Below, one piece after another: positions 1 through 46,320 of a DNA stretch of 46,320 nt (the stretch's first letter is position 1; every line of letters starts with the position of its first letter). Location of the stretch: the IMG/VR virus record IMGVR_UViG_2645727562_000022, positions 1-46,320 of that record, one strand, 5' to 3'. The notes beneath the pieces were generated by a model. That model made no database searches and was not told the DNA's origin. It worked only from the letters and a program-made list of their open reading frames with translations. The position numbers and the translations under genes were made by a program. The DNA is from a virus. Its lineage: Duplodnaviria > Heunggongvirae > Uroviricota > Caudoviricetes.

Positions 1-26
1 GGTTAACGTGCTAAAACAGAAGGGAA

Positions 27-1307
27 TTACACGGCTCTTAAAGTTGCATGGGGCACTGATGGGGCAAACTCACTCAATTTTGAGTTCAGAAGCGCAACCT
101 GAGCATCGTTATTTTCTGACATCCATTTTCCGTAAACCTGGAAAACCATCTGCGCATCAGCGTGACCCATTTGTGAAGCAATGAATGCCGGGTTAGCTCC
201 AGCCGTCAATGACCAGCAAGCATAAGTATGACGTGACTGATATGATTTCCGGTGACGAATTGCTGCGCGCTTGACTGCCGTATCCCAGGTCTGCCTGACC
301 GAATCGACCGTGAAGTGATCCCCACATAAACCCGTTCTGGAAGTTACGGATGGGAGAAAAACAAACGTGCATTTGTGCTTCTCTCTTTTGCCGTACTCTC
401 GCAAGTGAACATCAATCATGTGCTCTTTGCCAAGCCTGGTAATTTCAAGCTGGCTCTTCAGAGCTTCAATTGCAGGTTCGATAAGGTGTATTACCCTGTT
501 TGTTCCCGCCTGAGTCTTGGGAACGGTAAATTTATCCTGCGCCAGATTCCTCCTTATCATCATCGTGCCGGCCTTAATGTCGATATCCTCCCACCCCAAA
601 GCGCACAGCTCGCCCGGTCGAATTCCTGTGTAGACAGAAAGTGACCACATGTTTTTTGCTTGCTGACTACGACAAGCTTCAATGAGCCTGACAAACTCCT
701 CCCTTGATAGCGGGTCAGGAACCACTCGCGATTCTCTTAGTGGTGATATTCCCTTAAATGGTGTGTCATCGAGATAACCGTTTTCAACTCCAAACTGAAA
801 GATGGCGAAAAGGTTAGTCATGTAGTTATTGACCGTCACTGCAGAACGCCCTGGCTCAGTCACTACATACTGAGTTTTCGGAAGCTGATAACCGGTCAGC
901 AATTCCTTCCTTACCTCGAGAATCCTTTCTTTACTTATCGACGATGCGACCGTCTTCTCACCGAGAATGAGAAGAACGTTTTTGATAATCGTCCGGTATG
1001 TCTTAATCGATGTCGATGCGACATCAGTCTCTTTGAGAGATAAATATTTCTCTGCAAGCTCTCCTATGGTTAGCGCCTTACTCACCTCACCAAATCGCTG
1101 AAGGTTAGGGGAGTTTGGAAACTGTGATGCATAGTTGAAAGTTCCCGTCTTTACTGCGTAGACAATGCTTGTACGCAGCTCTCCGGCAATCTTCCTGTTC
1201 TTCGCCGTATCAGGTACACCAAGACTTTCCCTTACCCTGACACCGTTATAGATAAACCACAGGCGCAGCGTGCCCCCGTGGTTTTCAACCCCGGTTGGAT
1301 ACTTCAT
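27..1307 (-). CDS. int: Tyrosine integrase (lambda Int family)
   Basis: 426 aa ORF at the prophage end; C-terminal catalytic region with R..HxxR..Y-type residues (RHTYACW...MGHAD). Transcribed toward the left edge, as int is toward attL. Confidence 0.9.
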   Translation of the reverse strand: MKYPTGVENHGGTLRLWFIYNGVRVRESLGVPDTAKNRKIAGELRTSIVYAVKTGTFNYASQFPNSPNLQRFGEVSKALTIGELAEKYLSLKETDVASTSIKTYRTIIKNVLLILGEKTVASSISKERILEVRKELLTGYQLPKTQYVVTEPGRSAVTVNNYMTNLFAIFQFGVENGYLDDTPFKGISPLRESRVVPDPLSREEFVRLIEACRSQQAKNMWSLSVYTGIRPGELCALGWEDIDIKAGTMMIRRNLAQDKFTVPKTQAGTNRVIHLIEPAIEALKSQLEITRLGKEHMIDVHLREYGKREKHKCTFVFLPSVTSRTGLCGDHFTVDSVRQTWDTAVKRAAIRHRKSYQSRHTYACWSLTAGANPAFIASQMGHADAQMVFQVYGKWMSENNDAQVALLNSKLSEFAPSVPHATLRAV

Positions 1308-1339
1308 GCATCTTCCTCTTTGGTTAATCGAAGGCGTAT

Positions 1340-1588
1340 TTAAGCAGATTTCTTGCGGGGAATCGCGGGTTGCTGACGCTCAACCCATTTGTCGACTTCG
1401 TGGCGGTTGTAAAGGATAGGGGAGTTGTCCTTCGGCTGGCAGTCGCATGAGTAATGGCGGTACTCTTTACCCTCCATCCATGATGTTTCTCTGGCCAATC
1501 TGATCGCGTTCTTTGTCAGGCCGGTAATCGCCATCAAAACCTTCTCTGATACCCACTTATTGGGAACAAGCTGAATCATATCGCTCAT
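1340..1588 (-). CDS. xis: Excisionase-like small DNA-binding protein
   Basis: Small ORF directly upstream of int on the same strand. Start moved to internal ATG at 1588, which has GGAG 6 nt upstream; the ORF-track start at 1624 has no RBS. Confidence 0.55.
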   Translation of the reverse strand: MSDMIQLVPNKWVSEKVLMAITGLTKNAIRLARETSWMEGKEYRHYSCDCQPKDNSPILYNRHEVDKWVERQQPAIPRKKSA

Positions 1589-1651
1589 TGATTTCTCCAT
1601 TGCGGAAAAGGTGATTAGCCTCATCGAGTGTGAGGCTGTGTGATTCCATGG

Positions 1652-1882
1652 TTAGTTTCCTGTGCTACCTAGAAGCAAAGTGGCGTTGCCATTTCTGTCT
1701 CGATAAAGCTCGAAGTATTCAGTCCATTTGTTTTCTTCTGTTGCTGGAGCTGGCGTGAAATCTCTGATATCGATGTTCCCACCCTGATCGTAGTAACCAG
1801 TACCGTTTGAGTGGTGGATAACCTGCACGATTGCATCTTGTGGCAGGGTTTGTAGCCATTCAATAAATGCTTTTACGTCCAT
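1652..1882 (-). CDS. Hypothetical protein (76 aa)
   Basis: ORF with GGAGA RBS upstream of ATG; sits between a terminator and xis. Confidence 0.5.
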   Translation of the reverse strand: MDVKAFIEWLQTLPQDAIVQVIHHSNGTGYYDQGGNIDIRDFTPAPATEENKWTEYFELYRDRNGNATLLLGSTGN

Positions 1883-1895
1883 TATCTATCTCCAA

Positions 1896-1918
1896 TAAAA
1901 AACCGCCATTGCGGCGGT
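1896..1918 (-). terminator. Rho-independent terminator (minus strand)
   Basis: Stem ACCGCC / GGCGGT with 5-nt loop; on the minus strand it is followed by TTTTTTATT. Immediately after the stop of the 181-aa gene. Confidence 0.6.
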
Positions 1919-2464
1919 CTAGTCGATGCGGATGTGTGGAATCTTTCCGTTATTCAGCAGGTGGTAAATCTGCATCAGGTCGTACAGTCCATGCGCGTGG
2001 ACTAATCCTTCCTTCAAAGCCTCAATGATCTCATCGCGCTTCTTATCTGCTTCTGAGCGGATAGGGCGCAAACTACCTGGAACTAAGCAGACAGCCATTC
2101 CACCGCCATTTTCATCCCAATAGCAGACGGCAACATCATGTTCATCAGTGGTTGTTTTATGAGCTACAACTTCAAGTTCCTGACCATCCTGCGGTATAAT
2201 TTCTTCGTTGTAGTCATATCGCTCGTTGTAGAAAAATGAAACTTTCGAGCCCACCGGAGGCAATCCCTCGCCATCCCATTCAATAGGCTCAAATTTCCAC
2301 GCACTTTCAATCACGTGATATTCTCCTCCATCAGGCATAATTCCTTTCCATGCGGGAGCTAAATAATCACTTGGTTCTTTGGTCAAGACAAAGAATGGCT
2401 TTGCCCAATTATTGCATTTACCTACTGGAATAAAACGACCGATAATTTTGTTATCCACATTCAT
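1919..2464 (-). CDS. Hypothetical protein (181 aa), accessory cargo
   Basis: ORF with no motif I recognise; 5-nt gap to the upstream small gene; flanked by terminators. Confidence 0.5.
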   Translation of the reverse strand: MNVDNKIIGRFIPVGKCNNWAKPFFVLTKEPSDYLAPAWKGIMPDGGEYHVIESAWKFEPIEWDGEGLPPVGSKVSFFYNERYDYNEEIIPQDGQELEVVAHKTTTDEHDVAVCYWDENGGGMAVCLVPGSLRPIRSEADKKRDEIIEALKEGLVHAHGLYDLMQIYHLLNNGKIPHIRID

Positions 2465-2468
2465 CTCC

Positions 2469-2669
2469 TTACGCTAATTTCTTATACACGCGAGGCTCAT
2501 CAACAGTAGCCGCGCGAAGTTCGTGTTCGTGATGCACCGAGTAGTTGCCGTCATCCCAACGCACCCATGCTTTCGGATGGTCGCTATCCGGCTCAATCTG
2601 GCTCTCAACCATCCCTCTGATGCCTCCAGACTTAAGCTGCACTAACGCGCCCACAGCAAATTTAGCCAT
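2469..2669 (-). CDS. Small protein, DUF2158/YodC-like
   Basis: MAKFAVGALVQLKSGG... N-terminus resembles the DUF2158 family; start set at ATG 2669 with GAGGG RBS rather than the GTG at 2726. Confidence 0.45.
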   Translation of the reverse strand: MAKFAVGALVQLKSGGIRGMVESQIEPDSDHPKAWVRWDDGNYSVHHEHELRAATVDEPRVYKKLA

Positions 2670-2770
2670 AACAAGCCCTCTGACATGTGAATGAGTGAAG
2701 AGATAGCCGCCCATGCAATAAGGCACGCTATGGCGACCAGGATAAGGTTGTATTGCATGGTGACTCCGAT

Positions 2771-2799
2771 AAAGAAAAACCCGCTGGCTGCGGGTTTGT
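2771..2799 (-). terminator. Rho-independent terminator (bidirectional-looking hairpin)
   Basis: Stem AACCCGC / GCGGGTT with loop TGGCT, A-run on one side and T-run on the other; lies after the stop of the 2819-3061 gene. Confidence 0.55.
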
Positions 2800-2818
2800 T
2801 ATGCGTCCAATGGGGAGG

Positions 2819-3061
2819 TCATATTTGTATCTCCGGCAGCCTAAAACCTTCCATATCTTCAGCGCGGATACATGGAGACAGACAGTCAGCGAATGCTAGA
2901 GTGCCATCCAGGAGAATGATGAACGCCCATCCTTTAAAGAGATTCTCGCTACACCATTCGACGCGCATCGGCACATCAGGCATAGACGCAGGAAATACAG
3001 GATAATGCTCAGCAAGCCACTCCATGGCATCGCATCGGCTAAGGTGATATTTGTCGTACAT
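2819..3061 (-). CDS. Hypothetical protein (80 aa)
   Basis: ATG at 3059-3061 overlaps the upstream TGA stop (TGATG), indicating translational coupling; ORF-track start at 3097 rejected. Confidence 0.45.
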   Translation of the reverse strand: MYDKYHLSRCDAMEWLAEHYPVFPASMPDVPMRVEWCSENLFKGWAFIILLDGTLAFADCLSPCIRAEDMEGFRLPEIQI

Positions 3062-3687
3062 CACGCCTCCTGCTGCGGTGCTGCTGGTAATATCCACTCC
3101 ATCCAGTGCGTAACATCACCGGTTAGCCAGCCACCCCCATTTTCTTTTACGAAGGTATTATCGCCATCGTAATAACCTGCGTGCACGCCAACGATATCGA
3201 AATAATAAAATACCTTTTGTCCTTTCTTTGGCATCCGCTCACTGCAAGCCACCCAACCATCCGTAATCGTCGGAGAGTTACCATCGGCACCCTGAAGCAT
3301 GGCGGCGCGGCAGGCGTTCCAAAGTTCACCAGCGAAATCACAGGCCTTTTCTCCGCCACCACATGCCTGACAGAGGACCTCGTAAACACTGTCGGGGATA
3401 TCATTAGGCACAGATACCGGCGCTGGAGGGGCGGTGCGATACAGAAGCACATCACCCATCTCTGTTCTGGATGCTGGCCACACGTCTGCATCGGAGCCAG
3501 ATTTGAGATAATCAAGATTTGACTGGTCGATGACGCACACTGGCTCCGCTTCGAGCGATGCCAGCGCGATACGTAGCGCCGCCAGGGTGTTGCTGTCGTC
3601 TTCGTCCAGACCGAACGGGATTTCATCGCGGGCAGCTTCCATGTCGGCAATTTTCTGCTGCAGCCATTGTTTGTTAATCGAGATCAT
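3061..3687 (-). CDS. Prophage protein with DUF551-like C-terminal domain
   Basis: C-terminus GWVACSERMP...VTHWMEWILP resembles the DUF551 hallmark (W..ER.P ... THWMPLP) common in lambdoid early-left regions. Confidence 0.55.
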   Translation of the reverse strand: MISINKQWLQQKIADMEAARDEIPFGLDEDDSNTLAALRIALASLEAEPVCVIDQSNLDYLKSGSDADVWPASRTEMGDVLLYRTAPPAPVSVPNDIPDSVYEVLCQACGGGEKACDFAGELWNACRAAMLQGADGNSPTITDGWVACSERMPKKGQKVFYYFDIVGVHAGYYDGDNTFVKENGGGWLTGDVTHWMEWILPAAPQQEA

Positions 3688-3690
3688 GGG

Positions 3691-3858
3691 TTATCCTCTC
3701 AGCGCCATAGTGTGCATTTCCAGCTCAGCAATCCGCTTGTCTTTGGCTTCCAGCTCATCCAGCAGCGCCAGCACGTCTCGAGTTTCCACGAACATATTGT
3801 GGTCGAAGTTATCGACCGCTTTCGCTGCGGCTGATTTCAGTTTATCGATGTTGCTCAT
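3691..3858 (-). CDS. Small hypothetical protein (55 aa, predicted helical)
   Basis: Not in the ORF track (<60 aa). ATG at 3856-3858 overlaps the upstream TGA (ATGA); GGAGGT RBS; translation MSNIDKLKSAAAKAVDNFDHNMFVETRDVLALLDELEAKDKRIAELEMHTMALRG. Confidence 0.4.
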   Translation of the reverse strand: MSNIDKLKSAAAKAVDNFDHNMFVETRDVLALLDELEAKDKRIAELEMHTMALRG

Positions 3859-4361
3859 TGGGCGTTACCTCCATCATTCGCGAACTCACCATGAATCTCT
3901 GCCCGAGCTTTTTTGATCGCCTCAGCATCATCCTGCTTATCAGAAAAGGAGCCAACGTTGATGTCCTTTCCTTCATACATAATTGATGCCTTCCATTTGT
4001 TAGATTTCCGGCACCATGAAACGCCCTTTATCCCGGAAGTATTGGTGGACTGTATCTTCCTGTTAAGCGCGTTTTGCCTTAAAGAGACAATACGAAGATT
4101 GGAGATCCTGTTGTCTTTCCTGTCACCATTAATGTGGTCCATTATTCCTTCTGGAAACTCTCCTTATACGTATAGCCATGCGAGCCTATGAGAAAGATAA
4201 ACAACGCCGTCAACGCAAAACCGCAGGTAGCCATGTGAGTTAGTTGTTCCGGCGATATCGCCTTTAATGGCTCTGCTGGATGTAGACTTTATTCTTGTGA
4301 AGACGCCTGTATAGCTGTTGTAGTGAAATAACTCCTTAAGCCGAGATTGAGTTAGCGTCAT
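3855..4361 (-). pseudogene. HNH homing endonuclease (AP2-domain type) interrupted by an in-frame TAA
   Basis: ORFs 4164-4385 and 3855-4142 are in the same frame, separated by TAA at 4164-4166. Read-through gives [31 protein letters not shown], colinear with the intact paralog at 8610-9095 where the stop position is a Tyr. Confidence 0.65.
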
Positions 4362-4534
4362 TTCTTCGCCCTCTGGTTTAACCACGCTGTCAGGAATTTG
4401 TTCTCGTTCACGCTTGGGAATGAGTTTTTCTTCAGCATTTCTTCGCGTGGGATGTCGTTGATGGGTTTGAATCGGTGGCGTGCGACAATCTCCTCAGGGG
4501 AGAAGCCCTGAAGTGCGCATGAGTTTCCAATCAT
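4358..4534 (-). CDS. Small hypothetical protein (58 aa)
   Basis: Internal ATG at 4534 with GAGG RBS; its TGA stop overlaps the HNH ATG (ATGA). Preferred over the 109-aa ORF-track reading 4358-4687. Confidence 0.35.
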   Translation of the reverse strand: MIGNSCALQGFSPEEIVARHRFKPINDIPREEMLKKNSFPSVNENKFLTAWLNQRAKK

Positions 4535-4544
4535 GATTTGAGCC

Positions 4545-4751
4545 TCAGTTTCGAATGCGGCGTAAACTAATGCCTTCGCGCTTGCACATCTGGCGAAGGG
4601 ATTCGTATGAACGGTTGATTTGTCTTGCGATGAGTTTTGAGTGAATGGTTCCGGCAATTTCCCTGACTGATTCGATATCAGATTCACCCCATGGCCGTCC
4701 GTGGCTAAGTTGGTTGGAGCGTAGTTCGTAGGTGTGTTTACGCTTGTACAT
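4545..4751 (-). CDS. Hypothetical protein (68 aa)
   Basis: ATG at 4751 with AGGTG RBS 4 nt upstream, tightly packed after the Gp157-like gene. Confidence 0.4.
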   Translation of the reverse strand: MYKRKHTYELRSNQLSHGRPWGESDIESVREIAGTIHSKLIARQINRSYESLRQMCKREGISLRRIRN

Positions 4752-4758
4752 TGCGCAC

Positions 4759-5241
4759 CTACTTGATTAGCAGCGTTGGCTTACCGAGCTTGAGTGATGC
4801 GCCAGGAATAGCTTTACCGGCCTTGAGTTGATGCTTGATGGCTAGCTTGTCGGCCTTAACTGTTGTTATGTATTCAACGTACTCAGGAGGCAGGGAACCT
4901 TCATCTGTGATTTCAACTGACTCCACAGGAGCGCGAACTGTGACCTGATGGATGCCAGCGCGAATCTTTTTCTTACCAATCATCTCAAGCGAATTAGCGA
5001 TGTAGGTCATGATGTTATCGACCTTGTTGTTGATTACGGCAGCGCGTTCATTGAGTGCCTTAGCCTCTTCCTTGAGGCGCTCGGCATATCCGGTTTCGTT
5101 CTTACAGATAGCAAGCAACTGCTCTATCTTATCTGTAAGCTCGCCTTCCATGCCTTCCAGCGTGTCGGCTATCTCGTCTGCTTCAAAGTCGGCATCCATC
5201 AGCCGGGCGTAACCGTTGGCAATCTCATACAGTTTGCTCAC
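4759..5241 (-). CDS. Siphovirus Gp157-family protein (RecT-associated)
   Basis: 160-aa acidic protein immediately downstream of recT, the usual pairing; sequence resembles the Gp157 family. Confidence 0.55.
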   Translation of the reverse strand: MSKLYEIANGYARLMDADFEADEIADTLEGMEGELTDKIEQLLAICKNETGYAERLKEEAKALNERAAVINNKVDNIMTYIANSLEMIGKKKIRAGIHQVTVRAPVESVEITDEGSLPPEYVEYITTVKADKLAIKHQLKAGKAIPGASLKLGKPTLLIK

Positions 5242-6136
5242 TGGTCACCTCCAGCTTTGCCTTGCACTCTGCATAGATGGCCTGAACGTTCTGCTGCAGC
5301 TTCATGCCTGCAGTGCGTTTGTAGGCGTCAGCAAACACACGTTTAAGGTCATCCATGGTTTCAGCATGAGCCATATCATCGCAAAGCGCCTGAATGTGCT
5401 CGATGACTTCCTGCTGGCGTTTGCGCTCATCCTCGCATATATCTTCCTCTGACTTATGCGGCATGACCGGCTCAGTCCAGACACCTTCTTCTTCGTTCAG
5501 AACGTGAATTGCGCTATCAAGGCGAGAGGCTTTAGGCCAATACTTGCTTGCTCGCTTGACCACTGTCTTTCGCGCCATCTCATTCCAGTGATTAACCCAC
5601 GGGCCCTTATCGCTGAATGCGGCCTTGCTCGTCTTCCTGACAGCCTCAATTTCTGCAAGGCTCATCTCTTCCGTAAGGTAATCACCTGCAGGAGTCTTAA
5701 CCGTGCAGTAAACGCCAACGATGTCACCACGGTCACCAAAAGCGTTGTATTTGTGTGTAGGGGCCTTATCTAGGCCGTTTGACTCATAGGTGTCGTTAGC
5801 ATGAACAAGCTTTGCCTGACCCCATGAGATAACCCCTGACTCCATGGCGATATGCAGCAATCCCATGTAACTGATATCAAGGCACACCATACCGTCGCGA
5901 GGAACCAGATAAGCCAGCTTGCTTGCCGGGTTTAACGTGATGCCAATGGCCGCTACGTTGATGATTGCGTTCTGTGCGCTGGTAGGATTTGATAGGGCGG
6001 TTTTAGCGAGGAAGTCATTCTTCTGGAAGTACTGAATTGCGAACTGACTTTCCTTAGCCCATGTGACTGTCTGCTCTGTCAGTGCTCCACAGAATAGCGG
6101 CTCCTGCTGTTTAACGAACTCAACGATATTGCTCAT
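5225..6136 (-). CDS. recT: RecT-family single-strand annealing recombinase
   Basis: GPWVNHWNEMARKTVVKRASKYWP matches the conserved RecT block (GPWVTHWEEMAKKTAIRRLFKYLP in Rac RecT). Confidence 0.9.
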   Translation of the reverse strand: MSNIVEFVKQQEPLFCGALTEQTVTWAKESQFAIQYFQKNDFLAKTALSNPTSAQNAIINVAAIGITLNPASKLAYLVPRDGMVCLDISYMGLLHIAMESGVISWGQAKLVHANDTYESNGLDKAPTHKYNAFGDRGDIVGVYCTVKTPAGDYLTEEMSLAEIEAVRKTSKAAFSDKGPWVNHWNEMARKTVVKRASKYWPKASRLDSAIHVLNEEEGVWTEPVMPHKSEEDICEDERKRQQEVIEHIQALCDDMAHAETMDDLKRVFADAYKRTAGMKLQQNVQAIYAECKAKLEVTSEQTV

Positions 6137-6441
6137 GCTGCTTCCCCAAATGTGTGTCTGCGCAGGAATATGCCAATCGCATACTCAACTTCTACGCGCG
6201 GTCTGAATATGTCCCACATAACCTCACCAGCGAATTCCTGATAATTGCAGTCCTCTTCGCCAAGCCACTCGACTGCATGTTTTGTGTAATCGTCAGGCCT
6301 ATGTGATTCCAGCATGTTGAGCACCGGCCGCATGTTCTCGCACAGCATCTCAACTTGCTTATCAATCGCCGCATTGTCATCGTCGTTAAAGCTCGCGATG
6401 ATTTGCTTAATCTCTGTTTTGTCTGTCATCGTCAGGCGCAT
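6133..6441 (-). CDS. Hypothetical protein (102 aa)
   Basis: ORF overlapping the recT start by 4 nt; function unknown. Confidence 0.45.
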   Translation of the reverse strand: MRLTMTDKTEIKQIIASFNDDDNAAIDKQVEMLCENMRPVLNMLESHRPDDYTKHAVEWLGEEDCNYQEFAGEVMWDIFRPRVEVEYAIGIFLRRHTFGEAA

Positions 6442-6550
6442 TTTGCGTCTCCTGTAGAATCTGCTCTTTCATTTCTTCTTCAAGAAGGTCACTCATGAGA
6501 CGAATAAATGCAGGGTCGTCCCATTTTCGCTTTGGAATGTTTTCAATCAC
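6407..6550 (-). CDS. Small hypothetical ORF (47 aa from GTG, or 29 aa from ATG 6496)
   Basis: GTG overlaps the stop of the cIII-like ORF (GTGA); acidic C-terminus. Weak call. Confidence 0.25.
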   Translation of the reverse strand: MIENIPKRKWDDPAFIRLMSDLLEEEMKEQILQETQNAPDDDRQNRD

Positions 6551-6717
6551 GGCTGCACCTTCTGATTCAGAAACTCAACCAGACGCTCGAGCAAGCTCTT
6601 AACGCGAGGCTGCTTGAAGTCTGCGCCGGTAATGATGTTCTGGCGTGAATGCTGGACGGATAAGATAGGGTCGAAAGGGCGAACCGATGCCGCCCCTGCA
6701 ATAGCGAACTGTTGCAT
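6547..6717 (-). CDS. CIII-like small protein (putative FtsH inhibitor)
   Basis: 56 aa with AAGGAG RBS 6 nt upstream. MQQFAIAGAA... and ...SLLERLVEFLNQ resemble lambda CIII (MQYAIAGW..., ESLLERITRKL...ILNQ); position matches cIII. Confidence 0.45.
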   Translation of the reverse strand: MQQFAIAGAASVRPFDPILSVQHSRQNIITGADFKQPRVKSLLERLVEFLNQKVQP

Positions 6718-6785
6718 GGTGTGCTCCTTTTAAATTGATTGGCATAGCGAAAACACCTCGAATGAAGTGCTATGGATATGCGGTT

Positions 6786-6812
6786 AAAAAAATGCCCGAC
6801 ATAAGCCGGGCA
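6786..6812 (-). terminator. Rho-independent terminator (minus strand)
   Basis: Stem TGCCCG / CGGGCA with 8-nt loop, followed on the minus strand by TTTTTTT. Confidence 0.6.
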
Positions 6813-6929
6813 AAGATGACAACAAGGGGGTATTAATCAGAACATCATCTATCGTCTCCTTTAGATGATGCGAGCGAGATTGCTCACTATCGACTCTCTG
6901 TGAAAGTCGATAAGGTGCTTATTCGCTGC

Positions 6930-7256
6930 TTACATAATCATTCCTGCGACTACTACCATTTCGATGCCGCTATCTTTCAAGATGATTGCGGTTGAGTTAT
7001 CAACCTTGCTTTCACGCCATTTGCCAGCATCTGACCTTTCAGCTCCGCAATAAGAAAGCCAGTCATCGTTGCAGTCCTTAGGGTCACTGATTCTGACAAG
7101 CACACGAGATAGCGCCTTTTCGATATCTTCATCATCGACAGCGTTTGTGTAATTGCCGTGAGACAATTTCAGATCAGCGACCTCATCTTCGTTAGCGTCA
7201 AAAACGTAGATATCAGTCGATTCCGGTACGTTTTCATAAACCATTAAAACTTTCAT
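6930..7256 (-). CDS. Hypothetical acidic protein (108 aa)
   Basis: ATG at 7256 preceded by AGAGGTG RBS; the ORF-track GTG at 7262 lies inside that RBS. Confidence 0.5.
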   Translation of the reverse strand: MKVLMVYENVPESTDIYVFDANEDEVADLKLSHGNYTNAVDDEDIEKALSRVLVRISDPKDCNDDWLSYCGAERSDAGKWRESKVDNSTAIILKDSGIEMVVVAGMIM

Positions 7257-7276
7257 ATTCACCTCTGTGGCTTGCT

Positions 7277-7303
7277 GCCAAAAGAAGGCCGACTAGGCGG
7301 CCT
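7277..7303 (-). terminator. Rho-independent terminator in the leftward early operon (tL-like)
   Basis: Stem AGGCCG / CGGCCT with loop ACTAGG, followed on the minus strand by TTCTTTTGG; 12 bp from the IS left end. Confidence 0.5.
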
Positions 7304-7377
7304 AGTCAACTTTCTGAATCGCCACGGGTTTAACAGACACCTCAGAGTCATTTAAGATGACTTAAAGAGAGGTGCCC

Positions 7378-7656
7378 ATGAGCGGTAAGCGTTATCCTGA
7401 AGAGTTTAAAATTGAAGCAGTCAAACAGGTTGTTGATCGTGGTCATTCTGTTTCCAGTGTTGCAACACGTCTCGATATCGCCACTCACAGTCTTTACGCC
7501 TGGATAAAGAAGTACGGCCCGGATTCTTCCACTCATAATGAACAGTCAGATGCTCAGGCCGAGATCCGCCGTCTTCAGAAAGAGTTGAAGCGGGTTACGG
7601 ACGAACGGGACATATTAAAAAAAGCCGCGGCGTACTTCGCAAAGCTGTCCGACTGA
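7378..7656 (+). CDS. IS3-family transposase OrfA (HTH)
   Basis: MSGKRYPEEFKIEAVKQV...ILKKAAAYFAK is typical of IS3-family OrfA; ATG at 7378 with GAGAGG RBS (ORF track begins at GTG 7372). Confidence 0.85.
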   Translation: MSGKRYPEEFKIEAVKQVVDRGHSVSSVATRLDIATHSLYAWIKKYGPDSSTHNEQSDAQAEIRRLQKELKRVTDERDILKKAAAYFAKLSD

Positions 7657-8525
7657 GGTACGCCTTTATCCGCGACAACAGCCGTTGCTGGCCTGTTCGT
7701 TTGCTCTGTCGGGTTCTGGATGTCCATCCGAGTGGATTTTATTTCTGGCTTCAGCAGCCACATTCGCAGCGTCACCAGACAGATCAGATGCTGACCGGGC
7801 AAATCAAACAGTTCTGGCTTGAGTCTGGCTGCGTCTATGGTTATCGCAAGATCCATCTCGATCTGCGTGATACCGGACAGCAGTGCGGAGTGAACCGGGT
7901 CTGGCGGCTGATGAAGCGTGCCGGAATAAAAGCTCAGGTTGGGTACCGTAGCCCACGAGCACGTAAAGGCGAAGCCAGTATCGTGACACCCAACAGGCTC
8001 CAGCGGCAGTTCAATCCGGACTCACCGGATGAGCGTTGGGTGACGGACATAACCTACATCCGAACCCACGAAGGCTGGCTGTATCTGGCCGTGGTGGTTG
8101 ACCTGTTCTCCCGAAAAGTTATCGGCTGGTCAATGCAACCCCGCATGACAAAAGAGATTGTCCTGAACGCCTTACTTATGGCGGTGTGGAGGCGTAATCC
8201 TCAAAAGCAGGTACTGGTTCACTCTGATCAGGGTAGTCAGTACACGAGCCATGAGTGGCAGTCGTTCCTGAAATCACACGGTCTGGAAGGCAGCATGAGT
8301 CGTCGCGGTAACTGCCACGACAACGCGGTTGCGGAAAGCTTTTTCCAGCTACTGAAACGCGAACGGATTAAGAAAAGGATCTACGGAACGAGAGACGAAG
8401 CCAGAAGCGATATTTTTGATTATATCGAAATGTTTTATAACAGTAAGCGTCGGCATGGTTCGAGCGAGCAGATGCCACCGGCTGAATATGAAAACCTATA
8501 TTATCAACGGCTCAGAAGTGTCTAG
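7617..8525 (+). CDS. IS3-family transposase OrfB (DDE), expressed as OrfAB by -1 frameshift
   Basis: Slippery A-run at 7617-7623; the -1 frame continues KKSRGVLRKA... into the 274-aa ORF, which has a DDE catalytic triad; the standalone ORF begins at TTG. Confidence 0.8.
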   Translation, partial: KKSRGVLRKAVRLRYAFIRDNSRCWPVRLLCRVLDVHPSGFYFWLQQPHSQRHQTDQMLTGQIKQFWLESGCVYGYRKIHLDLRDTGQQCGVNRVWRLMKRAGIKAQVGYRSPRARKGEASIVTPNRLQRQFNPDSPDERWVTDITYIRTHEGWLYLAVVVDLFSRKVIGWSMQPRMTKEIVLNALLMAVWRRNPQKQVLVHSDQGSQYTSHEWQSFLKSHGLEGSMSRRGNCHDNAVAESFFQLLKRERIKKRIYGTRDEARSDIFDYIEMFYNSKRRHGSSEQMPPAEYENLYYQRLRSV

Positions 8526-8609
8526 ATTATCCGTGGCGATTCATTCCATGCCTTACACTCGTTAAGATGCGAACACATGGAATGTGATATCTCTGTTGCA
8601 ATGCAAATC

Positions 8610-9095
8610 TCATCCTGCATTGGAGAAATCTCCGTGAAGATTTTTAGCGGCTATGCAATATGCTTTATGGGCATCCTCTGGGTTATCAAACACACCAAGA
8701 TGATGCTTTATTCCATTTGCCCGTATTTGACCAACCCACTTACGCTGACGTTTTGAGTAGTAAACTCCTTTGTACCCGCAGCCATTTTTTTGAGCTGACC
8801 TGTTTCTGCTGTTTTCTGCCAGCGTCGCAAGCCTGAGGTTGCAAATTCTGTTGTCTGTGCGGTTACCATTTATGTGATCAATAACGTCAGGTGGCCAGAA
8901 TCCATAAGTAATTAGCCAAGCTAGTCTGTGTGCGAAATATTTTACTCCGTTTATCTCTATAGCAACGTGTCTTGTCATATCCCTAGTCCCTGCACGCTCT
9001 AGCGTTGATCTCTTTCCAAGGCCGGGCTTCCATTTGAACAACCCAGTATCAGGGTTATATTCGAGAAGTGAATTTACCTCTTCTAAATTAACCAT
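8610..9095 (-). CDS. HNH homing endonuclease with AP2 domain (intact)
   Basis: YFAHRLAWL...IDHINGNRTDNRICNLR is the HNH_3 motif, followed by an AP2-like GYKGVYYSKRQRKWVGQI; start overlaps the N stop (TAATG). Confidence 0.8.
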   Translation of the reverse strand: MVNLEEVNSLLEYNPDTGLFKWKPGLGKRSTLERAGTRDMTRHVAIEINGVKYFAHRLAWLITYGFWPPDVIDHINGNRTDNRICNLRLATLAENSRNRSAQKNGCGYKGVYYSKRQRKWVGQIRANGIKHHLGVFDNPEDAHKAYCIAAKNLHGDFSNAG

Positions 9096-9343
9096 TATGC
9101 CCTCGCAGTAATGTCCTTAGATTTACGATATCCAGCAGAGTAAAGTGCAACATCAGGAAGGCATGTCGAGCCTGTATTTTCACATTTAGCCCTTTGGCTA
9201 TTTGCAAACGAAACAGCACGTGTTACGCGCTCACTACAGCCTTCCGACAGCCGTGAAAATGCACGGTCAATCTTTTTACAGTAGGCTTTCATCTCTTTGT
9301 GCTGACGAGCACGTTCGAGTTTACGAATCTCTCTGGCTTTCAT
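9095..9343 (-). CDS. N: N-like transcription antiterminator
   Basis: Arg-rich N-terminus (MKAREIRKLERARQHK); GGAGG RBS; immediately downstream of boxA/boxB (nutL) and OL. C-terminal ...LPDVALYSAGYRKSKDITARA resembles P22 gp24 as recalled from memory. Confidence 0.6.
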   Translation of the reverse strand: MKAREIRKLERARQHKEMKAYCKKIDRAFSRLSEGCSERVTRAVSFANSQRAKCENTGSTCLPDVALYSAGYRKSKDITARA

Positions 9344-9535
9344 TGGATACCTCCAGTGGTTGCTTTGGTGATTGGATGGCCGGGCTGAGAATCCGGCTTA
9401 CTGGTTGGAGCGCCCACACCACCAGTGACACTGTCTTGAGGCGCCGGTTGGTTACGGCTTGCCATGAGCGCTGTTTATACATCGGTCGAGCATCAGCCTG
9501 CTCAATCATCCAATCCCAAAGCAACTTCCTTTGGC

Positions 9536-9572
9536 GGGGACGAATCATCCCCATGTCATCTTGTTAAAGAGC
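9536..9572 (-). promoter_or_regulatory. nutL site (boxA and boxB hairpin)
   Basis: Minus strand reads GCTCTTTAA (boxA-like), an 11-nt spacer, then GGGGA-UGAUUCG-UCCCC. The same stem/loop style recurs at nutR. Confidence 0.55.
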
Positions 9573-9620
9573 TGCCAATCAGTTCCGTTTGGCTACCAGC
9601 GTCCTGCTGATGGACTAAAT

Positions 9621-9703
9621 ATACAAAACGTATCCTAATAGTGCAATACAAAATGTATACGCAAGCGGCGAAAAAGATATAACGATATGTATACAAAAGG
9701 AAT
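9621..9703. promoter_or_regulatory. OL operator cluster (pL region)
   Basis: Palindromic 13-mers ATACAAAACGTAT (9621-9633) and ATACAAAATGTAT (9646-9658), plus a degenerate third copy near 9680-9703; same consensus as OR. Confidence 0.6.
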
Positions 9704-9720
9704 TTATTTTTGAAAGGAAT

Positions 9721-9744
9721 ACAAAAAAGGCCGCTTAAGCGACC
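9721..9744 (-). terminator. Rho-independent terminator downstream of cI
   Basis: Minus strand GGTCGC-TTAA-GCGGCC stem-loop followed by TTTTTTGT, directly after the cI stop. Confidence 0.5.
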
Positions 9745-9750
9745 TTGATG

Positions 9751-10452
9751 TTAGGGGAGGTTGGTGATTTTGGCGTCTACAACAACGCCGATAATGCGGC
9801 AATTCCCATTCACTTCAATCATGGGATATTGCGGGTTGAGAGGCTTCAAGAAGCGTCTTCCTGCGTCTATGACAAGCTTCTTGAAGGTGGCTTCATTCTC
9901 GCTATCCAATTTAGCTACAACCAACTTTCCATTGATGGGCTCTACTTCTGGATCAACGAGAATAACCATGCCTTCCGGGATACTCAGGCCGACAGGTGAT
10001 GTCATTGAATCACCCTTAACATCCAGCCAGAACGAGTTCTCTGAGCAATCTATATTTGTTTCATACCAGCGGTCTATAGCCCGCTTATGATAAGGTTCTA
10101 CGGCTTCCATCCATTCACCTGCACTTACCCAGCTGATTACGGGATAGCTTCCCTTCGGCTCATTCTTTCCATGGAAACTTACGTTTGTAGCGGAAGATTT
10201 ATCCCTAATAGTGCCGTCAGCATTGACCTCGAAACTCCGAAGCCCAAGGTAAGTCATTATCTTGGCTATATCCTCAAGGCTTGGCTCGCGTCTAGCGTTA
10301 AGCCAATGGCTAACTGCCCCCTTTGTAATGCCGAGGTGTTCTGCCAGCGTCTCCTGAGATACGCCGCGCCCCTTCATGAGGTCTTTGGCTAGTTCATACC
10401 ATTTCATATTCATGTCCTGATCATACGAACTGTATTCCTTTTTGCGAGACAC
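9751..10452 (-). CDS. cI: CI-type prophage repressor (HTH plus S24 autopeptidase domain)
   Basis: N-terminal HTH (VSQETLAEHLGITKGAVSHWLN) and C-terminal LexA-like domain with GDSM serine and a downstream lysine; GTG start abutting the operator, consistent with a leaderless transcript. Confidence 0.85.
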   Translation of the reverse strand: MSRKKEYSSYDQDMNMKWYELAKDLMKGRGVSQETLAEHLGITKGAVSHWLNARREPSLEDIAKIMTYLGLRSFEVNADGTIRDKSSATNVSFHGKNEPKGSYPVISWVSAGEWMEAVEPYHKRAIDRWYETNIDCSENSFWLDVKGDSMTSPVGLSIPEGMVILVDPEVEPINGKLVVAKLDSENEATFKKLVIDAGRRFLKPLNPQYPMIEVNGNCRIIGVVVDAKITNLP

Positions 10453-10494
10453 AAAATGTATATTCAGCTTGCCAATAACGAATACGAAACGTAT
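10449..10494. promoter_or_regulatory. OR operator cluster (pRM/pR region)
   Basis: ACACAAAATGTAT (10449-10461) and palindromic ATACGAAACGTAT (10482-10494) in the 69-bp gap between divergent cI and cro. Confidence 0.6.
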
Positions 10495-10521
10495 ACTCGA
10501 TATTAGTTACGGAGGAACCTT

Positions 10522-10731
10522 ATGAACAAGCTACGAGACATTCGTGAAAAGCTTGGGCTCACACAGGGAGAGCTGGCAACGGAGCTTGGACTCACTAAGG
10601 GTGCAATTGGTCATTACGAAAATGGCCGTCGCGATCTAAGTGCCACTCAATGTCGTCAGATTCTTTTTGTGTTGAACAAGCACGGTGCAGAAGTAGGTTT
10701 TGACGACCTGTTCCCACCAAAAGTCGCTTAA
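10522..10731 (+). CDS. cro: Cro-like HTH regulator (XRE family)
   Basis: 69 aa with [26 protein letters not shown]; divergent from cI; GGAGG RBS. Confidence 0.8.
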
Positions 10732-10738
10732 GCAGTAC

Positions 10739-10776
10739 CGCTCTTTACACAATTAGGCCAGGGATGTTTCGTCCCT
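10739..10776 (+). promoter_or_regulatory. nutR site (boxA and boxB hairpin)
   Basis: CGCTCTTTACACA (boxA, close to lambda nutR boxA) then AGGGA-UGUUUCG-UCCCU hairpin at 10760-10776, between cro and cII. Confidence 0.6.
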
Positions 10777-10830
10777 ACAACCAACGCATCAGAAGATGCG
10801 TAACTAACTATTTAACTAAGGAAATTATCT

Positions 10831-11112
10831 ATGAATGGAATTGCAACTCAAAGCAAGAAGGCGGCTCGTATCGAATCGACCTTGCTTAACAAGCTGGCTC
10901 TGATGGGTCAGAAGACATTCGCTAAAGCCATGGGCATTCCTGAATACCAGGTAAGCCGGTGGAAGAACGGTTTCTTCTCTCAGGTGAGCATGATTCTGGC
11001 GGTTCTGGAATACGGCATCGAAGACGAGGAAATGGCTGAGCTGACAAAGCGGCTGGCTAGTTATCTCACAAAAGAAAAAGCCCCGATGAGCGGTAACTCA
11101 TTCGAGGCCTGA
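10831..11112 (+). CDS. cII: CII transcriptional activator
   Basis: RIESTLLNKLALMG...QVSRWKNGFFSQVSMILAVLEYGIEDEEMAELTKRLASYLT aligns closely with lambda CII. Confidence 0.85.
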   Translation: MNGIATQSKKAARIESTLLNKLALMGQKTFAKAMGIPEYQVSRWKNGFFSQVSMILAVLEYGIEDEEMAELTKRLASYLTKEKAPMSGNSFEA

Positions 11113-11154
11113 GAACACTGTGTTACGTCAACACTATTCACAGGAGATATTTTA

Positions 11155-11313
11155 ATGCGAAAGCGTAAAAAGTACCAGGAAAAAGAAGAGATTCGACACC
11201 CTGATTCACCTGAAGGATTAGTGAATACAGCTGCCAATAACCGGGCGTTCGCAGAGCGTCTTATTGGCGTTTACAGACTAGCCAAAGCAGGAGTGAAGAA
11301 TGGGCGTCGTTAA
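11155..11313 (+). CDS. Small basic hypothetical protein (52 aa)
   Basis: Not in the ORF track; AGGAG RBS 9 nt upstream; translation MRKRKKYQEKEEIRHPDSPEGLVNTAANNRAFAERLIGVYRLAKAGVKNGRR; overlaps the initiator start by 14 nt. Confidence 0.3.
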   Translation: MRKRKKYQEKEEIRHPDSPEGLVNTAANNRAFAERLIGVYRLAKAGVKNGRR

Positions 11314-12466
11314 GTTAGTACGAACGGAAGAGATGTCTTCCAGGAGCTCTCACTTGGACAACAGAAAGCAAGGTCACTTTGCCATGTTCAGGAGCGCCCT
11401 CAATGCTCCATGGTCGAAAGATACGGCCAAGCTTGCATTGTGGGTCCGCCTGCTTGGTGAAGCTCGTTACAAGCCTGGCATTAACGAATTTGCAGGAAGA
11501 GAGTGGAAGCTGGAAGCCGGTCAACTGGTAACAACCACTACGGTTCTAGCAAGAAAACTTCGCGATCAGGATGGGAAGGAAAAGAGCCCAAAAGCAGTCG
11601 AGAGAATGCTCAACTTCTTCTGCAAGGAAAACATGATCACCAAGGAAGGAAACCCTTTTGGATTAGTAATTTCCATCACAAATTACTGCGAATATCAGGG
11701 CATTTCAGGCGTCGAACCTTCCGTCGTGCCATCCGTCGATCCTAAATCCAGTAATGGCGCGGCTTTGAAGCTTGTAGCCGTCGAGGGTGTCGTCGAACCA
11801 TCCGTCGAACAGAACAAGAAGGTACTTAACAAGAATAATAAAACCCCCCTTAATCCCCCAGAGGGGGTGGAAGCTCTCGCTCTTGATTGTCTGGATTATT
11901 ACAACGGCCTGGCAGGAGCTAAATGCTCATCGCCTGAAGCGTTTGTGAAAGCCCTTAGCACTGTGAAAGCCAAAGGGGTTTGTTACTCAGTTGATGAGCT
12001 TAAGCTGGTAATCAAATGGGCTGTAACGTGCTGGACAAAGCGCAAGACAGCGCCAAAGCCAAACAACATCTGCACCATGACTCGCTTTGATGGCTACCTG
12101 TCAGACGCTCTGGTTTGGGCTGATGGGCAGGGAAGCAATCCTGCAGCCTGTCCTCATGCAGAAATCATTGCTCTGTGGAACGAGAAATTCCCCGCTAAGG
12201 CAGTATCACCTCACGAATGGAATCGTCGCCGTCCTGCGCATCGCGATCTGGAAGCGGTGTGGAACGGAAAAACGTCACAAGGTAACTGGCGCGAGCTTAA
12301 GCACATGGGAATGGCCTTCGACCTGATAGGCAAATCATCGCTGTTCACGACAAAAGGCGATCAGCCATGGTTAACACTGGACTGGATACTTAACCCGAAG
12401 AATTGGGGCTCTGTATACGAGCAGGCAATCAACGAGCACAAGCAGCGTAAAGGAGTCACTGCATGA
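11300..12466 (+). CDS. Replication initiator (lambda O / P22 gp18-like)
   Basis: Position after cII and before the DnaB-like helicase; AGGAG RBS; contains internal iterons and an AT-rich stretch like lambda ori inside O. Confidence 0.65.
   Translation: MGVVKLVRTEEMSSRSSHLDNRKQGHFAMFRSALNAPWSKDTAKLALWVRLLGEARYKPGINEFAGREWKLEAGQLVTTTTVLARKLRDQDGKEKSPKAVERMLNFFCKENMITKEGNPFGLVISITNYCEYQGISGVEPSVVPSVDPKSSNGAALKLVAVEGVVEPSVEQNKKVLNKNNKTPLNPPEGVEALALDCLDYYNGLAGAKCSSPEAFVKALSTVKAKGVCYSVDELKLVIKWAVTCWTKRKTAPKPNNICTMTRFDGYLSDALVWADGQGSNPAACPHAEIIALWNEKFPAKAVSPHEWNRRRPAHRDLEAVWNGKTSQGNWRELKHMGMAFDLIGKSSLFTTKGDQPWLTLDWILNPKNWGSVYEQAINEHKQRKGVTA
11711..11870 (+). repeat. Candidate origin of replication (iterons, AT-rich tract, G/C hairpin)
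   Basis: Six CCGTCG(A/T)-containing repeats in two triplets at 12-bp phasing (about 11711-11740 and 11778-11810), then an AT-rich tract and CCCCC-AGA-GGGGG; encodes a repetitive EPSV peptide linker. Confidence 0.5.
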
Positions 12467-13830
12467 GCAGGTTTGTAGATTCATACATCGAGCGCAACGT
12501 CCTTGGCTCAATCATGCTGGGAAGGGATGAATTCGCTGATGCAGCCCAGGATGCCATTGAGGGGCTGAGCGAAAGCGATTTCACTGTGTATGCGCACAAG
12601 GTTGTTCTCAGCACGCTGAAGAAGCTCAACTCAATCGGCTCTCCAGTCGACCTGCTGACTGTCACCTCAGACATAGAGGCTCGCGGAGAGCTCGACAAAG
12701 TTGGCGGATTCGCATACCTGGCGGAAACAACGAAAGACATCCCATCGCTTCGTAATCTGCCTGTGTACGTTCAGAAGCTCAAAGAGTTCACATCTGGTCG
12801 CATGATGATTCAGATGCTGCAGGAAGGGATTCAGAAGCTTTCTGAGCCCACTACCGACAGCGTGCAGGACATCATCGGCAATATCCAGACCAGTATTGGA
12901 GCGATTGAGGCATTTAGCGAATCAGGAACGCGACACATACTCGACGGAATTGAGATCGCAATTGACGAGGTTGAGTCAATCATCAACGGCGACATCTGGA
13001 AGCACCGGACGGAGCTTGGGCTAACGGACATCGACAAGGCGTTTGGTGGTTTCAATAACACGGATTTCATCGTTGTAGGCGGTCGCCCTGGAACTGGCAA
13101 AACAATGTTCAGCACCACGGTTACTGAGACGGTGGCACTGAAAAGCAAGAAGCCAGTGATGTTCTTCAGCCTTGAAATGCCCATCGAGCAGATTTCTCAG
13201 CGCATCGCGTTCCACCGCGCCGGGGTCAGCAAAGAGGGGTTGCTTGGCACGAATGGAAAGAATCAGGATGCAGAATGGGCAAAGGTTGGAAAGTGCCTGG
13301 AAGAATTCGGAACCGCGCCAATACACATCAACGACAAAACATCACTGAGCATTCACCAGTTACGCGCTGAAGCTCGCAGGATGCACAAGAAGCTTGGCGG
13401 ACTGGGAGTTATCGTCGTCGACTATCTGCAAAAGATGAAGATGACAAACCCAGAAAACATGAACCAGTCAGTTGGTGAGATTGCTACCGGCCTGAAAAAC
13501 CTCGCAAAGGAATTGCGCTGCCCGGTTATCGCATTGTCTCAGCTGAGCCGTAAGTGTGAGGAGCGCGCGAACAAACGTCCGCTTAACTCTGACTTGCGAG
13601 AGTCTGGTGTTATCGAGCAGGAGGCCGACGTTATTTTCATGGTCTACCGCGATGAGAAATACAACCCGCAAACAGAGCTTAAAGGCGTAACGGAAATCAT
13701 CTGCACCAAATCACGACATGCACCTGGCGCAGAGAAAACCTACTACTTCAGCAACAAACACTCAGGTCTTGACCCTTACGCATTCGTGCAGAACGAGTTG
13801 CGCAGCTATCAGGATGAATACGAGTGTTAG
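12463..13830 (+). CDS. Replicative DNA helicase (DnaB family)
   Basis: Walker A GGRPGTGKT, DnaB-type N- and C-terminal domains; 455 aa. Confidence 0.9.
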   Translation: MSRFVDSYIERNVLGSIMLGRDEFADAAQDAIEGLSESDFTVYAHKVVLSTLKKLNSIGSPVDLLTVTSDIEARGELDKVGGFAYLAETTKDIPSLRNLPVYVQKLKEFTSGRMMIQMLQEGIQKLSEPTTDSVQDIIGNIQTSIGAIEAFSESGTRHILDGIEIAIDEVESIINGDIWKHRTELGLTDIDKAFGGFNNTDFIVVGGRPGTGKTMFSTTVTETVALKSKKPVMFFSLEMPIEQISQRIAFHRAGVSKEGLLGTNGKNQDAEWAKVGKCLEEFGTAPIHINDKTSLSIHQLRAEARRMHKKLGGLGVIVVDYLQKMKMTNPENMNQSVGEIATGLKNLAKELRCPVIALSQLSRKCEERANKRPLNSDLRESGVIEQEADVIFMVYRDEKYNPQTELKGVTEIICTKSRHAPGAEKTYYFSNKHSGLDPYAFVQNELRSYQDEYEC

Positions 13831-13839
13831 GAGTAAATC

Positions 13840-14136
13840 ATGAGGCCAAAATATCAGCTTGAAACCATCGAGAAATACGTCACAGAACATCCCGGCTGCA
13901 CCTGCCCAGAAATCATCCATAACACCAGAATCCCCAGATGCTCAGTAACCTCAGCTCTCTTCCAGTTGGTAAGAGGTCAGGTTCTCAGCAGAGAGGGCAG
14001 GCCAAAGCATTATCAATATTACAAATCAGACAAGGTGGTTATTCGCAATGAGCGAGGTGATCCGATTCCGGACCACGATTTACCTAACCCACTGACTGCA
14101 TTTATCAACAAGGCATTAAGAGAGGTGAGGACATGA
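13840..14136 (+). CDS. Hypothetical protein (98 aa)
   Basis: ORF in tight series after the helicase. Confidence 0.45.
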   Translation: MRPKYQLETIEKYVTEHPGCTCPEIIHNTRIPRCSVTSALFQLVRGQVLSREGRPKHYQYYKSDKVVIRNERGDPIPDHDLPNPLTAFINKALREVRT

Positions 14137-14528
14137 AAGTTAAAACAGCAGATTTGAAAGGAATCAATTTAGATTGGGCAGTGGCGATGATTGACTTCAA
14201 GTATTTTAAATTGGAATCGCCCAGCCCCGAAGCACTAAATTTCTTTCTTAAATGCCAGAAATCTCCTTTTCCAGTTTTTGACTATTCAAGCAACTGGGAA
14301 AGGGTAGGTCCTTTAATCGAGGCAAGCTCCCCTGTAATCACTATTTGTCAGGCAAAGGTAAGAACAGAAATCTCGACGCTTGAAAACGGCATCCTTTCAA
14401 CAGGTGTTGGACTTAGCATTAGCTACCTGGAATCTTTCCTGAGAGCTTTTGTGGCTCTGCATTCAGGTGATGAAGTTGATATCCCAGATGAGTTACTAAC
14501 ACCCCAGCACGCTGATGGAGAGGAATGA
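14133..14528 (+). CDS. Hypothetical protein (131 aa)
   Basis: ORF overlapping the upstream stop by 4 nt. Confidence 0.45.
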   Translation: MKVKTADLKGINLDWAVAMIDFKYFKLESPSPEALNFFLKCQKSPFPVFDYSSNWERVGPLIEASSPVITICQAKVRTEISTLENGILSTGVGLSISYLESFLRAFVALHSGDEVDIPDELLTPQHADGEE

Positions 14529-14749
14529 TGAGCAGGAAAAAGTATTGGTTTCTGAATGCTCTCTGGCAAGTGGCTATGTACGGAATGCTTCTGGCTTTCT
14601 ATCAGTACGAATCCTATGCGTTCGACTATAGCTGGCACTACAAGGCTGATCGCGTTTGGATGGTTGGAGCAATTTCCGCGCTAGCCCATTCGGTTATGTA
14701 TTACGTGTTTCTGGAAGGTATTAATTGCTTCCCTAGAAAACAAAGGTGA
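14525..14749 (+). CDS. Hypothetical small membrane protein (74 aa)
   Basis: Hydrophobic, aromatic-rich segments; coupled to flanking ORFs. Confidence 0.4.
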   Translation: MMSRKKYWFLNALWQVAMYGMLLAFYQYESYAFDYSWHYKADRVWMVGAISALAHSVMYYVFLEGINCFPRKQR

Positions 14750-15006
14750 TGGAGAGGAATATGGACGAATCAAGAAAGCAGTTTACAACCTGGTTTAATT
14801 CACCTGAACAGAGCGAATTGCGAATGAGTTGCTCTATGGGATGGGCTTACAAAATTTGGTGTGAATCTCGCGCAGCCATCGAGATTAAGTTGCCCTCACA
14901 ATCAGAATATGACGACCCACTTTCAGCATACAACGCCATAAACGACTGTGCAGCAGCCATCCGAGCAGTTTCTGTGCACGTACGTGGAATCAAAGTGAAG
15001 GAGTGA
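14746..15006 (+). CDS. Hypothetical protein (86 aa)
   Basis: ORF coupled to flanking genes. Confidence 0.4.
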   Translation: MMERNMDESRKQFTTWFNSPEQSELRMSCSMGWAYKIWCESRAAIEIKLPSQSEYDDPLSAYNAINDCAAAIRAVSVHVRGIKVKE

Positions 15007-15206
15007 GTATGCCAATAGTGAAATGGTTTTTGTGGCGACGATGGTTATTCAGCAAATGGACCAAAAATTACAACGAGCAGCCTGTTATGGGGAATCTTCT
15101 TAAGACGAACCTTGCCTCCTGCAGGTCATATCCAATAATTTACCGTGACATGGTGAGAATCATTAGAGGACATCATGACAAAGCAGACAATCTTCCTTCG
15201 AAGTAA
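15003..15206 (+). CDS. Hypothetical protein (67 aa)
   Basis: ORF overlapping the ninB start. Confidence 0.35.
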   Translation: MSMPIVKWFLWRRWLFSKWTKNYNEQPVMGNLLKTNLASCRSYPIIYRDMVRIIRGHHDKADNLPSK

Positions 15207-15588
15207 GCAGCAACAGCAGTCAGCAATAAACGCCATCCTCGCATCACCACTCGATAACGAACGACCCATCACCATTCGAATCTCTGACTACAAGCGGAAC
15301 ATTGACCAGAACGCGAAATTTCACGCGATGCTGGGAGATATTGCTCGTCAGGTGACATGGTGCGGAAAGCAACTCAAGCCTGAGCAGTGGAAGGTATTGC
15401 TAATTAGCGGTCATGCAGTCGCTACAAAGCAGGAGGCTGAAGTCGTGCCCGGATTGGAGGGTGAGTACGTCAATATCCGCGAGAGCAGCGCAGAGATGAG
15501 CGTAGGACGAATGGCTAGTCTCATAGAGTACACGATGGCTTGGGCAGCAGGGCAGAACGTCAGATTCACTGACAGGAGGTACGATTGA
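15175..15588 (+). CDS. ninB: NinB (Orf-family recombination mediator)
   Basis: DQNAKFHAMLGDIARQVTWCGK...EQWKVLL matches lambda NinB (DQNRKLWACLGDVSRQVEWHGR...ESWKCVF). Confidence 0.8.
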   Translation: MTKQTIFLRSKQQQQSAINAILASPLDNERPITIRISDYKRNIDQNAKFHAMLGDIARQVTWCGKQLKPEQWKVLLISGHAVATKQEAEVVPGLEGEYVNIRESSAEMSVGRMASLIEYTMAWAAGQNVRFTDRRYD

Positions 15589-15785
15589 AGCGAACGTATT
15601 TCTTCCACCCTCCAATGACAACCGACGAAGCCAACCAACTAATCACTCTCTACCACTCCAGAAACGTACAAACCACCAAGCACCTAAGCGCTGACCCACG
15701 CCTGTGGATAGTTGGAGCCTTGTTGCCAGAGTACGCCAGCGAGCCAAAGGGTAGGAGTCAGTATCAATCCAGAATGTGGAGTTAA
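15585..15785 (+). CDS. Hypothetical protein (66 aa)
   Basis: ORF coupled to ninB. Confidence 0.35.
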   Translation: MKRTYFFHPPMTTDEANQLITLYHSRNVQTTKHLSADPRLWIVGALLPEYASEPKGRSQYQSRMWS

Positions 15786-15787
15786 GT

Positions 15788-15946
15788 ATGCCAAGACCGA
15801 GAAGCAAATATCGACATAAACACAAATACCCGAAACAAATTAACCATCCCGATATTAACCCTCAATCAGAACCAATAATCAGATATGTAACAGCATTCAT
15901 CGTCGTTTTATGTGTCGTTACTTGGCTAGTTACACCACATATGTGA
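15788..15946 (+). CDS. Small tail-anchored membrane protein (52 aa)
   Basis: Not in the ORF track; GGAG RBS 7 nt upstream; MPRPRSKYRHKHKYPKQINHPDINPQSEPIIRYVTAFIVVLCVVTWLVTPHM has a basic N-terminus and one C-terminal hydrophobic helix. Confidence 0.35.
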   Translation: MPRPRSKYRHKHKYPKQINHPDINPQSEPIIRYVTAFIVVLCVVTWLVTPHM

Positions 15947-15953
15947 GGTATCT

Positions 15954-16181
15954 ATGAGCAACTTAGACGATGACTACGCAGACCGACTCGCTGACCTTCT
16001 CGAAGATATGGAAGGTGACGGCGTTGACTCGGTAGGAATGATTATGAACTGGGTAGCAGGATATGTTCAGGGAAGGATAGAGGTTAATGGCGCGGAAGCC
16101 TACATGTACCAGTTCGAAGATGCCGACATGATTATCCAGCTACAGGAACCGGAAGAAACCACAGCAGCGAGGTTGCATTGA
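15954..16181 (+). CDS. Hypothetical acidic protein (75 aa)
   Basis: ORF with GAGG RBS. Confidence 0.4.
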   Translation: MSNLDDDYADRLADLLEDMEGDGVDSVGMIMNWVAGYVQGRIEVNGAEAYMYQFEDADMIIQLQEPEETTAARLH

Positions 16182-16182
16182 T

Positions 16183-16551
16183 ATGGACTATTCACAGTTA
16201 TCAGATTTTGAAATTAACAGCGCAGTACATAATGCGAAACTAAAAGAGCCATATGATCTGGTGTTCATGGGTAATGATCGAATTGCATGGACGAAAGAAA
16301 ATGGCGATCAAATTATCACGGATAAAGTTCCTTACACCATAAACGGAGTGCATGACTACTGCAACAACCCGGCAGACGCATGGCCGATCATTGTTGGTAG
16401 CAAGATAAACATCAGGTTCGGTGCGGAAGGGATGGCTTGTGAGGCTCAGTTTATGCAGTACGGGCATGAGAGTGTGGAGTTTTACCACGCCAACCCCCTT
16501 CGAGCTGCAATGATTGTCTTTCTCATGATGCAGGACGCCAAACATGCTTAG
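16183..16551 (+). CDS. DUF2591-like nin-region protein
   Basis: DYCNNPADAWPIIVGSKINI resembles the DUF2591 signature common in lambdoid nin regions. Confidence 0.45.
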   Translation: MDYSQLSDFEINSAVHNAKLKEPYDLVFMGNDRIAWTKENGDQIITDKVPYTINGVHDYCNNPADAWPIIVGSKINIRFGAEGMACEAQFMQYGHESVEFYHANPLRAAMIVFLMMQDAKHA

Positions 16552-16720
16552 CCAATCAGAAGCCCAATCCTACGAGCAGCAGAGCATACGTCGAACGTTG
16601 TGCGCAGGCTGCACGAAGGAGCTATCAGACGATGAGGCCCACGTTTGTGAAGAATGCGCCTCACTGGCAATAGCGTATCGCGACCCTAACGGATTTATGA
16701 CGGAGGAAGATGATGAGTGA
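16544..16720 (+). CDS. ninF: NinF-like Cys-rich small protein (58 aa)
   Basis: Not in the ORF track; MLSQSEAQSYEQQSIRRTLCAGCTKELSDDEAHVCEECASL...EEDDE resembles lambda NinF (CxxC...CxxC, acidic C-terminus). Confidence 0.5.
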   Translation: MLSQSEAQSYEQQSIRRTLCAGCTKELSDDEAHVCEECASLAIAYRDPNGFMTEEDDE

Positions 16721-16931
16721 TTCAACAAGTAGCTCTGATTATTTGTACTTGGTTTTAGTGCCTGTGGCAGAAGTGTTCCGGTCTGAATTCCCTAATGGCA
16801 CTGCGCCATTCAATGCCATTCGTACCTATTCAAAATGCCGAGTGAAGTTTACAAGCAAGCGAATGGAAAGAGAGTGGCAGGAATTCTGCAAAAAACACGA
16901 TCTGAAAAACGACCCTGAACTGGAGTATTAA
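16710..16931 (+). CDS. Hypothetical protein (73 aa)
   Basis: ORF overlapping the ninF-like stop. Confidence 0.4.
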   Translation: MMSDSTSSSDYLYLVLVPVAEVFRSEFPNGTAPFNAIRTYSKCRVKFTSKRMEREWQEFCKKHDLKNDPELEY

Positions 16932-17222
16932 ATGGCTAACCTACGCAAAGAAGCACGCGGCAGGGAGTGCCAGGTGCGCATCTATGGTGTCTGCAATCAC
17001 AATCCTGAAACTACAGTGCTTGCTCATTATCGTATGGCTGGAATATGCGGCACTGGAACGAAGCCAGATGACCTTCTCGCAGCATGGGCATGTAGCAGTT
17101 GCCATGACGAGATAGACCGCAGAACGCATATCATCGACCACGAATTTGCAAAGATATACCACCTGGAAGGTGTAATGCGCACTCAGGACATTCTGCGCAA
17201 GGAGGGGAAAATAAAGACATGA
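16932..17222 (+). CDS. DUF1364-family protein (YbcO-like putative nuclease)
   Basis: 96 aa with conserved Cys/His pattern (CQVRIYGVCNHNPE...CSSCHDEIDRR), upstream of rusA as in DLP12-type prophages. Confidence 0.55.
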   Translation: MANLRKEARGRECQVRIYGVCNHNPETTVLAHYRMAGICGTGTKPDDLLAAWACSSCHDEIDRRTHIIDHEFAKIYHLEGVMRTQDILRKEGKIKT

Positions 17223-17584
17223 ATGAATATAACTTCATCCTTCCATGGCCTCCCAGCGTAAACACATACTGGCGACGGCAAGGAAGCAGGTATTACATCA
17301 GCAAGAAAGGCCAGCAGTACCGCAAAGAAGTTATCCAGATTATCAAAAACCTCAACCTAGACATCCTCACAAAATCACGGCTCCGCATCAAAATCATCGC
17401 CGCAGTGCCAGATTCCCGGCGCAGAGATATCGACAACATTTTGAAATGTCTCCTCGACTCACTTGTCCACGCCTCATTCGCTGAGGACGACGAGCAGTTT
17501 GATGATATTCGCGTGATTCGTGCAGCAAAAGTGAATGGCGGTCAGGTTGAAATCAAGATTACAGAACTATCGGAGGCGGCATGA
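17219..17584 (+). CDS. rusA: RusA Holliday-junction resolvase
   Basis: LPWPPSVNTYWRR...PDSRRRDIDNILK matches RusA (LPWPPSNNRYYRH...PDRRRRDLDNL). Confidence 0.9.
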   Translation: MNEYNFILPWPPSVNTYWRRQGSRYYISKKGQQYRKEVIQIIKNLNLDILTKSRLRIKIIAAVPDSRRRDIDNILKCLLDSLVHASFAEDDEQFDDIRVIRAAKVNGGQVEIKITELSEAA

Positions 17585-17814
17585 GCAAAATCCAATATCC
17601 AATGACCACAGCAGCAATTTTCGATGATGTCGTCTATCCGCTGCATTTCGATAACGCCGACAAGGTCAAGCAAGAAATTGACGGCGCTGTTAACTGGTTC
17701 TGCCGGTGGTGCAACGAAGAGAAGGCAGTCGTGAAGGCTGGTTTACTGGTCAGTTGCTGGGGTCAGTATCTGAATCATGAGCAGATTATGCAGGAGGTCA
17801 CATGTGCAGCGTAA
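17581..17814 (+). CDS. Hypothetical protein (77 aa)
   Basis: ORF coupled to rusA. Confidence 0.4.
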   Translation: MSKIQYPMTTAAIFDDVVYPLHFDNADKVKQEIDGAVNWFCRWCNEEKAVVKAGLLVSCWGQYLNHEQIMQEVTCAA

Positions 17815-17987
17815 CCAACATCCAGCAAGTCAAATGGCAGCGTCAGCGCGATATGCATACCGAGCAGGTGCTGATTGACAAAGAGCAGGAACTTGAGAGC
17901 AGCCTTGAGTATGTGCGTGAGCAGCTGCGGGAAGTGCGTAATAGGCTCGGAACGAACAAGCCAGACCATGACCCGGAGGCAGCGTAG
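17802..17987 (+). CDS. Hypothetical protein (61 aa)
   Basis: ORF in series. Confidence 0.35.
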   Translation: MCSVTNIQQVKWQRQRDMHTEQVLIDKEQELESSLEYVREQLREVRNRLGTNKPDHDPEAA

Positions 17988-18179
17988 ATGGACGTTAAAA
18001 ACTCGCTTGAGCGCCTTAAAAAGCTGAATGAAGAAAACAGAACTCCAGTGAGGGTATCTCGCGGCCTTCTTAAATCAGCGCTGATGGAAATTGAAATGCA
18101 GAGCAAATTACACGGTGAATCATTTGCAACGAGGATGGTCGCTGGTCAATTGAAAGAAGTGTTGGGGGTAAAGCCATGA
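17988..18179 (+). CDS. Hypothetical protein (63 aa)
   Basis: ORF in series. Confidence 0.35.
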   Translation: MDVKNSLERLKKLNEENRTPVRVSRGLLKSALMEIEMQSKLHGESFATRMVAGQLKEVLGVKP

Positions 18180-18787
18180 AACACACACCGATATTCGGCA
18201 TGGTCAACTTCATAGACGATGCTCATTTCCGCCGCGTATGGAAGCACCCAAAGAAAACCATCAACTCTCGCCAGAAAGCATGGGTTCACTACATGCTGCA
18301 GGTGTGGGGCAAGGTTAATGCAGGTGATGATTCCCCTGGAGGTGCAATCAACGTTATAGGTCGCCTGATGATTCGTAGCCAGTGGAGTGATGACAAGGCC
18401 AAACAGATTGAGTCTGTCGTCATGCGGCTTTACGAAGAAGATGGATTGCGTGGAGATGCGCTCTATAAGAAAGCTCGCGAACTGGTCATCCCTCAATCAT
18501 CGTTCAGCAACATCATCGCTCTCGCCAAAGAATCCGATGATGCTGCTTTCGTTGAACGTGTGATGGTCAAGACGTTTCACCGTGAAAGCCCCGTCCGCGA
18601 TGTAGCTATTAAGCGATATTGCAATCGCAATTGCACGCAAGATATCGCCAGGCTGATGAATGCAGTCACCGGAATGGATATCCAGTCATGCAGGAGAAGG
18701 GTCGTCTGGTGCGAGAATGTGCTCGATTCGGAAATCTTTTATGCGATGAGGCGCGAAATTGAGAAGGAATTTCCACAAGCAGCATAA
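18176..18787 (+). CDS. Q: Late-gene antiterminator Q (putative)
   Basis: 203-aa protein as the last gene before the late promoter-terminator leader and lysis cassette; call rests mainly on position and size. Confidence 0.55.
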   Translation: MKHTPIFGMVNFIDDAHFRRVWKHPKKTINSRQKAWVHYMLQVWGKVNAGDDSPGGAINVIGRLMIRSQWSDDKAKQIESVVMRLYEEDGLRGDALYKKARELVIPQSSFSNIIALAKESDDAAFVERVMVKTFHRESPVRDVAIKRYCNRNCTQDIARLMNAVTGMDIQSCRRRVVWCENVLDSEIFYAMRREIEKEFPQAA

Positions 18788-18813
18788 TTTTTAGGTAAAT
18801 TGTCCTAAATGTA

Positions 18814-18842
18814 TTGCTTTCGCAAAATTGAAGGTATATATT
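18814..18842 (+). promoter_or_regulatory. Candidate late promoter pR'
   Basis: TTGCTT, 17-bp spacer, TATATT, located 27 bp after the Q stop and about 180 bp upstream of a strong terminator. Confidence 0.4.
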
Positions 18843-19022
18843 TCATGTAGGCTCGGCAGTCAAAGACGAAAGAGCGTGTTGGTGAGATAACAGAGGCGGG
18901 GCTCACCAACGATTCCGCCTAGTTGGTAAAACCGCGTGTTTGCGCGACTACTCCAACCATCGCAGGCTGAGAGGTCTGCAAATTTTCGACGCGTAAGAGT
19001 TGCGGTTATCCAGCAACAACTA

Positions 19023-19055
19023 GGGCCCCGGCAGAGATGCAGGGGCCTTTTTATT
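19023..19055 (+). terminator. Rho-independent terminator (tR'-like)
   Basis: GGCCCC...GGGGCC stem followed by TTTTTATT. Confidence 0.65.
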
Positions 19056-19388
19056 GGCGAAATCTGGTAAGTGCATTGACTTGGTAATCCAGGATAGTTC
19101 CGGCTGGTCAATGGGGGCAGTGCTCTTTCCAGTTTTCGTCACGTTAGCGACTTTGCGGACTTTTAAGAAACGGACCACAAAGATAAATGCAAACGATGAT
19201 CAATTCCTGGCAGTAGCCTAATGGCTAAACACCAGTGAGGTCTTCCGACTCCTCATCAAAGAATTCGGCGCACTGGCCCGGTGTGATTAATAATGGGCGC
19301 ACGACCTTTCTGAAAGCACTCTATATCCAACAACCAGACCTCACACACCTCACCGTATCGCTCTGTGGCTACGGGTTAGAGTGCTGCC

Positions 19389-19415
19389 AAAAAAGAAAAC
19401 CCGCTCAATGGCGGG
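19389..19415 (-). terminator. Rho-independent terminator on the minus strand within the Q-S leader
   Basis: Minus strand GCCCGC-CATTGA-GCGGG followed by TTTTCTTTTTTGG; no annotated minus-strand gene feeds into it. Confidence 0.45.
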
Positions 19416-19583
19416 CTTCGTGAAGATGGGTGGCAAGAGACTGCGTCAACAGCCTCTTGCCTGATTTGCTCATGCCTTTAGTCACGAACAAACCACGTTA
19501 CCGCAAAATGTATCCTGGATTTGTTCTGATCACCATCATCCCTAATCCTAATTTGAACAAATCCTCACACCGTGGGGTAAGAC

Positions 19584-19907
19584 ATGAAGATGCCAGAAAA
19601 ACATGACCTGTTATCCGCATTAATTGCGGCAAAGGAACAAGGCATCGGAGCCATCCTTGCGTTTGCAATGGCGTACCTTCGCGGCAGATATAATGGCGGT
19701 GCGTTTACGAAAACAGTAATCGACGCAACGATGTGCGCCATTATCGCCTGGTTCGTACGTGACCTTCTCGACTTCGCCGGACTGAGTAGCAACCTTGCCT
19801 ATATCGCAAGTGTGTTCATCGGTTACATCGGTACTGACTCGATAGGTTCGCTAATCAAACGCTTCGCTGCTAAAAAAGCCGGAGTCGATGATGCAAATCA
19901 GCAGTAA
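19584..19907 (+). CDS. S: Class I holin, lambda S type (dual start)
   Basis: [57 protein letters not shown]... is near-identical to lambda S, including the Met1-Lys2-Met3 antiholin/holin dual start. Confidence 0.95.
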
Positions 19908-20328
19908 CGGAATCAACAAACTTAAACGTGAAGAAGGCGAGAAGCTTAAAGCTTATCTCGACAGTCGCGGCATACCAACAATCGGTGTTGGTCATACCGG
20001 GAAGGTTGACGGCAAGCCAATTGCTCTTGGCATGACTATCACAGCAGAAAAATCATCTGAGCTTCTGAAAGGTGACCTGCGGTGGGTAGAAGATGCAATC
20101 AGCAGCCTTGTGCGCGTTCCGCTTAATCAAAACCAGTACGATGCTTTGTGCAGCCTGATATTCAATATCGGCAAAACAGCATTCGCAGGGTCTACAGTTC
20201 TTCGCCAGCTCAACCTGAAGAATTACCAGGCTGCCGCTGATGCATTCCTGCTCTGGAAGAAGGCTGGTAATGATCCCGACATCCTTCTCCCTCGGAGACA
20301 ACGAGAAAGAGCGCTGTTCTTATCATGA
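19888..20328 (+). CDS. Endolysin, phage lysozyme (GH24, P22 gp19 type)
   Basis: [40 protein letters not shown]... matches P22 lysozyme with the catalytic Glu/Asp/Thr context. Confidence 0.95.
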
Positions 20329-20783
20329 GCAGAATAACCGCAATAATCATTGCAGCAATCGCCTGCATCATTGTCTCGCTTGGATGGGCTGTTAATCACT
20401 ACCGTGACAACGCCATTGACTACAAAGAGCAGAGAGACAAGGCCAATAAAGACCTCAATCTGGCGAAAGAAACAATAAGCGACATGCAGACGCGCCAGCG
20501 CGACGTTGCCGCTCTCGACGCTAAATACACGAAGGAGCTTTCTGATGCTAATGCGACTATCGAAAGTCTCCGCGCTGATGTTTCTGCTGGGCGTAAGCGC
20601 CTGCAAGTCTCCGCCACCTGTTCAAAGTCAGCGTCCGGAACCAGCGGCATGGGCGATGGAGAAAGCCCAAGACTTACAACAGATGCTGAGCTCAATTATT
20701 ACCGTCTCCGAAGTGGAATCGACAAAATAACCGCTCAGGTGAATTACCTGCAGGAATACATAAAAACTCAGTGCCTGAAGTAA
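20325..20783 (+). CDS. Rz: Rz i-spanin
   Basis: N-terminal transmembrane helix, coiled-coil periplasmic domain, directly after the endolysin. Confidence 0.85.
20545..20730 (+). CDS. Rz1: Rz1 o-spanin (lipoprotein embedded in Rz, +1 frame)
   Basis: AAGGAG RBS 7 nt before ATG 20545; lipobox VSAC; proline-rich mature region; nested in Rz. Confidence 0.7.
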
Positions 20784-21077
20784 CCCACCATAGCGCTACA
20801 TCTTCGCTGCTTACCTGCATTAGCCATGACTGCAGCCCCTCCTTTCTGCAAGAGCGTGCAGGTTATTCGAAAAAGATGATACCGCGTCACAGCATTGCGG
20901 GATGTCCGTGGCGTTCATAGCTGCCTTCTCAAGCAGTGGTAGAAGAATTGAGGAAATATAAAGTTCTGCAAATGGTGTCGGTAAAGCGCCATTGACAGAG
21001 TTTTATGTAGATATGAAGTGACAAGGGTGTCGGCAATTGCCGTACAGATATCAAAAACCCCAGCAGGAAATTCCAAA

Positions 21078-21287
21078 ATGACTAAACGCGCTATCTCAAC
21101 TGGTGGTTATCCAATCGAAGTATCCACCCCTACCGACCCGGTAACCATTCCTGCAGCGACAACCTCAGCAATCGGCGGGGTGAAGAAGATGGCAGCGCAG
21201 GCTGATTCAACTGCAACTGACGTTGCTGGTCTGCTGGCAGATTTCAACGCTCTGCTGGCTAAAGCCCGCACTGCCGGACTGATGTGA
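21078..21287 (+). CDS. Hypothetical protein (69 aa)
   Basis: Internal ATG with AGGA RBS; Ala/Thr-rich; precedes the packaging module. Confidence 0.35.
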   Translation: MTKRAISTGGYPIEVSTPTDPVTIPAATTSAIGGVKKMAAQADSTATDVAGLLADFNALLAKARTAGLM

Positions 21288-21449
21288 TGATCACCATGAA
21301 GGTGGTCGCACAAAAGCGGTGGTGGGTTAGCCCATTACTTTCCGTGCTTAAGGCATTTGTCTATGCACGCATCGTTAAAGAGAAACACTTCAAATCCCTG
21401 TCAGGCTTTATTGCCCGATGGGGATTCAAGTTCAAGGCGGAGAAGTGAA

Positions 21450-21674
21450 ATGGCGCGAGTATTGAAGCAGGCAAAGGTTAGGGCCATTTACCCGGGAGGT
21501 AGGGAGGTTAATGGCTACACGACATCCCCGCCCAGTAAAACCGATGAACCTTTCCAGGTATGGGTATCTGAAAAGGGCGATGGGATAGAAGTGACTAGCA
21601 TCCTCATTAATCCCTCGCTGGCTGAATCAGTAGAGTTTACCTTCCAGTACGAAACGCGAGATTACGGTAAATAA
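21450..21674 (+). CDS. Hypothetical protein (74 aa)
   Basis: Internal ATG 21450 with GGAG RBS; immediately upstream of terS. Confidence 0.35.
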   Translation: MARVLKQAKVRAIYPGGREVNGYTTSPPSKTDEPFQVWVSEKGDGIEVTSILINPSLAESVEFTFQYETRDYGK

Positions 21675-21675
21675 C

Positions 21676-22230
21676 ATGGCAAAGCTCACCGACAAACAAG
21701 AGCTGTTTGCCCGTGAGTTCATAATTGACCTCAATGCCACTCAGGCAGCCATAAGGGCGGGCTACAGCGAGAAGTCATCCCGCAACCAGGGTGCGAGGAT
21801 GATGGCAAATGATGACATTTTAGACCGCATTGCTGAGCTTAAGGCCGAGCGCAATGAGCAAGTAGGTGTAGACGCTGCTTACGTATTGCGACGTCTCACT
21901 GAAATCGACCAGATGGATGTGCTCGACATCCTGCTTGCTAACGGCGAGCTTAAGCCCATTAAAGACTGGCCTAAGGTATGGCGCACAACGCTATCAGGAA
22001 TGGATGTCGTCGAGATGGCATCAGCTGACAGCGCTGCTCTGCTGAAGAAAATTAAATGGCCTGACAAGGTGAAGAACCTTGAGCTGCTAGGTAAGCACGT
22101 AGACGTGCAGGCGTTTAAAGAAAACATAAAGACCGAGCAGACGGGAACAATGCAAGTCGTCAACTACTCGCCATCTGATTATGCCGCAGCGCAGCAAGCG
22201 CTAGAGGGGAAGCTAACCGGGCTGGATTAA
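21676..22230 (+). CDS. Terminase small subunit (Terminase_2 type)
   Basis: N-terminal HTH LTDKQELFAREFIIDLNATQAAIRAGYS is the Terminase_2 signature. Confidence 0.85.
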   Translation: MAKLTDKQELFAREFIIDLNATQAAIRAGYSEKSSRNQGARMMANDDILDRIAELKAERNEQVGVDAAYVLRRLTEIDQMDVLDILLANGELKPIKDWPKVWRTTLSGMDVVEMASADSAALLKKIKWPDKVKNLELLGKHVDVQAFKENIKTEQTGTMQVVNYSPSDYAAAQQALEGKLTGLD

Positions 22231-22234
22231 GCAT

Positions 22235-23893
22235 ATGAACGAAATTATCGAATGGGATGATTTGTCATTCCCTGAGCGGGTCGTACTTCGTTCAAAGTCC
22301 ACCAAATCGTTTCTTAACTTCACACGCCTGTGGTTTGAGCTGATTCAGGGTGATCGCCTTCTGGTTAACTGGCATCACCGGCTAATGGCGTCAAAGATTG
22401 ATGACCTTATCGCCGGAAGATTAGAGCCGCGCAACCTAATTATCAACATACCGCCTGGCGGGACGAAAACAGAGTTCTTCTCCATTCACTTTCCTGCCTA
22501 CGTCAACGCACTGGTGCAGGAAGGCAAACTCAAGCGCTTTCGTAACCTGAATATCTCGTTTGCTGACACCCTGGTTAAACGTAACTCACGCCGCACCAGG
22601 GACATTATTGCCAGCAAAGAGTATCAGGAGCTCTGGCCTTGCTCATTCGGTGTTAACCAGGCTGAAGAGTGGGAGATAAAAGACGATCGCGGCCGCTCAA
22701 TCGGTCAGACAGTTTCCCGTTCAAGCAACGGGCAAATCACCGGTGGTCGTGGCGGCTACTTCGGTCCCGAGTTCTCCGGCATGGTCATGTTGGATGACTA
22801 CAACAAGCCAGTCGACATGCTCAGCGAATCGCGCAGGAACAGCGCCAACACGCTTCTGGTAAACACCATTCGCTCTCGTCGTGGAGATAAGTCCAAAGAG
22901 CACCCAACGCCGTTTGTGAGCATTCAGCAGCGCCTTCACACCGACGATGCAACAGGATTCATGTTATCAGGCGGAATGGGCGTTAAGTTCCACCATGTCG
23001 CCATCCCTGCGCTGATTGACGAAAAGTACATTCAGTCTCTTGCTGAGCCATGGCGCTCTCTGTGCTGGGAGACGATAAAAGACACCGACTCTGTGGAAGT
23101 GTCCGGTACTCGTTACTGGTCATACTGGCCGCAGATGGAAGACGTGAACGACCTCCTGCAGCTTTGGGAGAAAGACCGTTACACATTCCTCTCACAGTAC
23201 CAGCAAAACCCTATGGCGCTTACTGGCGGCATCATTGATACAGACTGGTTCCAGACCTACACCTCGCTTCCTAAGCTCACTCATCGCGCCGTGTACGTTG
23301 ATACAAACAGCGGCAAGGTAGAGGACTGGCTTGACTACACGGTATTCACGCTGGTTGGCATGGGCGTGGATGGCAATCTCTACATCATCGATGTAGTACG
23401 TGGTCGCTGGGACCCTGAAGACCTCCTGAAGAAAGCAGAAGAGGTCTGGGAGAAATGGCGCATGCAGGGCTCGCTACGAATCATGCCAATGCGACACATG
23501 GCTATCGAAGAGAAACAGGCTGGTCAAGGCCTGATAACAACCCTCAAGAAGCGCAACAGTATTCCGGTTAAAGAGATCCCTCGAGGTGCAGGCCAGAACA
23601 AACTGGTTCGCTGCCTTAACGTCATTCCTCAGATTAAAACTGGCAAGGTTTATGTTCCTGCCACTCATGATGAGAACGGAGCTATCAGGCCTCACGTTTA
23701 CTACGAAGACGGAACGGTAGCCGGTACTACCTCATGGGTTATCACCGCAATGACTGAATGCGCCGCGTTCTCTGCTGACGACAGTCACGACAATGACGAC
23801 ATCCTTGACACCTGGATGGACGCCATTGACGACAATCTTATTTCTGGTCGCCAGCCAATGGTTATCGACCCGAGCCAACTCAGGAGAATTTAA
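22235..23893 (+). CDS. Terminase large subunit
   Basis: 552 aa with a P-loop-like NIPPGGTKTEF ATPase motif and a C-terminal nuclease-like acidic region; between terS and portal. Confidence 0.8.
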   Translation: MNEIIEWDDLSFPERVVLRSKSTKSFLNFTRLWFELIQGDRLLVNWHHRLMASKIDDLIAGRLEPRNLIINIPPGGTKTEFFSIHFPAYVNALVQEGKLKRFRNLNISFADTLVKRNSRRTRDIIASKEYQELWPCSFGVNQAEEWEIKDDRGRSIGQTVSRSSNGQITGGRGGYFGPEFSGMVMLDDYNKPVDMLSESRRNSANTLLVNTIRSRRGDKSKEHPTPFVSIQQRLHTDDATGFMLSGGMGVKFHHVAIPALIDEKYIQSLAEPWRSLCWETIKDTDSVEVSGTRYWSYWPQMEDVNDLLQLWEKDRYTFLSQYQQNPMALTGGIIDTDWFQTYTSLPKLTHRAVYVDTNSGKVEDWLDYTVFTLVGMGVDGNLYIIDVVRGRWDPEDLLKKAEEVWEKWRMQGSLRIMPMRHMAIEEKQAGQGLITTLKKRNSIPVKEIPRGAGQNKLVRCLNVIPQIKTGKVYVPATHDENGAIRPHVYYEDGTVAGTTSWVITAMTECAAFSADDSHDNDDILDTWMDAIDDNLISGRQPMVIDPSQLRRI

Positions 23894-25426
23894 GTGTGGC
23901 CGTTTAAAAAGAAACAAGTCGCCGCGCCTGAGCCGGTGAAAGAACAAAAGCCTGAGATGAAAATCCGGGCTGAGGCGGTAGCAGAAATTCAGGCCAAGCC
24001 ACCTCGCGAGATTGAACAGTACAAGCCACCAAGCGGAGTTATCCCTGAGAGCATAGAGAAAGGCATACTGGCGATGGACTCAACGCCATACGCCGCTCTG
24101 AACGAAGCTTATATGGGATATACCTATGGCTATCCTGACAGCTTCCCCGGCTATCCATACCTGGCTACGCTCGCTCAAAAGCCTGAGTATCGCAAGATGG
24201 TGGGAACCATCGCTGAAGAGATGACCCGTAAGTGGATAAAGCTTAAGACGGTCGGTGATGACGATAAAGCAGAGCGAGTCAAACAACTCTACGCTGCAAT
24301 GGAAAAGTTCAAGGTTAAGGACCGATTTCGCGAAGCAGCAGAGCATGACGGCTACTTTGGCGGCGGACAGATTTATATCGATGTTCAGTCAGCCAGGGGT
24401 GTGTCTGCATGGACTGACCCGGTAGAGCTTGGGTCAAAGCTGTTCCTGTCTGACAAGAAGATTAAGAAAGGCAGCCTCAAGGGATTTACCGTTATCGAGC
24501 CAGTATGGACTTACCCGGGCGTCTACAACACAGATAACCCGATGAGCCCTGACTTCTACAAACCGACAGAATGGTTTGTGATGGCTAAGACGGTCAATGC
24601 CAGCCGTATGATGGACTTCGTATCTCGCGAGGTGCCTGACCTTCTTAAGGCTGCATACAACTTCCGTGGGCTGAGCCTGACGCAAATTGCCGAGCCATAC
24701 GTCAATAACTGGCTAAGAACGCGAGACAGTGTTAGCGACCTGATTCACTCGTTCACCATTCCTGTTCTCTCAACCAATATGGGGACAGTGTTACAAGGCG
24801 GTGGAGCAGAGTCGCTTATCAAGCGCCTTCAGATGCTCAATCAGTGTCGGGATAATCGCGGCGCTTTCGCAGTAGATAACACGCCAAACCAGGAAGAAAA
24901 GGCTGAGTTCATTAGCGCACCTCTTGGTGGTCTTGATGCCTTACAGGCGCAGGCACAGGAGCAAATGGCAGCAGTTTCCAGCATTCCTCTGGTTAAGCTG
25001 CTAGGCATCTCACCTGCTGGCCTTAACGCATCATCAGATGGCGAGATTCGAGTCTTCTACGACTATATTCACGCCCTGCAGCAATCCATCTTCAAAGACA
25101 ACCTGAAGCGCGTTCTGGACATCATCCAGCTTTCAGAGTTTGGCGACATCGACCCGGATATCTACTTCGAGTTTGAGCCTCTCTACGAGATGACCGAGAA
25201 AGAGAAAGCGGAAATCCGCAAGATTGACGCTGACACCGACGCGGTTAACGTAGCAACCGGTGCGCTGACGGGTAATGAGATTCGGCAGAAGATCGCAAAT
25301 GACCCTGACAGCCCATACCACTCACTGGACCTAAGCGATGACATCGAAATCGAAGACGACTACGAAGACGATGACCAGCGGGAAGAAGAAATCGACGCAG
25401 CAAACGCTGAGAGCAATTCATCCTAA
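23894..25426 (+). CDS. Portal protein (DUF1073-like)
   Basis: 510 aa directly after terL; AGGAG RBS with GTG start; acidic C-terminal tail. Confidence 0.7.
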   Translation: MWPFKKKQVAAPEPVKEQKPEMKIRAEAVAEIQAKPPREIEQYKPPSGVIPESIEKGILAMDSTPYAALNEAYMGYTYGYPDSFPGYPYLATLAQKPEYRKMVGTIAEEMTRKWIKLKTVGDDDKAERVKQLYAAMEKFKVKDRFREAAEHDGYFGGGQIYIDVQSARGVSAWTDPVELGSKLFLSDKKIKKGSLKGFTVIEPVWTYPGVYNTDNPMSPDFYKPTEWFVMAKTVNASRMMDFVSREVPDLLKAAYNFRGLSLTQIAEPYVNNWLRTRDSVSDLIHSFTIPVLSTNMGTVLQGGGAESLIKRLQMLNQCRDNRGAFAVDNTPNQEEKAEFISAPLGGLDALQAQAQEQMAAVSSIPLVKLLGISPAGLNASSDGEIRVFYDYIHALQQSIFKDNLKRVLDIIQLSEFGDIDPDIYFEFEPLYEMTEKEKAEIRKIDADTDAVNVATGALTGNEIRQKIANDPDSPYHSLDLSDDIEIEDDYEDDDQREEEIDAANAESNSS

Positions 25427-26168
25427 TGCCGGTGTTGAGGCGTGGTATCGAAGACAGCTAGACAACCACATCAGAGAGATGCAGAAGTCCGTTGTGTACT
25501 GGCTAACCGCTAATTACAAAGCAAGCGGTGCAGCGGTGGCAATGGACGCATCTCCTGCTGTGTTTATGCGCGATGCCATGAAGAAGCTCGCTAAGCGATG
25601 GACAAAGGCATTCGACAACGTATCTCAGAAGCTGGCCGAAAGGTTTGCCGGTGATGCGATGAAGAATACTGATGTATCTCTCCATAAAGCGCTTGAAACG
25701 GCAGGCTTCACGGTTGAGTTCAAGATGACAGCGCCGATGAATAACGCACTGCAGGCAACTATTGCAGAGAACGTTGGGCTGATACGCTCAATCCCTGAGA
25801 AGTATTTCATTGAGGTTGAGGGGCTGGTTATGCGCTCGGTTGCACGAGGTCGTGACCTTTCTTACCTCACTGACGAGCTTCAGAATCGCTATGGCATCAC
25901 GCGCAGGCGTGCGGCATTAATCGCACGCGATCAGAACAACAAGGCAACCTCAGTAATGCAGGCTGCAAGGCAGCAATCACTTGGTATCACTCAAGGCGTC
26001 TGGAAGCACTCGCATGCTGGCAAAGAACCACGACCATCGCACGTTAAAGCTGATGGAAAGGTGTTTGAGCTAAGCAAGGGAATGTACCTCGATGGCAAAT
26101 GGGTGATGCCTGGCGAGGAAATCAACTGCCGTTGCACCTGGTCACCAGTCATACCAGGCCTCTCGTAA
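25338..26168 (+). CDS. Head morphogenesis protein (SPP1 gp7 / Mu F family)
   Basis: Resembles the Mu F / SPP1 gp7 family by position and sequence. True start uncertain: ORF-track ATG overlaps the portal by 89 nt; an in-frame ATG near 25479 is an alternative. Confidence 0.75.
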   Translation: MTSKSKTTTKTMTSGKKKSTQQTLRAIHPNAGVEAWYRRQLDNHIREMQKSVVYWLTANYKASGAAVAMDASPAVFMRDAMKKLAKRWTKAFDNVSQKLAERFAGDAMKNTDVSLHKALETAGFTVEFKMTAPMNNALQATIAENVGLIRSIPEKYFIEVEGLVMRSVARGRDLSYLTDELQNRYGITRRRAALIARDQNNKATSVMQAARQQSLGITQGVWKHSHAGKEPRPSHVKADGKVFELSKGMYLDGKWVMPGEEINCRCTWSPVIPGLS

Positions 26169-26230
26169 ATAATCAAAATCAATCAAGGTCGCTAAGGCGG
26201 CCTTTTTTATTGCCATAAGCGGGGAAGTCT

Positions 26231-28054
26231 ATGGACGAACTCGAATCCTACTCGCTAGCCGAGGATGAGGATAAGTGGATAACCATAAATGGTTCCCACG
26301 TCAAAATTGATGAAAATGGAGATGTTGTTGCTGGCGCTGAAGGGAAGATTAATAGCAATAAAGATGAAAAGAAATCAGCCGGGGCAAAACTATCAGCCAA
26401 TGAAAAGTCAGCCATTTCCAGTTACTCAGGTGACAATTTCTTAAAAATAAACTCAGATCTTCGTAAAGGTAAAGATGAAGACCCTGATGTGGCACGTATT
26501 GACTCAGCCATTAGCAAGGGAAGTTTAGAAGGTGGAACGCTTTACCGAGGAATGAGCAGGGAGGACGCAAAAAAACTGTTCCCAGGCGGAGATATTAAAA
26601 AGGGAATGGTTGTTTCAGACCCCGCTTTTCTTTCCACATCTAAAGAAAAAAAAATCGCCGGTATGTTCAGCATCGGCGGTGTAATGCTCCAAATAGAAAC
26701 AAATCAAGGAGACAAGGGGCTGGATGTTACTGGTCTTTCCAGCAACAAGCATGAGGATGAAACATTACTTCCACGCAATGCAAAAATGGAAGTGATTGGA
26801 GTGCATCCTCCAAAATCACCGGGTCAGCCGGTGACAATAAAGGTCAGATACAAAAGCGAGGAAAAAAGACCCGCAATGGACGGGATTACAGAAAGCCTGG
26901 CATTTGACCGCGCTTCAATGCGCTCGTTTGATGGCAACGGCAGGCTTCAGGTTAAGTTAAGCAATATCAGCAAGGCGAATGTCTGCCCCTACTTCGGGAG
27001 AGAGATTCCAGGCGCTGAAAAGCTCGGGTTAGAGCCAGATAAGATTTATCATTTATGGCGACACCCTGATGAACTGAAGAAAGCCGCTGCAACATTCAAC
27101 AATATCCCCCTTTTATCAATCCATACACCTGACTTCCCCGGCGACCCACCACGCGAATATCGCGTTGGCGTAACGCATTCAAATGCAGACTTTGACGGAA
27201 CGTATCTGACAAACGGCTTATCGGTTTGGGACGACTCCGCAATCGCCGGTATCGAGACGGAAGAGCAGGAAGAATTGTCTTCGTCGTACCAATACGTCGC
27301 TGACATGACCCCCGGAGTTACACCGAATGGAGAGCCGTATGACGGCATCATGCGGGACATCATCGGGAACCACGTAGCGCTGGTTGAAAGAGGCCGCGCA
27401 GGAAGCGACGTATTGGTCGCAGATTCATTACCCCCGGAGTTAATGCTCATGAGCAAACGTAAAGCCGCGATTATTCGCGCAACGCTGAAGCCGTTACTGG
27501 CAGCTGATGCTGATTTGGAGGCTGAAGTACGGAAGGCGCTTCTGGCGCTGGATGAAGCCGAAAAAGAAGACGAGAAAGAAAAGAAACCGGCTGAAGACGA
27601 GGATGACGACAAGGACGACGAGAAGAAGAAAACCGCTGACGATGAAGATGACGAAGACAGCGATGACAAAAAGAAAAAGCCAGCCGAAGACGAAGACGAT
27701 GAAGACGACAAAGTCTCCAAAACGGCAATGGACAGTGCGATTCGCTTAGCTGCGGACAGCGCAACCAAACGTGCGGCGGAGAACTTCCGAAAAGTGCGTG
27801 AAGCTGAGCAGGCTGTGCGCCCACTTATTGGCGATGTCGTTGCAATGGACTCCGCTGATGATGTCTACCGCACTGCACTTGAGCAGGCTGGCGTGGATAT
27901 CGAAGGCGTTCATCCTTCAGCCTTCCCTAAGATGGTCAAAATGGCTATCGAGCAGCAGAACAACAAACGCCCTGTCATTGCGCAGGATTCCGCATCTCAC
28001 AGCGAATTTGAGAAAGCTTTCCCGACCGCTGGCAAACTGAAACGAGGTTTCTAA
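26231..28054 (+). CDS. Head scaffold-like protein with an N-terminal ADP-ribosyltransferase (R-S-E type) module
   Basis: Residues about 60-200: [16 protein letters not shown], aromatic-Arg LYR106G, S135-T136-S137, E175-D-E177 in canonical order and spacing; then an acidic KDE-rich linker (res about 440-500) and a scaffold-like C-terminus; sits between head morphogenesis protein and capsid genes. Confidence 0.7.
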
Positions 28055-28055
28055 C

Positions 28056-28538
28056 ATGGCAGGTTTTCAGAGTGTAATTAACCAATACCCAGCACCGGGT
28101 GTTGAAGGTGGCTTTGCTAGCACCAACCCTCACGCCACTTTCCTGGCTGGCGAAGCAGCATTGGTTGCTGGCACTAGCGGTCTGACCGTAGGTCGCTTTG
28201 CATGGGCTGTCGATGGTGTTGCATCAAATACCGGCACCGGCGCTCCTTCTGGCTTCGTCCATCGCGATGGTCAGGCATCAATCACTGTATGGCTTGGTGA
28301 GGCTTCAATGCTCATTCAGCCAGGCCGTGAAGTGACCCTGATGACCGCTGGAGACTTCTGGGCACGTACCGCCACTGCAGCAACTCGCGGACAGAAAATC
28401 TTTGCTGTGCTTGCTGACGGCACCATTAAGACCGGTGCTGCAGGAGCAACCATTTCCGGCGCAGTCGAAACGCCTTTCTATGCTGGTAGCGCTTGTGATG
28501 CAGGCGAACTGGTCAAAATCAGCACCTGGAGCAAGTAA
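28056..28538 (+). CDS. Head structural/decoration protein (inferred)
   Basis: 160-aa Gly/Ala/Thr-rich protein directly before the major capsid gene; call is positional. Confidence 0.45.
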
Positions 28539-29572
28539 TGAACGAATTTCAGAAACACTATTCCGCAGCTAGCGGCAAATACGGCATCATTCTGCCGGGC
28601 GCGAAAGACTACCTGAAGCCTGACTTCGCAGAAAACTTCCAGTTGGCGATGGACGCCCAGCCAACCATGGTTACTGCGAACAACGCAGGTATCCCGGCGT
28701 ATTTCACCAACTACGTTGATCCAGAGCTGATTCGCGTTCTGGTCACCCCAATGAAGGCAGCAGAAATCATTGGTGAAGTGAAGAAAGGCGACTGGACTAC
28801 CCTGACCGCGCAGTTCCCAATCGTTGAAAGCACCGGTGAGACCAGCTCATATGGAGACTTCAACAACAACGGCATGACCGCAGCGAACGTTAACTGGGTT
28901 CCTCGCCAGTCTTACCATTACCAGACTCATACCCGCTGGGGTGAACGTGAGCTGGATATGTACGGCGCTGCGCGTATCGGTTACGCAGCAGAGCTTAACG
29001 TAGCATCTGCTCTGGTGCTGAATAAGTTCCAGAACAAGTCCTACTTCTTCGGTATCGATGGTCTGATGAACTATGGCTTGCTTAACGACCCTTCTTTAAC
29101 AGCATCAATCACGCCAAATGCAACAGGCGCTGGCGGAGCTGTAACCTGGTCATCCAAAGATGGTCAGGCGGTATATGACGACATCGTTAAGCTGTACGGT
29201 CAGCTGGTTTCTCAAACCAAAGGTCTGATTGAGCGTACCGACCCAATGACTCTTGCCATGTCTCCTTCTGCGGAAGTGAACCTGACCAAGACCAACATGT
29301 ACAACGTCAACGTGTCTGACCTGCTGAAGAAAAACTTCCCTAACCTGCGTGTTGAAACTGCAGTTGAGTATTCAACTGATGCGGGTGAGCTCGTGCAACT
29401 GATTGCTGATCGTCTTGGCGAACAGGATACCGCTTATGCAGCCTTCACCGAGAAGATGCGTGCGCACGCAGTTGTGGTTGAAGAATCCAGCTGGAAGCAG
29501 AAGAAGTCAGGCGGCACATGGGGTGCAATCATTCGTCAACCGCTGGGCATTGCCAGCATGATCGGGGTTTAA
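28538..29572 (+). CDS. Major capsid protein
   Basis: 344 aa in the canonical position after scaffold/decoration genes; 1-nt overlap with the upstream gene. Confidence 0.65.
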
Positions 29573-30799
<1,227 letters not shown>

Positions 30800-30803
<4 letters not shown>

Positions 30804-31168
30804 ACCTGAGAGGCATAGCCAATAGCGCCACGAGAGCAATAAACCCCAACGTAAATGGAGTGTTCCGGATCAATACCGGATTCACTACGTTACCTGGTGG
30901 AAAGCGTGAGCAGACGTACAGCAACGTTGATGTTGAAGTGCAGATGCAAGAGCTTTCGTCAACAGACCTGCGACAGGTAGATGCCATAAACATTCAGGGC
31001 ATCCTGAAAAGTGCGTATCTGAATGGGAACTTCAACGGCGTGAACCGACCAGATCAAAAGGGTGGCGACATACTTATCGTTAATGGTCAGCAGTGGTTGG
31101 TAGTGAAGGTTCCTGAGTTATGGCCTGAATGGTGCCGAGTGATTGTTAACCTGCAGAGGTCGCCATGA
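30800..31168 (+). CDS. Virion morphogenesis protein (inferred)
   Basis: Coupled ORF; positional. Confidence 0.4.
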
Positions 31169-31716
31169 CAGCCACAGTAGACATCACCGAGCTTGACCTG
31201 CGCATCGCGCTGCAGGCGTTTCTGATGGATATCACCGGCCTAACCATCGATAACGTGTTGGTGGGTCAGCAGAACCTTACGCCAATGCCGCTTCATGACT
31301 TCATCATCATGACGCCGCTGAAGCAGATAGGACTTTCTACCAACCGCGTCAAATACGATGACAACGGAGTGTATGGCGAAGGTAAACAACTCAATCAGCG
31401 CAGCACGCAGTGGCCTTGTCAGATTGACTGTTACGGTGAGAACGCAGCTGATAACGCTGCAATCATCGGCACGATAATCCGCTCAGACTTTGCCTGTGAA
31501 TGGTTCAGGCAGAACGGCAATGTCATCACCCCTCTTTACTGCTCAGACCCTCATCAGACAACGATGATAAACGGCGAGCAACAATACGAAGGCCGCTGGA
31601 CGATGGAATTCATCGGGCAATTCAACCCGTCTGTTACCACACGCCAGGACTTCATGGACAGCATTACAGTCGGCGTTATTGCCGCAGATTTAAAATACCC
31701 ACCGGAGAGTGCATAA
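31165..31716 (+). CDS. Tail completion/terminator protein (inferred)
   Basis: Coupled ORF preceding the sheath-like gene. Confidence 0.4.
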   Translation: MTATVDITELDLRIALQAFLMDITGLTIDNVLVGQQNLTPMPLHDFIIMTPLKQIGLSTNRVKYDDNGVYGEGKQLNQRSTQWPCQIDCYGENAADNAAIIGTIIRSDFACEWFRQNGNVITPLYCSDPHQTTMINGEQQYEGRWTMEFIGQFNPSVTTRQDFMDSITVGVIAADLKYPPESA

Positions 31717-33195
31717 ATGGCAATCCCATTACGCAAAGATATTCAAATCAATCCTGGAGTGCTGCCAGCGGGCGGTTCAGCGCTTGATCTGAATGGCCTT
31801 ATCCTTACCGACAGCGCTTATGCTCCGGTGGGGAGTGTTATCACATTCACGAATAAGGAAGACGTAGCGGCCTATTTCGGTAGTGCATCTGCTGAATTCA
31901 GCATGGCTGAAGTGTATTTTCAGGGCTACGACAATTCCACCAAGACCCCTGGCGCATTGCTGTTTGCACGGTTCAACCCGGAAGCGGCTGCAGCGTGGTT
32001 ACGCTCAGGCTCTATGGCGGCCGTAACGTTAGACCAGCTCAAATTACTGAGCGGCGTATTAACCCTGACAGTTGACGGAACTGCGGTAACATCAGCCAGT
32101 ATCGACCTGAGTACGGCAACAAGCTTTGCTATGGCCGCTGACCTGATTGAAACGGGTATCGGCTCCAGCGTTACGGTAGAGTACGACACCACTCAAAAGC
32201 GATTCATCATCACCAGTGCGACCGATGGAGCAGCGAGCACCATCACATACGCAACCGGCACTCTTTCTGCTGGGCTGAAACTGACAGCCGCTACCGGCGC
32301 TCAGTTGTCACAGGGCGCAGATGCAGCAGTAGTGACCACGGCGATGCAGTCAGTGCTTGATAGCTCTCAGAACTGGGCAATTTTCACTACATCCTTCACG
32401 CCTACCGAGCAAGAGGCGCTGGACTTCTCTGCCTGGGTCAACGGTCAGAATTACCGGTTCGGCTACGTGCCATTTACGCTGGAAGAGTCAGCTCTGGTAT
32501 CTGGATCAACCGATACTCTGGCATACAAAATCATCAGCACATACGACTATTCAAACGTCGTGCCGGTGTTCGGTGACCAGACTCACGCAGCGAGCGTAAT
32601 CGGCTATGCAGCATCTCTTGACTTCGACCGCCAGGAAGGCCGAGTACCATTCAAGTTCCGCTCGCTCGGCGGCCTGCTGCCAGAAGTAACCACGTCAGCA
32701 AATTACGATGCGCTGATTGCCAACGGCTACAACTTCTACGGCGCGTACACGGCGAATAACTACGACACCCGTTACTGGGCTGATGGCACCATTACAGGTG
32801 ACTTCAAGTGGTTTGACTCCTTCTGCTTCCAGATTTGGCTAAATGCCAACTTGATGCAGGACGCTATTGAGCTATTCCAGTCCAACCGCAGCATTCCATA
32901 CAACGCACGCGGCAAGGCAATCATCGAGGCGTCATTCTCAGATACGCTGAATCAGGGCATCACCTTTGGTGGTATCCGTACGGGCGTAACACTGTCCAGT
33001 TCTCAAATTTCCGAGATTCAGAACGCCGTGGGCGCTGATATCTCCCCATCGCTGATAGCTAAGGGTTACTACCTGTATATCGCAGACGCAACTCCTACGC
33101 AGCGTCAGGAGCGCACAAGCCCTAGAATGACCCTGTGGTACTGCGACGGTGGTTGCGTGCAGAAAATCACTCTCGCAAGCATTGAGGTGCAATAA
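31717..33195 (+). CDS. Tail sheath-like protein
   Basis: 492-aa protein followed by a 146-aa tube-like gene, a frameshifted chaperone pair and the tape measure gene, the standard contractile-tail order. Confidence 0.5.
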
Positions 33196-33636
33196 ATGTC
33201 CAACACTATTACAAGCGCTGATTCAATCTTTGCCCTCACTGTTACCAACCTGTTCCCCAGCGCTCAAACGCTGGAAGGATACGCAGCGGACGCGATGTTT
33301 GCTCTGGGCGATACAGAAATGGCGGTTTCAGTCCGTGGCGCTGACGGCAAGCTCTCAGGCGGCTTCGTTTTCGGTGAGTATCTGCAGACGATCACAATCA
33401 TGCCTGACAGTCCATCTCGTGACCTGTTCGAGACCTGGCAACTGACATCTCTGACCTCGAAGGCAGTATTCCGCTGCAACGCAACAATTATCCTCCCGGC
33501 GATTAGTCGCAAGTTCACACTGACCAATGGCATCCTGCAACGCGTAAAAGCCATCCCTGATGCGCAGCGCGTACTGCAGGCAATGACCTTCCAGATTAAC
33601 TGGGAGTCAGTCGTGGGCGAAGCGTACAACGCATAA
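33196..33636 (+). CDS. Tail tube-like protein
   Basis: 146 aa between the sheath-like and chaperone genes. Confidence 0.5.
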   Translation: MSNTITSADSIFALTVTNLFPSAQTLEGYAADAMFALGDTEMAVSVRGADGKLSGGFVFGEYLQTITIMPDSPSRDLFETWQLTSLTSKAVFRCNATIILPAISRKFTLTNGILQRVKAIPDAQRVLQAMTFQINWESVVGEAYNA

Positions 33637-33644
33637 GGACTAAC

Positions 33645-34049
33645 ATGGCACGCAAAGAGATTTTCTACACCGTCGAAGATAAAGGCCGTGACAATGGGAA
33701 GGTTTTCTACATTCGCGAAATGTCAGCTACTCAGGCTGAGTGGTGGGCAATTCGTGCCGGACTGGCGATGGCTAAAAACGGCGTTAATCTTCCGGATAAC
33801 TTTTCAGATATGGGTATGGCAGGCATGGCGAAAGTCGGCCTCGAAATGGTGGCTAAAATCCCTCCAGAGGATGCACGGCCTCTCCTGGACGAGCTGATGA
33901 AATGTGTTCAGGCAGTGCCAAACCCAGCAGATCAAAACATCAAGCGACCACTGATTGATGATGACACTGAAGAGGTTATGACTCGCCTGAAGCTTCGCGG
34001 TGAAGTCTTTAAGCTGCACGTCGATTTTTTGACCGCCGCCGCCAGTTAG
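33645..34049 (+). CDS. Tail assembly chaperone (G-like)
   Basis: 134 aa immediately upstream of the tape measure gene, with a slippery heptamer near its 3' end. Confidence 0.65.
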   Translation: MARKEIFYTVEDKGRDNGKVFYIREMSATQAEWWAIRAGLAMAKNGVNLPDNFSDMGMAGMAKVGLEMVAKIPPEDARPLLDELMKCVQAVPNPADQNIKRPLIDDDTEEVMTRLKLRGEVFKLHVDFLTAAAS

Positions 34050-34261
34050 ACATCCCTCCGGTAATGGGTCAGCAGATTGCTGGCCTGACCGACTATGCCA
34101 ACGTACCTAAAACAATAGCGACGGTCCTTTCATCGGGTAAATGCTCGTTGACAGAGCTAAGCACAACGCTTGGCGTAGAGGATATGTGGTGGTGGCTTGA
34201 GATAATCACAGTCGACAATTACAACCAAATGGTCATCAACAGGGCTCAGGAGAATGGCTGA
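34025..34261 (+). other. Programmed -1 frameshift extension of the tail assembly chaperone (GT-like)
   Basis: Slippery T-TTT-TTG at 34025-34031 in the 0 frame; the -1 frame reads into the 65-aa ORF ending at 34261, which abuts the tape measure start. Confidence 0.6.
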
Positions 34262-36039
34262 TGCCAACGATTATTGACTCACTGGTAGTCACTCTTGGTC
34301 TTGACTCTTCCGGATTCAAGAAAGGCCAGACAGAAGTAAAAAAAGGCCTGGACGATACCAGAAAGAATGCTGACCAGACAGCTAAAGACATGGAGGCCGC
34401 AGGTAAAAGGGCGGCCTCATTTTTTGGCTCAATCCGAACAGAATTACTTGCGCTGGTAGGTGTTACTCTATCGGCGCAGGGTATCAAGACCTTCATCACC
34501 AACATGACATCAGACTTGATGCGGCTGGGGATTGAATCTCGCGCTCTGGATATCTCGGCTAAGTCGCTTGATGGATGGGAGAGAGCGGCGGCGGCAGCTG
34601 GTTCAACTGCAGAACGCATGGCTGGCACGCTTGGCAACTTCCAGAAGACGCTGACAAACATTCGCACTGGTGGTGGACAGGACGACCCGCTTTTCGGTGC
34701 CCTGGCGTCATTCGCTGGCGCAACAGGCGCTAACTTCGACTATCAGAACGACAACGCCGAAAAAATCATGCGCAAGATTGCCAGCAACTGGGGCAAGTTG
34801 AGCAAAGACGCTCAGCGTCGATTTGGTGGGATGTTTGGCTTTGACAATGCCACTCAGCAGGGGCTTGCTAACGGTTCGCTGGTTCAGGATGCCGACCGTT
34901 TCGCGAAGATATCCCGGGCTACCGATGAAGCAACCAGAAAGGCGCTAGAGTTTAACCGCCGTCTGGAGCAGATGAAGCAGAACTTTACTGCGGCATCTCA
35001 GGTTCTCTATGAGGCGCTGATTCCATACATCGAGAAGCTCATTCCCCTGATTGAGAAGTTCGGGATATGGATTAGCACTCATGGACCTGAAATCAGCAAG
35101 TTCTTCTCCGACACAGCAGACGAAATCAATAAGGTTGTTGATGCCGTGGGTGGACTGGAAAACGCGCTAAAACTTCTCCTGGTGTTTGTAGGTGGGAAGT
35201 GGCTGCTAGGCATGACCAGTTCAATCGGTGGCGTCAGAGGCGCTCTCACGGCGCTTGGTCGCGTGAGCATGATTGCCGGTCTGGTTGAGCTTCAGAAGTA
35301 CGCAGAGCAACTTGAAAAGAAATACTCATGGCTAACAGACAATCCGGTGACAAACTTCCTGAATGGAAGTGCAGGAACAGACACAACCACTGAGTGGGGT
35401 AAGCAACTTCACGACTGGATATTCGATAAAACGGGCATTGAGTTACCCCGTGGCGATGGTTACAAATCAGCACCTCGCGGCATCCGCAACAACAACCCCG
35501 GAAACCTGAACTATGCCGGGCAGGGTGGCGCGACAATGGAAGGTGGTGAAGGTGGTAGGTTTGCAGTATTCGAGTCAATGCAGCACGGCGTTGCAGCGCT
35601 TTATAAGCAATTGCAGCTTTACTTCAAGCGCGGCATCAACACCCTTTCCTCAATCGTCAAAACCTACGCCCCAGCCTCGGACAATAACAATGTCGAAGCC
35701 TATATTTCTGCGCTTACCAAAGCGACAGGAAAAGGTGCTAACGAAGTGCTGGATTCAGGCGACACAGCAACGATTGCCAGACTGATGAAAGGCATTGTCG
35801 ACCATGAGAATGGTAAGGGCTACATCAGCTCATCTGACATTATGGGTGGCATTCAGTTAGGTGCTGGTTCATCTGCTTCTCGAAATATGCCAGCTGCTGC
35901 CGGAAGCCAGACCAACATCAACATCGGCAAAATCGACATGCAGACATCGGCCGGAAACGCTAATGCTCTGGGTGCTGATATACAGAGAAACCTTCAGAGA
36001 AACCGCCTGGTGAATCCAGCGATGTCAGGGCAGGGATAA
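34261..36039 (+). CDS. Tail tape measure protein
   Basis: 592 aa, helical/repetitive, directly after the chaperone frameshift pair. Confidence 0.65.
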   Translation: MPTIIDSLVVTLGLDSSGFKKGQTEVKKGLDDTRKNADQTAKDMEAAGKRAASFFGSIRTELLALVGVTLSAQGIKTFITNMTSDLMRLGIESRALDISAKSLDGWERAAAAAGSTAERMAGTLGNFQKTLTNIRTGGGQDDPLFGALASFAGATGANFDYQNDNAEKIMRKIASNWGKLSKDAQRRFGGMFGFDNATQQGLANGSLVQDADRFAKISRATDEATRKALEFNRRLEQMKQNFTAASQVLYEALIPYIEKLIPLIEKFGIWISTHGPEISKFFSDTADEINKVVDAVGGLENALKLLLVFVGGKWLLGMTSSIGGVRGALTALGRVSMIAGLVELQKYAEQLEKKYSWLTDNPVTNFLNGSAGTDTTTEWGKQLHDWIFDKTGIELPRGDGYKSAPRGIRNNNPGNLNYAGQGGATMEGGEGGRFAVFESMQHGVAALYKQLQLYFKRGINTLSSIVKTYAPASDNNNVEAYISALTKATGKGANEVLDSGDTATIARLMKGIVDHENGKGYISSSDIMGGIQLGAGSSASRNMPAAAGSQTNINIGKIDMQTSAGNANALGADIQRNLQRNRLVNPAMSGQG

Positions 36040-36040
36040 T

Positions 36041-36844
36041 ATGGCCTTTTCACTGAACGAAACAACGCTACTCAGCGCGATAAACAGCGGTAATATCTTT
36101 TCCATTATCAACAGTACCCTTTCGCCTGGTTACGGGATTTACCTGAAATCAGGATTAAGGGCATTGTCTCCGTCCTCGTTCCTGGGGATTGAGTATGGGG
36201 CAGATGCTTCAGTGGTGTCTGCTCCAATTGAACAGGGCTCTTACAGCAGCTTTAACAAGGTAAAACGGCCGCCAATTATCCGGGTGCTGTTTACGCTGGA
36301 AGGATGGACGGGATTTAGCGGTAGCATCCCTAATCTGACAAATTTCACCCTGACGAGTCGCTCAGACATGCTGGCTGCGCTTGATGCGATGGTTGCTGAT
36401 GCACAGGTGTACGACATCGAGACTCCGGACACAACATACGAAGACTACGACCTGGTTAGATACAATTACCGGACATCAGATCGCGATGTGACCCTTCTGA
36501 CGGTGGAAGCCATTTTCCAGGCTGTTTTGCAGGAAGCTGAAGTCACCCTGACAAGCACCACAGCAAACAGCAACACCACATCAAATGGCACAAGTAAGGC
36601 CGCCAGCGTCGTAACAGAGAAGGCAAACTCAACTGCCACTAACTCTACCCTTGAAGATGTCAAAGGAGCGCTAACCGGCCTGAAGGAGTCAGTGTCCAGT
36701 GCGGCAACAACAGTCGCCACGTCTGTCACAAACGCCGTTAGCAATGCAACTTCAGGAGCGACAAGTGCCATCAATGGGGCGGCAACATCGGCCATTAAAA
36801 ACCTTGCGACAACGGTAGATGAACTGGTAGCGGGGTTATCCTGA
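36041..36844 (+). CDS. Tail/baseplate assembly protein with Thr/Ser-rich C-terminus
   Basis: Follows the tape measure gene; low-complexity T/S/A-rich C-terminal third. Confidence 0.4.
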   Translation: MAFSLNETTLLSAINSGNIFSIINSTLSPGYGIYLKSGLRALSPSSFLGIEYGADASVVSAPIEQGSYSSFNKVKRPPIIRVLFTLEGWTGFSGSIPNLTNFTLTSRSDMLAALDAMVADAQVYDIETPDTTYEDYDLVRYNYRTSDRDVTLLTVEAIFQAVLQEAEVTLTSTTANSNTTSNGTSKAASVVTEKANSTATNSTLEDVKGALTGLKESVSSAATTVATSVTNAVSNATSGATSAINGAATSAIKNLATTVDELVAGLS

Positions 36845-37149
36845 TGCAGAACATTTCTCTAAAGCCACTAAAGGCTCAGGAAGTCAGCGTTAACTTGGAC
36901 GGTCAGTCAGTCACCCTGCGCATCGTACAGCGCTCTACAGGGCTGTTTATCGACGTTGGTCTGGATAATTTGTGGATAGCGCAAGGCGTGCTTTGCCATA
37001 ACTGCAACAAGATAGTCCGCTACCCCTATCTCGGATTTAAAGGTGAGCTTTTCTTCGCTGATACCAAAGGAAGTCTTGATCCTGTTTATGACGAGCTCGG
37101 AACACGATTCAAGCTGTTCTATGCCACAGCAGATGAGATGGAAGCATGA
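36844..37149 (+). CDS. Small tail protein (101 aa)
   Basis: Coupled ORF in the baseplate series. Confidence 0.4.
   Translation: MQNISLKPLKAQEVSVNLDGQSVTLRIVQRSTGLFIDVGLDNLWIAQGVLCHNCNKIVRYPYLGFKGELFFADTKGSLDPVYDELGTRFKLFYATADEMEA

Positions 37150-46320: not shown

Follow-up and report, generated by a model that had tools for sequence, protein, structure and literature searches.

The stretch of DNA analysed here (46,320 nt, referred to below as the window) is a nearly complete lambdoid prophage. Besides an integrase and a cI-like repressor (Table 1), it carries a DnaB-like helicase, terminase, portal and tail genes, a pectate-lyase-like tailspike and an O-acyltransferase. The leftward early operon comprises genes for DUF551, an Ead-like protein, a broken HNH protein, DUF2737, Gp157 and RecT, followed by an IS3-family element and an intact HNH paralog. 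The broken gene can be placed in the early-left ('ea'/recombination) operon of what appears to be a lambdoid prophage of the Enterobacter cloacae complex.

Table 1. Coordinates of the features at the broken HNH-AP2 locus and elsewhere in the window.
Feature	Position	Strand	Remark
5' part of the broken HNH-AP2 gene, codons 1-65 and premature TAA	4164..4361	-	homologs start at ATG 4361
Premature ochre TAA, codon 66	4164..4166	-	derived base is window 4164
3' part of the broken gene, codons 67-168 and TGA	3855..4163	-	
95-aa ORF, internal ATG (Met74) to natural stop	3855..4142	-	possible reinitiation product
Upstream DUF2737 gene, 58 aa	4358..4534	-	gene call on the identical NCBI contig
Downstream Ead/Ea22-like gene, 55 aa	3691..3858	-	ATG overlaps the HNH TGA (ATGA)
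Intact paralog, 161-aa HNH_3 + AP2 protein	8610..9095	-	same leftward operon
IS3-family insertion sequence	7315..8543	+	between the intact paralog and the genes including broken HNH
Integrase	27-1307		
cI-like repressor	9751-10452		

A mechanical listing of open reading frames gives the broken gene as two pieces on the minus strand, 4164..4385 and 3855..4142. The likely true start is the ATG at 4361, inside the first piece, where the homologs begin with MTLTQ or MMLTQ. Past the TAA the frame is open (GEFPEGI) through to the TGA at 3857-3855, and the conceptual read-through from 4361 to 3855 is 168 aa long with exactly one internal stop. The 5' part covers the beta-sheet region at the N terminus and the greater part of the HRLAWLYV helix. 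The 3' part holds D75-H76, N84 and N97 together with an AP2-like DNA-binding domain (approximately residues 109-160), and two substitutions private to the window allele, H133D and A145D, both lie within it. On the upstream side, the TGA of the DUF2737 gene overlaps the HNH ATG as ATGA. The downstream Ead/Ea22-like gene has its own strong GGAGG Shine-Dalgarno sequence (-10.6 kcal/mol, 7-nt spacer).

With Tyr placed at the stop, the read-through matched Pfam HNH_3 (PF13392) at residues 56-98 with 60 bits (E 1.7e-16), the gathering score serving as the cut-off being 24.8 bits. This match straddles codon 66, and neither of the real fragments holds the complete domain. The AP2 match of the window copy is weak (18 bits vs the cut-off of 33.3; residues 109-138), and that of the paralog at 8610-9095 exceeds the same cut-off with 36.1 bits. 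The read-through and the paralog are colinear from end to end (37% identity, E 3e-34), the stop standing opposite a Tyr. A protein database search with the read-through returned 1009 relatives, the best of them a 168-aa 'HNH endonuclease' of Enterobacter cloacae with 94% identity; identity to the intact 168-aa proteins of Enterobacter prophages ranges from 94 to 98%. Clustered at 90% identity, the intact 168-aa form comprises 72 sequences, which come from E. cloacae, E. hormaechei, E. roggenkampii, E. kobei, E. asburiae and others. The window's own fragments were absent from the protein collection. Because the domain match spans the stop and both the paralog and the homologs are colinear with the read-through, the two pieces belong to one gene. 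An earlier reading of this DNA (the first-pass annotation) had joined the two ORFs as lying in the same frame, parted only by the TAA, and had drawn on the colinearity with the paralog and its Tyr at the stop; the minus-strand layout, the open 168-codon frame and the alignment bear this out. It had also allowed for the halves proving to be unrelated genes, and the alignments gave the opposite result.

The residues invariant in the family are Y14, G19, R59, W62, D75, H76, N84, N97, N100, G113 and A145. The catalytic-core residues D75, H76, N84 and N97, which are invariant in 69 aligned relatives, are all present in the window sequence. An AlphaFold2 model was obtained for the 94%-identical intact homolog (P0001) and not for the window's fragments (pLDDT 94, pTM 0.81). 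It contains N-terminal strands at 12-56, a helix at 57-66, a beta-beta-alpha-metal core made of the strands 73-76 and 89-92 and the helix 94-99, and a three-stranded sheet with a long helix at 114-160. In the same model, the stop position corresponds to the end of the helix 57-66, ahead of strand beta-1 (73-76). It separates the invariant R59 and W62 from D75, H76, N84 and N97, and the 65-aa product is without catalytic residues. The top PDB match of the model in Foldseek was I-HmuI (1u3e; probability 1.00, 94 columns, rmsd 2.9 A), followed by plant AP2/ERF domains (1gcc; rmsd 1.4 A, 49 columns). A search of the PDB by sequence likewise gave I-HmuI and nothing else (E 0.024; residues 50-106), and the two DH motifs coincide in that alignment. 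The locus is interpreted as a free-standing gene of the homing-endonuclease type, with I-HmuI-like HNH_3 and AP2 domains, for which nuclease activity is predicted.

The homology between the window and the related loci ends 15 nt past the HNH stop in 15 of 15 loci, and in all of them the first 15 nt of the Ead-like gene travel with the HNH cassette. Upstream, the homology ends either at -1 nt from the ATG or after approximately 124-137 nt of the DUF2737 tail. The neighbourhoods of the HNH gene differ, since it is found after DUF2737, after another HNH gene or after a DnaB region, and in related Enterobacter phages its place is taken by an EaE gene. An exact empty site, in which the DUF2737 stop would be fused to the Ead-like start, had no match in viral_contigs. 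The HNH gene behaves as an ORF-sized mobile cassette. When the locus was compared by megablast with 5,426 complete E. coli genomes and 50,697 phage records, the HNH gene was never matched. Only its flanks were (DUF2737 and the Ead-like start), in E. coli over 99 nt in two genomes.

The proteins of GCA_001265735.1 (JHRZ01000022.1), an NCBI record of this prophage, are labelled 'Escherichia coli' in NCBI. The cluster-mates of the integrase, the S24 peptidase (HumD family in UniRef), the HNH paralog and the Ead-like protein are all from Enterobacter. Probably, the source record is mislabelled or the prophage was recently acquired from Enterobacter. The IS element of the window has 38-nt imperfect terminal inverted repeats, an orfA starting from the ATG at 7379 and an orfB at 7701-8525, and seems to have a -1 frameshift organisation. 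An IS3-family element on an E. coli ECOR29 record matches it with 96.6% identity. Transcriptionally it is situated upstream of the broken HNH gene, with the intact paralog on one side and the RecT, Gp157 and broken HNH genes on the other. The element may be polar and may reduce both the expression of everything to its left, the broken gene included, and the selection acting on it.

DNA of close relatives was obtained from NCBI, JGI, ENA, Logan, IMG/VR and metagenome contigs, some of the loci being the same contig reached through different collections. The 15 related loci represent 9 nucleotide alleles besides that of the window, of which eight have TAT at codon 66 and one has CAT; a stop occurs there in 0 of the 9. 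A degenerate exact pattern for TAA across codon 66 likewise had no match in viral_contigs or metagenome_contigs. The nearest allele (L010, an IMG/VR contig) is identical to the window at 496 of 507 nt, has TAT at codon 66, and encodes a protein identical to WP_039266253.1 of Enterobacter sp. FB. Since the related alleles carry TAT or CAT, and the nearest one TAT, the TAA of the window is a private derived change. It is a T>A transversion in the third codon position, at window base 4164 (A on the coding strand).

The first-pass annotation had explained the split by a one-base change from TAY to TAA and had proposed looking for TAT or TAC at this codon in related prophages. The alleles with TAT (8) and CAT (1) agree with this explanation, and only the third position needed to change. 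Its description of the stop as falling on a conserved tyrosine is correct in part. Across the wider family Tyr occupies the position in 44 of 69 sequences, a count that takes in the window row entered with Tyr restored, and the remainder have H, T, F or N. The tyrosine is best regarded as a majority residue and not as an invariant one.

A single-base substitution is the minimal possible error, and the TAA allele is seen nowhere else in the viral and metagenome contig collections. It could be supposed from this that the TAA is a sequencing or assembly error and that the real gene is intact, with TAT. However, the window is 100% identical over positions 1-7687 to contig JHRZ01000022.1 of GCA_001265735.1, TAA included. 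The Logan contig SRR19671035_72 (40.6 kb, assembled from the SRA run SRR19671035) is also 100% identical over window 1691-5858 (4,168 bp) and carries the same CTATACGTATAAGGAGAG with the TAA. The NCBI and Logan records are separate assemblies, which may come from the same reads or the same isolate. As two separate assemblies carry the TAA, an assembly artefact is unlikely. In consensus assemblies, wrong substitutions are much less frequent than homopolymer indels, and the site GTATAAGG does not form a homopolymer. Moreover, other samples do contain real knock-outs of this gene, by nonsense mutation and by IS insertion. An error at the three bases of the stop, which the first-pass annotation had considered as a way for its reading to fail, is thus highly improbable.

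A genuine stop might be bypassed in translation. The full-length protein would still be made in this case, either through ochre suppression by a host or phage suppressor tRNA or through programmed read-through of the TAA. The frame is indeed open across 168 codons except for one stop, but no tRNA genes were found in the 46-kb window, and no Rfam element matched there. TAA is also the commonest genuine stop in the window, terminating 22 of 47 sizeable ORFs (five of them in a TAAG context, as here), and the phage would harm itself if TAA were efficiently suppressed. Among the stop codons, UAA generally leaks least in enterobacteria. Sites of programmed recoding tend to be conserved, whereas the stop at codon 66 is conserved in no relative. 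Because the stop is private to one allele, programmed read-through or suppression is unsupported, and the expression by suppressor tRNA or read-through that the first-pass annotation had offered beside a recent pseudogene must be regarded as extremely improbable.

A second in-frame ochre codon (TAA CCC at 3688-3693) was considered as a possible sign of suppression and was rejected as an ordinary gene boundary. It lies between the 55-aa Ead/Ea22-like ORF and a 208-aa DUF551 ORF (3061-3687), which are in the same frame. The homologs of the 208-aa DUF551 protein start at their own Met as separate genes, and the 54-55-aa Ead-like ORF is widespread as a separate ORF. Some relatives (L041) instead have a single 295-aa Ead_Ea22+DUF551 protein of mosaic composition, and the alignment of the L041 fusion is weak and has many gaps.

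It may also be asked whether the truncation is functional in itself. The 95-aa product running from Met74 to the end could arise by internal initiation or by termination-reinitiation. It would be a nuclease-dead, sequence-specific DNA-binding protein that could, for example, protect or repress the cognate site, an early step in the domestication of an AP2 domain. Termination-reinitiation is conceivable in bacterial translation when the next ATG lies 21 nt after a stop. This is the distance between the premature stop and the ATG at 4142, which is preceded by an AAGGA motif. From Met74 onwards the ORF is undamaged, with every catalytic-core residue still in it; the lesion at Tyr66 and another known at Tyr55 are both upstream of Met74 and leave it open. 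Gene callers choose the Met74 start even in an intact copy (L003). There are also precedents for homing-endonuclease AP2 domains being recruited as regulators that bind DNA (bioRxiv 10.64898/2026.02.23.707548; PMC10448857).

Several observations speak against such a product. The AAGGA motif pairs with the anti-Shine-Dalgarno sequence at -5.7 kcal/mol but lies only 2-3 nt from the ATG, which is a poor spacing. Met74 is not tied to truncation, as it is equally present in all intact close relatives and is replaced by Ile, Leu or Val in most of the wider family. According to the model of the intact homolog, the fragment would begin inside strand beta-1 and would be devoid of the N-terminal DNA-contacting region and the invariant helix. 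A145D affects an AP2 position that is invariant in 68 of 68 aligned relatives and is situated in a helix. The third knock-out known in this lineage, at codon 20, was caused by an IS and gives no hint that any one product was selected for, and each of the broken alleles is rare and young. The poor Shine-Dalgarno spacing, the presence of Met74 in intact relatives and A145D make a selected function of the fragment unlikely, and a functional truncation is quite doubtful on the whole. Of the internal-start product suggested by the first-pass annotation, the open Met74 frame stands; the poorly spaced Shine-Dalgarno sequence and the substitution at the invariant AP2 residue tell against its use.

A broader form of the same idea is that nuclease loss with the Met74 ORF kept may be repeatedly selected in resident prophages, termination-reinitiation then yielding a nuclease-dead 95-aa protein that binds DNA through AP2 and so shields the cognate site or regulates it. 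The probability of this is very low. If true, it would provide a snapshot of the route by which the AP2 domains of homing endonucleases become regulators.

The lengths of annotated proteins are a poor guide to the state of the gene. The gene call in the intact copy L003 (3027-3314) starts at Met74 and gives 95 aa, though the full 168-codon ORF is open. A 95-aa protein (P0187) may be a similar call on a contig with intact copies (L018/L019). The only gene call recorded for the window's HNH copy starts at Met128 and is 41 aa long. Gene-call lengths of 95 aa and 41 aa were considered as evidence of disruption and were rejected, the L003 call lying on an intact ORF. Surveys based on protein length would misjudge the number of truly disrupted copies.

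Apart from the window, this gene lineage has suffered at least two further independent knock-outs. The first of these lesions is an ochre codon at Tyr55 (TAT>TAA at codon 55, with TAT kept at codon 66), present in L002:5944-5946, L004:1558-1560 and L012. These loci amount to two independent samples, since L002 and L012 are one contig of a JGI metagenome and L004 comes from a Logan run. The Tyr55 ochre allele is probably also the source of a 95-aa protein annotated in isolates of E. cloacae. In both L002 and L004, another HNH_3 gene (171 aa) lies upstream at a distance of a few hundred bases.

The other lesion is an IS3-family insertion at codon 20. In E. cloacae GCA_900075425.1 (FJXR01000028.1; L041:1-80), the right end of the element abuts this codon of the HNH gene. 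The terminal repeat ending in ...AGATTATCCGTGGCGATTCA is the same as that of the IS in the window, and the remaining HNH sequence is identical to the intact allele L003 at 450 of 450 nt. The 148-aa 'partial' proteins of E. asburiae (P0126) start at nearly the same residue as this junction and are located at contig ends. Together with the E. cloacae locus, they suggest that the insertion at codon 20 recurs or has spread. All three lesions (Y66*, Y55* and the IS at codon 20) are young. Another allele, found in a Pluralibacter MAG and an IMG/VR contig (L005:3337-3339 and L011:3337-3339), is intact and carries G113R at the family-invariant AP2 glycine. It may be functionally impaired while having no stop codon.

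The ten alleles have a median dS of 0.41 and a median dN/dS of 0.05. By these sequence measures, the intact copies are clearly under strong purifying selection, and, with a dN/dS of about 0.05, they are presumably functional. The window allele has seven private changes, namely the stop, four synonymous substitutions, H133D and A145D. The replacement of the invariant Ala145 by Asp would be expected if the 3' part were no longer constrained, the counts being small: the four synonymous and two non-synonymous substitutions besides the stop are too few to prove relaxed constraint. The window copy contains neither indels nor further stops, and for this reason the inactivation is considered recent.

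Since neither fragment holds the complete nuclease domain, the gene is most likely a pseudogene. The loss of nuclease activity is also most likely, judging by the interrupted domain. The change from TAT to TAA at codon 66 would end translation after 65 residues, inside HNH_3. The cut lies downstream of the helix with R59 and W62 and upstream of the D75-H76...N84...N97 core and the AP2 domain. Such a loss would represent the degeneration phase of the usual life cycle of homing endonucleases, possibly favoured by relaxed selection or by toxicity in the resident prophage, an evolutionary reason that we infer. Homing endonuclease genes reportedly decay once no empty sites are left to invade, as Goddard and Burt are said to have proposed in 1999. 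The three young lesions fit this established decay model as well as the published reading of the split HNH/AP2 pair of phage ICP1. The window copy is therefore very probably a recent pseudogene of a free-standing homing endonuclease gene, inactivated through the change of Tyr66 to ochre. This was the first of the readings given by the first-pass annotation, and the derived, private, single-base stop and the union of the two halves in one gene agree with it.

The finding is a case of ordinary decay in a well-known kind of mobile gene and is not a new mechanism. For annotation, it means that 3855-4142 and 4164-4385 should be recorded as one HNH-AP2 pseudogene, and not as two hypothetical proteins or a short 'HNH endonuclease'. 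A modest added value lies in the lineage itself, which evolves under a dN/dS of about 0.05 and yet shows three independent, very young knock-outs in Enterobacter prophages. This set of knock-outs is a clean small example of the cycle of gain, decay and loss expected for selfish nuclease genes.

The combination of HNH and AP2 is a recognised homing endonuclease architecture in phages, cyanobacteria and protists, according to Magnani et al. 2004 as cited in PMC10448857. The structural counterpart of the window protein, I-HmuI of the Bacillus phage SPO1 (PDB 1U3E), shares with it an N-terminal beta-sheet region followed by the beta-beta-alpha-metal HNH core. The two proteins differ in that the gene for I-HmuI lies within a group I intron and its C-terminal DNA-binding region is helical/HTH, whereas the window protein is free-standing and ends in a domain of the AP2 type. 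The window copy further differs from it in being interrupted by a stop codon.

The domesticated AP2 regulators, such as CasPR, are nuclease-free proteins with an intact and constrained AP2 domain, whereas the window copy has Asp in place of the invariant Ala145. A CapR domain is a further requirement for CasPRs; Pfam detected no second DNA-binding domain in the read-through, and the window allele is private and young. Among close relatives, the Enterobacter orthologs (WP_039266253.1 of Enterobacter sp. FB and HDC4389194.1 of E. cloacae) have the same length, start, stop and flanking junctions. They differ in having TAT or CAT at codon 66 and Ala at position 145, where the window copy has TAA and Asp. 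The paralog in the window (WP_064759029.1) has the same HNH_3 + AP2 architecture and is encoded in the same operon on the same strand; it has Tyr at the aligned position and is intact. With only 37% identity, it belongs to a separate lineage and is not a recent duplicate.

The gp115/gp116 HNH/AP2 pair of ICP1 has been read as a split, inactivated gene (PMC10448857). Like the window copy, it has two domains, is free-standing and occupies a mosaic boundary in a phage genome, and its lesion parts the nuclease from AP2. In ICP1 the lesion is a frameshift between the domains, whereas in the window it is a nonsense substitution inside HNH_3. ICP1 also has divergent 'IPA-HNH' domains, in contrast to the window protein, which matches the canonical HNH_3.

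Follow-up and report, generated by a model that had tools for sequence, protein, structure and literature searches.

Evidence for recent transposition of an ISEhe3-like element into the leftward early operon of a lambdoid Escherichia coli prophage

Analysis of a 46,320-nucleotide prophage sequence (the whole stretch analysed, hereafter the window) from E. coli GCA_001265735.1, contig JHRZ01000022.1, revealed a 1229-bp insertion sequence (IS) in its leftward early operon, flanked on either side by TTC. We are highly confident that this arrangement reflects a recent transposition, in which an ISEhe3-like element entered an intergenic gap in a lambdoid E. coli prophage and duplicated the TTC; the site is probably tolerated and near-neutral. 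The case is built on the structure of the element, on copies of it in other replicons, on a close relative of the locus that has no insertion and on the organization of the surrounding operon.

Structure of the insertion sequence

The element occupies positions 7315-8543, with its transposase genes on the plus strand. It starts with TGAATCGCCACGG and ends with CCGTGGCGATTCA, giving the TG...CA termini TGAATCGCC...GGCGATTCA, and its 1229 bp fall within the 1.2-1.55 kb range of the IS3 family. The left inverted repeat (IRL; 7315-7340, plus strand, TGAATCGCCACGGGTTTAACAGACAC) pairs with the right inverted repeat (IRR; 8518-8543, minus strand) at 19 of 25 positions (20 of 26 when the repeat is extended by one), and the outermost 13 positions match perfectly. 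Six independent copies from other replicons, comprising plasmids and a phage, share the IRL terminus and the end position of IRR; because they start and end at exactly these bases, the boundaries are fixed independently. Beyond these boundaries lie the two copies of TTC, at 7312-7314 and 8544-8546; chance alone would produce a 3-bp flank match in 1 of 64 cases. A promoter-like TTAACA-17-TAAGAT (7330-7358, plus strand), recognized by its match to the consensus, lies partly within IRL and 5' of orfA, and by analogy with IS911 and IS3 it is a putative transposase promoter.

Within the element, orfA (7378-7656, plus strand) encodes 92 amino acids, is annotated at that length in the source record and contains an HTH_Tnp_1 domain (PF01527, E = 8.8e-20, 71 bits). 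The orfB frame (7623-8525, plus strand), at -1 relative to orfA, contains rve (PF00665, E = 2.8e-33, 115 bits), HTH_21 (PF13276) and rve_2 (PF13333). Where the two frames meet there is an A7G run (7617-7624, plus strand), which the orfA frame divides as A AAA AAA G, and a -1 slip at this run yields an uninterrupted OrfAB of 383 amino acids without any stop. OrfAB carries the catalytic residues D224, D284 and E320 together with K327, a D-60-D-36-E spacing with K at +7; 35 residues separate the second D from the E, which corresponds to DD(35)E-K. This description of the element, including its TG...CA ends, 19 of 25 matching repeat positions, orfA/orfB organization and A7G run, agrees throughout with an earlier note on this DNA, and the sequence and the Pfam matches bear it out.

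Folding predicts an 11-bp hairpin (7629-7664, plus strand) that begins 5 nt past the slippery run, contains the orfA stop and is a putative frameshift stimulator. Its stem is invariant in seven of seven copies that are otherwise 88-99.9% identical, and shows no covariation, a pattern compatible with constraint. The A7G run itself is kept in six of the seven copies compared; it is intact in the window but lost in the copy of Shigella phage SfIV, where A7 is replaced by GAATCTA-CA and the downstream hairpin is unchanged (L085 1796-1886). The SfIV copy is probably unable to make OrfAB by frameshifting. Rfam searches of the window at gathering thresholds, and of 7200-9700 at E <= 1, found no known frameshift element or nut family. 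By comparison with IS911, IS3, IS2 and IS150, ribosomes slipping by -1 at A AAA AAA G, with help from the hairpin, would produce OrfAB, and as a member of the IS3 family the element would be expected to move by a copy-out/paste-in route through a circular intermediate that has a junction promoter.

Relatives of the element and the empty site

The size, the TG...CA repeats, the orfA/orfB pair at -1 that overlaps at a slippery heptamer, the two domains (HTH and DD(35)E-K) and the 3-bp duplication, for which the IS3, IS51 and IS150 groups show 3-4 bp, are all features of the IS3 family, and on sequence grounds the element is assigned to that family as an ISEhe3-like member of the IS51 group. ISEhe3 (ISfinder accession AF327445) is classified in the IS51 group of the IS3 family, with TG ends and 3-4 bp direct repeats (PMC10425158). 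As found on pPATH of Pantoea agglomerans (Erwinia herbicola), it is likewise 1229 bp long, with TG...CA ends, orfA plus orfB and a 3-bp duplication. IS911, IS3 and IS150 share the two-ORF layout, an A-rich -1 heptamer followed by structure, DD(35)E, a 3-bp duplication and a promoter partly within IRL, but they belong to other subgroups and have the slippery motif A AAA AAG, in place of which the present element has A AAA AAA G.

The closest copy lies on Klebsiella variicola plasmid pQL2 (NZ_CP106965.1, WP_095429518.1), which matches the window element at 1228 of 1229 nt (99.9%) with the same termini; the sole difference, G versus A, falls at window position 7480, within orfA. This copy resides in another genus on a conjugative IncF plasmid and has its own perfect 3-bp duplication, GTT/GTT, the only one among the six other copies. 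Full-length copies on plasmids of Enterobacter sp. R4-368 and P. agglomerans are 98.9% and 97.0% identical, respectively, and the SfIV copy, annotated as ISEhe3 orfA/orfB, is 88.0% identical at the DNA level. ISfinder counts elements as the same IS when they are at least 95% identical in nucleotide sequence to the reference; by its 88% identity to the SfIV copy the window element would be a distinct IS, and its 97% identity to the P. agglomerans copy suggests a possible isoform of ISEhe3, both values being measured against proxy copies rather than AF327445 itself. In a set of 5,426 complete E. coli genomes, no full-length copy exceeded 96.6% identity, and the one that reached this value was a pseudogene; the common E. 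coli relative of the element was 89.8% identical.

ISEhe3-like copies of the same group are also carried by phages, namely SfIV and Klebsiella phages Kp4865-2 and RCIP0114, at sites that differ from the one described here: the SfIV copy separates the gtr genes from the tail-fibre assembly genes, whereas the window copy is located in the early-left operon, with N-HNH on one side and a terminator resembling tL1 on the other. SfIV was isolated as a viable phage carrying its own IS (PMC3851460). Phage genomes are considered to carry IS insertions uncommonly, with selection acting against them (PMC3429520).

The insertion point was examined by joining 6900-7314 to 8547-9400, a hypothetical empty site that was then compared with related loci. 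Relatives of the HNH protein in IMG/VR are at most 51% identical and unfit for an empty-site comparison, and members of the same 90% protein cluster were used instead. L081 and L082 are a pair of Logan contigs whose 161-aa HNH protein falls in the cluster of the window HNH protein; their 886-bp alignment, at 98.9% identity, covers N, HNH and the terminator and runs unbroken through the rebuilt junction. The junction in these contigs reads ...GTGTAAGGCATG GAA AGTTGACTAGGCCGC..., with one GAA (TTC on the plus strand), compared with GAA-IS-GAA in the window. Because the single GAA/TTC sits exactly at the junction, we conclude that the 3-bp target duplication is real and that the insertion was precise. 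The proposal that the TTC repeats represent a true target duplication is thereby upheld by the comparison that the earlier note had suggested, of the locus with the uninterrupted site of a related prophage.

The element was absent from all 18 IMG/VR prophage loci that contain the downstream 108-aa gene and from all ten loci with N-HNH relatives. At this site it was found only in the source contig, JHRZ01000022.1, and in one Logan contig of 12,916 bp (SRR19671035) with identical junctions. The latter contig (L002 / L087) is identical to the window over the shared stretch and ends 242 bp past the 108-aa gene, at approximately window position 6688. Within the source genome, the exact OrfA sequence is confined to a single contig, and assembly placed the IS inside a contig of 373 kb, which suggests that the element is single-copy in that E. 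coli genome. Other searches gave no further example of the site, empty or filled: a 24-nt empty-site pattern had no match in a scan of genome contigs, exact searches of viral contigs returned zero matches each for the empty site and the filled right junction, and no complete E. coli genome contained an uninterrupted N-HNH-terminator site. The scan of genome contigs also gave no confirmed relative of the 108-aa protein.

These observations leave very little room for the element being an old, conserved component of the phage lineage or an artefact of assembly. The occurrence of the IS at the same place in two assemblies could be read as a sign of long residence, but the empty site of a 98.9%-identical relative holds a single TTC and refutes this reading, the IS is missing from every other related locus examined, and its open reading frames, inverted repeats and duplication are intact in a copy 99.9% identical to one on a plasmid. 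The identical junctions, moreover, come from independent assemblies, which speaks against an artefact. Since the element is undamaged, differs by 1 nt from the pQL2 copy and is absent from relatives, we regard the insertion as recent and strain-specific. The earlier note had likewise proposed a real and probably recent transposition, and the absence of the element from about 28 related loci and the near-identity to pQL2 agree with it; the inverted repeats and the duplication withstand alignment, and across the 28 loci the element is no conserved part of the lineage. The insertion provides a clean strain marker for the prophage.

The leftward early operon and the effect of the insertion

The operon entered by the element runs leftward, on the minus strand, from a repressor gene with S24 and HTH domains (9751-10452, minus strand). 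The first gene leftward of the repressor gene encodes an N-type antiterminator (9095-9343, minus strand; PF25694 N_peptide, E = 4.7e-16), and between pL and N there is a nutL-like site (9536-9572, minus strand). This site consists of a boxA-like GCTCTTTAACAA (9572-9561), which we take to match the rrn-type boxA consensus, and a boxB-like hairpin predicted by folding (9552-9536), the loop of which is unlike that of lambda or P22 boxB. Directly downstream of N is an HNH-AP2 endonuclease gene with HNH_3 and AP2 domains (8610-9095, minus strand), and the IS is placed 63 bp past its stop codon. A tL1-like intrinsic terminator (7286-7310, minus strand), identified by scanning and folding, has a 10-bp stem and a CUUCUUUU tail; the insertion point is 4 bp upstream of it in the pL direction. 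The transposase is antisense to pL. No open reading frame is interrupted by the IS, and the terminator is left intact. The placement given in the earlier note, between the HNH gene and a tL-like terminator, is thus confirmed by Pfam and by the terminator scan and fold, and the gene calls agree that the transposase strand is opposite to that of N, HNH, RecT, xis and int.

The terminator is kept 5' of the 108-aa gene in 18 of 18 relatives. Its stem shows paired changes among them (AGGCCG...CGGCCT versus AAGGCTGCC...GGTGGCCTT; L005-L022 ~3950-3990), natural covariation that supports a functional terminator. The 108-aa gene (6930-7256, minus strand), which has no Pfam family, is the first gene past the terminator and the nearest downstream of the IS; an exact search with a 110-aa version that starts at GTG gave no match, and the gene in fact begins with the ATG at 7256, which yields 108 aa. 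Farther leftward, all on the minus strand, are a 56-aa ORF (6547-6717), a 102-aa ORF placed between the 56-aa ORF and RecT in gene order, RecT (5225-6136), Gp157 (4759-5241), an excisionase-like gene (1340-1624) and the integrase gene (27-1307). The 56-aa ORF had been called cIII-like; its region has approximately 83% DNA similarity to a region of phage mEpX1 annotated as cIII, but it had no match to Pfam Lambda_CIII at E <= 0.01, so that the name stands on DNA similarity and not on Pfam.

What lies between N and the tL1-like terminator is variable. In the window HNH-AP2 occupies this slot, and the ATG of the gene overlaps the stop codon of N; strains HL15 (L090 2771-3193) and SF10 of E. coli share N and the terminator with the window but have an unrelated 140-aa gene in place of HNH, and the position looks like a slot for homing endonucleases or morons. 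On the far side of the terminator, the homology of L081 ends a few bases past the ATGAAAG start (7250-7256; L081 ~4610-4620) and an unrelated 84-aa gene comes next, and in IMG/VR relatives of the 108-aa gene homology starts at the terminator hairpin. Because the homologies break there on both sides, the segment comprising the terminator and the ribosome-binding site acts as a joint of mosaic recombination.

Assuming from their sequences that N and nut function at this operon, unmodified polymerase from pL would halt at the terminator past the IS, with or without the insertion, and only N-modified polymerase, which overrides both intrinsic and Rho-dependent terminators, would reach RecT, xis and int. 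N-modified polymerase reportedly overcomes the polarity of IS insertions, a result of Adhya, Gottesman and de Crombrugghe in 1974, whose paper is among the references of PMC2147009. Because the downstream genes already depend on N-antiterminated transcription, we infer little polarity: the insertion would add about 1.2 kb of antisense transcript with little change in the expression of RecT, xis and int, and its main cost would be that about 1.2 kb more DNA has to be transcribed and packaged. N complexes are imperfectly processive, and two weak terminator-like hairpins are found on the minus strand within the IS (8140-8124 and 7642-7625), although these antisense hairpins are unlikely to matter much.

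The earlier note had raised the prospect of attenuated leftward expression, which would make the IS polar: 1.2 kb of untranslated antisense RNA with terminator-like hairpins would lower expression of the recombination genes, xis and int, leaving a poorly excisable phage on the way to becoming a defective prophage. We consider this improbable, though by no means negligible. The two minus-strand hairpins are what such an effect would call for, untranslated RNA is in general a substrate for Rho, and the presence of the IS-bearing prophage in two assemblies only is what would be expected of a phage that does not spread. Set against this, the N gene and the nutL-like site are intact upstream of the IS, no ORF is disrupted, and the conserved terminator directly downstream implies that the genes past it need antiterminated transcription in every relative; suppression of IS polarity is also a classical property of N. 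The analysis offered no support for attenuation, and the upstream N gene and nutL-like site make it unlikely. Far less probable still is that a promoter directed out of the IS drives the 108-aa gene, the cIII-like ORF and RecT constitutively in the lysogen, a possibility that had also been suggested. Some IS3-family ends do carry outward -35 elements, as established for IS911, IS2 and IS3, but here it is IRL rather than IRR that points towards the downstream genes, a scan of the whole of 6800-9800 detected no sigma-70-like site on the minus strand, and the tL1-like terminator between the IS and the downstream genes would stop unmodified polymerase leaving IRL. On these grounds the outward-promoter idea was rejected, and insertion at a near-neutral site remains the reading that we prefer.

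Host prophage, route of the element and significance

Beyond int, the chromosomal flank is 100% identical to E. coli genomes. The integrase abuts rspB-rspA-ynfA-ynfB-speG-ynfC-ynfD-ynfE (L089 7300-13281; host DNA to the left of window position 27), a region that in E. coli K-12 lies near the Qin cryptic prophage. The late genes (21400-41600), among them tail sheath and baseplate J, share only approximately 76% identity with the deposited phages closest to them, Pantoea phage PA-1 and several phages derived from Klebsiella prophages. Judged by its genes, the prophage is a mosaic with a lambdoid early region and a myovirus late region that is poorly represented among sequenced phages. Its early genes recur in Enterobacter. 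At the right end of the prophage, a gene for a tailspike-like protein with a pectate-lyase fold (42476-44731, plus strand) converges with an Acyl_transf_3 acyltransferase gene (44760-45800, minus strand), which is likely to be a lysogenic-conversion gene that modifies O antigen.

The IS variant is otherwise found on plasmids of Klebsiella, Enterobacter and Pantoea, and the prophage that holds it here is apparently complete. Because the variant is rare in E. coli and seemingly single-copy, and because the prophage has its nearest relatives in Enterobacter, Klebsiella and Pantoea, a still-functional phage may have brought the IS into E. coli as a passenger, which N antitermination would keep harmless between N and tL1; we regard this route as possible but doubtful. 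If true, it would be a natural example of phage-mediated transfer of an IS between genera, a process that Leclercq, Gilbert and Cordaux have argued to be rare (PMC3429520).

The event described here is real but ordinary. A known IS, matching an annotated copy at 99.9% identity, has settled in a new and apparently harmless place. IS insertions in phages, although considered uncommon, are well known, and the kind of event is already known. The consequences beyond annotation are small, the IS being best marked as a mobile element with its duplication rather than as phage cargo. If the prophage is inducible, it would offer a natural test of the ability of N antitermination to protect a phage operon against IS polarity, as well as a convenient case for temperate phages ferrying IS elements between genera of Enterobacterales. 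Neither N shielding nor IS ferrying, if true, would surprise specialists.

Follow-up and report, generated by a model that had tools for sequence, protein, structure and literature searches.

An in-phase A_AAA_AAA slip site and the probable -1 frameshift signal of an IS3-family element in a phage-like DNA

The run of seven adenines at 7617-7623 is a correctly phased -1 slip site of the IS3 family and not a variant of the register. It very probably belongs to the programmed -1 ribosomal frameshift signal of an IS3-family element (IS51 group, ISEhe3/ISEc14-like), and this signal would be the main route to the OrfAB transposase. The slip site is already known in kind, as a textbook recoding signal of IS3-family elements. 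Table 1 lists the features; the positions are those of the window (the whole stretch of 46,320 nucleotides that was analysed).

The A7 run is followed by a G at 7624. In the zero frame of orfA (ATG at 7378, TGA at 7654-7656, translation ending ...DILKKAAAYFAKLSD before the stop), the codons around the run are GAC ATA TTA(7615) AAA(7618) AAA(7621) GCC(7624) GCG. The -1 frame, which is open from 7542 (after a TGA at 7539-7541) to a TAG at 8523-8525, reads ...HIKKSRGVLRKAVRLRYAF... across the run and continues into the DDE (rve) domain. In a -1 slip heptamer, X_XXY_YYZ, the first base occupies codon position 3 in the zero frame, and this phase allows the tRNAs in the P and A sites to pair anew one base further back. 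When the 115-nt overlap (7542-7656) is scanned directly, the single heptamer with this phase is the AAAAAAA at 7617-7623. Only six other A or T runs of at least seven bases exist in the 46 kb of the window, and the phase of the heptamer is kept in 59 of the 72 related elements described below; the A7 run is therefore not a product of chance.

The original prediction had placed the A7 run at the same positions, with the codons TTA-AAA-AAA-GCC, and both the sequence and the translation agree. It had also recognised an IS3 OrfAB frameshift window, which the structure of the element, the domains and the match of the fusion support, and a -1 frame that joins the DDE domain (KKSRGVLRKA...), in line with the Pfam rve hit and the full-length match to NF033516. 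What does not hold is the "non-standard register" that it assigned to the run, since A_AAA_AAA sits exactly in the X_XXY_YYZ phase. The string AAAAAAG at 7618-7624 has the phase XXX_YYY_Z and is literally one base out of register; however, the claim that the A-AAA-AAG heptamer is one base off was anchored on G7624, the first base of the alanine codon GCC, and thus on the wrong seven bases. Recomputing the frame, which had been named as the way to refute the reading, returns the codons as they were given, yet the register reading itself proves to be a mis-anchoring. The term "minor variant" was overstated, A_AAA_AAA being one of the two predominant motifs of the IS3 and IS1 families (PMC4066793).

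A second in-phase motif, A_AAG at 7641-7644 (GCA AAG), was rejected as a shift site: it lies inside the loop of the downstream hairpin with no stimulator behind it, and most relatives have GCC AAG at this place.

From the sequence we infer that ribosomes shift at 7617-7623, and how efficiently. Most ribosomes would read orfA to its stop codon and make the 92-aa HTH protein. In a minority, with tRNA-Lys on AAA 7618-7620 in the P site and on AAA 7621-7623 in the A site, both tRNAs would move one base in the 5' direction and re-pair with AAA 7617-7619 and AAA 7620-7622. AGC (7623-7625) would then be decoded next, and translation would go on in the -1 frame to give a 382-aa OrfAB (...DILKK-SRGVLRKA...). 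The 11-bp hairpin that begins 5 nt after the heptamer would act as the stimulator.

Table 1. Features of the element and of its putative frameshift signal (positions in the window)
Feature	Position	Strand	Remarks
Left target-site duplication, TTC	7312-7314	.	directly outside the terminus
Complete IS3-family element, ISEhe3/ISEc14-like, 1229 bp	7315-8543	+	terminal repeats, near-identical copies
Promoter-like site, TTAACA-17-TAAGAT	7330-7358	+	inside the left end, 5' of orfA; consensus scan alone
orfA, 92 aa, HTH DNA-binding/regulatory protein, zero frame	7378-7656	+	translation; Pfam HTH_Tnp_1, E 9e-20
orfB frame, -1 relative to orfA, DDE transposase catalytic domain	7542-8525	+	translation; Pfam
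Slippery heptamer, A_AAA_AAA	7617-7623	+	canonical X_XXY_YYZ phase; homologous position kept in relatives
Spacer from heptamer to hairpin, GCCGC, 5 nt	7624-7628	+	inside the 4-10 nt rule (PMC4066793)
Predicted stimulatory hairpin	7629-7664	+	11-bp stem 7629-7639/7654-7664, 14-nt loop
Right target-site duplication, TTC	8544-8546	.	directly outside the terminus

The conservation of the site was followed in 80 related loci taken from one-genome-per-species contigs. In 72 of them orfA, orfB and the motif could be located; these loci have 60-100% OrfB identity and range from Enterobacterales to Pseudomonas, Massilia and others. The heptamer is A_AAA_AAA in 31 of the 72 loci, where its first base is position 3 of the homologous Leu codon (NTA), and A_AAA_AAG in 28, with an identical start position, so that 59 of 72 carry an in-phase A_AAA_AAR at the homologous site. 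The A_AAA_AAG elements read CTA AAA AAG GCC and the A_AAA_AAA elements TTA AAA AAA GCC, over the same seven positions; the two forms differ by a synonymous Lys codon (AAA or AAG) in orfA and by Ser versus Gly in the -1 frame. Among the other loci, four have G_AAA_AAG, with the A_AAG tetramer still in phase, one has G_AAA_AAA, with A_AAA still in phase, two have the degenerate heptamer A_AAG_AAG, and the motif is lost in two (AAAGGAG and AAAGGAA). Three loci have A6 in place of A7, one A being missing, and one is a pseudogene copy. The A_AAA_AAA form turns up in a number of distinct lineages (Enterobacterales, Agaribacter, Aliidiomarina, Oleiphilus, Methylopumilus, Amphritea and a Nitrospinota MAG), which indicates that the two forms of the heptamer have been interconverted repeatedly.

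The three A6 copies (L024:~1418, L026 and L033:~1418) come from Candidatus Pantoea formicae, Pantoea sp. Mb-10 and Yokenella regensburgei (TTAAAAAAGCC). A6 at the slip site puts orfB in the +1 frame, beyond the reach of a -1 shift. These copies are either knock-outs that arose by replication slippage in the A-run or sequencing errors in a homopolymer. No A8 copy, in which the two frames would be constitutively fused, was seen among the 72 related loci. The pseudogene copy (L001), on plasmid pECOR29 of E. coli ECOR29, is the closest E. coli copy (96.6% identity); it is interrupted by an internal stop, and one nucleotide is inserted 5' of its slip site (AGAAAGAAG).

The hairpin downstream of the heptamer is likely to stimulate the -1 shift. 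Folded alone, it has a minimum free energy of -14.6 kcal/mol (z -2.58), and 5 of 200 shuffled sequences fold as well. The same structure is predicted in a longer context, with an unexceptional energy (z -1.0 for 57 nt and +0.5 for 104 nt). The stop codon of orfA falls in the 3' arm of the stem. According to the rules of Sharma et al. for IS3 stimulators, the hairpin should be 17-140 nt long, start 4-10 nt after the heptamer, begin with a G-C pair and be worth at least 7.6 kcal/mol (PMC4066793). The predicted hairpin agrees with all four, the spacer being 5 nt long and the first pair being G7629-C7664.

Comparison of the relatives points to the same stem. Across 51 distinct relatives, 94.7% of the cells of the stem are paired, and compensatory changes are seen at four stem pairs (for example, GGCGUAC/GUACGCC becomes GGCAUAC/GUAUGCC, GGUAUAC/GUAUACC or GGUGUAC/GUACACC). 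The covariation score of the stem is reached by none of 500 shuffles, and controls in which the 3' arm was slid along the alignment have 32-56% of cells paired. RNAalifold recovers the same stem independently and unprompted. The hairpin region codes in two frames, and part of this conservation is therefore a protein constraint. A scan of the element against Rfam (E<=1) gave no match to a frameshift-element family.

Other stimulators were considered. An upstream SD-like sequence, GGGA at 7607-7610, was discarded: it is found in the enterobacterial clade only, and elsewhere base 7608, which is position 3 of an Arg codon, is free to vary. A start codon for OrfB like the AUU of IS911 (ATT 7614-7616 in the -1 frame) is not conserved either, many relatives having ATC CTA. 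For a pseudoknot stimulator of the IS3411 or IS3 type (apical-loop/internal-loop or H-type), whose loop would pair with a segment further downstream, there is a 5-bp H-type candidate (7644-7648 with 7678-7682), which is paired in only 48% of the cells across relatives. The loop sequence GCUGUCCG (7644-7651) has a perfect 8-nt complement, CGGACAGC, 210 nt downstream (7874-7881), and this complement is confined to the closest copies. The pseudogene copy from ECOR29 has a matching double change in the loop and the complement (GCUGUUCG/CGAACAGC). The long-range pairing is absent from most relatives, close ones included, and is treated as probably due to chance.

Sharma et al. have surveyed 557 ISfinder entries of the IS1 and IS3 families: 72% of 403 heptamers are A_AAA_AAG or A_AAA_AAA (PMC4066793). 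They also measured the -1 shift in E. coli: A_AAA_AAA gives 0.41% (0.405) with no stimulator, 0.82% with the stimulator of IS911 and 24.8% with the pseudoknot of IS3, and A_AAA_AAG gives 0.29% (0.291), 4.26% and 39.0%, respectively (Table S3, PMC4066793). The standard IS3 motif has been described as "A6G/C/A" (PMC6211511). By analogy with these measurements, one would expect the A_AAA_AAA of the present element to shift at a somewhat lower rate than the AAG form in an E. coli-like host. The alternation between the two forms at one site throughout the family illustrates a synonymous change which, according to the published E. coli values, should lower the efficiency of the shift.

Several named elements can be compared with the present one. 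IS600, which belongs to the IS3 group of the IS3 family, makes up the E. coli gene cluster A_AAA_AAA_1 and is marked there as a true case of -1 frameshifting, with a stem-loop stimulator (PMC4066793). Compared by description, it resembles the present element in its in-phase A_AAA_AAA and its stem-loop, but it is a different element from a different IS3 subgroup. The A-site codon of IS911 is AAG, and its stimulators are a three-way junction and an upstream SD-like element (PMC5009743), whereas the present element has a simple hairpin and no conserved SD. The likeness to IS911 lies in the phase, the Leu-Lys-Lys context and the presence of a downstream structure. The frameshift window of IS911, which we take to be ...ATA TTA AAA AAG GC..., corresponds here to ATA TTA AAA AAA GC.

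A programmed transcriptional realignment would lead to the same protein: if the RNA polymerase adds one A, the A8 mRNA (TTA AAA AAA AGC) encodes OrfAB in a single frame, and this OrfAB is identical to the ribosomal product (...ILKKSRG...). The original prediction had listed the run as a candidate for transcriptional slippage, which is a fair caveat, although the comparative data do not favour it. In E. coli genes, A7/T7 runs are depleted in all three phases, which has been ascribed in part to transcriptional slippage (PMC4066793), and A_AAA_AAA yields slightly more -1 product than A_AAA_AAG when there is no stimulator (0.405 versus 0.291%). IS1447, an IS3-family element of Firmicutes, makes its OrfAB by slippage on A9, and seven A's are enough in mutants (PMC6211511). 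Elements of the IS1447 type resemble the present one in that they belong to the IS3 family and have an A-run at the end of orfA, but their orfB is in the +1 frame, their run is kept at 7-9 A's and their hairpin adjoins the run (PMC6211511), whereas the present element has its orfB in the -1 frame and its hairpin downstream, and its relatives have runs of A5-A7. Across the family, the codon phase is kept together with a hairpin that starts 5-6 nt downstream, but the length of the run is not: the same site is only A6 (A_AAA_AAG) in 28 relatives and only A5 (G_AAA_AAG) in four. In most genomes, selection against slippage is evident at a run length of about 9 (PMC1088944). The marks of transcriptional realignment (Baranov 2005, IS1447 type), a conserved homopolymer of about nine bases (at least 7-8) and a hairpin adjoining it on the 5' side, are both missing here: the nearest hairpin predicted upstream of the run (7569-7593) ends 23 nt before it. 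Realignment by the RNA polymerase is therefore decidedly unlikely as the main source of OrfAB, but seven A's in a row are somewhat prone to such slippage, which may add a minor route to the programmed ribosomal shift.

The change from A_AAA_AAG to A_AAA_AAA in the enterobacterial clade might also have a meaning of its own. OrfAB could be supplied at once by the ribosomal -1 slip and by insertion of an A by the RNA polymerase, and/or the run could be a replication-slippage hotspot that switches copies off. On this last point bear the three of 72 related loci that have A6, in which orfB cannot be reached by a -1 shift. We regard these suggestions as unlikely.

The element that carries the signal looks intact. 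It begins with TGAATCGCCACGG and ends with CCGTGGCGATTCA, has the 5'-TG...CA-3' ends and falls in the size range (about 1.0-1.5 kb) of IS3 elements. Its terminal inverted repeats are imperfect over 38 nt; the outermost 13 bp are perfect, and this 13-bp sequence has only these two occurrences in the window. The TTC duplication fits the range of 3-4 bp of the IS51 group (PMC10425158), which is weak evidence taken alone, a 3-bp match being easy to obtain by chance. The two ORFs have the organisation expected of an IS3 element: they overlap partially, orfB is in the -1 frame, OrfA has an HTH and OrfB an rve domain. The Pfam matches of orfB are rve (E 3e-33), HTH_21, rve_2 and rve_3, and WVTDITY, HSDQGSQY and NAVAESFF can be recognised in its sequence, 35 residues separating the second D from the E, hence DD(35)E. 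The conceptual OrfAB (7378-7623 joined to 7623-8525, 382 aa) aligns in one stretch with the whole of the NCBIfam profile NF033516 "IS3 family transposase" (1-369/369), with 435 bits for a cut-off of 160. The promoter-like site inside the left end may be the promoter of orfA; such matches are no more numerous in the consensus scan than in shuffled sequences.

Public databases hold the exact sequence of OrfA, and its 90%-identity cluster includes proteins named "ISEhe3 OrfA" and "ISEc14 transposase A". The likeness to ISEhe3 and ISEc14 is drawn from these names, and the present element may be an isoform of either or a separate named element. ISEhe3 is tabulated in the IS51 group of the IS3 family, with TG ends and a duplication of 3-4 bp (PMC10425158); the TG...CA ends, the 3-bp duplication and the 0 and -1 phases of the two ORFs here agree with this entry. 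The commonest enterobacterial relatives of the present element are only 89.8% identical to it in DNA. Such copies occur widely in enterobacteria, on plasmids as well as chromosomes; PGAP labels them "IS3 family transposase, programmed frameshift", as a two-piece join over the same 1148-nt span. One place covering at least 80% of the element was found in 188 E. coli records (179 genomes) and 702 plasmid records. The exact 382-aa fusion was not found in the database look-up; at least one residue sets it apart from the nearest annotated fusion. A full-length copy on a Klebsiella variicola plasmid is 99.9% identical, which indicates recent mobility. The flanks joined by a single TTC were compared with phages, plasmids and E. 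coli genomes, and the 22-nt junction string with viral and metagenome contigs; no match spans the junction, so that the TTC duplication and the recent insertion stand without confirmation by an empty site.

One may wonder whether this copy of the element has decayed, the A-run having no current role. Some relatives are indeed dead, such as the pECOR29 copy with its insertion and internal stop, the run is shortened to A6 in three loci, and the search for an empty site, which would prove a recent insertion, yielded none. Yet neither frame is interrupted anywhere along its length, the 13-bp termini match perfectly, the 3-bp duplication is present, DD(35)E is intact, and the near-identical Klebsiella copy lies on an unrelated plasmid. 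A non-functional copy is therefore very improbable. With a programmed -1 frameshift as the preferred reading, the two ORFs are best annotated as a single transposase, with the programmed -1 frameshift placed at 7623, and not as a pseudogene.

That AAAAAAG at 7618-7624 is a truly out-of-register site, functional in the phase AAA_AAA_G through an unusual slip mechanism, is scarcely credible: it has in its favour the literal match to an A6G string only, whereas six of its seven bases belong to a perfect in-phase heptamer, the A site would hold GCC, for which no re-pairing on AGC in the -1 frame is possible, and the A_AAA_AAG of the relatives lies at positions equivalent to 7617-7623, not 7618-7624. 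Scans for A-rich slip sites should judge the codon phase X_XXY_YYZ and not the A6G string.

The window is probably a prophage or a phage-like element, judging from the flanks of the IS. The genes that flank the IS, at 6930-7262 and 8610-9095 (minus strand), look phage-like. In the left flank, a 46-nt stretch is 95.7% identical to the region beside ral in genomes of Salmonella P22-like phages, and the flank is about 81-84% identical to hypothetical genes located beside Nmad5-family nucleotide-modification genes in E. coli chromosomes. The left terminus of the IS coincides exactly with the end of a terminator-like hairpin (7283-7315, AGAAGGCCGACTAGGC/GCCTAGTCAACTTTCT), which has a T-run on the minus strand. 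The IS thus lies between the minus-strand gene 8610-9095 and its apparent terminator, which suggests that it inserted next to the hairpin.

Far from the element, an A9 run (26646-26654) is in frame (AAA GAA AAA AAA ATC) inside an ORF of 607 aa (26231-28054). In many bacteria, appreciable transcriptional slippage sets in when a run reaches nine A's (PMC1088944). The C-terminal half of the product of this ORF is very acidic and rich in Lys, Asp and Glu.

Follow-up and report, generated by a model that had tools for sequence, protein, structure and literature searches.

The window analysed here, 46,320 nucleotides from a virus of the Caudoviricetes (positions 1 to 46,320 of IMG/VR record IMGVR_UViG_2645727562_000022), carries in its head module a gene that joins a mono-ADP-ribosyltransferase (ART) domain of the R-S-ExE type, a member of the VIP2/C3/ExoS/Alt superfamily, as N-terminal extension to a putative prohead protease-scaffold protein, a homolog of Pa193 gp24. 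We consider it probable that this gene encodes a capsid-internal cargo enzyme, which is built into the head and delivered together with the DNA.

Organisation of the gene and its surroundings

The ART gene is a complete open reading frame on the plus strand, with an ATG start, 607 encoded residues and a stop codon (Table 1). As the original prediction had it, it occupies the gene slot between head morphogenesis protein and capsid, with the Mu F-like (MuF) gene upstream and the genes for the cement protein and the major capsid protein (MCP) downstream. MuF is encoded by an ORF apart from the ART gene, and 62 nt, including a hairpin, lie between the MuF stop and the ART start. The Shine-Dalgarno (SD)-like element in front of this start is kept in all aligned loci that carry the ART. 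The gene belongs to the late operon and follows the holin/lysozyme/Rz and terminase genes. The element had been called a temperate lambdoid phage; an integrase and an S24 repressor bear out that it is temperate, but its lambdoid character is confined to the early genes, the virion module being E217/Pa193-like with a DUF3383 sheath-type tail protein. Current annotations of the fusion read only 'DUF2213 domain-containing protein' or, misleadingly, 'Vis precursor', and NCBIfam has no model for the 607-aa ART-DUF2213 protein. A Ser-rich antisense ORF at 27049-27768 is spurious and is explained by the KDE-rich linker.

Table 1. Features of the ART gene and its neighbours (window coordinates).
Feature	Position	Strand	Remarks
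Portal protein gene	23894-25426	+	PF06381, E=6e-93
Mu F-like head morphogenesis gene	25338-26168	+	PF04233, E=3e-14; phrog_324; TAA stop 26166-26168
Low-GC ART cargo cassette	26156-26897	+	Hairpin, RBS, leader, ART domain, linker
Terminator-like hairpin and T-run	26185-26213	+	8-bp stem, TAAG loop
Shine-Dalgarno-like GGGGAAG	26221-26227	+	3 nt 5' of ATG 26231
ART-carrier ORF	26231-28054	+	Leader, ART, linker, protease-fold DUF2213, acidic linker, helical tail
'WIT' leader	26273-26350	+	Residues 15-40
ART catalytic domain	26381-26854	+	Residues ~51-208
R106	26546-26548	+
S135-T136-S137	26633-26641	+
E175-D-E177	26753-26761	+
Predicted disordered junction	26855-26911	+	Residues ~209-227; M216 ATG 26876-26878
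DUF2213 (PF09979, 'Pa193_gp24') domain	26912-27430	+	Prohead serine-protease (T4 gp21/assemblin) fold, putative
H298	27122-27124	+	Invariant
S350	27278-27280	+	Invariant
H381	27371-27373	+	Invariant
KDE-rich acidic disordered linker	27575-27712	+	Residues ~449-494
C-terminal helical scaffold-like tail	27713-28051	+	Residues ~495-607
Cement/minor capsid protein gene; major capsid protein gene	28056-28538; 28538-29572	+	PF23982/PF22758, phrog_264

The N-terminal domain is an R-S-E ADP-ribosyltransferase

The N-terminal part had been proposed to be an ART of the R-S-E type, and Pfam profile, predicted fold and residue conservation all identify it as a genuine domain of this class. The profile PF03496 (ADPrib_exo_Tox) matched residues 44-193 with 65.3 bits against a cutoff of 23.4 (E=6e-18), far beyond chance, while the score of PF01129 barely exceeded its cutoff. 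Searched against the PDB, a profile of the ART family matched Vip2 best (5e-26), then CdtA, iota Ia, ExoT, C3 and Vis. AlphaFold2 modelled residues 51-210 with pLDDT 94-98 in an ART fold, for which Foldseek returned Plx2A, C3bot, Lmo0066, Certhrax, VIP2, ExoS and Vis (E=7.5e-12 to 1e-10, probability 1.0). The match to the 'Alt-like' family phrog_802 (E=1.5e-6) covers residues 48-153 only; in PDB and Pfam the domain has its nearer relatives in VIP2, ExoT and C3 rather than in Alt.

The motif set read from the letters was found in place and in order: a 14-residue motif at 65-78, LYRG at 104-107 (containing R106), STS at 135-137 and EDE at 175-177. Y105-R106, S135-T136-S137 and E175-D-E177 follow one another as aromatic-Arg, S-T-S and (E/Q)-x-E, as the R-S-E class requires. 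Conservation of the catalytic positions, on which the assignment hinged, is complete: R106, S135, E175 and E177, together with Y65, are invariant in 97/97 diverse relatives and in 121/121 fusion homologs. By likeness to characterised enzymes, ExE instead of QxE implies a predicted specificity for arginine.

The domain might nevertheless be an inert passenger, a decaying leftover of a recombination accident that is now functionless; the exact window protein is on record from one contig, and the cassette is compositionally foreign. This is contradicted by the invariance of the catalytic residues in 121 fusions, by a reading frame intact in hundreds of contigs from Klebsiella species and Yersinia, and by the comparison with a diverged fusion (L009), in which the ART has a pN of 0.065 at a saturated pS of 0.77 (pN/pS 0.085). 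Judged from these signs of selection, the passenger explanation is effectively refuted, and the ART appears to be a selected, real variant rather than a decaying one.

The carrier is a Pa193 gp24 homolog with a protease-type fold

The remainder of the protein had been taken for a scaffold or prohead-core protein. This holds for its scaffold-like tail, but the carrier is not simply a scaffold, as at its N-terminus lies a domain folded like the prohead proteases of the T4 gp21/assemblin type. The carrier matches PF09979 (DUF2213) with 157 bits (threshold 22) and Pa193 gp24 (9b40_G) with E=4.4e-5 as a single sequence and 3.9e-23 as a profile (A4), the latter match being full-length over residues 4-465. 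The domain is assemblin-like in fold, and neither the 39 diverse nor the 121 close sequences show any change at H298, S350 or H381. Because hhalign of profile A4 against T4 gp21 was not significant (probability 0.3), a residue-level link from the carrier to T4 gp21 was dropped, and the assignment leans on the fold and the invariant residues only; from these, the carrier domain appears to be a putative prohead protease.

The KDE-rich acidic linker and helical C-terminus noted at first sight were recovered in the structure model. In the 392-aa carrier model, pLDDT falls below 50 at its residues 234-279, the acidic linker, which corresponds to disorder at residues 449-494 of the fusion; after renumbering, the tail helices span 497-533, 542-552 and 562-577. 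The homologous region in gp24, the scaffolding protein of Pa193, is its C-terminal part. The helix-turn-helix of Pa193 (residues 286-326) could not be mapped onto the window protein, the region aligning to the poorly conserved acidic linker. Pa193 gp24 was detected by LC-MS in mature virions and seen beneath the five-fold vertices, only a 41-residue fragment being retained; it was taken as a scaffold, and a protease domain was not described (PMC11456595). A protease domain of the gp21/assemblin fold appears to be part of what is called the 'putative scaffolding protein' in phages of the Pa193/E217 type.

The ART cassette and its junction with the carrier

The impression that the ART segment is richer in AT than its flanks proved right: GC content is 0.41-0.45 over 26150-26900 and 0.50-0.54 on either side. 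The proposal that the domain was grafted onto an older head gene is likewise borne out by the existence of a near-identical prophage without the ART, whose carrier start codon aligns with M216. This prophage, in E. coli 1506, is 92-95% identical on both flanks; BLAST homology to it stops at 26155 and restarts at 26898, about 0.74 kb being absent there. The internal ATG, placed near residue 217 by the original prediction, is in frame and corresponds to the ancestral carrier start, but its residue number is 216.

The cassette is 97% identical to Klebsiella prophage loci, in which the protease domain and MuF are only 70% and 77% identical, respectively, and this disparity shows that it was moved by recombination. 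Compared with a Klebsiella-type locus (L011), identity reaches 94-100% across the cassette and 60-86% beyond the tract 26000-26900. The segment 26000-26160 is more than 90% identical to both parental types; the conserved 3' end of MuF is the left recombination arm, and the cassette entered the slot between the MuF and protease genes by homologous recombination. The hairpin at its 5' edge is kept in every ART-carrying locus and in two of them (L009, L090) lies directly 3' of a small membrane-protein ORF; in the window it is a remnant or boundary element. A promoter of the cassette's own, as in a classic moron, was rejected, as no sigma-70-like site was found in 25000-29000 and the hairpin belongs to the small membrane-protein ORF in L009/L090.

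M216 and the exact in-frame junction are kept in 121/121 fusions, and the native start codons of ART-less DUF2213 genes fall on M216 in the alignments. The junction is modelled with low confidence: pLDDT is 59 over residues 211-215, where the ART model ends, and in the carrier model it is 34 for the first 10 residues and 69 for the next 10. The sole SD-like element before M216 is a weak GAGGA 14 nt upstream; L090 has a poor AAGAG and no convincing SD at the junction, and an independent fusion (P0136) has no junction Met. On these grounds an internal translation start at M216 was not upheld as established. The junction around M216 is a candidate site of protease cleavage and/or internal initiation, and translation from M216 may also yield the 392-aa carrier without the ART, which would leave only some scaffold copies bearing the enzyme.

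A polymorphic cargo slot with shared leaders

The order portal-MuF-[slot]-DUF2213-cement-MCP was found in 81 of the 82 loci with both MuF and DUF2213 detected; the one departure is a contig that breaks off early. The slot itself is polymorphic and holds ART, Nudix, LPD3, DUF5710 and unidentified domains, fused or free, with leader motifs in common. The closest relatives of the ART (45-58% identity) are fused to the portal, to MuF or to either end of DUF2213, or are free in the slot; given these partners, the feature they share is residence inside the procapsid. In the portal fusions P0135, P0137, P0143, P0147, P0153 and P0155 the ART sits on the portal C-terminus, Orisa03 has a portal-ART of 703 aa, and P0140 and P0220 are MuF-ART fusions of the same subfamily. 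One protein of 1006 aa (P0145) has the architecture ART-Nudix-X-DUF2213 and, with at least two effector domains, qualifies as a polyvalent protein; the window protein, with a single effector domain, does not fall under this definition (Iyer et al. 2017).

Two short leader motifs recur at the N-termini of the slot cargoes. The first, the WIT leader, follows the pattern W-I-T-x(n)-G-x-H-V-x-(I/L)-x(2-4)-G-x-(I/V)-x(1-3)-G, often followed by GGKFNG, and is predicted to form a small three-stranded beta element (AlphaFold2 strands 16-19, 22-26 and 32-35 in the window protein, pLDDT 72-83). It is common to free and fused slot cargoes, including the free ARTs P0004-P0007, and its 20 occurrences in related loci all lie in the slot. 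The second follows the pattern D/E-x-D/K-H-P-R-x(3)-G-x-F-G. A tentative reading, to which we give less than even weight, is that the gap between MuF and protease is a dedicated, recombination-driven cargo-loading locus in a large group of enterobacterial and other proteobacterial phages, with the two leaders as load/release signals. The leaders would then be capsid-targeting and/or prohead-protease processing signals and so correspond, in temperate phages, to the capsid-targeting sequence of T4. If this holds, any leader-bearing protein could enter heads and reach cells, and the window fusion would be an allele in which a leader-bearing cargo is additionally welded to the protease-scaffold.

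The ART-DUF2213 fusion is common in Klebsiella prophages, including those of clinical Klebsiella genomes, and was not found by megablast or tblastn in 50,697 isolated phage records. Among isolated phages, the carrier occurs without ART in Klebsiella phages, and ART relatives occur only as portal fusions in four Pseudomonas phages. Near-identical head modules without ART are present in E. coli 1506 and in Enterobacter and Klebsiella phages.

Proposed packaging and delivery of the ART, and alternative roles

If the ART is a capsid cargo, the scaffold tail of the carrier would bring it into the assembling procapsid. Upon protease activation, the disordered junction of 20 residues near M216 may be cut, or the ART may stay on the carrier; in either case it would be kept in the DNA-filled head and exit together with the genome at the next infection. 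There it would meet cytoplasmic NAD+ and ADP-ribosylate arginines of host proteins, precedents for targets being the transcription or translation machinery and defence proteins. A 24-kDa ART on every scaffold copy would load the head heavily, which counts against this reading, as does the terminator-like hairpin just 5' of the gene.

The enzyme might instead act late inside the producing cell, like T4 ModA/ModB, and modify proteins of the host or the phage there, in which case the fusion would only provide late co-expression and encapsidated copies would be incidental. Its place in the late operon means that the protein is made in NAD+-containing cytoplasm before assembly, and the lack of an immunity gene among the ORFs scanned would be tolerable in a cell that soon lyses. 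Co-expression, however, needs no in-frame fusion, let alone one whose precise junction is kept in 121/121 homologs, and members of the same ART subfamily have been joined independently to the portal, to MuF and to either end of DUF2213, which points to physical co-localisation in the procapsid. We regard such a late intracellular role as unlikely.

Slightly less probable still is a polymorphic toxin tied to lysogeny, by which virions released from lysogens would deliver the ART against non-lysogenic competitors, the lysogens being shielded by superinfection immunity or a further factor. An integrase and an S24 repressor mark the element as a temperate prophage, the fusion abounds in prophages and is absent among isolated phages, and the slot is polymorphic, with cassettes swapped by recombination as in polymorphic toxin loci; MuF toxins, moreover, are confined to temperate phages (PMC5576092). 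Yet the defining MuF-toxin architecture of an N-terminal MuF and a C-terminal toxin in one polypeptide is lacking here, and a small downstream immunity ORF is impossible, the ART being fused straight, in frame, to the next gene, DUF2213. No antidote gene of the ARH, Macro or NADAR type was detected when 30 window ORFs and the small ORFs beside free ARTs were scanned with Pfam, and tblastn found no homologs of the L003 small ORFs in the window. Toxin and cargo enzyme would share the same mode of delivery and differ only in the beneficiary.

Finally, the ART could act on the phage itself, modifying head proteins (scaffold, protease, MCP) for maturation, or phage DNA. It is physically tethered to protease and scaffold. 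DNA is the target of some R-S-E ARTs, and nucleic acids are modified by DarT and by R-S-E enzymes of the pierisin type. That virion components might be substrates of head-module ARTs has been suggested by Iyer et al. (PMC9503650). The ART is, however, dispensable for assembly, as near-identical head modules function without it, and the alternative slot cargoes (Nudix, LPD3, DUF5710) have no plausible common assembly role; we consider self-modification highly improbable. Delivery of the ART as a capsid cargo is the reading that we favour.

Relation to known systems

The arrangement had been proposed as a delivery solution different from that of T4 Alt. An ART is indeed fused to a scaffold-type protein, but the novelty was overstated. 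ARTs of the Alt/VIP2 family fused to MuF or portal in head modules have been described and predicted to be packaged and injected (PMC9503650, PMC5576092); EFV, a MuF-ART of E. faecalis, has demonstrated activity (PMC5576092); and Nudix-DUF2213 and LPD3-DUF2213 architectures are recorded (PMC8770471). None of the papers retrieved describes an ART cargo on a DUF2213/Pa193 gp24 carrier. The window fusion is a variant of a described strategy and not a new principle.

With T4 Alt the window protein shares an R-S-E ART among late/virion genes and, as proposed here, a route through the prohead core, gp21-type processing and ejection with the DNA. Alt, however, is a separate protein of 682 aa, which carries a short capsid-targeting sequence and is cut by gp21 in trans, whereas the window ART is covalently fused to the gp21-fold protease/scaffold of a temperate phage, resembles VIP2, C3 and ExoT more closely than Alt, and is only predicted to be packaged and injected. 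The MuF toxins, EFV and the fusions of Iyer et al. likewise combine a temperate phage, an effector on a head-internal protein, polymorphism, exchange by recombination and predicted delivery with the DNA. In the window, by contrast, MuF has an ORF of its own, the effector lies at the N-terminus instead of the C-terminus, and it is carried by a high-copy transient core protease-scaffold and not by a low-copy portal-associated protein; no immunity ORF follows.

Pa193 gp24 is a full-length homolog of the carrier in the same gene position before cement and MCP, and N-terminal cargo is recurrent on such carriers; Pa193 gp24 itself and most family members lack the ART. In lambda C/Nu3, Mu I/Z, P2 gpO and T4 gp21/gp21', too, one gene encodes a protease domain and, behind it, a scaffold-like tail. 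The annotation of T4 gene 21 includes an alternate start, and M216 could give a shorter product in the window; in those systems, however, the nested product is a scaffold or shortened protease, with no foreign enzyme. In engineered P22 scaffold-fusion nanoreactors, an enzyme is placed on the scaffold N-terminus, and the C-terminal helices bind the coat interior and drive encapsidation. The P22 nanoreactors are artificial. The window protein is a natural fusion that contains a protease-fold domain as well, and its presumed destination is a host cell.

Natural controls are available in prophages without the cassette but with 92-95% identical flanks, in diverged modules that share the cassette at 97% identity, and in loci where the same position holds other cargoes, so that a direct test of packaging rules and host targets is feasible. 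If the ART is encapsidated and released by way of the protease-scaffold, leader, cargo, cleavable linker, protease and scaffold would together make up a compact natural design for head loading, one that would bear on phage engineering and on how temperate phages of Klebsiella and Enterobacter condition newly infected cells.

ADP-ribosyltransferase domain

The 607-aa protein is encoded by a genuine, ATG-initiated open reading frame in the gene order terminase, portal (PF06381), Mu F-like gene (PF04233, MuF), ART gene, cement (E217 gp24/XM1 gp53-type) and major capsid, as expected from its predicted slot between head morphogenesis and capsid genes. The motifs that had suggested an R-S-E type ADP-ribosyltransferase (ART) were all found in place (residues 65-78; LYRG 104-107 with R106; STS 135-137; EDE 175-177), and the internal methionine anticipated near residue 217 is M216. 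The profile check bore out the family assignment: PF03496 (ADPrib_exo_Tox) covers residues 44-193 with 65.3 bits in Pfam, against a curated cutoff of 23.4 bits. PDB searches matched ExoT, ExoS and Vis with the single ART sequence, and Vip2 (5e-26) with a profile of 36 ART-family sequences, which further matched Lmo0066, CdtA, C3larvin, ExoT, iota Ia, Vis, Certhrax, SpvB, C2-I and C3. The AlphaFold2 model from a 36-sequence alignment showed a pLDDT of 94-98 across residues 51-210, and Foldseek returned Plx2A, C3bot, Lmo0066, Certhrax, VIP2, ExoS and Vis with probability 1.0, in line with the fold originally proposed. Among 97 aligned ART relatives taken from a library of 1.84 billion proteins, Y65, R106, S135, E175 and E177 were invariant and N74, R78 and R182 nearly so. 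The ExE catalytic motif is the form of arginine-specific enzymes in the R-S-E superfamily. By family and predicted fold, the protein carries a genuine ADP-ribosyltransferase domain at its N-terminus.

The catalytic residues were all kept in 121 of 121 fusion proteins. Compared with the diverged fusion of the related head-module locus L009, the ART displayed 86 synonymous and 25 non-synonymous differences (pS 0.77, synonymous sites saturated), and pN/pS was 0.085 for the ART, 0.139 for the protease domain and 0.186 for the tail. At the codon level, the fused ART is under selection, with a constraint at least equal to that on protease domain and tail. The selection data contradict the view that the ART is an inert passenger, which is excluded on this basis.

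Features of the window and of related loci
Feature	Locus	Position	Strand	Remark
IS-type transposase	window	7701-8525	+	rve integrase core with HTH_21; early region
HNH-AP2 homing-endonuclease-like gene	window	8610-9095	-	early region
Longest MuF ORF	window	25338-26168		25338-25426 overlaps portal gene end (89 nt)
Terminator-like hairpin	window	26185-26213
Terminator-like hairpin	L009	~4340-4370
Terminator-like hairpin	L090	2358-2386
ART gene	window	26231-28054	+	607 aa
WIT leader	window	26273-26350		residues 15-40
DUF2213 domain	window	26912-27430
Antisense ORF	window	27049-27768	-	239 aa, Ser/Phe-rich; overlaps carrier acidic linker
Antisense ORF	window	27471-27824	-	117 aa, Ser/Phe-rich; overlaps carrier acidic linker
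Two small ORFs	L003-L005	6708-7219		54 and 93 aa; between free ART and DUF2213 gene
MuF gene, apparently split	L084	3187-4983		intein-like insert

Predicted prohead protease and scaffold carrier

In the carrier, PF09979 (DUF2213, now Pa193_gp24) matches residues 231-399 with 157 bits, and residues 219-605 fall in phrog_2229, the 'head maturation protease' family of PHROGs. The C-terminal 392 aa directly matched 9b40_G, the Pa193 gp24 'scaffolding protein' (4.4e-5), and a 39-sequence carrier profile matched it over nearly the full chain (3.9e-23). In the AlphaFold2 model of this part, the DUF2213 domain (pLDDT ~90-97) adopts the protease fold of T4 gp21 and herpesvirus assemblin; the stretch rich in KDE (449-494 in full-length numbering) is disordered, and helices follow. 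H298, S350 and H381 were unchanged in all 39 diverse and all 121 close homologs. The assemblin triad is of the His/Ser/His type. Since profile-sequence comparison of the carrier with gp21 gave no significant match, the protease call is one of predicted fold and conserved residues, not of residue-level similarity. At that level the carrier is assigned as a prohead protease plus scaffold, so that the earlier designation as a scaffold held for the tail but not for the whole.

LC-MS detected gp24 in mature Pa193 virions (PMC11456595), and its residues 286-326 were modelled as a pentameric helix-turn-helix beneath the capsid five-fold vertices (PMC11456595). Because the DUF2213 domain combines the gp21/assemblin fold with an invariant His/Ser/His, the missing head-maturation protease is probably part of the Pa193/E217-type 'scaffolds'; the DUF2213 family already bears this label in PHROGs, and the Pa193 structural paper (PMC11456595) does not label the gp24 family as a protease.

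The two antisense ORFs over the linker were rejected as genes; they are a by-product of the KDE-coding repeat, which is rich in GAn/AAG.

Graft and recombination

The prophage of E. coli 1506, a close relative without ART, is 92% identical to the window upstream, 89% downstream and 94.5% over the matched part of a MuF-to-DUF2213 query. Its 395-aa DUF2213 gene starts 12 nt past MuF, homology to the window ends at 26155 and picks up again at 26898, and its DUF2213 ATG aligns exactly with that of M216, which supports the proposed grafting of the domain onto an older gene. The suspected AT-richness of the segment was also real (GC 0.41-0.45 over 26150-26900 versus 0.50-0.54 in both flanks). In E. 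coli 1506, MuF is annotated as a 690-nt gene with a later start, which makes it probable that the window MuF, too, truly begins at some point after 25338.

Relative to the Klebsiella-type ART-positive locus L011, identity was 92-100% over 26000-26900 and 60-86% outside, while the ART-less E. coli type lacks the cassette and is 90-100% identical outside 26160-26897. At the codon level, comparison with L011, L012 and L037 gave 97% nucleotide identity for the ART (pS 0.08), ~70% for the protease domain (pS ~0.7) and ~77% for MuF. This near-identity across diverged flanks shows that a cassette of ~0.74 kb moved by homologous recombination, with one crossover in the conserved MuF 3' end and the other in the first DUF2213 codons (...LAFDRAS...). 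The identical 607-aa protein was recorded from one contig and shares its 90%-identity cluster with ART-less proteins of 395 aa from Enterobacter, Cronobacter and E. coli; the window is thus a rare recombinant in which an Enterobacter-type head module carries a Klebsiella-type cassette. The ART-DUF2213 fusion itself is common: at least 120 clusters (604-619 aa, 83-98% identity), some on about 200 contigs, occur in Klebsiella pneumoniae, K. michiganensis, K. grimontii, K. quasipneumoniae, K. variicola, K. oxytoca and Yersinia enterocolitica, annotated as 'DUF2213 domain-containing protein' or 'Putative NAD(+)--arginine ADP-ribosyltransferase Vis precursor'.

In every ART-positive locus the ART start is preceded, at the cassette 5' edge, by a terminator-like hairpin of almost the same sequence (AAGGTCGC-TAAG-GCGGCCTT plus T-run). 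In L009 and L090 it lies directly 3' of a small ORF, hydrophobic and of membrane type, that follows MuF and is absent from the window. It is curious that a terminator should sit within a late operon immediately ahead of a gene that may be toxic.

The window is a temperate prophage with lambdoid early and lysis genes (integrase, RecT, S24 repressor, DnaB, NinB, NinX, RusA, holin, lysozyme, Rz); to this extent it is the temperate lambdoid phage initially described, but its virion module is of the E217/Pa193 type, with a DUF3383 tail protein. The transposase and homing-endonuclease-like genes sit between recombination genes and repressor. Pfam scans of 30 window ORFs revealed no ARH, Macro or other antidote candidate. 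Overall, the observation behind the original prediction is confirmed and its interpretation partly supported.

Cargo slot and leader motifs

The closest ART relatives (45-58% identity) differ in architecture, and the common trait of all fusion partners is their location inside the procapsid.

Placement of the ART among its closest relatives
Placement	Examples
Free-standing between MuF and DUF2213	P0004 in L003-L005
Portal C-terminus	P0135, P0137, P0143, P0147, P0153, P0155; Pseudomonas phage Orisa03 (annotated 'hypothetical')
Inside or before MuF	P0140, P0220
DUF2213 N-terminus, independent insertion with carrier's first residues duplicated	P0136
Polyvalent ART-Nudix-X-DUF2213 protein	P0145
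DUF2213 domain without scaffold tail	P0148, L008
DUF2213 C-terminus	P0251

The order portal-MuF-slot-DUF2213-cement-major capsid was conserved in the 82 loci with both MuF and DUF2213, apart from one whose contig stops short, the slot being closed (<120 nt) in 41 and occupied in the other 41. Non-ART cargoes on the DUF2213 N-terminus comprised Nudix (L064, L072), LPD3 (L053, L061), DUF5710-containing regions (L058, L071) and several unknowns; other slot cargoes were free ORFs. Slot cargoes open with either of two short motifs, neither covered by any Pfam family. The 'WIT' leader (W-I-T-x(n)-G-x-H-V-x-I/L-x(2-4)-G-x-I/V-x(1-3)-G, often followed by GGKFNG) begins many unrelated cargoes, free and fused alike; all 20 of its occurrences in the loci examined fell within the slot, and it is predicted in the window as a small three-stranded sheet (pLDDT 72-83). 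The second, D/E-x-D/K-HPR-x3-G-x-F-G, opens other slot cargoes and is also present at portal C-terminal extensions. Together, the two motifs were found in the slots of L015, L044, L049, L057, L058, L060, L062, L066 and L071 and in P0004-P0007, P0146 and P0190. Both could serve as signals for capsid targeting or for processing; that slot and leaders form a general capsid-loading system is a possibility, though less likely than not.

Several arrangements stood out. P0145, a metagenomic representative of 1006 aa, consists of DHPR leader, R-S-E ART, Nudix, DHPR leader, unknown domain, DUF2213 protease, acidic linker and tail. The two small ORFs of L003-L005 had no Pfam match and no counterpart in the window, and may encode immunity or adaptor proteins. 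The insert in the MuF gene of L084 (~337 aa, C-FPGDSV... to ...SHN|C) divides the conserved C-terminal 'EEINC|RCT'.

Proposed delivery and relation to known systems

T4 Alt is the paradigm for head-packaged phage ARTs, and protease/scaffold genes commonly encode nested products. Given the scaffold tail and the homology to a virion-resident protein, delivery of the ART via the head with phage DNA is plausible. The carrier would bring the ART into the procapsid; upon protease activation, the junction around M216, which is disordered over about 20 residues (pLDDT 34-69 on both sides), would be cleaved, or the ART would stay tethered. Retained in the filled head, where NAD+ would be absent, the ART would be ejected with the DNA and then modify host-protein arginines early in infection, similar to T4 Alt. 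An unfused carrier, possibly initiated at M216, would resolve the copy-number problem, but translation signals for this start are weak. Alternatively, the ART may act only in the phage-producing cell, serve as a competition toxin or modify the virion's own components.

MuF polymorphic toxins were defined by Jamet et al. (PMC5576092); ARTs make up about 14%, among them EFV, whose activity was shown by experiment (PMC5576092). Iyer et al. (PMC9503650) reported that ARTs of the Alt/VIP2 family are frequently joined to MuF or portal, or lie in the head module; they predicted packaging for about 44% of phage ARTs and also recorded fusions of Nudix with the capsid-processing serine peptidase. DUF2213 architectures with Nudix, LPD3 and portal are on record in Pfam (PMC8770471). 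The literature searched, supplements of Iyer et al. aside, yielded no description of an ART on a DUF2213 carrier. With a separate MuF ORF, an N-terminal effector and no immunity ORF, the window protein falls outside the MuF-toxin architecture, and its single effector sets it apart from polyvalent proteins. It is best described as belonging to the known head-module ARTs of phages, which are presumably packaged in the head, but with a different anchor and orientation. The ART cargo on a prohead protease-scaffold is real, selected and mobile.
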